This document shows, one piece after another, positions 1 to 45,644 of a DNA stretch of 45,644 nt; position 1 is the stretch's first letter, and each line of letters starts with the position of its first letter. A model generated the notes under the pieces. The model ran no database searches and was not told the origin of the DNA. It worked only from the letters and a program-made list of their open reading frames with translations. Both the position numbers and the translations under genes were made by a program. The DNA comes from Macrostomum lignano (lineage: Eukaryota), in NCBI GenBank assembly GCA_002269645.1, contig NIVC01004447.1:1-45644 (forward strand), written 5' to 3'.

Positions 1-150
1 TTTTCTTTTATTTTTTGACTTCCAGTGGAACTGACTGCTTTGAATTGGATTAAGGTATCAATAAAATCAATTCTTTTAATGCAAAAGATTTTGTTTAGCT
101 ATTGATATTTTTCAAACGCTGCTCAGTGATAATAACACATTTCTTACTTT

Positions 151-836
151 ACCTGAGTCACTCTACCCGAGTCACTCTACCTGGAGTCACTCTACCGAGT
201 CACTCTACCTGGAGTCACTCTACCCGAGTCACTCTACCTGGAGTCACTCTACTCAAGTCACTCCACCCGAGTCACTCTACCCGAGTCACTCTACCCGAGT
301 CACTCTACCTGGAGTCACTCTACCCGAGTCACTCTACCTGGAGTCACTCTACCCGAGTCACTCTACCTGGAGTCACTCTACTCAAGTCACTCCACCCGAG
401 TCACTCTACCGAGTCACTCTACCCGAGTCACTCTACCTGGAGTCACTCTACTCAAGTCACTCCACCCGAGTCACTCTACCCGAGTCACTCTACCCAAGTC
501 ACTCCACCGAGTCACTCTACCTGGAGTCACTCTACCCGAGTCACTCTACCTGGAGTCACTCTACTCAAGTCACTCCACCCGAGTCACTCTACCCGAGTCA
601 CTCTACCCAAGTCACTCCACCCGAGTCACTCTACCTGGAGTCACTCTACCTGGAGTCACTCTACTCAAGTCACTCCACCCGAGTCACTCTCACTCCACCC
701 GAGTCACTCTACCCGAGTCACTCTACCCGAGTCACTCTACCCGAGTCACTCTACCCGAGTCACTCTACCCGAGTCACTCTACCCGAGTTACTTTACTAGA
801 GTCACTCTACCTGAGTCACTCGACCTGAGTCACTCA
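151..836 (+). repeat. 13-15 bp minisatellite (GAGTCACTCTACCC / GAGTCACTCTACCTG / AAGTCACTCCACCC), intronic in the receptor gene
   Basis: Roughly 45-50 tandem copies read directly. It explains the spurious 102..923 ORF. Confidence 0.95.
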
Positions 837-837
837 C

Positions 838-905
838 CAAGCACTCAAACTTCACCGTTTCCACTCTGGCCGCTCGAACAACAGAAAAATCCGAACGTCC
901 CTGTC
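838..905 (-). CDS. ANF-receptor / GABA-B-like class C GPCR, exon 5 (3' boundary uncertain)
   Basis: Acceptor ttcag|GAC at 905 gives DRDVRIFLLF, matching the DARIIV strand after the LK of GABA-B-type Venus flytrap domains. That frame stops before the strong TTG|GTGAGT donor at 837, so either a weaker donor (CG|GTGAAG, ~855) or a frameshift is needed. Confidence 0.6.
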
Positions 906-1036
906 CTGAACCGGTTGGAGTAGAAATGCAAAAGTAGGTTTTTCAGCAGAGATAAATGTATGAAATATTGAATTGATTAAAACAATTAATCAATCAATCA
1001 ATTAATTAACCAACTAATCAAAGCAGTTTGACTTGC

Positions 1037-1138
1037 CTTCATTCTGCGCAATGCCGCTGAAGGGTCGGTGCTGTAGACTCCCCTGGCGGCCAGGGTGATG
1101 TTGTACAGTGACAGCATTTTCTCCAAGTGGACCGATGT
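1037..1138 (-). CDS. ANF-receptor / GABA-B-like class C GPCR, exon 4
   Basis: ctgcag|ACA ... ATG AAG|GCAAGT; 102 nt, phase 0-0; TSVHLEKMLSLYNITLAARGVYSTDPSAALRRMK resembles the NITI...F..DP...L..LK segment of this family. Confidence 0.8.
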
Positions 1139-1213
1139 CTGCAGGCATTTGTATTATTATTTTTATTATGCATGCCAAAAAAGTGTACTATATTACTGCC
1201 AGTGCCACATTAC

Positions 1214-3658
1214 AAGAGGGTGTAGAAGAGGGTGGAGAGAAGGGTGTAGAGAGGGTGGAGAGGAGGGTGTAGAGAGGGTGAGAGGAGGGTGTAGGAGAGG
1301 GTGGAGAGGAGGTGTAGGAGAGGTGGAGGGAGGGTGTAGCGAGAGTGAGAGAGGTGTAGAGAGGTGGAGCGAGGGTGTAGGAGAGGGTGGAGAGGAGGGT
1401 GTGGAAGAGGGTGGAGAGGAGGGTGTAGGAGAGGGTGGAGAGGAGGGTGTAGGAGTGTAGAGAAGGTGTAGAAGAGGGTGGAGAGGAGTGTAGGAGAGGG
1501 TGGAGAGGAGGGTGTAGGAAGAGGGTGGAGAGGAGGGTGTAGGAGAGGGTGGAGAGGAGGGTGTAGGAGAGGGTGGAGAGGAGGGTGTAGGAGAGGGTGG
1601 AGAGGAGGTGTAGGAGGTGTAGAGAAGGGTGTAGAAGAGGGTGGAGAGGAGGGTGTAGGAGAGGGTGGAGAGGAGGGTGTAGGAGAGGGTGGAGAGGAGG
1701 GTGTAGGAGAGGGTGGAGAGGAGGGTGTAGAAGAGGGTGGAGAGGAGGGTGTAGGAGAGGGTGGAAAGGAGGGTGTAGGGGAGGGTGGAGACGAGTGTGT
1801 AGGATAGGGTGGAGAGGAGGGTGTAGAAGAGGGTGGAGAGGAGGGTGTAGGAAGTGTAGAGAAGGGTGTAGGAGAGTGAGGAGAGAAGGGTGTAGGAGGT
1901 GTAGAGAAGGGTGTAGGAGGGGGGGAGAGGAGGGTATAGGAGAGGGTGGAGAGGAGGGTGTAGGAGAGGGAGGAGAGAAGGGTGTAGGAGAGGGTGGAGA
2001 GGAGGGTGTAGAAGAGGGTGGAGAGGAGGGTGTAGGAGAGGGTGGAGAGGAGGGTGTAGAAGAGGGTGGAGAGGAGGGTGTAGAAGAGGGTGGAGAGGAG
2101 GGTGTAGGAGAGGGTGAAGAGGAGGGTGTAGAAGAGGGTGGAGAGGAGGGTGTAGAGAGGGTGGAGAGGGGTGTAGGAGAGGGTGGAGAGGAGGGTGTAG
2201 GAGAGGGTGGAAAGGAGGGTGTAGGGGAGGGTGGAGACGAGTGTGTAGGATAGGGTGGAGAGGAGGGTGTAGAAGAGGGTGGAGAGGAGGGTGTTAGAAG
2301 AGAGTGGTAGAGGAGGGTGGAGAGGAGGGTGTAGAAGAGGGTGGAGAGAAGGGTGTAGGAGAGGGTGGAGAGGAGGGTGTAGAAGAGGGTGGAGAGGAGG
2401 GTGTAGGAGGGTGGAGAGGAGGGTGTAGAAGAGGGTGGAGAGGAGGGTGTAGGAGAGGGTGAAGAGGAGGGTGTAGAAGAGGGTGGAGAGGAGGGTGTAG
2501 GAGAGGGTGGAGAGGAGGGTGTAGAAGAGGGTGGAGAGGAGGGTGTAGGAGAGGGTGGAAAGGAGGGTGTAGGGAGGGTGGAGACGAGTGTGTAGGATAG
2601 GGTGGAGAGGAGGCGGTGTAGAAGAGGGTGGAGAGGAGGGTGTAGAAGAGGGTGGAGAGGAGGGTGGAGAGGAGGTGTAGAAGAGGGTGGAGAGAAGGGT
2701 GTAGAGAGGGTGGAGAGGAGTGTGTAGATAGGGTGGAGAGGAGGGTGTAGAGAGGGTGGAGAGGAGGGTGTAGAAGAGGGTGGAGAGAAGGGTGTAGGAG
2801 AGGGTGGAAGAGGAGGGTGTAGGAGAGGGTGGAAGGAGGGTGTAGGGAGGGTGGAGACGAGGTGTGTAGAGAGGGTGGAGAGGAGGGGTGTAGAAGAGGG
2901 TGGAAAGGAGGGTGTAGGGGAGGGTGGAGACGAGTGTGTAGGATAGGGTGAGAGAGGTGTGTAGAAGAGGGTGGAGAGGAGGGTGTAGAAGAGGGTGGAG
3001 AGGAGGGTGGAGAGGAGGGTGTAGAAGAGGGTGGAGAGGAGGGTGTAGGAGAGGGTGGAAAGGAGGGTGTAGGGGAGGGTGGAGAGGAGGGTGTAGGGGA
3101 GGGTGGAGACGAGTTTGTAGGATAGGGTGGAGAGGAGGGTGTAGGGGAGGGTGGAGAGGAGGGTGTAGGGGAGGGTGGAGACGAGTGTGTAGAAGAGGGT
3201 GGAGAGGAGGGTGTAGGAAGTGTAGCGAAGGGTGTAGGAGAGTGAGGAGAGAAGGGTGTAGGAGGTGTAGAGAAGGGTGTAGGAGGGGGGAGAGGAGGGT
3301 ATAGGAGAGGGTGGAGAGGAGGTGTAGAGAGGGTGGAGAGAAGGGTGTAGGAGAGGGTGGAGAGGAGGGTGTAGGAGAGTGAGGAGAGAAGGGTGTAGGA
3401 GGTGTAGAGAAGGGTGTAGGAGGGGGGAGAGGAGGGTATAGGAGAGGGTGGAGAGGAGGGTGTAGGAGAGGGAGGAGAGGAGGATGTAGGAGGTGCAAAG
3501 GAGGGTGTAGGAGAGATTGTAGAGGGGGGTGTAGGAGAGGGTGAAGAGGAGGTGTAGGAGAGGGTGGAGAGGAGGTGTAGGAGAGGGTGGAGAGGAGGGT
3601 GTAGGAGAGGGTGGAGAGAAGGATGTAGAGAGAGTGTAGAGAGAGTGGGAGAGTAGGA
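1214..3658 (+). repeat. ~24-bp purine-rich minisatellite (GAGAGGGTGGAGAGGAGGGTGTAG), ~2.4 kb, intron 3
   Basis: About 100 imperfect copies with almost no C on the plus strand. It generates all the low-complexity ORFs between 1095 and 3704. Confidence 0.95.
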
Positions 3659-3947
3659 AGTTGTAATAGGGTGAATACACGAACTTAAGACTGAGACGAT
3701 GCACTGGGTGAGAATAGTATTTGATTCAGAATCAGTCTGTCACCCCAATCAACAAAATCTATATTTACGAGTATATCAGTCAATGAGGTGGTGGGTGATG
3801 TACACAGAAAAACTGCTTAGCCAAAATCTGTTGTAAACATAAGTAAGCAAAAGCATTACAGACAGAGAAAACTATTCGAGGACATTGCTAATTTGCAGTC
3901 CTTACACGGGTCAGTTTGGCATCAACTCAGATAGACGAGCAACTCAC

Positions 3948-4163
3948 AGCGTAAACTCCGTCATAGTCGCTAGTGAGCAGTCCCACTATAGACCAATTGT
4001 AGCGCTTCAGAATCTGCACAACTCCATCCAGGAACAGACTATGCGACATGCTGACCGAGAGAAGTAAAAATATTTGTCTTTGTTTGACAGCGCCGGACTG
4101 GGCGTTGAGGCGCTGATCTGAGTTGGAGAATGCGGGGGATGTTGCTGGCTGACTGCAGTGCCA
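3948..4163 (-). CDS. ANF-receptor / GABA-B-like class C GPCR, exon 3
   Basis: ccaccag|TGG ... TAC GCT|GTGAGT; 216 nt, phase 0-0; contains PATSPAFSN (ATSPALS motif) and GVVQILKRYNWSIVGLLTSD (L..F.W..V..I motif). The acceptor choice is less certain than the donor. Confidence 0.75.
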
Positions 4164-4186
4164 CTGGTGGACTGTAATTACAGCTG

Positions 4187-4670
4187 CCTCTCCCTCTCCC
4201 TCTACCTCTCTACTTCTCACTCTGTCTCCCTCTCTCCCTCTGCTTTTACCTCTCTGCTTCTCACTCTGTCTCCCTCTCCCTCTCACCCTCTCCCTCTCCC
4301 TCCTCGTCTCTCCTCTCTCTGGTTCTCACTCTCTCCCTCTCCCTCCTCGTCTCCCTCTCTCTGGTTCTCACTCTCCCTCTCCCTCCTCGTCTCCCTCTCT
4401 CTGGTTCTCACTCTCCCCCCCTCTGTTCCTCTTCCCTCTCCCTATTTCCCCTCCCTCTCTGCTTCTCACTCTGTCTCCCTCTCTTTGCCTCTCCCTCCTC
4501 TCTCCCTGCTCCTCTCCATCTCCCCTTTCTCTCCCTCTCCACCCCACTCTGTCATTCTGCCTCTCTCCTCTCCCTCTCTTTCCTTCTTCATCACGCCTCC
4601 CTACCTCTACTTCGTATTTCTCTCACCCCTCACAATCAATCCCACTTCCTTTTTTCTGCATCCCCTCCCC
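4187..4670 (+). repeat. CT-rich low-complexity tract, intron 2
   Basis: Near-pure C/T with short repeated blocks such as CTCCCTCTCCCTCCTCGTCTC and CTGGTTCTCACTCT. Confidence 0.9.
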
Positions 4671-4695
4671 AGCCGATCCCGGCCGCCTCGCGCAC

Positions 4696-4824
4696 CTCAG
4701 GCAGGAAGTAGTACTGGGCCACGTTGGCCAGCACCACGGCCTGGTTAGAGAAGGCCGGGCCAAACATCAGCGCCTTGTTAGGCGGAGTCAGGTAGCCGTC
4801 TGCGAACTTGCGCACCGCGCTACC
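4696..4824 (-). CDS. ANF-receptor / GABA-B-like class C GPCR, exon 2
   Basis: ctgcag|GGT ... CCT GAG|GTGCGC; 129 nt; GSAVRKFADGYLTPPNKALMFGPAFSNQAVVLANVAQYYFLPE resembles the PP.K.ML.GP..S ... A..WNL.Q segment of GABA-B-type receptors. Confidence 0.8.
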
Positions 4825-5480
4825 CTGCAGCGCCTTGAAGGGATCAATTCGTGTCAACAGATGTTTTTAATCAGTTGAGTAGCTTCGCTTAAATTAAATT
4901 GAAGATATCGTCTTCGCCTACTAACAGTAGACGCAAAATTGTCATCTTACGCCATGCTACTATTATAAAACTGTAAAATATATTTATTCAAAGCCGGTTT
5001 CCATGCCAAAATAATATAGTCTCGCAAGATTGGAAGCCAGTCTCTTTCAGATCAATTTTCTTGTCCTAATAAAACTTCGAATGAAATGTTTTGTTGCAGG
5101 TTTGTCCTTAGTTTCAAGCTCAGAAGGTAAAAAGTGAATCGCTACAGTAATTCATCATCGTCCCAAAAACAGCAACGCTGAGGCAATGCTGCCCATTGCG
5201 CTGGCTCCCGAGCACACGACAAGCGCGCCAATACTGCACAGAGACACGCACTCGCACACACGCTCACACAGAGTGTACAGTGGCCCTTGACTTTCTAATC
5301 GGTCAGGCATGTCTCTGTGCCATGGGTTGGTCCTCATGAGTGTGAATTGCACGACAAATCCCTGCCAATTTTTCTTGCACAAGAACCAAATGAATTCGGC
5401 TGCGCACGGAATCGAACCAGGGGTCGTTGCGCAACAGTCAGCCGCCGCGTTTACCGCTGAACTGTTTTGCGTCCCCTCTA

Positions 5481-6580
5481 ATATCTCATACCTCATATCT
5501 CATACCTTACATCTCATATCTCATACCTCATATCTCATACCTCATATCTCATATGTCATACCTCATATCTCATACCTCATGTCTCATATCCCATATGTCA
5601 TACCTCATATCTCATATCTCATATGTCATACCTCATATCTCATACCTCATGTCTCATATCTCATATGTCATACCTCATATCTCATACCTTACATCTCATA
5701 TCTCATATCATATCTCACACCTCATTTCTCATACCTTACATCTCATATGTCATACCTCATATCTCATACCTCATATCTCATATCTCATATGTCATACCTC
5801 ATATCTCATACCTTACATCTCATATCTCATACCTCATATCTCATACCTCATATCTCATATGTCATACCTCATATCTCATACCTCATGTCTCATATCCCAT
5901 ATGTCATACCTCATATCTCATATCTCATATGTCATACCTCATATCTCATACCTCATGTCTCATATCTCATATGTCATACCTCATATCTCATACCTTACAT
6001 CTCATATGTCATACCTCATATCTCATACCTCATATCTCATACCTCATATCTCATATCTCATATGTCATACCTCATATCTCATACCTTACATCTCATTTCT
6101 CATACCTCATATCTCATACCTCATATCTCATGTCATACCTCATATCTCATACCTCATGTCTCATATCTCATATGTCATACCTCATATATCATACCTCATG
6201 TCTCATATGTCATACCTCATATCTCATACCTTACATCTCATTTCTCATACCTCATATCTCATACCTCATATCTCATGTCATACCTCATATCTCATACCTC
6301 ATGTCTCATATCTCATATGTCATACCTCATATATCATACCTCATGTCTCATATCTCATACCTCATATCTCATATCATATCTCATTCCTCATGTCATACCT
6401 CATATCTCATACCTTACATCTCATACCTTACATCTCATACCTTACATCTCATATCTCATACCTCATATCTCATACCTCATATGTCATACCTCATATCTCA
6501 TACCTCATGTCTCATATGTCATACCTCATATTTCATATCTCATATCTCATACCTTATATCTCATCTCATATCTCATATCT
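5481..6580 (+). repeat. 7-9 bp complex microsatellite (CTCATAT / CTCATAC / ATGTCATAC), intron 1
   Basis: 1.1 kb of direct tandem copies. It explains the SHISYL-type ORFs at 5309-6656. Confidence 0.95.
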
Positions 6581-6583
6581 TAC

Positions 6584-6802
6584 CCCCAGACCGCATTTGT
6601 ACTCGGCCTTAAGCTTGAAGCTAAAGTTCAATTCGGTTAAATTGTTGTTCAAGTAGTCCAGTGCAAACTTGTAGTACTCCGGGTCGGCGCTCCGGGTGCT
6701 GTTCTCAGAGCACAACACCAGAGTGTGCACCACCGGCCTCTCGGCCGCAGTTGACAACAGCCAGACCGACACCAGAATCCCGACGACAAATCCGGCCGCC
6801 AT
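6584..6802 (-). CDS. ANF-receptor / GABA-B-like class C GPCR, exon 1 (signal peptide + start of ligand-binding domain)
   Basis: ATG at 6802; hydrophobic signal MAAGFVVGILVSVWLLSTAA; ALDYLNNNLTELNFSFKL matches the A...IN....L..Y.L.L motif; ends GGG|GTAAGA (219 nt, phase 0). The 7TM region is not in the window, so a receptor guanylyl cyclase is not excluded. Confidence 0.8.
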
Positions 6803-7309
6803 TTCCTTTGCAGCGACTCTTCAGTCGATCTTTTTTCCGTTTTCTTCTTTTTTTCTCGGCTTTCGGTTGCGCCTCAGAAAACTGGCCGCCGAGTGTTCCG
6901 TCTTCTTCTTTTGCTGCTTTCGCGGGGGAGAGATGAAAACAGAAGCAGAAACCAAGTGCAGCTGAAAGCTCCGCCTCCGCTCCTGGGGCTTTTATCTAAA
7001 ATTTGAATAGCTTTGAAACTAGCTTTAGCTTCAAATTTTAGGCCGATCGGGTTTCTGCATCTGCGAGTTGACTGTCACCTTTTGATTATCTCAATCACAA
7101 GCATCGTAAGTGGCTCGCTTGAAAGCTCTGGGAATCGAATAACGGGCAGGTGAAAATTCTGCAAACTGAAAATCTGCGGCAATGTGTTAATTTAAAGACA
7201 AATTCGCTGCTTCTTCAACTACCGGTTCCGCCCTGCTCGGGTTTCGTTGAAGTCAGAAAGTAAACGTATTGCAAGGCCACTTGACAGACATACAGACAGA
7301 CAGACAGAC

Positions 7310-8286
7310 TGTAGAGAACTGTAAATCATATCAGAACACACTACTTAAAGTAATATTCTAACAAAATCAATTTGAACTCGCAATCTATTTTTAGAATGAG
7401 TCATGATGAGTCATATCTACTTTTAGAAATTCTATTTTTAGAATGAGTCACGTGCAAACAGAAGTGACTCAGAGCCCTTCGTAGGACCGACGTTTGTTTG
7501 ATCAAGAAACCGGTTCTTGGGAGTTTTATTAGCTTAATTCCATATATGGTAATGATCAAACATTCGATCATGACCTCTAATCAAACATACGCGACCTATG
7601 AAAATAACCGATTTTTAACCAGTTTTTCACTAAAATTTTGGTATAAACATAAGCGAAAATCCGAGTCAAAAATTCAGACTCGGAGCGGTCTCAAGGAATA
7701 CGTCAACTAAAAAGACCCATCTCTGAGAGAAGAAATCCGGACAGATTGGTAAGCGCTGCCCGTTTCAGTTCTTTGCTATAGCACTAATAAGTTGATTAAT
7801 TGAGTTTACGAGAGCCACTTATTGTCGACACATTTGAGAAAGGCCTCCTTGTTTCCTAGGATACATTCATAGAGGATTATTGAGTTGATTTGAGTTATCC
7901 GTTAAGTTTCGGACGTAACGAAGAAGACGCCCTTCAGGAGGACCTATTACAGATTTAAAGAATTCAATTGTTCATAAGAGCGCATGTTCTATTGTTAATT
8001 CCGAGCTTGAGGACCGTCAAGAATTCTGATTCGCTCTCGTTCTGGTCGACCCACAGATGAAGTTAAGGACTCCAGGAGACAACAGCTGCTCACCGGAACC
8101 GGCCGCCGCAACCGCTCAGCAAGCTTGCTATCCCGACATGCCACAAGACTCCACCGACTACCGACCCCAAGAGGATCCGCTGCAGTAAGTTATTCGACTC
8201 ATATATACATGTACCTAGGCACTTGCTCCCCAGTGTCTAGAAGTGTGAGTTTATTGAGTGACTGATCACCACCAATAAACTCTTTA

Positions 8287-8291
<5 letters not shown>
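7310..8291 (+). mobile_element. Solo-LTR-like element, copy 1, inside a (GACA)n microsatellite
   Basis: Starts TGTAGAGA, has AATAAA near 8274 and ends ...AAGACA. Shares colinear blocks with 36365-37414 (AAACCGGTT, AAGCGAAAA.TCCGAG, TCAGACTCGGAGC, ATCTCTGAGAG, ATTGGTAAGC, GAAGAAGACGCCCTT, GGAGGACCT, CAGTAAGT). No coding capacity seen. Confidence 0.6.
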
Positions 8292-8331
<40 letters not shown>

Positions 8332-8360
8332 CTCTAACAGACAGACACACAGACAGACTC
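8287..8360 (+). repeat. (GACA)n microsatellite; its other half is at 7283-7309
   Basis: Direct reading of GACA/CAGA runs on both sides of the 7310-8291 insert. Confidence 0.9.
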
Positions 8361-8722
8361 AGAAGTGGATCGCGTATCAAAACCTCTGCTCACTGACATA
8401 AGGACTAACAACCGATCTCACAGCCGGCACCTTCAACTGAGATAAGACCTAATGGTGCATGTACAGCTGTCATTTCGGCAGACCTGCCGAATGCATGCAA
8501 TGAGATCCTCATCACCCTGATGAGGAGGATCATACAAAGAACATGAGCTGCCGTTTTGTGCAAATTTTGCACAATTTTGTGCAAATCATCGGTATGTAGT
8601 ACTTCAGTACAAGTGGTTCGATTTGTCTATTCTGATGCCGTCTGCAATATTTGGTACCCTCTGCTTCCACGTTTCAACGTCAACAGCTTTGCTGCTACTA
8701 ACAACTCGAAATTCGTGTTTAA

Positions 8723-8890
8723 GGGGGTTGCAGCCTAGTGATTAGAGCGTCGGACTCACGAATGAAAGGTCGGGGGTTCGATTCTCGACCCACTCGGAAC
8801 AAATTGCGTCCTTGAGCAAGACACCTAACTCTGCATTGCTTCAGTTCACCCAGCCGTAAAATGGGTGCCAGCATTAGCTAGCTGGGGTAA
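8723..8890 (+). mobile_element. tRNA-derived SINE with CORE-like domain (3' tail may extend to ~9000)
   Basis: A-box-like CAGCCTAGTGATTAGAG and B-box GGTTCGATTC, followed by TCCTTGAGCAAGACACCTAAC...TTCAGTTCACCCAGCCGTAAAATGGG, which resembles the MIR/CORE consensus (CCTTGGGCAAGTCACTTAAC...CTCAGTTT...CTGTAAAATGGG) as recalled. Confidence 0.75.
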
Positions 8891-9568
8891 TTGAGGGTGT
8901 GTGGCGACCCCCCAGTCCTTGGACTGAACAGCCGTACGCAGCCTTTAGCTGCGGCTGAGCTGTCGGTTGTACAACAACTGCGCTCAGCTAGATTTGTCGA
9001 GTACTTTGCGAGTCGTACGTCATGTGGTGGATGGATGGGCCAATGATACTGTTAGGTAACCAGTAGGAGAGACCATTGCCGATCGTCAAGAACGGTACAT
9101 TGCTGAAAACTGAATCATGCACTCTTGGGTACTTGTCGATTCAGAAAGCCTCTAATGTCTTATGATACCAATCGAAACATATCAAGCATTAGACCAATAA
9201 ATGAAGATGCTTTTAAAATAATCGATATTATACTCCCAATTCAATGAGCAGTTCACGCGAGTAAACAGCATAAAAGCCACTCCAATTGCTGACTGTTCCT
9301 CATCATGCCTAAAAGCATTTCTTTCAATACCAAAGCCTAACATAGCGAGCCTACATTCCATCGGCTTGTATGGATGGCCAAGGGAGGACAATCCAGCAAT
9401 TCGAATGCTAATGGATGTAACTCTTTTCTGTATCTTGACTCAAATTGAAGTGCCGCCTGGATCAAAGCATCTCTAAGAAAGTATCGAACGGAGCACTTAA
9501 CTGGCGGAGAATTTTTGCCTACTTAAGCCTCGAAGTCGGCAAATTTCTTCGCATAGCCTTAACCAGGG

Positions 9569-10301
9569 ATGCCGCATCTTCTGGGCCTTGTTGCAGCGGC
9601 TGTGCTGCTGAGTGCGGCCTCGGCAGCTCGATACCTGGAGCTCGACAAGTTTCAGTGCATCAGGCCAGAGTTTGCTGCAGAATCGCAGCGATGCCACATC
9701 AAAGATTAACTGCGCCAGCCTGTGCGACTCAAAGCTCGACTGTCAGGCGTTCAGCCTGGCCGACGGTCCGTGCCAGCTGTTCGTGTTCAACAGGTGCAGC
9801 AAGCGCGTGAGAGACTGCGGCTGCACTCGCAGGGCGCCGGTGTTCGTGAGGCAGCAGCCGGGACTGCCGCCCGGAGCTCTGTGCTTTGCCGGATTCTCTA
9901 ACGACCTGTGCGGCACAAAGTACAAGATGTACTCTGGAGTTCAGGACTGGCTAGTGGCCAAGAATGACATCGACGCGGAGCCTGGAATCATCATCATGGC
10001 TGACGTAAGCGACCTGGAGGAGCTGCACCATATCCGGAGTTTGGCGCCTGACACTGCGGACACCATGGTGATGCTCGGTGGCTGGCAGCTGCCCGGCAGC
10101 GAGGAGCCGAGAGGAGGCTGGTTCTGGACCAGCTGCAACTCCAGCATCGACGGCAGCTTGTGGCAGACTGGCCAACCAGACAACGCCGGGGCCGAGAGCT
10201 ACGTCTCCGGCGCGCGTGCGTTCGACGGCCTGAACGACTACATCAGATCATCGGGCAAATACGTCGGTGCCATTGCGGAGTGCCTGTCACCGTTTGACTG
10301 A
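9569..10301 (+). CDS. Secreted PAN/apple + C-type lectin protein, frameshifted after the signal peptide (pseudogene or assembly indel)
   Basis: ATG 9569 gives the signal peptide MPHLLGLVAAAVLLSAASA. The +1 frame (ORF 9612-10301) holds a PAN-type CASLC..C.AF....C.L pattern and CTLD motifs MLGG, GWFW, WQTGQPDN, LNDY and the terminal EC. Confidence 0.7.
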
Positions 10302-11113
10302 CGCACTTTGAAGCGACTTTATTGAGCTGACTGAAAATTTGAACCAGACAGGCCGCAGTGAACAACATATTGCGGCATTCCGAATTTAAATATTGATCGA
10401 TATTGATTGTTATAAATGCACAGCTGATTGGCTGAATTCACGCGGATGTGCACGGGTTAGAACAAGCGTATATTGATAATATAATGAGAATATGTCAGAC
10501 CAGCATACCATTTTGTCCAACCGCAATAGCTTTGTAGTTAACAACGCAATAGACAAACGCAACTAAAGCTAAAACTACTATTACTAGTAATATATATAAG
10601 TAGAGAAGTGACCACACAGAGAAGTATATATGTATAAAAAATTGTCCATAAGCATTCACAGATAATTATTGAATAACAAAGTAAGTGAAATCTTTAAAAG
10701 AAATCGAATGGATCTGACAGAGACAGGAAAAACAGCTTTTAAAAAATCTCTTAGTTACATAAAAAATCTGATAAATAAATGTAAAGAACAAGCATACAAT
10801 AGCATCTTTCATACTTGCGCAGCTGCATACGCAAAATAACATGGCTGGGTTTTCTAACAGCTAGAAGGACGAGTTATAACTTTGTTAACCAGATCACTTA
10901 TGAAGCAGTCCCTTCTCTCCTAAATTACGAGTATTATGGTAAAAACCAGGCACATTTCAGACAGAGGGCGCTACTCATAAGAACATGATGCTTTTATTTT
11001 TCTGAACTGCATTGTTAAAACAATATTTTTGTTTTAAATGCTGCTATAAAACTTTTAAGTTTTTTCTGCAACAGTCTGCAAAATCTTTAATTGAAAATTG
11101 AAGCAGGGGCGGT

Positions 11114-14100
11114 GGCGGTCAAATGTTCCTGACAGGCAAATGTCACTGACAGTCAAATGTCTCTGACAGTCAAATGTCTCTGACAGGCAAATGTCTCTGA
11201 CAGTCAAATGTCACTGACAGTCAAATGTCTCTGGCGGTCAAATGTCACTGACAGTCAAATGTCACTGACAGTCAAATGTTCCTGACAGGCAAATGTCTCT
11301 GACAGTCAAATGTCACTGACAGTCAAATGTCACTGACAGTCAAATGTTCCTGACAGTCAAATGTCTCTGACAGTCAAATGTCACTGACAGTCAAATGTCT
11401 CTGGCGGTCAAATGTCACTGACAGTCAAATGTCACTGACAGTCAAATGTTCCTGACAGGCAAATGTCTCTGACAGTCAAATGTTCCTGACAGGCAAATGT
11501 CTCTGACAGTCAAATGTCACTGACAGTCAAATGTCCCTGACAGTCAAATGTCCCTGACAGTCAAATGTCTCTGACAGTCAAATGTCACTGACAGTCAAAT
11601 GTCTCTGACAGTCAAATGTCACTGACAGTCAAATGTCACTGACAGTCAAATGTCACTGACAGTCAAATGTCTCTGACAGTCAAATGTCACTGACAGTCAA
11701 ATGTCCCTGACAGTCAAATGTCTCTGACAGTCAAATGTCACTGACAGTCAAATGTCACTGACAGTCAAATGTCCCTGACAGTCAAATGTCCCTGACAGTC
11801 AAATGTCTCTGACAGTCAAATGTCCCTGACAGTCAAATGTCTCTGACAGTCAAATGTCACTGACAGTCAAATGTCACTGACAGTCAAATGTCCCTGACAG
11901 TCAAATGTCACTGACAGTCAAATGTCACTGACAGTCAAATGTCTCTGACAGTCAAATGTCACTGACAGTCAAATGTCCCTGACAGTCAAATGTCTCTGAC
12001 AGTCAAATGTCACTGACAGTCAAATGTCCCTGACAGTCAAATGTCCCTGACAGTCAAATGTCCCTGACAGTCAAATGTCCCTGACAGTCAAATGTCTCTG
12101 ACAGTCAAATGTCACTGACAGTCAAATGTCACTGACAGTCAAATGTCCCTGACAGTCAAATGTCCCTGACAGTCAAATGTCTCTGACAGTCAAATGTCCC
12201 TGACAGTCAAATGTCTCTGACAGTCAAATGTCACTGACAGTCAAATGTCACTGACAGTCAAATGTTCCTGACAGGCAAATGTCTCTGACAGTCAAATGTC
12301 ACTGACAGTCAAATGTCCCTGACAGTCAAATGTCTCTGACAGTCAAATGTCACTGACAGTCAAATGTCACTGACAGTCAAATGTCCCTGACAGTCAAATG
12401 TCCCTGACAGTCAAATGTCTCTGACAGTCAAATGTCCCTGACAGTCAAATGTCTCTGACAGTCAAATGTCACTGACAGGCAAATGTCCCTGACAGTCAAA
12501 TGTTCCTGACAGGCAAATGTCTCTGACAGTCAAATGTCTCTGACAGTCAAATGTCACTGACAGTCAAATGTCCCTGACAGTCAAATGTCCCTGACAGTCA
12601 AATGTCTCTGACAGTCAAATGTCACTGACAGTCAAATGTCTCTGACAGTCAAATGTCACTGACAGTCAAATGTCACTGACAGTCAAATGTCACTGACAGT
12701 CAAATGTCTCTGACAGTCAAATGTCACTGACAGTCAAATGTCCCTGACAGTCAAATGTCTCTGACAGTCAAATGTCACTGACAGTCAAATGTCACTGACA
12801 GTCAAATGTCCCTGACAGTCAAATGTTCCTGACAGTCAAATGTCTCTGACAGTCAAATGTCCCTGACAGTCAAATGTCTCTGACAGTCAAATGTCACTGA
12901 CAGTCAAATGTCACTGACAGTCAAATGTCCCTGACAGTCAAATGTCCCTGACAGTCAAATGTCACTGACAGTCAAATGTCACTGACAGTCAAATGTCTCT
13001 GACAGTCAAATGTCACTGACAGTCAAATGTCCCTGACAGTCAAATGTCTCTGACAGTCAAATGTCACTGACAGTCAAATGTCACTGACAGTCAAATGTCC
13101 CTGACAGTCAAATGTCCCTGACAGTCAAATGTCCCTGACAGTCAAATGTCCCTGACAGTCAAATGTCTCTGACAGTCAAATGTCACTGACAGTCAAATGT
13201 CACTGACAGTCAAATGTCCCTGACAGTCAAATGTCCCTGACAGTCAAATGTCTCTGACAGTCAAATGTCCCTGACAGTCAAATGTCTCTGACAGTCAAAT
13301 GTCACTGACAGTCAAATGTCCCTGACAGTCAAATGTTCCTGACAGGCAAATGTCTCTGACAGTCAAATGTCACTGACAGTCAAATGTCCCTGACAGTCAA
13401 ATGTCTCTGACAGTCAAATGTCACTGACAGTCAAATGTCACTGACAGTCAAATGTCCCTGACAGTCAAATGTCCCTGACAGTCAAATGTCTCTGACAGTC
13501 AAATGTCCCTGACAGTCAAATGTCTCTGACAGTCAAATGTCACTGACAGTCAAATGTCCCTGACAGTCAAATGTCCCTGACAGTCAAATGTCTCTGACAG
13601 TCAAATGTCACTGACAGTCAAATGTCACTGACAGTCAAATGTCACTGACAGGCAAATGTCTCTGACAGTCAAATGTTCCTGACAGGCAAATGTCTCTGAC
13701 AGTCAAATGTTCCTGACAGGCAAATGTCTCTGACAGTCAAATGTCTCTGACAGTCAAATGTCACTGACAGTCAAATGTCCCTGACAGTCAAATGTCCCTG
13801 ACAGTCAAATGTCTCTGACAGTCAAATGTCACTGACAGTCAAATGTCTCTGACAGTCAAATGTCACTGACAGTCAAATGTCACTGACAGTCAAAGTCACT
13901 GACAGTCAAATGTCTCTGACAGTCAAATGTCACTGACAGTCAAATGTCCCTGACAGTCAAATGTCACTGACAGTCAAATGTCCCTGACAGTCAAATGTCT
14001 CTGACAGTCAAATGTCACTGACAGTCAAATGTCACTGACAGTCAAATGTCCCTGACAGTCAAATGTCCCTGACAGTCAAATGTCTCTGACAGTCAAATGT

Positions 14101-15118
14101 CCCTGACAGTCAAATGTCTCTGACAGTCAAATGTCTCTGACAGTCAAATGTCACTGACAGTCAAATGTCCCTGACAGTCAAATGTCCCTGACAGTCAAAT
14201 GTCTCTGACAGTCAAATGTCCCTGACAGTCAAATGTCTCTGACAGTCAAATGTCACTGACAGTCAAATGTCCCTGACCGTCAAATGTTCCTGACAGGCAA
14301 ATGTCTCTGACAGTCAAATGTCACTGACAGTCAAATGTCACTGACAGTCAAATGTCTCTGACAGTCAAATGTCACTGACAGTCAAATGTCCCTGACAGTC
14401 AAATGTCCCTGACAGTCAAATGTCCCTGACAGTCAAATGTCTCTGACAGTCAAATGTCCCTGACAGTCAAATGTCTCTGACAGTCAAATGTCACTGACAG
14501 TCAAATGTCCCTGACAGTCAAATGTTCCTGACAGGCAAATGTCTCTGACAGTCAAATGTCACTGACAGTCAAATGTCCCTGACAGTCAAATGTCCCTGAC
14601 AGTCAAATGTCACTGACAGTCAAATGTCCCTGACAGTCAAATGTCCCTGACAGTCAAATGTCACTGACAGTCAAATGTCCCTGACAGTCAAATGTCACTG
14701 ACAGTCAAATGTCCCTGACAGTCAAATGTCCCTGACAGTCAAATGTCCCTGACAGTCAAATGTCACTGACAGTCAAATGTCACTGAAAGTCAAATGTCAC
14801 TGAAAGTCAAATGTCACTGAAAGTCAAATGTCACTGAAAGTCAAATGTCACTGACAGTCAAATGTCACTGAAAGTCAAATGTCACTGAAAGTCAAATGTC
14901 ACTGAAAGTCAAATGTCACTGAAAGTCAAATGTCACTGAAAGTCAAATGTTACTGAAATTCGAATGTCACTGGAAGTCAAATGTCACTGAAAGTCAAATG
15001 TTACTGAAATTCGAATGTCACTGGAAGTCAAATGTCACGGACAGTCAAGATGTCACTGACAAAGTCATCGACAGTGAAATTTTACTGGAAGTCAATTGTC
15101 ACTGACAGTTAAATGTCC
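11114..15118 (+). repeat. 17-bp satellite TGACAGTCAAATGTC[A/T/C]C, ~235 copies, 4 kb
   Basis: Strict 17-bp period. It degenerates through TGAAAGTC... variants from ~14780 to the right end. Confidence 0.97.
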
Positions 15119-15319
15119 ATAGTAGTGACTATGTGAAATTTCTCTATAATGAAAATTCTCTATAAAAGTAACCATCAATAAAGTCTCATCCATAAAAAAT
15201 AATATTAAGTACTGCGCTAGGTCTAATTATGAATAGCAAATGAGCCAATCCGTAGGATTATTACTGTTTTCAAGACACCGTGTGATGCTGTCCGAGACTC
15301 TCCTAAACCGTTTCAACTA

Positions 15320-16178
15320 TCAAACGTCAATCCTTCGCCCGAGCCCGTCGTTGCTGGCTTCTCCAGTCTCAACACCGGCTGCCGGGTCAGCGACCGGCGG
15401 CTCTCTCCGCCTGTAGCAGCGATGACAGGCAAAAGCAACCAACAGTCCCAGCGTGGACCCCGCCAGCACGTCCTCTGGATGATGATGGAAGTCAACCAGC
15501 CGGCTCAGTGCGATGCCGGAGGCTGCAAGGCAGGGCGCCAGGCAGGCCAGCAGGCGCACAGATGGCGCCAGACGAGCCGAAGATTTAAACAGTTGAAGCC
15601 AGTCAGCAAGCAGGAAGGACAGATAGGCCAGGCTGGCGAATGACATGGAAGCGTGGCCGGACGGGAACGATTTCCGGCCCTCAGCCACAGTGTCCGGATC
15701 GCCAGTGCAAGCGCTCGGCACTAGAAGCAGAAGCTGCTGCAGTTGCTGAGGCCCAGGTTCGCCATCGTCCGGTACTGCGCCAGACTCAGCGGCGGCAGGC
15801 ACGAGTCTGGCCTCGCCCGATGGGAAGCAGCGATAGAAGAAGTCTGGTCTCGGCCGGCCAACTATCAGCTTCACCGCGTCAGTGATGAGGCCGGTGAGCA
15901 GGAGGGAGAGCGAGTAGCCTAGCAACATCATCTGACAGGCTGTTGCTCTTCTAGAAGAGCAACCGGAGCTGCTCGAGCCTTCCGAGTCCAGCAGCTGTGG
16001 CTGTTTCTGCAGCTGCTGCCGTTGCTGTAGCAACAGCATCATTAGGGTTGGCACGGCAACTGTCACCATGACAACAACCAACCAGGATGGGAAGTAGGGC
16101 GCGGTGGGTTTGTTGCGATAGAGCCACAGCTCCTCGGGATGGATGTCGCGATCTCGGGGCGCCACGTGCTGAAGGAGG
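15320..16178 (-). CDS. PLPP4/PLPP5: PAP2-family phospholipid phosphatase (PLPP4/5, DPP1-like), exon 2
   Basis: All three PAP2 motifs are intact: KLIVGRPRP, PSGH, SRLVDFHHHPED. Also IHPEELWLYRN and GRKSFPSG as in PLPP4/5. Acceptor cgcag|C at 16178 matches the phase-2 donor of exon 1. Confidence 0.93.
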
Positions 16179-16306
16179 CTGCGCGGGGATGCAGGGGAAA
16201 ATCGAGTGAGGTAATTTGCCATTGGATTGCGAATGGGAATATAATAATTCTTAATTCGAATTTCATTTCTACAGAATCTTCCTATAAATTCTGCGCTCTA
16301 CCAGAG

Positions 16307-16937
16307 TCTATCCCCAGATTATGTAGCACTCTACCCCCAGATTATGTAGCTGTCAACCCCCAGATTATGTAGCTGTCTACCCCCAGATTATGTAGCACTC
16401 TACCCCCAGATTATGTAGCACTCTACCCCCAGATTATGTAGCATTCTACCCCCAGATTATGTAGCACTCTACCCCCAAATTATGTAGCACTCTACCCCCA
16501 GATTATGTAGCTGTCTACCCCCAGATTATGTAGCTGTCTACCCCCAGATTATGTAGCTGTCTACCCCCAGACTATGTACCTGTCTACTCCCAGATTATGT
16601 AGCTGTCTACCCCCAGATTATGTAGCTGTCTACCCCCAGATTATGTAGCTGTCTACCCCCAGATTATGTAGCTGTCTACCCCCAGATTATGTAGCTGTCT
16701 ACCCCCAGATTATGTAGCTGTCTACCCCCAGATTATGTAGCTGTCTACCCCCAGATTATGTAGCTGTCTACCCCCAGATTATGTAGCACTCTACCCCCAG
16801 ATTATGTAGCACTCTACCCCCAGATTATGTAGCTGTCTACCCCCAGATTATGTAGCTGTCTACCCCCAGATTATGTAGCACTCTACCCCCAGATTATGTA
16901 GCATTCTACCCCCAGATTATGTAGCATTCTACCCCCC
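16307..16937 (+). repeat. 23-bp minisatellite (CTACCCCCAGATTATGTAGCTGT / ...GCACT) in the PLPP intron
   Basis: About 27 tandem copies with two alternating variants. Confidence 0.95.
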
Positions 16938-17049
16938 ACCCAATCTGTAGTTCTACCCCCCGCCATCTGTAGCTGTCTACTTGCACATTTGGTGGCATTC
17001 TACCCCTAAGCTGTGTAGCATTCTCAACCTGATTTCATAGACGACTCAC

Positions 17050-17129
17050 GCAAACACAACAGCCATAGCGATGCGAATGACCACCTCCAGCAGAAGACTG
17101 GATGGCACACTGCTAATTAGCTTCATCAT
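17050..17129 (-). CDS. PLPP4/PLPP5: PLPP4/5-like phosphatase, exon 1
   Basis: MMKLISSVPSSLLLEVVIRIAMAVVF + GC|GTGAGT; EVVIRIAMAVVF parallels EIGVRALLFGVF of PLPP4. The phase fits exon 2, giving a ~312-aa protein. This exon is not in the ORF track. Confidence 0.85.
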
Positions 17130-17825
17130 TAGTGTCGTTCTGGAGTCACCGCCGAAGCTTTGCATAGCAACTAAAAGTGAGGCATGATTTCGGTCTGAAA
17201 AGTTTAAATTATTACTGAGATATTACTTAATTAGCATAACACTTGACAAATTTCAACAGCAAATCTACAGTTCTAGATAACAATCTTCAGATTTCAACAG
17301 CGAATCTACAGTTATAAATGACAATCTACAGACTTTTAACAGCAATTCCATAGCTGACAATTCCATAGATGACAACCTAAAGATTTCAAACACGAATCTA
17401 TCGATCTAGGTATTCGTAAACCTCCTACTATACTACTATAAGTAGGATGGTAATATAAATTTACCATCCTACTTACAGCATATAATAACTGAAATACATT
17501 GAGCTAAAGTTTTAAAACTGCTGACACACAAATAAATAGAACAGATAATAGCCAAAATGATGTCAGTTTATATTTGACAGTCGAACAATGGGAGCCTCCT
17601 ATTAAAGCTGCAATTCTTATCTAATATATTTCTAAGCTAGAAAATTTTAGCCTAAATATTACCCTACGGAGAGACACGGGAGGAGGAAGTTGAGCCTCAT
17701 AACTGAATATTCCGAAGCAAAATTAACAAAAGCATATCTAACAGTCTAGGTGGGGTAAGTTCACACAGGCATTGGTACACTTTTCAGTAGATAGTTAGAT
17801 AATATATATATATGACACCCGTGCT

Positions 17826-18179
17826 TTAGAGCGGCCATTTCCATTGGTTGGGCGGCGCCTGGCCAATCAGCGGTTCCCATGGTTTCCAGGCGAGAAAATT
17901 TCTAGCCAATTGCAGTTCCCGCTCGGCCTGCTGTACAACTTCTTCAATCTGGCCGCAGTTAATCCGCTTCTCTAGGCGGCTGATGTCGGGCTCCGAGTTC
18001 ACGGCGGCCAGGCGCTCCTTCACGATGGCCTCGGTAGACTGACGGTACTTGGCATCGGCCGGCATGCGAGCCAGCAGCTTGAGGGTGCGATCGTACAGAG
18101 CGGTCAGGGAGATATGCGGCGTGGAGTTCACAGCTAGGCCAGTAAGGCCTGTGGTGAGTTTGCCTGCAGCTTTTGATGC
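17826..18179 (-). CDS. NDUFA5: NADH:ubiquinone oxidoreductase subunit A5 (B13); initiator codon not in this exon
   Basis: TTGLTGLAV, CGQIEEVVQQAEREL.LAR and WKPWEPL...PPNQWKWP are the NDUFA5 signature. The exon begins after ttgcag| with GCA, and an in-frame TGA lies just upstream with no ATG. Confidence 0.95.
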   Translation of the reverse strand, partial: ASKAAGKLTTGLTGLAVNSTPHISLTALYDRTLKLLARMPADAKYRQSTEAIVKERLAAVNSEPDISRLEKRINCGQIEEVVQQAERELQLARNFLAWKPWEPLIGQAPPNQWKWPL

Positions 18180-19282
18180 CTGCAATAGATCATTATTATT
18201 TCATGAGCTTGCTTGATTATTGGTTGTTGTAGCGGTTAAAATTTGCAACAATTAGGCAATAAATGCATCAGCATAGTCCCAATAGTAGGGACTTATAGTA
18301 GAGAACAAATACAAATTTTAACAAACATTAAAGTTATCAAATTTTATTCTGATCATATTGCTACTACCTAATTTAATGATATGCATATGCATAGACTTAA
18401 GATTTATTTTACTTCATAATATAATACCCTAACCAGAAGGAATCAACTAAGGTAAAGATGCATTAGACATTATTCATTTTTGCCAAGGAATGATTTTGCT
18501 AGAAAATAAATGGTGAATATATAATTTTTTCTACCTTGTTTCTAATCATTCCTCAGTATATGAATAATTGTATAAAATAACTTCTAATTTTCAAAACTGT
18601 TTCTATTTTGTTTGTTATCCTATTCATTGTAACAATCAGCTTTGAAGTGTTTCACACTGAAAGTGAAAAAAATATGGCTTTTATATTGCTTATAGATGAA
18701 ATCATTTAAACTGTTATAAAACAAAGGGCTTTGTAGGAAATACAAGTATATAACTGTTTAACCTTCAAATGAAATTTTAGTGTTTAATGGCTCCACAATA
18801 ATTTTTTTTTATTTCTTGTGAAGATTTTTTATTATCATGGCCCAACCTTTTGATAGTATTTTTTTTTGTTTCATTTTGTATCTCAAATATTTATTAAAAA
18901 CATTTTTTTCTTAGCAAATAAAGAAAGAAACAAAAAGATATAATTTTTATGCAGGACATTTTACATTTAAACTTTTTTTTCTATAGGATCACAAAAAATG
19001 TCTTAAGACAATCAAAACTAATTTACACCAAATCACATAACTCAACTTTAAAAAAATAAAAGTAACTTATTTTATAGGGGTCTAGCATTCATCTTATATT
19101 CTAAAATATTTGCATTTTTAAAACCCAATATAGTTTTAACTTTTAATGCAAAATGCAATATAAAATTTTAATAGGCATAGAATGATATAGCAAAATGCAA
19201 TATAAAATTTTAATAGGCATAGAATGATATAGCTTGAAAGATTTCAAGATTGGCACAAAGTTAGATAGATAGACTTAGTTAA

Positions 19283-20556
19283 CAGTAGGAATACCAAGCC
19301 ATTTTTCCGCCCGTCGAACTACCAAGGGGGGGGGGAAATTCCCCCCCTCCTGACAATTTTTTTTGCTGCACTGGAACGGAGCAACAGACACACGAAATTC
19401 AAGAACACGGGCTAACTTTTTGTTGCGCACCTTCTCAAACAAGAATCAAGTCGCCAGCCCTCCGGACCGTCGAGATATTCGACGATTCTGCCAGAAGGTC
19501 GGATTTTTCCCATAAGCGCTAGTGTATTCAGTACACCCCTGTGCGCCAATTAGCACTGCGCCTCAGTGCAGCCTTGCCAAGTCTCCAAAGTCTCCAAGTC
19601 GGGATGATTACGGTATGCTTGAGAGACTAGCTGAGAATGTCTGACGGTTGATTCTTGCCCACTGTCGAGGCTTGATCGGCGAAACTAGAGAAATCAGCAT
19701 CAGGGTGTCCATAGTCACCTGGTGTAATCTGTTGAAGGTGCCGACGGCATCGGGGTGATGACGGAATGCTCGAGAAACTAGCTGACAATGTCCATCGGTT
19801 GAGGTTTGCCCATTATTGAAGCTTGATAAGAAAAATCTAACATATTTGCAACAGGATGTCCGTAGTCACCTGGTGCCACCTGTTGAAGGTGCCGACGGCG
19901 TCAAGGTGGTGACGGAAGGCTCGAGAGACTAGCTGAGGGTTTTCAGAAGTTGAGGCTTGCCCACTGTCGAGGCTTGATCGGCGAAACTAGAGAAATCAGC
20001 ATCAGGGTGTCCATAGTCACCTGGTGTAATCTGTTGAAGGTGCCGACGGCGTCGGGATGATGACGGAATGCTTGAGAGACTAGCTGAGAATTTTTGACGG
20101 TTGATTCTTGCCCACTGTCGAGGCTTGATCGGCGAAACTAGAGAAATCCGCATCAGGGTGTCCATAGTCACCTGGTGCCACAGCTGTTGAGGGTCCAGAA
20201 GCTCCACCTGGGTGAAGGCTAGTGACAAACGAAGTCAGAACTGATGCAGACACATGTGGTCGACGTGCTGATGTAATTTGGAGACTTGGCAAGGCTGCAC
20301 TGAGGCGCAGTGCTGATTGGCGCACAGGGGTGTACTGAATACACTAGCGCTTATGGGAAAAATCCGACCTTCTGGCAGAATCGTCGAATATCTCGACGGT
20401 CCGGAGGGCTGGCGACTTGATTCTTGTTTGAGAAGGTGCGCAACAAAAAGTTAGCCCGTGTTCTTGAATTTCGTGTGTCTGTGTTGCTCCGTTCCAGTGC
20501 AGCAAAAAAAATTGTCAGGGGGGGGGAATTTTCCCCCCCCCTTGGTAGTTCTACTG
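19283..20556. mobile_element. Non-autonomous DNA transposon with ~280-bp near-perfect TIRs, TTAA flanks and an internal ~151-bp tandem repeat
   Basis: TTAA|CAGTAG ... CTACTG|TTAA. 19311-19589 is the reverse complement of 20277-20551 with very few mismatches. Internal units start at 19621, 19772, 19923 and 20074. Confidence 0.9.
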
Positions 20557-20902
20557 TTAATGTAAGGCAGATGCAATAGGCTCATAACTCAAAGTCTCAA
20601 ACAGTCATATAATTTAATTGTCTTAGTATAGGCCTACTACTACACCTCTTCATGTTCAATTTTGATCAAATTCAAGTTCTAAAAAACTATAGTATTTGTC
20701 ATGCTATCTCAGCCTAGAGACATCCAAACTCAGCCAGCCCATCTCGACAGTGCGATTTTTTACGTAAGTCAGTCAAGTTTTACCATAGACATGCTTCTTA
20801 AGGCCATGCTATCTCAGCCTGGGACATGCAATCTCAGCCACTTTTCAGATTCTATGTCAAGCTGTCTGTGGCTTAGTCTGTGATCGAAGCAAATGAAACA
20901 GA

Positions 20903-21961
20903 ATGAGAGCAACAAGCGACGAAGACAGAAGACGACTGATTGCTGCGTGGACGGAAGGTCAGGACCTACGTGTGGCCGCCAAAGTTCTTCGCATGAATCT
21001 GAAGACAGCTCGACATATCGTCAGGATTTATGAAGCAACGGGCCGGGTGGATGCCCTCCCGCGAGGGGAAGAAAGATTGGCTCATGCAAGTTCGATGAGG
21101 AGATGCGCCAGGCGCTTATTGCTTTCGTGGATGCGAACCCCCTGGCGACGCTGAAAGCATTGCGCACGAAGCTGAGTGCCCAGCTTCCCAACAAGCCGCC
21201 TGTCACCATCAAGACACTGGCCAGAGCCTTGGAAGGGGCTTTGTACACGTTCAAGATCGCCACCAAGAACACTGACATCCGACTGAGCGCAAACTCGCAG
21301 GGGGTGATCGAGAAGAGACGCGAGTACGCGCTGCTCATGACCGAACTGCAACAGGACACGGTGGTCGTCTACATCGACGAAACGGGTTACAACCTGTGGA
21401 CTCGCAGATCGCAAGGGTGGTCACGACGGGGTCAGCCAGTGAGGCGCCGATGCCCGACCCAGAGGGGTCCAAATCTCTCGATCTGCCTGGCCGTGTCTTC
21501 CGCTTTGGGGCTGGTGAAGAGCGAGTTTTTCAGGGGAGGCCAGACGAAGGAGAGATTTCAGCACTTCGTCAACGACCTTGTTGAACAAGTTGTCCCGCAG
21601 ATCGGCAATGCCAGAGTCGTCATTGTCTACCTTTCACCGTGGTGTGGCAGTGCCGGAGCAGCATCGCCACCAGTTTGAGCTTCATCTGTTGCCCGCCTAC
21701 TCACCTTTTCTAAACCCCTGCGAAATGGCCCACAGCGCAGTGAAGGCCTCGATCAAGCTGCAGCTAGCTGACCCTGCACTGGTGGAGGAGGAGGCTGGTG
21801 GCCGACCCGATGGGGTCACCTGCGAAGCTTGGCGCCTCATTCTCTTGGAGCGAGTGGGCCGAGTCGCGCTAGATGCTGTGACGCCGCTAAAGGTGGCCAG
21901 ATGGGAGATTCACTGCAATCGGAACTTCCCGCAGTGTATCGCAGAGCAGCCTTTCAACTAG
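20903..21961 (+). pseudogene. DDE transposase (IS630/Tc1), two frameshifts
   Basis: N-terminal HTH, YIDETG, RRSQGWSRRG and LPAYSPFLNPCE. One frameshift is in a G run at ~21065; the second (~21630) is a small deletion removing the DNAP motif with the second catalytic Asp. Confidence 0.88.
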
Positions 21962-22261
21962 GCTGAGCACTGAGCGTCTTACTGACTTTGTCCGTTGTTG
22001 CGTACCCTTACTGACTTTTCTTGCTGCGTTCATTCATTGCTGTTTGTTGCCATTTCATGTCACGTTACAGAAATGATAGCATTGAGATCTGTTTGCAATT
22101 GAAATCTATATTGGCTGAGATTGCATGTCCCAGGCTGAGATAGCATGGCCTTAAGAAGCATGTCTATGGTAAAACTCGACTAGCTCGAGCCAAAAAATCA
22201 CACTGTCGAGATGGGCTGGCTGAGTTTGGATGTCCCTAGGCTGAGATAGCATGACAAAAGC

Positions 22262-22433
22262 CATACATGCGCAACTTTGGGAATCACCCGGCCGTTTCTA
22301 TTGGCAACACACGCATGTAAGTCGCTATTGGCTGAGAGCAGTCACGTGACTACTATTCCGTCCAATAGCGACTTACATGTGTGTGTTGCCAATAGAAACG
22401 GCCGAGTGAATCCCAAGGTTGCGCCCAAGCATG
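22262..22433. mobile_element. hAT-type MITE, copy 1 (172 bp, long internal palindrome)
   Basis: 8-bp TSD ACAAAAGC at 22254-22261 and 22434-22441; arms of about 60 bp are reverse complements. Confidence 0.85.
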
Positions 22434-22885
22434 ACAAAAGCTATAGTAGAACTTCAATTTAGACTAGGGCACCACTTGCAGGCAAATCAATAAAAACAAA
22501 TGCCAATTCAATATATAGAGCCATTTCAATTCAAACATAGGCTTTTTGTTTATGGCTAAACCTTTGTAAGGCAAGTATGTGCTACACCATTTTACCACCT
22601 ATTTTTGACCAAACTCCCTTTCAATTCAAACAATTGAAACTGCAATTCAGACACTATCTATGAAACACAGTGCTTACAGAGATTCAATTAAGACAGACAC
22701 TCTTTTTATATTCAACAGAGCCCTTTTTATTCAGTCAGCCAAAATTGTCTATGGTTAAAAATGCAAGTTTATACCCAACTCAGTCAGATAGAATAAAACC
22801 AAAAGAGACAGACATTTCAAATCAAACACAATAGCTGAGGCTTGGAGTTAAGATATAGAAAAAGTGCAAAACAAGCTATTTAAAG

Positions 22886-22988
22886 AGCAGGCAAAGGAAC
22901 AGAGAAAGATATCAGGATAAAGATGACAATCCAGAAGGTGTAGGTCAACAGCCCTATAGATACAACAAGATTGATAATAGCAATAGAC
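22886..22988 (+). repeat. 103-bp direct repeat, copy 1 (copy 2 at 24927-25029)
   Basis: AGCAGGCAAAGGAACAGAG...GATAATAGCAATAGAC appears identical in both places by eye. Confidence 0.93.
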
Positions 22989-24926
22989 TAGCAATCTTCG
23001 CCCCCCGTTGGGGGACATCTGGATAGAATCTCTGCTCTCTACAGGTAACAAAGAGACAGCCAGAGCCAGATAAAGCCTTCTCAAAGACAACAGACAAACT
23101 GCTCAAATAAAGTGCAATGCAAAAAGAAATCATCCCAAGACAGCAAGCATCCCCCAGATAGCAAGCATCCCCCAGATTGCAAGCATCCCCAAATAGCAAG
23201 CATCCCCCAGATAGCAAGCATCCCCCAGATAGCAAGCACCCCCAAATAGCAAAGCATCCCCCAGATAGCAAGCATCCCCCAGATTGCAAGCATCCCCCAA
23301 ATAGCAAGCATCCCCCAGATTGCAAGCATCCCCCAGATAGCAAGCATCCCCCAGATAGCAAGCATCCCCCAGATAGCAAGCATCCCCCGGATAGCAAGCA
23401 TCCCCCAGATAGCAAGCATTTTATGTTCGACAGGGTGGCTCTTTCATGTTTGGCATGGTGGCTCTTTTATGTTTGACATGGTGGCTCTTTTATGTTTGAC
23501 ATGGTGGCTCTTTTATGTTTGACATGGTGGCTCTTTTATGTTCGACATGGTGGCTCTTCTATGGTTGACATGGTGGCTCTTTAATGCTCGACATAGTGGC
23601 TCTTTAATATTCCCCCAGATAGCAAGCATCCCCCAGATAGCAAGCATCCCCCAGATAGCAAGCATCCCCCAGATAGCAAGCATCCCCCAGATAGCAAGCA
23701 TCCCCAAATAGTAAGCATCCACCAGACAATAAGTAGCTAGTGATCAATTTCCTTAGCTCTATAGTGGCTCCTTTAAAATTGGCATGACGCTTACTTTTAA
23801 GTTTGAAATTGTGTATTTTTTATGTTTGACATGGTGGCTCTTTTATGTTCTACATGGTGGCTCTTTTATGTTTGAATCGGGTTTTTTTAATGTCTGACAT
23901 GGTGTCTCTTTAATGTATGACATGGTTGCTCTTTAATTTTCGAAATGGTGTCTCTTTTATGTTTGACATGGTGGCTCTTTGATGTTCGACATGGTGGCTC
24001 TTTAGTGTTTGACATGGTAGCTCTTTAATGTTAGACATGATGGTTCTTTAATGTTCGACATGGTGGCTCTTTAATGTTTGACATGATGGCTCTTTTATGT
24101 TTGACATGGAGTCACATATATGTTTGAGATGGTGGCTCTTTTATGTTTGTGGCTCCTTTGGCTCTTTTATGTTTGATTCGGTTTTTTTTAATGTCTGACA
24201 TGGTGTCTCTTTAATTTTTGACATGGTGGCTCTTTTATGTTTGACATGATGATTCTTTAATGTTCGACATGGTGGCTCTTTTATGTTCTACATGGTGGCT
24301 CTTTTACGTTTGGCATGGTGGCTCTTTAATGTTCGACATGGTGGCTCTTTTATGTTTGGCATGGTGGCTCTTTAATGTTCGACATAGTGGCTCTTTAATA
24401 TTCCCCCAGATAGCAAGCATCCCCCAGATTGCAAGCATCCCCCCAAATAGCAAGCATCCCCCAGATAGCAAGCATCCCCCCGGATAGCAAGCATCCCCCA
24501 GATAGCAAGCATCCCCAGATAGCAAGCATCCCCTAGATAGCAAGCATCCACCAGATAGCAAGCATCCCCAAGTAGTAAGCATCCACCAGACAATAGGTAG
24601 CTAGTGCAACAATTTCCTTAGCTCTATAGTGGCTCCTTTAAAATTGGCATGACGCTTACTTTTATGTTTGAAATTGTGTATCTTTTATGTTTGACATGAT
24701 GGCTCTTTAATGTTCTACATGGTGGATTTTTTTATTTTCGATGTGGTGGCTCTTTAATGTTTGGTATGATGGCTATTTGATGTTTGACATGGAGTCACGA
24801 ATATACTTGACATGGTGACTCGTTAATGTTAGACATGGTTGCTCTTTAATGTTTGACCTAGTGGCACCTTAATGTCTGTAATGATGGCTCTTTAATGTTT
24901 GAAATGGTGGCTCTTTAATATTTGAC
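22988..24926 (-). mobile_element. Non-autonomous Helitron-like element carrying alternating 18-bp (CCCCCAGATAGCAAGCAT) and 23-bp (TTTATGTTTGACATGGTGGCTCT) arrays
   Basis: On the minus strand it ends CCCCAACGGGGGG-CGAAGATTG-CTAG|T (GC hairpin, then CTAG, then T). It is homologous in inverted orientation to 26287-27629. The arrays are certain; the Helitron class is inferred. Confidence 0.6.
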
Positions 24927-25053
24927 AGCAGGCAAAGGAACAGAGAAAGATATCAGGATAAAGATGACAATCCAGAAGGTGTAGGTCAACAGCCCTATAG
25001 ATACAACAAGATTGATAATAGCAATAGACACCAGTTCATTGGAGACTTTGAAA

Positions 25054-25197
25054 CATACATGCTCAACCTTGGAAATCACTTGGCCATTCCTATTGGCAAT
25101 AAACACATGTAAGTTGCTATTGGCTGAGAGCAGTCACATGACTACTATTCTGTCCAATAGCACAGCTAGGTGAATCCCTAGGTTGCACCCAAGCATG
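25054..25197. mobile_element. hAT-type MITE, copy 2 (internally deleted, diverged)
   Basis: Same termini CATACATGC...CCCAAGCATG as copy 1, with its own 8-bp TSD CTTTGAAA (25046-25053, 25198-25205). Confidence 0.82.
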
Positions 25198-26286
25198 CTT
25201 TGAAAGAAGGACTTTTTCACTCTGGCACAGCAGCTAAACATCATGCTTATAACTATGTACACAATTGTGAGATCTGGGAGAGTGGAATAGCTGCCTAAAG
25301 GAGATGCCAAGTGAATCAATTGGGATCAGTAGCAGATTTAAGGGGGGGCACATAGGGCATGTGCCCCCATCAAGTTTGAATTTTTTTTATAGAAATATAT
25401 ACTATTGTATACATATACATTAACATATACCTTAGTAATCTGCACCCCCTTTTCAAAAATTTCTAGGTCTATACCTGAGTGTAATACAAATATGTAAGAA
25501 TTTACTTGTGCTTAAGTGCTTAAGAAGCCAAAGTGGTTGCCAGAATTTCTTCTTAATCTGTGGATCCATGGATGACCACTCAAAGATAACACAGCATTGC
25601 TCAGCCTATACCCTTAGGCTTTTTACAAATATTATTTCCAGAAAAAGAATAATTCTGATTCTAGAACCAGAATCAATAGGTAAATGAAGTGTCAAAATTG
25701 TATATCCTATATCCTAAAAAATGAGTTGTTTGTATGTAGCTTTGCAATAGATTTCAGAAAAAACGGCTCAACCGATTTTCTTCCAACCTGCACCATTTGA
25801 TCAGAAATTTTCCTGGGATGATACACATGCATCTTGGCTAAGAAATTGCTCAATGTTAAAGGGATTAAATATTCGAAAAGCATGCTTTTTTGCAAAGGTA
25901 AAGCTAAATTTTCAACTTGAAATGCATTGGAAGAATGCTAGAAAAAACACTGACTGACTGAATTTTGATTCTGATAAAAATTACATCACAACAAGTTGAA
26001 AACAGTGTTGAAAAAATGCGCACAAGACTTGATTAAAATTGCGTAACCATATTGCTAACTTAAATTGGGACTGATACTGGCTGACTGAGAAATTGATTAT
26101 GTCATAACTTTTTACTCTAACTGGCTTGCTGTAAGTATTGAATTATAAGGGCTACAATTCATGTTCTCCAGTTGAAAAGAGATACCCTAGATGCGAACAG
26201 ACTGGACTGCTAATGTAACGACCTGGGTTTGAATCTTAGTAGTACAAAATATTTTTTATTAAAACACCTTAAAAACACAAAATGCT

Positions 26287-27629
26287 AAACATAAAAGAGC
26301 CACCATGTCAAACATAAAAGAGACACTATGTCAAACATTAAAGAGCTACCATGTCGAACATAAAAGAGCCACCATGTCGAACATAAAAGACCCACCATGT
26401 CAAACATATAAGAGCCACTATGTAAAACATATACGTGACTCCATGTCAAACATATACGTGACTCCATGTCAAACATATATGTGACTCCATGTCAAACATA
26501 TATGTGACTCCATTTCAAACATATACATGACTCCATTTCAAACATATATGTGACTCCATGTCAAACATATACGTGACTCCATGTCAAACATTAAAGAGCC
26601 ACCATGTTGAACATTAAAGAGCCACCATGTCAAACATTAAGGAGCCACCATGTCAAACATTAAAAAGCCACCATGTCAAACATAAAAGAACCACCATGTC
26701 AAACATATATGTGACTCTATGTCAAACATAAAAGAGCTACCATGTCAAATATGAAAGAACCATTAAATCAAACATAAAAGAGCCACCATGCCAAACATAA
26801 AAGAGCCATCATGTCAATCATATAAAAGATGCCATGTCAAACATTAAAGAGCCACCATTTCAAACAATAAAGAGCTACCATGTCAAAGATAAAAGAGTTA
26901 CCATGTCAAACATTAAAGAGCCACCATGTCAAACATAAAGGAGCCACCATGTCAATCATATAAAAGACACCATGTCAAAAATAAAAGAGCCACCATGTCA
27001 AAAATTAAAGAGCCACCATGTCAAACATAAAAGAGACACCATGTCAAACATAAAGAGACACAATTTGAAATGAAAAAAGGAAGCGTCATGTCGAACAAAA
27101 TGGAGCCATTATAAAGCTATGGAAATTGTTGCACTAGCTACTTGTTCTCTGGTGGATGTTTGCTTTTTAAGGATAGATACTTGCTATCAAGGGGATGCTT
27201 GCTATTGGAAATATGCTTGCTACTGGGGTAACTTGAAACTTGCTATTGGGAGATGCTTGCTCTTGGGGGTGGTGGGTACTTGCTATCTGAGAGGGGTTTG
27301 CTAGCTATCTACAAAGACTATTTGTTTCCAGGGATGCTTGCTATCTGAGGTTGCTTGCTATCGGGGAATGCTTGCTATCTAGGATATGCTTACTATTGGG
27401 GGATTCTTGCTATCTGGGGATGCTTGCTATCGGGGGGATGCTTGCTATCTAGGGATGCTTGCGGTCTGGGGGATGCTTGCATGCTGTCTGGGGATGCTTG
27501 CTCTCTTGGGATGTTTTCTTTTTAGAAGGAATGTCTGTTGTTTTTTGAAAGCTTTATTTTGCTATTTGTTACTTGTAAAGAACAAAGATTCTATCCAGAT
27601 GTCCCCCATTGGAGGGCGAAGATTGCTAG
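26287..27629 (+). mobile_element. Second Helitron-like minisatellite carrier, inverted relative to 22988-24926
   Basis: 23-bp array GAGCCACCATGTCAAACATAAAA (26287-27060), shared spacer, degenerate 18-bp array (~27165-27510), then ...CCCCCATTGGAGGG-CGAAGATTG-CTAG|T at 27629. Confidence 0.6.
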
Positions 27630-29370
27630 TTTCTCTCTAATTATATTACTTCTCAAAAGATATTGGAACCAATTCTGAAAATGTAATAGACAATATGAAA
27701 AGCCTTGAATGAATTCTAGTTCTGGAATCAGTAATATAAAAAATCTACAAGATATTATTATATTATACATGATCTAGACCCTTGTTTTCAAGAAGCCTTC
27801 TTTGCAATCTAGCCTTTTTGATAATGGCAGATGCTAGTGGCTTTCTTATTGGCTTTATTTATCTTAACATAAGCCTCTACTATCCTGACCACAATGTGCA
27901 AATGTCATAAATTTATTGTTTGAGTCCTTGACTTCAAAGACTTAAGAGCTCCTTTTATATTGAAAGTGAAAACATATCTTAATTTTAACCACCCTTCTAT
28001 ATTCTAATCTCAAGATGCATGTACTCTCAAATGTTTCTGTCTTTGTTGCTTGAGTGAATCCCTAATTCTAGGAACTTTAGAGCTCCCCTTGGCTCTTATA
28101 TTCTCTTTTGGAATAACTGTACAATATGGTCTATGATTATCTGCTATACAAAGTTGTTAAATTTTGGTATTGCACTGCACTACAAAATTAGTTATATTTA
28201 TATATAACATTTATTGCACCTAAGCATAAGCCCTAATGTTTATAAACCTATGTCACAAGTCCACAGGATTTTAAACTATATTCAAATAGGGCTCACATTA
28301 AAAGTGAAAATATTCCTTCTAACTTTAGCCTTTACTAACTAACCACAATATGGAAATACTCGTAATATTAACAATATATAAATTGATACTTGAGTCCCAA
28401 ATTCCAAGCCAAGGATATAAGATTTCTCCTCACTTTAACTGGTAATATTTATTTATTTATACTAGGCCTTTCCTACTTACCTATATTAAAGTAATAGTTC
28501 TAATGGTCTTATAATTCTCAGTTGAATGGTTTTATTAGATATAGGAACTAGATATATAAAGTACCAGTTCCTAAAACCATATCTGTATTTGTATTACCAT
28601 GTGCTTTGCAATAAACATATATATCTATAACTTCTCACAAATTCCATCGTCCAAATCCTCTCCAAATCCTCTATTAACCTCGCAAAAACCATGTTGTTTT
28701 ACCTGTTTGCAAAAATTGACTGCTTGCCATCGTCCAGACTAAGACTGTTGTCTGTCTCCTCTTTCCTCTTTGCTCTCTCATCTCTAATCTCTCCTACCTC
28801 CTCTCTGCTCTTATCTCCTTGCTTATCTATCATTTCTCATCTTATCTCTCATCTTTACTCTCTTATCTTTCCTCTCTATGCTCTCATATCTACTCTCTTC
28901 TTTCTCCTCACTATTTCTCCTCTTTGCTTTTTCTTCTCTCCTCTTTTATCTCTTTTCTCGGACTTCTTCAAGTTTATGTTGATAAAATACTTCCGATTTT
29001 TCAATTTTTCTGAAACTTGCATTGGAGACTTATGGGGTACCCAAAATTATAAAAATGCAAAAAAAGTGTAGAAAATTACTTGTACAGTTGATGCAATCAC
29101 GATTTTTACTCGATTCCCTATTCTCTTAATGACGTTTGGTGAGAAAAAGTTTCCACGAATACATTTTTGAAAGTGTATCCACTAGACTTTTAATCTAATA
29201 GCACATGTGCTAGAACTTCATTAGGCCAATTAAAGATGAATAATCATATCTACAAATTAATATGCAATTGTCTTTTACGTTGGCTGATAATAGTTTTTCT
29301 ATTTAGTTATAATGCATAGACAGTGCCATGTCACTGTTCGCTTTTTTAAAAACTGTCACGACTGGCTCGA

Positions 29371-32300
29371 GACTTCAATGCTCATATAAACAATACCTCA
29401 TACATAGATTTAAATTCAATATATACCACCAGAGCAAAAAACATCTCACTTACTAGACAAAGCCAAGACAAGAAAACCTGCAAAAATGGTAGACTACTTA
29501 ACCAGATTACTGACTCATACAACCTGCATCTAATCAATGGTAGATCATTATCAGACACAAATGGTGAATTCACCTTTCTCTCAAAATCTGGTTCCTCTGT
29601 TATAGATCTCTGTTTCGTCTCTACCAGCTTACTCCAACACCTCGAAGACTTTAAAGTAAAGAACCACACCTACTTTAGCGACCACAACCAAATAGTGCTC
29701 TCCCTATCAAGTGAATTCACAGAGGAAATCACAGAAACTAAACAAGCAACCAATAACTCGAAAACGAGATATAGAGTCCTAAAAAAGTCACATAAACCCA
29801 ACCTGCAACAAGAAAAACATATCAATAACTTCGCAAATGACCTGAAAAACATGAATGACAAAATCACAAATCTAGACATACAAAACCCAGCTTTTATAAA
29901 TGAATTAAGTAGAAAAGTTAGACAAATTCAAAACAACATCACAGTAGAGATAAAGAACCCACTATGCTCAACACTGCCTCGCTTCCTTAAAGATTTAAGA
30001 AACGCTGCTAGACATGCCTGCAGAAGATATAAAACCTTCCCTACTCCCAACAACCTCTCAAGCAAAGTACAACTCAAAAAAGCATACGAAAAAAAGCTCA
30101 CTTCATGGAAATTTGAAACAACTCTCTGTGCAGACAACATGATCAACCAAGCCTTTATTCAAAACGATACAAAACAACTTTGGAACTTATTAAAAACACC
30201 AAATCCCTCAAACAACAGAGTAACAATTGATGAAAAATTTATCATACACTTTCAAAATCTTGTAACTGAACAAGACAGCAGCATTAGACTATCATACAAT
30301 CTTCACCTTGACAACCCTATTCTGGCTGATTTAGAGGATTTCAATGCCCCATTCACCAAAGAAGAAGTTATAAAACATATTAAAAAGCTCAAAACCGACA
30401 AAGCACCTGGGCACGATAAAGTATATGTAGAAACACTCAAATACCTCGAGAACGAACTTGCTGACCTCCTATGCTCACTTTTCAACGAAGCACTCAAACA
30501 AGGAACCTTCCCAACTAGTTGGATAACAAATACACTTCATCCGATTTATAAAAACAAAGGCAGCAGTGCCGACCCCAACAATTACAGAGGAATCTGCATT
30601 CAACCAATTCTTGGCAAGCTCTTTTGCCAAATTATTAAATCCAGACTCGAAAACCTAGCATACGCAAACAATCTTATATCAAAATACCAATACGGTTTCA
30701 AGCCCAATCACAGCACAATCGACCAATGTTTTAATCTTTACAACATTATAAACCAATCCATCTACAACAAAGAAGAACTCTTTATTGGATTTGTTGACTA
30801 TGAAAAAGCCTTCGATAGCTTAAATAAACCAACCCTTTGGCACAAAACGGATAACCAGGGTATTAAAGGTCAAATGACGGAACTTATCAAGAACATGCAT
30901 AAAAATGCCTGCTTCATTCTAAAAAATGATGATGATGATGATGAAACCCAGCCAATCCCAATATCTAAAGGTGTTCTTCAAGGCAACCCTCTCTCTACCA
31001 TCCTTTTTGAACTATATATTGACGACATTGTTGAATATCTTGAACTCTCTAGCGCTAGGCGCTCTCTTACGAGATCTGCTTTCCCACTCATCCTACTCTT
31101 TGCAGACGATCAAGCCATTCTAGCTAAAAACAAAGACGAACTTCAAGACACATTTACGACTATGGAAAATTACTGCAAACAAAATTACTTGAAAGTAAAC
31201 GCAAGCAAAACAAAGTTCATGCAGGGCAATACCAGACAAAAAAACGACACAGAAAGCATTGCTACAAAAATATACTACGACAACCAAGAAATAGAGGAAG
31301 TAAATGAATTTAAATACCTGGGAATTATTTTTGAACCAAAAAACAGCTTTAAAAAATGTATTGAACACCAAACTAAGCAGGGATATACAGCCATGTTTTC
31401 CCTACTCCATAGGGTAAAGAATACGTCCCTAGACATCACACTCATTCGCAGACTATTTGACGCGCTTGTTACCCCCGTTATCACTTACAATTGTGAGCTC
31501 TGGGGCCCTCTGGCTACCATGTCTGATACAAAAGCTATTGATAATATTCAGCTGAAATTCTACAAATATCTCCTCAATCTACCAAAATTTGCTAGCAACA
31601 GTGTGGTATCATCAGAACTTGAGCTTACTCCAATCTCTCAACGAATCGCTAAAACCTACCTCATCTACTGGCTGAAGATTAGACACAAAAAACTCTGCCA
31701 AACGACTCTAGAAATTTTCTACTCAAACACAGGCCAAAAAAATCCATGGAAAATGAATGTACTAAAGAAACTAGAAAGTATAGACCTAAAAGCACTAACT
31801 GAAGATAAACTTTCCCAAAGCTTTAATAACGAGAAATACCTAGTGAAAAAGCACCTCAAGATACACAGAGAAAGAGAACTTAGCCAAAAGCTAGAGAATC
31901 AGCAACATATTAAACTCTACAAAAACGCCTATCTCTACAAAAAAATCTGCAGGCCCGACCTTTCAGATTTCTTTCCATGTACATTTAGAAACAAAAAATT
32001 CTTAACAACCCTCCTAAAACTGAAATGCGAGATTACACCCAACTTTTTTTCTCAAGAACCATGTAAAATGTGTGGAGCGCGAAATGGTTCTGACATTCTA
32101 CACTACTTGACCGAATGTCCACAAACTGAAGAGATCAGGAAAAAATACTTCTGTCAATACCTCTTAAATAGCAATCAAATACACAAGATAGGATATGCTA
32201 CAAATGAAAAAAGAGTCAGAAAAGAGCTCACTGGTGTAGCTAAAATATATGAAGTCATGAATAGCTAAAACAGTTAAACAAACTGAATCAGATACATCAG

Positions 32301-32768
32301 CAGTGTAACAAATCCGCTTTTCAGTTGTTTATTCATTTACTGTCTTTTTTAATTTCCTATATTTAAATCGTCGTTATTCGTTAAAAGTAAAATTCTTTCG
32401 AAGTATTGTTTATGTTCGTTTTTCACGCTTTGAAATATCACGCGCTTTCAAAAATACTACATCTTTTTTTTTTACAAACTCGCTTACCAAAGTAATCTCG
32501 CAATTAAAGCTATACCTCGTAATTTGTACTCATTTTTGTATTAATATTTATACTCGTTAGTTGTTAGTCGTCACTTTTCGTCTAAAAATACCGTAAAAAT
32601 TCTGGCGCGCTTTCAAATACTTTATCTTTTACAATAACTCAGCAAATCGTCGTCAAATCGTCTTTATAAACTTCTATATTCGAAAATTCCAAATACATAG
32701 CTCTATAATATATTGGCCAAACAGGCTAATTGCCTGAGCCAAATTCTCTTACTACTACTACTACTACT
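29371..32768 (+). mobile_element. 5'-truncated non-LTR retrotransposon (APE + RT + C-terminal CCHC; RTEX or CR1/L2-like)
   Basis: The frame is open from DFNAH (29371) through NGR, FTF...GSSVID and SDH (C-terminal half of the endonuclease) into the 29695-32268 ORF with KAPG, YRGI, QYGF, FVDYEKAFD, QGNPLS, LFADD, KYLG and CKMC...HYLTEC. The 3' end has an AGGC-TAATT-GCCT hairpin and an (ACT)6 tail at 32751-32768. Confidence 0.92.
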
Positions 32769-33019
32769 TTCAGATCTTTGCACTACCACTTTCACTGCAC
32801 CCAGCCAAAGCAATGTTCGCAACTTTAAAGCATTTCGCTCCTCAAAACCAATTACTGTACAAGGCTAGATTACTAATTCTATTGTATTAAGGAAGTAACA
32901 GCACTTGATTTTGGTAAGCAAATTCATTTAGATAAAGTTATAGAATTCAACCAACTTCTGACATAATTATGTTGACTCTTTGGTGGATTCTCTCTTTTCT
33001 CGTGTCGTGGAGTTACAAC

Positions 33020-33830
33020 CCCTCCCCCTATTAGAATTGGAATTTGTCTGCACAATCTTGAATAGGTCTCCATGCCTCTATTCAAGTTTATGTTGATAAA
33101 ATCAATCCCCATGAAGAATCTCCCCACCCTAAAACCCCCTAGGCCTATTCCCCATGCCTTGGTAGTTGGTTTTAAGCTACCACCCCCCCCCCCCTATTAG
33201 AATTGGAATTTGTTAGCACAATCTTGAAAAGGTCTCCATGCCTCTATTCAAGTTTATGTTGATAAAATCAATCCCCATGAAGAATCTCCCCACCCTAAAA
33301 CCCCCTAGGCCTATTCCCCATGCCTTGGTAGTTGGTTTTAAGCTACCACCCCCCCCCCTATTAGAATTGGAATTTGTTAGCACAATCTTGAATAGGTCTC
33401 CATGCCTCTATTCAAGTTTATGTTGATAAAATCAATCCCCATGAAGAATCTCCCTACCCTAAAACCCCCTAGCCTAGGCCTATTCCCCATGCCTTGGTAG
33501 TTGGTTTTAAGCTACAACCCCCCCCTATTAGAATTGGAATTTATCAACACAATCTTGAATAGGTCTCCATGCCTCTATTCAAGTTTATGTTGATAAAATC
33601 AATCCCCATGAAGAATCTCCCCACCCTAAAACCCCCTATTTCCCATGCCCCGGCAGTTGGTTTTAAGCTACAACCCCCCCCCCCCTATTAGAATTGGAAT
33701 TTATCAACACAATCTTGAATAGGTCTCCATGCCTCTATTCAAGTTTATGTTGATAAAACCAATCCTCATGAAGAATCTCCCCACCCTAAAACCCCGCATT
33801 CCCCATGCCCGGTAGTTGGCTTTAAGCTAC
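33020..33830 (+). repeat. ~165-bp tandem repeat, ~5 copies, with variable poly-C runs
   Basis: CCCCCTATTAGAATTGGAATTT...TTCAAGTTTATGTTGATAAAATC...GGTTTTAAGCTAC recurs near 33025, 33192, 33354, 33522 and 33682. Confidence 0.92.
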
Positions 33831-36202
33831 ATATAATTGGGTTAAAGCTACCTAAAAATGGAGCTCAAATTTGAAATCAGCACCATCAAAAACCACTATA
33901 GAGACAAAATTATGATCCTATCAAAATTGAAACTATTTTATCAACATAAACTTGAAGAAGTCCCTTTTCTCTCCTCTCCTTTATCTCCTCTCTGCTCTCT
34001 CATCTCTCTACTTTCTCCATTATCCTCTCACTTCTCTCTTCCCTTATCTTGACATTATCTTGACTTGACATTTTAAATTTGCATTTGTTTAGCAAAATTA
34101 AATTTATTAATTAGTCAAGTTTTCTTATGGGGTTATGGCCATGGGCTGCCTGTTATAAGGGCACTAAGGATAAGGAAGTATACATTCAAAGAGAAAAAAA
34201 TTGGAACATATAATTGGCTTCTTCTCATTTTATTCATTTGATATTTACAAGTCAACAATAGCCATAGGCCTAGTTAGTAAGACTTAGGTAGGACTAGGAC
34301 TAGGAGTAGAATACAAAGCAGCAGAGGCTATATCGAAATATTCAACAAGCTAGGCCTATCTAGCAATAATTTTTTGATGAATCATGACTGCAGTTAAAAA
34401 AATTCTAATCTTCTAGCTTAAAGCCTCAGTATTACTGTATATATACTGTATTATCTTAAATATACTAAATATTATTCTAATATTCTTAAAATTATGTGAT
34501 AAAGTACAAGTTTAAATCTTCTTCGCTTTCTACAGAAAGTTAGGTAATAATAATTTCGAATTTACATGCCTTACCAAAATAATTTAAAAATAATTTTAGC
34601 AAATATACGCTATTCACTGCATAATGTAATTATGAAAGACAGTTTACTTTTTATTTTGTTGTAATGCAAAATTTTGGTAATGCTTTTCATTTTGATAGTT
34701 TGTTGATCTGACCGCCTTGCCTGCCATCGCGTTTATCTGTATGAAATAGGCTTCAACATACTGGACTTGTGGGTCCATAAGGCCGCAGCAGACGAAGAAA
34801 ATGGGTTGGTAGACTTGTAACAAGTACATACTGGTATACTTGCATTATCGAGTGTTCAATTTTACCTCGACTATATTCAAGCCATCTCGCCGAATCCGGG
34901 ACTCGTATGTCAGGAGATTATCAACGAGGCAATAACAAGGACCATTGTATATAGCTGTATAGGGTGCATTGAGCAACTAGTGCACGAATCGTTCAGCTGA
35001 GCTTGAGAGATCCTCGCTATCAATTGCATTGGAAAATGGAGCGAATCAAGCTTAATTCATAAGTGCGCAACTGCATGGCTAATGAAGGTGCTGCCACCGT
35101 ACTCTTAAACCCCGTTGAGAAAGCCCACTTAAGTCTCAAGGCTGCATTTAAGAGACAGCTGGCCACACCGGAGATTCAGCAAGATATTTATGGTCCTTGA
35201 GATTTGCACTTTAATAAGTGACGTGACGACCCGTCGTTAATGGATGCTATGTGGCCATCATGTATTCCATTTCCAGTGTGCATTGCAGGCGAATCAATTC
35301 TGTAATTTTTTGGATTCCGAGAGATAATTATTTTCTGCAACTTTGCTGTGGTGGCAGCAACCTACTACTAGAAGTAACTTACTTATGCAAATACAAAAAA
35401 TCTAGAAAACAGTAATTGTTCTAATCGGATTCTGAGGACTCAGCGCTGAGCAGATTTTTAGTTCTTGTTCCTGTTTCCTATACATGTATACTCGTGGTTA
35501 TATGTTGCTCGCTGAAAAATAAGACCTAATGTTGTAATAGCTCCCTTAAGTGATAAAATTCGTGCTCTCCGATGATCAATTGTATCCTGACCTTTTTGCC
35601 CGGCGGGCACTTGATCTAACCCGCGTTAATACCATATAGACTACATGTACAGTACATTTAAGCCTGCATGAATGAAAGGAAAGTCAAAACTTGCATTTAA
35701 TGCCCGCAAAATATAGCTGATTCAATCTCTTATACTGCGCTGCAACTTGTTTCTAGACTGCAGCGCACGCTGCATGACAATTAGCTTCGATCGTTTTCAT
35801 CAAAAGTGTATATGCTTAAAATGTGGGGGCTTCGTGGCCATTCTTTCTCTTGCAGCCTTGCTGAGACAAAAATATTTATGGCACAAAGAAAATAATTACC
35901 TATTTGCGGGCGTAAAATAAAAGTTATTTCCGTTTATTTATTTCTTTTGGTCTGAAGCAAATTATGCTTCGCCTCGGCTAAGAAACGAGTCTAATACATT
36001 TGCTTTAGACCATAGACTAAAATGAACGGAAATAATATATTTATCCCCCATTTGGCCAAACTAACACTGTACATTTATAACCATAGACAAATGTTGATTT
36101 GATGCAGTTCCCGAAAACGATTGTGTTTGGTATTTCAAATTGAGTGGTTGTCTACTTAATCTCTTTAATTTTAATCCGCGACACTTTCGCGTTAGTTTCA
36201 AC

Positions 36203-38480
36203 ATGAGTGATATTGATAGCGTCGGTTTTGAATCACTTAGTCTTGCTGAAGTCGAAGCAGTCTTGAGTGACTTGCCACTGGCTCCCACAACCGATTGCAA
36301 CGAAGATAAGCAGAGACTCAACGAAATGATTGCGTCTGTAGTGCCAGAAGCTACAACGAAGTGTAAGTGGGTGGTAGTGTAGAGATCTCCAAGCCTAATA
36401 GCCTACTAGAAGTAGTGAGATAAAAACATGAATACTATTTAAAAACTACTCTATTTTCAGTAATACATGCAATATCACGTAAACAGCGAGTGATCATTCC
36501 ATAGTCCAAAAAACGGTTTTCAAATGTCAATTTAAATGCGACCCAGGCTTCACCCCTTTTCTATGTAAAACCCCACCGGTCAAGAGACAAAGTCCATCCT
36601 TTGATTCTTATCAATAAAACCGGTTTGAAGCTCAAGGTCGAATGAAATCGTGTATAAATACGAGCGTACAAGCGAAAAGTCCGAGCTGAAACCTCAGACT
36701 CGGAGCAGCCTTAATAAATCTTGGGCTTAGCCAAAGCTACCAAGCAAGGCTATATCTCTGAGAGGGACAAACACCAATTGGTAAGCCTTGTTAGAGTCTT
36801 TGTTATTTGAGTCTTTGTTATTCGATTATTGAGAGCTGTCATTGCCGGCCGTTACTGATCAGTCGATTTATAGAGTTATTGAATTTGAGGCCTCCCTATT
36901 CCTAAGGGATTAGATAGGATCTGCGGACCGATTCCGATACTCTTAGTCGATTACTGATTGATTGATTTTGGTACCCTAGAGTAACCGATAGGAGCACACG
37001 ACTCAGATTCCTTCTTTATTTCTAGAAGAAGACGCCCTTTCGGAGGACCTCGTTATTGTTATAGAGTTGACATTGTTATTAGGGCGCATCTCTGCACTCG
37101 AGGAATATATCGATTTCTGCACTCGAGGAATATATTGGTTTCTGCACTCGAGGAATATATTAACGTCGACGGACTAAGTTATTGAGCTCTCATGTTCGGC
37201 CGATTCTAGAATTCAAGAAGACTACTCCGGAGGAGGAAGATTTGAAGAGTCGAGCTCGGAAAACCTGCCCGACAAAGAAGAGGAGCCCGCACCAGTAAGT
37301 GAACACTGAACTTGTTCCCAGGCTTGAGGTCTGGAAGTGGGAGTTCGTGCGTTTAGACACTAGATTAAATTCTCTCTCTCTTCTCTTTCTCTCTCTCTCC
37401 CTTTCCCTCTCTCTAGTGTGATAAAGCGAACTCTTCAGTAGAAATCTTTCGATCGTGGCACGAAAGGAAGAAGAATCAATAAGGTAAGGCAGAACATGGA
37501 CCGAGTTTGATGGTGTTGGCCGATCTATCCGTGATGAGCAAGCACGATCGCAACTACGTTCTTAAGTGATTTATCTTAGAGGTACGAAATAAGCATGGTG
37601 ATCGCTATGGCGCTTCTACATTGAATGATTTTTTCAGCATGCTGCAATACTATACTTAGTCAACGAATGCGGAAAGCTATGGAGCCTCTGGAAGGACGTC
37701 GAATTCAATGAGAGCCGACGTGTGCTGGATGCTTCGATGAAGATGAGTACCCGTGACGGAAAGGGTAGTGGATTGCGTCATGCAGGACCTGTACCATCTA
37801 GTATCGAAGAGAAGCTCTGGTCTGAAGGTGTGCTTGGTAGTGATAGTCCACGACAGCTGGTGAGTTCCGCGGTTTGGGGTGTGGGAAAACATTTCGCACT
37901 ACGCGGTGGTTCGGAGTTGCGAGACCTGGAGTACAATCGACAGATCCAGCTAGAAGCGATTGATGATGAGGTCTGTTTAGTCTATAGGGACAACAGCGGA
38001 TAGAAGACCAACCAGGGTGGTTTAGACCGCCTTCGACGGGAACAGAAGATCGTCAGAGCCTTCCACATTGAAGATGATTCTAAGTGCATTGTCGGTCTCT
38101 ACACCGACTACGTTTCGCACCGGCCGAGCGGGTGTTGCGAGGCTCTTTTCTTGTCATGCAACAGGCGGTGGAAGCCTGATGGTCGCTCGGAATGGTCTAC
38201 AAGGATTCCGATTCGACGGCACACGTTGGCCTCAACTGTAAAGTCGCTTGTGACGAAGGTGGCTCCAAACGACAGCACACGCTACACTAACTAGTCGTTG
38301 CACAAAACCTGTGCAACCGTTTTACGCGATGCTGGTGTACCGCGCGAGGATATTGGACGTATCACGGGCGCAGTTGCTCCGCTCTAGAGCGATACATTGA
38401 CGCTTCAATGATGCAGCAGAAGCGCTTCAGCACCATTCTATCCGGTTCTGTCCAGGCGAAGGAAAGCAAATCAACTGATT
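36203..38480 (+). pseudogene. Crypton-type tyrosine recombinase (DUF3504-like) relic, split by an insertion
   Basis: EATTKC|DKANSSVEIFRSW rejoins in frame across the insert. It continues with FILEVRNKHGDRY, HFALRGGSELRDL, KTNQGGL, YTN*SLHKTCAT and TG..RSCSALERY, with several stops and frameshifts. Confidence 0.8.
36365..37414 (+). mobile_element. Solo-LTR-like element, copy 2
   Basis: Flanked by AGTGT direct repeats (36360-64, 37415-19) and interrupts the Crypton ORF. Shares blocks with 7310-8291. Contains an internal 3x ~25-bp repeat (37090-37160) and a (CT)n right end. Confidence 0.7.
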
Positions 38481-40582
38481 ACTGATCAGAGTCACTACGC
38501 GTGGCAACTGCTAGAACCTCTGCAGTGGTGATATCTGGAGACGTTCAGTTGCCTGGAGAGGTGCTAAGTACCTGCTAAGAAAACCTGCTAAGTTTTTCTG
38601 CTAAGTTTTTCTAAGTTTTTCTGCTTTTTCTGCTAGAAAACCTGCTAAGTACAACAACACGACGGTGCTATGTCTGTGACGAAGGTCTTTGCAGATCGCA
38701 CACGGCACGCGAAGTGCATGACACCCGTTATTTTTGCTCCGACTGCTCGTAAGTGTACCGTTATAATCTGTAAACTTTTAGTGTCACTTTCTCTTACTCA
38801 CTCAGACTTTTACACCAAAAGATGTACCCAGTTTTGTCCAAATTAACATTCCCAAGAAAAAAATCGGTTTAGCTGAATCGAAATGCAGAATCGATATGGA
38901 AATTAAAAGAGGATCATAACAGTGGAAATTATGCTGAGAAAGTAGCGGATAAAAAGCAGAAATAATAGTAATCATGTTTTACTGGAAAGCTTTATGCTTA
39001 AAACTGCCGACATAAATTTGCAGTAGAAATTCGAAATGCTCTTATAACGGTTATGGTCTAATTTCGGACTGAAATTTTGATTGTTGTCACAGTGGAAACA
39101 ATTCTTTTACTGTGAAACTTGCACATTTAATGACAGGCACAAAGGCAGGTTTATGAGTTTCGGTGGGACAAGACATGGCAGTGAATGAAAAAAGTGGAGG
39201 CCTTGCTGTGTACACTTTTGGTTCATGCGTCGATTGCATGCTGTTTATTGTAGATCATTGCAGACTGTTTATAGTGAGTGAGTATAGTGAGTGCGACAGG
39301 GAGTCTCACGTTGCTCATTGGTGAGGCTTGATCAAGAATTTCTAGCCAAAGTATATGCTAGACTGCCAGAAGTCCGATGGACACATCCGTTGAAGGTCCC
39401 GACGTTCGTCCAGACGGTCGGGATGGTGCAGGAAGTAGGTTGAATGCAAGAAGGAGTCGTAGGTTGCTCATTGACAAGATTTCATAATAAATATTGACCG
39501 AAATTTGTTTCGGATCTCGAATTCCAATGATGTCAGAATGTGCTCGTTGAATGTCCTGACGATGGTCGACGGTGGCCACGGGGCATTGTTGTAGCGCACT
39601 ACAAGTGTTCTGGGTTACCTCACCAATGGCTGAAATGAGGTTTGGGATCATTTTGGGCACCTTTCTGCCTGGTGTCAAGACCTAGCCACTGAATTCGACG
39701 GTTTGCCTTCAAAAACAGGGGGACCTCCTTGAGAATCGCTGAATATCTCGACGATCTCGACGTCGGAGAGAGTCGGCGATGGCTTCATCAGATTCCTCGA
39801 TAAATTTTTGCCCATACTGTGAATTTTCAGACGAATCCATCGTCGGGTTCAAGAGTTATGGCGTGGATAACTTTTGGGTATTTGAAATACCCCCCCCCAT
39901 CGGCATCCACCTGTTAAAGGCTTTCTGGTTCATGCTCCCTAATCACTGCCGAGTTTCTAAATGGTCTTCCTGTCTGGTACAAGTATATCACGTTCCCATT
40001 TGGCCATTTTATAGTTTGAAATTTTACATTTTACACCATTTGATATAGGTGCAAACCATCGAAAATAAACATGCAAGAGTGCGTTCATTTTGTGTCGCTT
40101 GAGTTCAATATAGTGAGTTAGTTTTGTCTTTCTTAGCATACTTGATATGAGCCGGTTCTTTCCAGGTTTCCATAACTATTGATGGTTAGACGTCAAATAA
40201 ACACAATGCTTCATCAGTTTCCTCTGCACTACTTCAGCGCATTCACCGAAAAAGTAGTGTGCACGCGCATGCATTTCGGAGTCATAGACAGACTTATTGA
40301 GCATTCTGTGTAATTTCTGTGGTTACAATCGTATCGCTATGATCCATAAGCCAATCAATTCGAAAGTTTAATTAGTAATCATATCTTATTTGAAACGAAG
40401 TTAAATGTCTAAGGCAAGTTACATGCTGTGTACACGAGTTGAGAACGGGCAGTCAATGAAGGGCAGCCTTCTCGGCGCGTTCGTCAACTTTACCGCTTTG
40501 TTTTATCAACTTAGCGCGATCGCAATTTCGTTCGTATCTTTAGTTGTAGCAACCGCTACACTCTACCTATACTGCACATCCC

Positions 40583-41810
40583 ATGTCTGGACCTATCAGT
40601 AGACACTACTAATGACTTCAATTCCTGGAGAGCAACCCTGGAAGCATATATTTCGGCGCTGTCAACATCCACTGCGAAGCGTCAAATGTTTTTAAATGCA
40701 TTCACATCTGCAACATTCTCCGAATATCTCAAGGTACGAGTATAAGAACCTGCCACTGACTGAAATTAGAATTCAAGGACCCACAGCATGTCATAGAAGC
40801 TATTAGAGAGTACATGCCAGGACAGACTGACATCATTTTGGAAAGGAACAGATTCTGGAGAAGCAGCTAAGCGACGGATAAAGTTTGAATGAATACGTTA
40901 TGCAGCGGAGAGACTTGATGCGGTCGTGTAAATTTTGCGAATCGTTCTAATCGTCGCAGTGGCTATAGCTTTAAAAAACAGCCGAGACTCTCTACCTTGG
41001 TTATTACGTTGGAATTGTAGCATATGTTGTATTTGTGCTTGTGTTTTATGGCTTTTTTTCTACGAGCGTACTGTATTGATTTGGCAGCGGCTAAAGACAG
41101 GTGCGGCAAAGAGGAAAAAATAAAGCATATCGTAAATATCGGCAAGCAAGAGAGCCGAGACTTTCAGATCTATTTTCTCTGGAACCTACAACCCCAAATA
41201 TAACAGTTTTAGGAAACAATGAGCAGCTGAAAATGATGCCCGATACGGGTTATTCCGAATATCGACACAATCCGAGAGTACAGTTGCAGGAGCTGCACGT
41301 CACTGTTTCACAATTGAGGCATGACACAACTGTGCCGCAATCAGCCTATGGACGGTTCATCAGAACAAACAGTAACTTCCCCGCTACAATAGCCCTAAAC
41401 GGGAAGCGCGCAACAACAAGGATTCACGTACTAAAGAACTTGATTGCACCTGACAGATATGGAAAAATTGGGTATTGTTCCCTATGACTTTTTATTTCAG
41501 CTTTCGACGAATGGTGCCGAAGAAAAGTCACGGAACTGGATTTAATCCAAGAGTTCCCAATGGTCTTCGACGAAGAAATCCGACCCATAAATATTGAGAG
41601 ATTTCAGATTGCGATAAAGGACGATGGGATCCCATTTTCTGTGAAAGTTTCACGCTGATTACCACTGCCCCTCCAAGAAAAAATCAAGATCGAGCTAGAT
41701 TCTTTAGAAAGGCAGCAAGAAATTTGCAGTGACGGAGCCCCGACTACTCCCAGGTGCGCCTCGATCGTTGTAGCTCCAAAGAAAGGAGATGAAAAGAAGT
41801 TTTCCAAATT
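40583..41810 (+). pseudogene. Ty3/gypsy gag-protease-RT fragment, heavily decayed
   Basis: Gag-like DFNSWRATLEAYI and ILERNRFW..QL.DG.SLNEYV; protease MPDTG; RT start LPLPLQEKIKIELDSLE...SIVVAPKK. Multiple stops and shifts; it ends before the RT catalytic motif. Confidence 0.75.
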
Positions 41811-42123
41811 TTCTGGATTCCTGGGTGGATTTCAAGAAGCCACTTGTCAGACAAATTAAAAGTTACAAGTGATAAGTGACAGCGATCTCAGTTTCATGAG
41901 AATTTAGCAACCACTTGTCAAGTTTAAAAATAGGACCCTATAGTTGCGCAGTCCAAGGGTCAACCTAGGTCTTACAATCATTCTTCCAAGGCCATAAACT
42001 TTGGCTTTGAACCATAGAATTTTTAACTGTGAGCTTTTGCTTATAAATAATTTGTGTCTAAATGATACGAGCTAAGTGGTATTTTATTTGGTTTCTTTCA
42101 TTCTGTATCTCTTTAAGCCTAAA

Positions 42124-42310
42124 ATGAAAGATACTTGTGAGGACAAACTATTTCTTCTAGAAAAAAATAAAGAAAACAGGAATATCCTTTTTGGAAAATT
42201 TAGTCCTTCACTGAGTGACAAAATGAAACAGGATTAATGGAATGAGATTCTGAGCGCTTGCCTGTCAATGGGCTACCGGTTGGTACCCGAAGGCTTGTCT
42301 GGGCTGCCAA
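42124..42310 (+). pseudogene. Myb/SANT-like DNA-binding domain fragment (type found in Harbinger ORF2)
   Basis: KLFLLEK...NILFGKFSPSLSDKMKQD*WNEILSACLSMG has the ILFG.FS..L....K...W.EI pattern, with an internal stop. Confidence 0.6.
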
Positions 42311-42546
42311 CTTAAAGAGAAGAACACTGGTAAGTGTGTAGAGAGAGAAGCTGTATATTTCATGTCAAATCAGAATTTAACAAACAAATGAGCAACATAT
42401 GTGAGTAATTATGTTTACTTTTGAAATTAAAAAACTTCAACAAAAAAATCCTTTCTAGGTTACAGAGAGATAAGGAAAACTCTCTTATCTCTCTGTTTGT
42501 CAATATATTTTGATTCAGCAAAAGCTTCGGATGCTTCGCGTGCAAG

Positions 42547-43014
42547 TTACGACGTAGAAAGTTTCACAAAGAAGGTGGCGACGTCCAGCAGCAATACGAG
42601 CCGAATGAAGAGGGCGACATGCTGAAACTGTCTGCCTACTTCCAAGGCGGAACCGCGAACGCTGAACAGGATTGATTTCTGTTCTATCTTCTCTTCAGTC
42701 TCGGTGAGCGCGGGCAGGGACATTTGAAATATCTGAAGAAACGCGAAATTCTCCAGCTTCACATTGATGCTAATGGTAAAGAACTACTTGTTGCCGAAGC
42801 TTTCATCAAAGAACAAACCGGTTGATCCAGTGATGGCGAAATCACGTGGCGACAACAAGCAGGCCATGAGACCGCCAACGTACGAAGGTATCTGGATCTA
42901 CTGCCTCAACGAACTAAGGACAATCATCTTTTTTTGGCTACTAGCGACGGAAACGTTACGTTCTCCGTGAAACAAAACCACGGTGATAACTACCTAAGTT
43001 TAGTAAAAAACTAA
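42547..43014 (+). pseudogene. Second, distinct Crypton/DUF3504-like tyrosine recombinase relic (middle part)
   Basis: One frame with two stops: DMLKLSAYF...EQD*FLFYLLFSLGERGQGHLKYLKK...HIDANGKE...NVRRYLDLLP...HLF, resembling DL.KL..YF...LQ..V.F......GRRG.E.LR.L.K...D..G. Confidence 0.5.
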
Positions 43015-43042
43015 GTTTAGTTTTCACGGGAACGATTTAGTA

Positions 43043-44351
43043 CGAGGGAAAGTAAAAAAGTAATGATAATTTTGTTCTCACGAGTGTCAAACTTAAAATT
43101 AGAATCTACTTTTCTACATAGTCCCCTTCAAGGGTCAGACACTTCTCCATGCGGTGTCGCCATCTCTCCAGGCCGTTCGCGTAGAACTCAGGAGGCTGTG
43201 CAGCAAGCCACTGTACAGTAGCCTTTTTGGCATGCCTCTTTGTCCTCATGTTGGACTCCTTTGATTGCTTCCTTCAGCTTGGGAACCAAAAAAGTCTTGG
43301 GAGACAAATCAGGGCTATATGGAGGATGCCGGAGGATTTCCCAGTGGAAATCTCGCAGGGCTTCACGGCAGAGCCGAGAAGTGTGGGCTGGTGCATTGTC
43401 GTGGTGAAAGCGAATTCCACGGTGCAGCTTTCCGGGTCGCTTTTTGGCCAATTCGGAGTGGAACCTTTGCAGAAGCGACTCATATTAGGTTGCATTGATG
43501 GTCTTCTGGCTTTCCAAGAAGTCCACCATCACCACTCCCTCAACATCCCAGAAGATGGTCGCCAAGACCTTCGCTGCAGACCCTTCCGCACGGAACTTCT
43601 TAGGGCCCGCTGAACATCGTGGCAGCCACTCCTTGGATTGGACCTTGGACACGGGATTGTACTGAAATATTCATGTTTCATCCTCAGTCACTAAGCGCTG
43701 GTAAAAGTTTTCTGAATCAGCGTCCAAGCAGTTCAGCAGGTTGATGGCGCACTCAGTGCGCTGAACCCAGTCTTCAGGCCGCAACAGCCGCGGGACCCAG
43801 CGGGCACTCAGCTTGCTCAGACCAAGACAGTCAATCACAATGGAACGAGCATCGCCATGAGAGATGGCCACTTGGTCAGCAATATTGTCTATGGTCACGC
43901 ACCGATCCTGCTCAAGTACCTGCTGCACAGCTGCCACATTTTCCTCTGTGCGCGATGTTGTGGGCCTTCCGACCACTGGGCGTCTTCCATGGCCTCTCAG
44001 CCTTCCTTAAAAGCCTAAATCCAGCAGTAAATGGTTGGATCTGGTGGAGCAGTGTCCATATAGACCTTCTATGCGTCAATGATTTCGGCTGGCTTCCAAC
44101 CAAGTTTTACAGAAAATTTCAACTTAGTGCGAGCTTCGATTTTTTAATTTTCCGTTGCTGAAAGGGTATACTGTATTAGAGCGGAAGGGTATTAGAGCGT
44201 CACCATGCAGAAATCAATCACTCTAGAAGAACCAAAACTCTGTCAAATTAAGAACAAAAGATGCTTTTTTAAACGAAACCAGTTGCATTTCAATACCTCC
44301 TATATTTTAGGCGTTACAACAAAATTATCATTACTTTTTGACTTCCCCTCG
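43043..44351 (-). mobile_element. mariner (DD34D-type) transposon, 1309 bp, defective transposase ~44145-43106
   Basis: TA flanks; 34-bp TIRs CGAGGG(A/G)AAGT(A/C)AAAAAGTAATGATAATTTTGTT; motifs GRPTT, WVPRLL, VTEDET, HHDNAPAH, HPPYSPDLSP and GDYVEK*; several frameshifts. Confidence 0.95.
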
Positions 44352-45039
44352 TAAATGAGACTCTGAGAGACGCTTTGATTACATTTTTTTGTCAAATATT
44401 TTTAAACGTATGTTAAAATGTTGTAAAAATACACATAATGACGGGTCATTATCTGAGTGTCATTATCTGGAAGTAATTTACCATAGACGTTTCGGACAAT
44501 GGTCTTCGGCTCTATGCCAAATTCCCCATATTGATACTGCGCTATTACTTATCCATAGCGCATATCTTTAGTTGTTGGTGTTTGCTGTTATGTTCTAAAA
44601 TTCATCCGTTATCCCGAGTTCAAAACCTCTATCCCGAAGTTTAAGTGAAGAAATAAATTGAATGTGTTTATGGTTTAACCATAGAAAATACGATTACCCG
44701 TCCATTATCCCAACGACTGAAGGGCCACTTCGGATAATAAAAGGTTGTTCGTAAGTTAGACTTTTTGATAATCGCCCGACTCACAAGTTCTCGCAGAAAA
44801 TAAAAATTAAAATAAATGAATATCCACATTTTCTAATTTCAGTGTATAGCTATGCACATAAAATATAAGAGTACAGCACACAGCCCAGCACAAAATTGAA
44901 ACAGGCAGGGTGTTGAGTATGTTAAGAGAAAAGAAGAGAGGAAATATTGACTACATACGAGCGTATGCTATATAGCTTGATATGAAGTACGAGAAATATT
45001 TTTCGATCAAGTAGGGCAAATCTGCCTGTCTCAAAAGCT

Positions 45040-45340
45040 TAGCCAACGTAACTAGCAGCAAACTCCATCGGATCTCGCGACTCTGTACATCCGAGAAGGG
45101 CAAGAATACACCGATCACAGCATCTGGTGAGTTTAGTGGGTGGATGAAATTATATTTCACTTTCCCGATGTGTTTTTATGATTGAAAATAATTTGAATTT
45201 CCCTGATCTCGTTTCCAGTTCCGTTCTAGAGTTAGCAGAGTGTGCGACCGGGAATCGGAAGGGCATTTAATGAGCGAGATCATGGCTATTGCGGGTCAAA
45301 AGTCCGAGAGCACCGTCTGGCACTCTACCGTCAAGCCCGA
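45040..45340 (+). pseudogene. Possible C-terminal remnant of the second Crypton-like recombinase
   Basis: EYTDHSI (cf. YTNHS.R) before a GTGAGT donor at ~45127, then SEIMAIAGQKSESTVW (cf. IM..TGHKS..S...Y). Frames are broken. Confidence 0.4.
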
Positions 45341-45644
45341 TGGTACTGCCTACAGTTGTAGCACACTTGTGTGCATAAACAGGCTGCAATGCATCGTTTC
45401 CTACTGGAAAATTGAGGCATGCCGCTCATTGGAAATCCGGATTTTGTTGAGCTGGAGAAGACCTTTAAGGCCGCCGCAGACAGCAACCGAGGTCTGTTGT
45501 TGACGGTGAGGTCGGGTATCCGGCAATAAGCAGTGAGGAAATGTCTAAGCTGCACGCGTACTTCACCATAGCAGATACGAAGAGGCTCCAGTATGAGGTG
45601 TTGTTTCTCATTGTGTTCCATTTCGGCTTTAGAGGTCGTGAGTG

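What the first reader, a model, noticed from the sequence alone, without database searches (positions are those of the whole stretch)
17826..18200. NDUFA5 has no start codon of its own: candidate for initiation on a spliced-leader AUG
Seen: the coding exon starts in phase 0 directly after a 3' splice site (ctattgcag|GCA TCA AAA), exactly where the N-terminus is expected. The upstream frame is closed by TGA with no ATG, and I found no ATG|GT micro-exon in the 1.1 kb up to the next transposon. Established: flatworm spliced leaders end in a conserved AUG that can serve as initiator. Inference: SL-AUG + GCA gives M-ASKAAGKLTTGL, so an essential complex I gene would depend on trans-splicing for translation.
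Basis: partly seen in the sequence, partly recalled or inferred. Interest (0 to 1): 0.72.

Follow-up and report, generated by a model that had tools for sequence, protein, structure and literature searches.

The report
NDUFA5 gene borrowing spliced-leader start codon
A flatworm (Macrostomum lignano) mitochondrial complex I gene has every codon except its ATG, and it almost certainly gets that ATG from the spliced leader RNA added to its mRNA, a mechanism already documented in flatworms.

Summary
The window is contig NIVC01004447.1 of the Macrostomum lignano Mlig_3_7 assembly. On the minus strand, one 354-nt exon (18179..17826) encodes a full-length NDUFA5/B13 protein lacking only Met1. It starts in phase 0 right after TTGCAG|. 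An in-frame TGA lies 8 codons upstream and there is no ATG between.

- The published 35-nt M. lignano spliced leader (SL) ends in ATG, and its acceptor motif [T/C]TNCAG matches this site.
- All three genomic copies are annotated as 5'-partial CDSs starting 0-3 nt after the acceptor. The annotation pipeline set 5' ends from SL-containing reads.
- No ATG-bearing upstream exon is shared between the paralogs.
- GC jumps from about 0.3 to about 0.6 at the acceptor.
- The next in-frame AUG (Met39) would delete nine invariant residues.

I could not reach RNA reads, so SL addition at 18179 is inferred, not shown. The mechanism is known from Schistosoma and Echinococcus (Cheng et al. 2006), where other respiratory-chain subunits also have an in-frame SL AUG. 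Two trematode NDUFA5 genes keep a genomic ATG. This is a new member of a known kind and of modest interest. Its main practical point is that the 'partial' GenBank proteins are probably complete.

The parts
17826..18179 (-). Single coding exon of NDUFA5 (complex I subunit B13): codons 2-118 plus the TAA stop. It has no ATG of its own at the N-terminus.
   Evidence: Translation. PF04716 at E=5e-26. 67-68% identity to mollusc orthologs. The ortholog alignment shows that only Met1 is missing. Against paralog L002 there are 5 synonymous and 2 non-synonymous differences, with 98% identity in the CDS and 90% upstream.
18180..18185 (-). Predicted SL trans-splice acceptor TTGCAG|. The exon starts in phase 0 immediately after the AG.
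   Evidence: Sequence. It matches the published M. lignano SL-acceptor motif [T/C]TNCAG (PMC8629364). It is identical in all three gene copies. The annotated 5'-partial CDS starts 0-3 nt after it.
18201..18203 (-). In-frame TGA that closes the reading frame 8 codons upstream of the exon.
   Evidence: In-frame translation ...SS*NNNDLLQ|ASK.
18186..18806 (-). AT-rich upstream region (GC 0.23-0.34) shared with the diverged paralog L002 at about 90% identity. This is the presumed outron, with or without the promoter. It holds no conserved ATG exon.
   Evidence: Alignment of the three copies. Colinear blastn homology starts 627 nt upstream of the acceptor. GC profile and exon scan.
18063..18065 (-). 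The first genome-encoded in-frame ATG (Met39 of the exon), which is the only alternative AUG start. Using it would delete residues 1-38, including nine invariant positions.
   Evidence: ATG positions in the predicted SL+exon mRNA are 33, then 150. Invariant columns T10, G14, L15, V17, P21, L25, L28, Y29 and L33.
15320..17200 (-). Downstream same-strand PAP2 (lipid phosphate phosphatase) gene. It starts at a TTTCAG| acceptor (17200-17195), 631 nt after the NDUFA5 stop, so the two genes look like an operon-like trans-spliced pair.
   Evidence: Called genes. PF01569 at 1.9e-28 on the last exon. In L001 and L002 the annotated 5'-partial CDS starts 2 nt after the acceptor position. The published operon distance criterion is under 1 kb (PMC8629364).
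19313..22265 (.). Two DNA-transposon-like insertions upstream of the gene. One is a foldback element (19313-20554). The other is a Tc1/mariner-like element (20688-22265) with a DDE_3 ORF. Both lie inside a roughly 3.9-kb stretch (18806-22745) that is absent from paralog L002.
   Evidence: Inverted repeats. DDE_3 at 9.3e-10. blastn colinearity.

Best explanation
The window is a Macrostomum lignano contig. NDUFA5 is transcribed with an AT-rich outron of at least about 0.6 kb. The spliceosome joins the 35-nt SL mini-exon, whose last three bases are AUG, to the TTGCAG| acceptor at 18180/18179. The mature mRNA would then begin CGGUCUCUUACUGCGAAGACUCAAUUUAUUGCAUG|GCAUCAAAAGCU...

The SL AUG is the first AUG on that mRNA, lies directly in frame, and is followed by 117 sense codons. 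Scanning ribosomes would start there and make the 118-aa protein MASKAAGKLTTGL...WKWPL. The genome supplies every codon except the initiator.

Shown here: the sequence anatomy, the species, the family, the frame, the lack of an alternative start, and the three concordant gene copies. Taken from the literature: the SL sequence, the acceptor motif, the use of SL reads to set transcript 5' ends, and the ability of a flatworm SL AUG to initiate translation. Inferred: that SL is added at this site, and that translation depends on it. From general knowledge of mammalian B13 and of Met-Ala N-termini, the Met is probably removed, which would leave a mature protein that is entirely exon-encoded.
For: Species and copies: (GCA_002269645.1; PAA89498.1 'partial').

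Family and completeness. Only Met1 is missing. Orthologs are 115-118 aa and the predicted protein is 118 aa.

Closed upstream frame.

SL sequence ending in ATG, GTAAG donor and acceptor motif [T/C]TNCAG: PMC8629364. The SL is also given in PMC5173321. PMC10468722 states that the terminal ATG is likely a translation start.

Annotation logic: PMC5730564 describes cutting at SL-read peaks followed by TransDecoder. The CDS starts at the first base after the AG in L001 and 3 nt later in the other two copies. The neighbouring PAP2 CDS also starts 2 nt after an acceptor, so in this annotation 5'-partial CDSs mark acceptor-defined transcript ends.

No alternative exon: none with a GT[AG]AG donor within 1.3 kb. 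Within 10 kb there are 1-4 chance candidates per copy, and none is shared between paralogs.

GC step from 0.24-0.34 to 0.57-0.66 exactly at the acceptor.

Purifying selection: the CDS is 98% identical with 5 synonymous and 2 non-synonymous changes, against 90% identity upstream.

Predicted mRNA: the first AUG is the SL AUG at nt 33 and the next is at nt 150.

Precedent: more than 40 S. mansoni cDNAs need the SL AUG (PMC9851317 citing Cheng 2006). In E. granulosus, a complex I subunit and COX6B have the SL AUG in frame (PMC3510090).
Against: I saw no RNA read, cDNA or peptide for this gene. Exact look-ups of M+protein and of SL-extended variants found nothing in the protein collection. A metagenome scan for the start of the exon also found nothing.

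I saw only CDS ranges and the word 'partial', not the mRNA feature or the SL-read track. Two of the three copies are annotated from TCA rather than GCA, and I cannot explain that 3-nt offset.

RNA-seq reads were multi-mapped in the annotation pipeline, so it is unknown which of the three copies is expressed.

The context of the SL AUG has U at -3, which is not optimal, although +4 is G.

About 35% of M. lignano donors lack GT[AG]AG. A weak-donor exon such as ATGATTAGAAACAAG|GTAGAA, 370 nt upstream, is therefore not excluded by sequence alone. Its ATG is absent from paralog L002.
Confidence: 0.85

Rival explanations
1. A conventional cis-spliced 5' exon carrying the ATG exists further upstream, possibly beyond the transposon insertions. 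On this view TTGCAG| is an ordinary intron acceptor and the annotation simply missed exon 1.
For: Other animals have a tiny first exon. Two trematode NDUFA5 genes start with a genomic 6-codon exon, ATGCAAGC(T/C)...|GT. About 35% of M. lignano donors are non-consensus. Weak candidates exist, for example ATG + 4 codons | GTAGAA 370 nt upstream.
Against: No ATG...|GT[AG]AG phase-0 exon lies within 1.3 kb in any copy. Candidates within 10 kb are not shared between paralogs. The weak candidate's ATG is missing in L002. Homology between the paralogs stops 627 nt upstream, and the remaining matching blocks are only 75-78% identical and repeat-like. The RNA-seq-guided annotation gives a 5'-partial CDS starting at the acceptor in all three copies. 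That requires the transcript model to start there.
Confidence: 0.07
2. Translation starts at the first genome-encoded in-frame AUG (Met39, 18065-18063), giving a 79-aa N-terminally truncated protein. The upstream codons would then be 5' UTR.
For: It is the only genomic in-frame ATG. The SL AUG has a suboptimal -3 base, so some leaky scanning is conceivable.
Against: It would remove 38 residues that include nine invariant columns and the first 25 positions of the Pfam domain. Those 38 codons are identical between the paralogs, while the upstream non-coding DNA is 90% identical. GC content and an open frame run right up to the acceptor.
Confidence: 0.03
3. The locus is a 5'-truncated, intronless retrocopy or pseudogene, or an annotation or assembly artefact, and does not make NDUFA5.
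For: The gene is intronless, whereas the trematode orthologs have introns. It lacks an ATG and sits among repeats and transposons.
Against: Three independent contigs carry the same intact ORF behind the same acceptor. The substitution pattern fits purifying selection, with 5 synonymous and 2 non-synonymous changes. The gene models come from a transcript-based annotation. No other M. lignano NDUFA5 appears among the 120 listed hits. The truncation point coincides exactly with codon 2 and a consensus SL acceptor.
Confidence: 0.03
4. Non-AUG initiation on unspliced RNA, for example at the in-frame TTG at 18185-18183, giving MQASK...
For: the ORF listing reports a 119-aa 'TTG' ORF. Non-canonical starts do exist in eukaryotes (PMC9851317).
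Against: The TTG is part of the acceptor motif, which splicing would remove. The call reflects only the bacterial start table. The unspliced outron contains many out-of-frame ATGs upstream.
Confidence: 0.01

Closest known systems
Flatworm mRNAs that use the SL 3'-terminal AUG as initiator Met (Cheng, Cohen, Ndegwa & Davis 2006, J Biol Chem 281:733; Schistosoma, and extended to Echinococcus in PMC3510090)
   Same: The SL ends in AUG. The acceptor sits directly at codon 2. The SL AUG is in frame and is needed for an N-terminus that matches conserved orthologs. In E. granulosus, respiratory-chain subunits (a complex I subunit and COX6B) are among the transcripts with an in-frame SL AUG.
   Different: This is a free-living macrostomorph, not a neodermatan parasite. 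NDUFA5 is not a listed example. The E. granulosus NDUFA5 ESTs came from the cap-selected library rather than the SL library, and two trematode NDUFA5 genes keep a genomic ATG. No experimental proof exists for this gene.
[quoted passage not shown] 2017, PMC5730564; Ustyantsev & Berezikov 2021, PMC8629364)
   Same: It fits the [T/C]TNCAG acceptor motif. It is a conserved housekeeping gene, which is the class enriched among trans-spliced genes. A same-strand gene 631 nt downstream also starts at an acceptor, which is within the 1-kb operon criterion.
   Different: Those papers do not discuss the SL AUG as a start codon or this gene. The word AUG appears only once in PMC8629364, in the context of removing upstream AUGs.
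slORFs: ORFs created by SL addition in nematodes, ascidians and trypanosomes (PMC9851317)
   Same: The start codon is supplied in trans by the leader.
   Different: Those slORFs mostly start at near-cognate NUG codons inside the SL. Here a canonical AUG at the SL terminus restores a conserved, canonical protein.
NDUFA5 / B13 orthologs of other animals
   Same: Full-length colinear alignment with 51-65% identity to the ten orthologs aligned and 67-68% to the closest molluscs by BLASTP, 28 invariant columns, the same length and a Met-Ala-type N-terminus.
   Different: The orthologs encode their own ATG. The trematode ones do so in a separate 6-codon first exon. The M. lignano gene is a single exon with no ATG.

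Membership tests
NDUFA5 / complex I B13 subunit (Pfam PF04716) | Significant match to the ETC_C1_NDUFA5 profile above the gathering score | tested here: met
   E=5e-26, 90.7 bits against a cut-off of 27, covering profile positions 1-67 of 67.
NDUFA5 / complex I B13 subunit (Pfam PF04716) | Full-length colinearity with orthologs, including the C-terminal NQWKWP motif | tested here: met
   The best named hits are all NDUFA5 at 52-68% identity and 92-100% coverage. The alignment has 28 invariant columns.
SL trans-spliced gene of Macrostomum lignano | The organism has an SL RNA whose mini-exon is added to mRNAs | tested here: met
   Species identified as M. lignano. SL and SL RNA gene are described in PMC8629364. 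No SL RNA gene lies in this window, as expected.
SL trans-spliced gene of Macrostomum lignano | A 3' acceptor of the [T/C]TNCAG type with no cis donor upstream | tested here: met
   TTGCAG| at 18185-18180. No consensus phase-0 donor lies upstream, and none is shared between paralogs.
SL trans-spliced gene of Macrostomum lignano | SL-containing reads or cDNAs joined at the acceptor | not testable with these tools
   No reads are available. The only support is indirect: 5'-partial CDSs start 0-3 nt after the AG, in an annotation whose 5' ends were set from SL-read peaks.
SL-AUG-initiated ORF (in the sense of Cheng et al. 2006) | The SL terminal AUG is in frame with the main ORF with no intervening stop | tested here: met
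   SL + exon gives ATG|GCA TCA..., an ORF of 118 codons.
SL-AUG-initiated ORF (in the sense of Cheng et al. 2006) | No other AUG can give the conserved N-terminus | tested here: met
   The next AUG is codon 40 of the predicted protein, and the upstream genomic frame is closed by TGA.
SL-AUG-initiated ORF (in the sense of Cheng et al. 2006) | Experimental evidence that translation starts at the SL AUG | not testable with these tools
   This needs ribosome profiling, an ATG-less reporter or N-terminal proteomics.
M. lignano operon (Ustyantsev & Berezikov criterion) | Adjacent same-strand genes less than 1 kb apart (repeat-adjusted), with the downstream gene SL trans-spliced | tested here: inconclusive
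   It is 631 nt from the NDUFA5 stop to the PAP2 acceptor, and the PAP2 CDS starts at an acceptor in L001 and L002. The NDUFA5 poly(A) site and the SL reads were not seen.

The most novel reading that the evidence does not exclude
NDUFA5 in the Macrostomum lineage has irreversibly lost its own start codon, while neodermatan flatworms kept theirs. Translation of an essential complex I subunit would then be strictly gated by SL trans-splicing. Any untrans-spliced transcript would be untranslatable, which would make trans-splicing efficiency a possible control point for respiratory-chain assembly. It would also be a clean natural example of a 'ratchet' dependency on trans-splicing.
Probability: 0.15. 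Interest if true: 0.45.

Novelty: new member of a known kind. Interest (0 to 1): 0.25.

Why it matters
The mechanism has been in the literature since 2006, so this is not a discovery of principle. It matters in three smaller ways.

1. It explains why GenBank lists the M. lignano NDUFA5 proteins (for example PAA89498.1) as 'partial'. They are very probably complete once the SL AUG is restored. The same artefact should affect other M. lignano genes whose ORF is in frame with the SL AUG and has no other start, because the published SL that reads were trimmed against includes the ATG.

2. It shows that the SL AUG is likely used in a free-living, early-branching flatworm for an essential OXPHOS subunit. 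Two trematode orthologs keep a genomic ATG, so there is a datable loss of a start codon.

3. M. lignano can be made transgenic, so this gene offers a simple in vivo assay for SL-AUG initiation.

Tried and rejected
- I looked for the SL RNA gene or SL sequence in the window and found no match at up to 3 mismatches. This is expected, because the SL genes lie elsewhere.
- I made exact look-ups of the predicted M+protein, the variant extended through the SL frame (VSYCEDSIYCM...) and the TTG-start variant. None is in the 15-billion-protein collection, so no transcript-derived copy is available.
- I scanned metagenome contigs for the first 32 nt of the exon, hoping for a cDNA-like contig, and got 0 hits.
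- I searched papers and supplements for the gene id or for NDUFA5 together with a trans-splicing flag and found nothing gene-specific.
- Cheng et al. 2006 and Wasik et al. 2015 are not held in the library, so I cite them only through papers that quote them.
- I considered a second in-exon acceptor, CTGCAG| 16 nt downstream. SL addition there would put the AUG out of frame, with a stop after 10 codons (worked out by hand from the sequence). The annotation does not support that site.
- I considered that the far-upstream blocks shared with L002 might hide an exon. They are 75-78% identical, and the one fully identical 30-mer looks like part of a palindromic repeat.
- The 'TTG start' from the ORF listing and the 838-aa 'ORF' at 1188-3704 were rejected as artefacts. 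The first comes from the bacterial start table and the second from a 12/48-bp tandem array.

Full report
**What is in the sequence**

On the minus strand, 18179..17826 is one uninterrupted reading frame, ASKAAGKLTTGLTGLAVNSTPH...APPNQWKWPL, ending in TAA. It matches Pfam PF04716 (ETC_C1_NDUFA5) at E=5e-26 over the whole profile. Its best database relatives are animal NDUFA5/B13 proteins at up to 67-68% identity and 92-100% coverage.

The exon is preceded by gatctaTTGCAG|. Upstream in frame there are seven sense codons and then a TGA (18203-18201), with no ATG. The nearby ATGs at 18204 and 18193 are out of frame. In an alignment with ten orthologs the exon reaches the position of their second residue, so exactly one codon, the initiator, is missing. 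GC content steps from 0.24-0.34 in the 600 nt upstream to 0.57-0.66 in the exon, exactly at the AG.

**Whose genome it is**

The window's own protein clusters with PAA89498.1, 'hypothetical protein BOX15_Mlig027756g1, partial [Macrostomum lignano]'. The window is the whole contig NIVC01004447.1 of GCA_002269645.1 (Mlig_3_7).

The assembly holds two more copies of the gene. NIVC01004220.1 (L001) is almost identical. NIVC01000150.1 (L002) is a diverged paralog. All three have the same architecture: the same acceptor, a single exon, and a PAP2 gene about 0.6 kb downstream on the same strand.

**The spliced leader**

The published 35-nt M. lignano SL is CGGTCTCTTACTGCGAAGACTCAATTTATTGCATG. In the SL RNA gene it is followed by a GTAAG donor. 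The most enriched motif at SL acceptors is [T/C]TNCAG, positioned right at the junction (PMC8629364). The SL is also given in PMC5173321. TTGCAG| fits that motif. A later Macrostomum genome paper says the terminal ATG is likely a translation start codon (PMC10468722).

Joining the SL to the exon in silico gives an mRNA whose first AUG, at nt 33-35, is the SL AUG. It is in frame, and the ORF reads MASKAAGKLTTGL...WKWPL, 118 codons. The next AUG is at nt 150, which is Met39 of the exon.

**Indirect RNA evidence from the annotation**

The Mlig_3_7 gene models were built from RNA-seq. Reads carrying the SL were trimmed and mapped, their peaks were used by the TBONE pipeline to cut transcripts at trans-splice sites, and ORFs were then called with TransDecoder (PMC5730564). 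TransDecoder calls an ORF 5'-partial only when it is open to the first base of the transcript (general knowledge of the program).

In L001 the CDS starts at GCA, the first base after the AG. In the window and in L002 it starts one codon later, at TCA. The neighbouring PAP2 gene behaves the same way. In L001 and L002 its 5'-partial CDS starts 2 nt after the position of a TTTTCAG| acceptor. So in this annotation 5'-partial CDSs mark transcript models that begin at acceptors, which is the signature of SL addition. I could not see the mRNA features or the SL-read track, so this remains inference. Reads were also multi-mapped, so it is unknown which copy is expressed.

**Is there a hidden first exon?**

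I scanned every ATG upstream, followed its frame to the first stop, and recorded GT dinucleotides at codon boundaries.
- Within 1.3 kb, none of the three copies has a candidate with the M. lignano donor consensus GT[AG]AG, and there is no ATG|GT micro-exon.
- Over 10 kb the window and L001 have one consensus candidate, 3.85 kb upstream and inside an insertion that L002 lacks. L002 has four, none shared.
- The best weak candidate is ATG + 4 codons | GTAGAA, 370 nt upstream. It loses its ATG in L002.

Colinear homology between the window and L002 starts 627 nt upstream of the acceptor at about 90% identity. Further upstream there are only repeat-like blocks at 75-78% identity. No gene is called within 10 kb upstream in any copy. 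A cis exon is therefore unlikely, although the roughly 35% of non-consensus donors in this species mean that sequence alone cannot exclude one.

**Is the gene alive?**

Between the window and L002, the CDS has 7 differences in 354 nt, of which 5 are synonymous and 2 are not. The 600 nt upstream have 59 mismatches plus 28 gapped positions. The first 38 codons, which would be 5' UTR if Met39 were the start, are identical between the paralogs and contain nine invariant ortholog positions. No other M. lignano NDUFA5 appears among the 120 listed hits. This argues against both a pseudogene and an internal start.

**Mechanism**

The best-supported reading is that SL trans-splicing at 18180/18179 supplies both the 5' end and the initiator AUG, and that scanning ribosomes start on that AUG. 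From general knowledge of mammalian B13 and of Met-Ala N-termini, the Met is probably removed afterwards, so the mature protein would be wholly exon-encoded. This last step is inference. I put 0.85 on the explanation as a whole.

**Comparison with what is known**

This is the phenomenon described by Cheng et al. (2006). All reported SLs of parasitic flatworms end in AUG (PMC12582326). In S. mansoni the SL AUG is in frame in 28% of trans-spliced transcripts, and more than 40 cDNAs need it (PMC9851317). In E. granulosus, 143 of 187 SL clusters are full length when the SL ATG is used. The transcripts with an in-frame SL AUG include a putative NADH-ubiquinone oxidoreductase subunit and COX6B (PMC3510090).

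NDUFA5 itself is not among the listed cases. The E. granulosus NDUFA5 ESTs came from the cap-selected library. The Fasciolopsis buski and Dicrocoelium dendriticum genes begin with a genomic ATG in a 6-codon first exon, ATGCAAGC...|GT. The M. lignano gene is thus a new member of a known kind, and it points to a lineage-specific loss of the cis start codon.

**Verdict**

Interest is modest at 0.25. The most useful consequence concerns annotation: the 'partial' M. lignano NDUFA5 entries are probably complete proteins missing only the SL-encoded Met.

Noticed in passing
window 17200-17161 (minus strand); L001 and L002 around 10968-10995: The downstream PAP2 gene also starts at an acceptor (TTTCAG|ACC, exon from 17194). 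There the SL AUG would be out of frame. It would open an 8-codon uORF (MTEIMPHF*) ending 5 nt before PAP2's own ATG (17165-17163), so PAP2 translation would need leaky scanning or reinitiation. NDUFA5 and PAP2 look like a two-gene trans-spliced unit.
   Followed up: partly
L001 around 10982-10989, compared with L002 and the window: In the near-identical copy L001 the PAP2 acceptor reads TTTTCTG instead of TTTTCAG, so that copy may have lost its trans-splice site. It is nevertheless annotated with the same CDS start, probably because of multi-mapped reads.
   Followed up: no
window 19313-20554: A foldback or MITE-like element with terminal inverted repeats of about 270 nt, including a 206-nt stretch that is 100% complementary. 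A 151-bp tandem repeat lies between the arms. It has G10/C10-type termini.
   Followed up: partly
window 20688-22265: A Tc1/mariner-like DNA transposon remnant with terminal inverted repeats of about 150 nt and a DDE_3 transposase fragment (ORF 21103-21678, E=9.3e-10). Together with the foldback element it lies in a roughly 3.9-kb stretch (18806-22745) that is absent from paralog L002.
   Followed up: partly
window 29695-32268 (+): An 857-aa ORF with a reverse transcriptase domain (RVT_1, E=6.6e-31), which points to a retrotransposon.
   Followed up: no
window 11118-15117, 16306-16936, 1216-3643, 5477-6580: Very large tandem arrays. A 17-bp unit x 236 copies (4 kb, 93% matches) lies just 3' of PAP2. 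A 23-bp unit x 27 lies inside the PAP2 intron. A 12/48-bp GA-rich array x 207 creates a spurious 838-aa ORF and a GC skew of 0.87. There is also a 14/21/35-bp array.
   Followed up: no
L004 3001-3120 (Fasciolopsis buski); L005 3001-3120 (Dicrocoelium dendriticum): The trematode NDUFA5 genes keep a genomic ATG in a 6-codon first exon followed by an intron. That intron position is not the position of the M. lignano acceptor, so the M. lignano single-exon, ATG-less structure is derived.
   Followed up: partly
window 18174-18179, compared with L001 10001: The annotated CDS starts at TCA (116 aa) in the window and L002 but at GCA (117 aa) in L001, although the sequence is identical. This is an unexplained 3-nt inconsistency in the public annotation. 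It may reflect ambiguity between the SL-terminal G and the first G of the exon during trimming.
   Followed up: no
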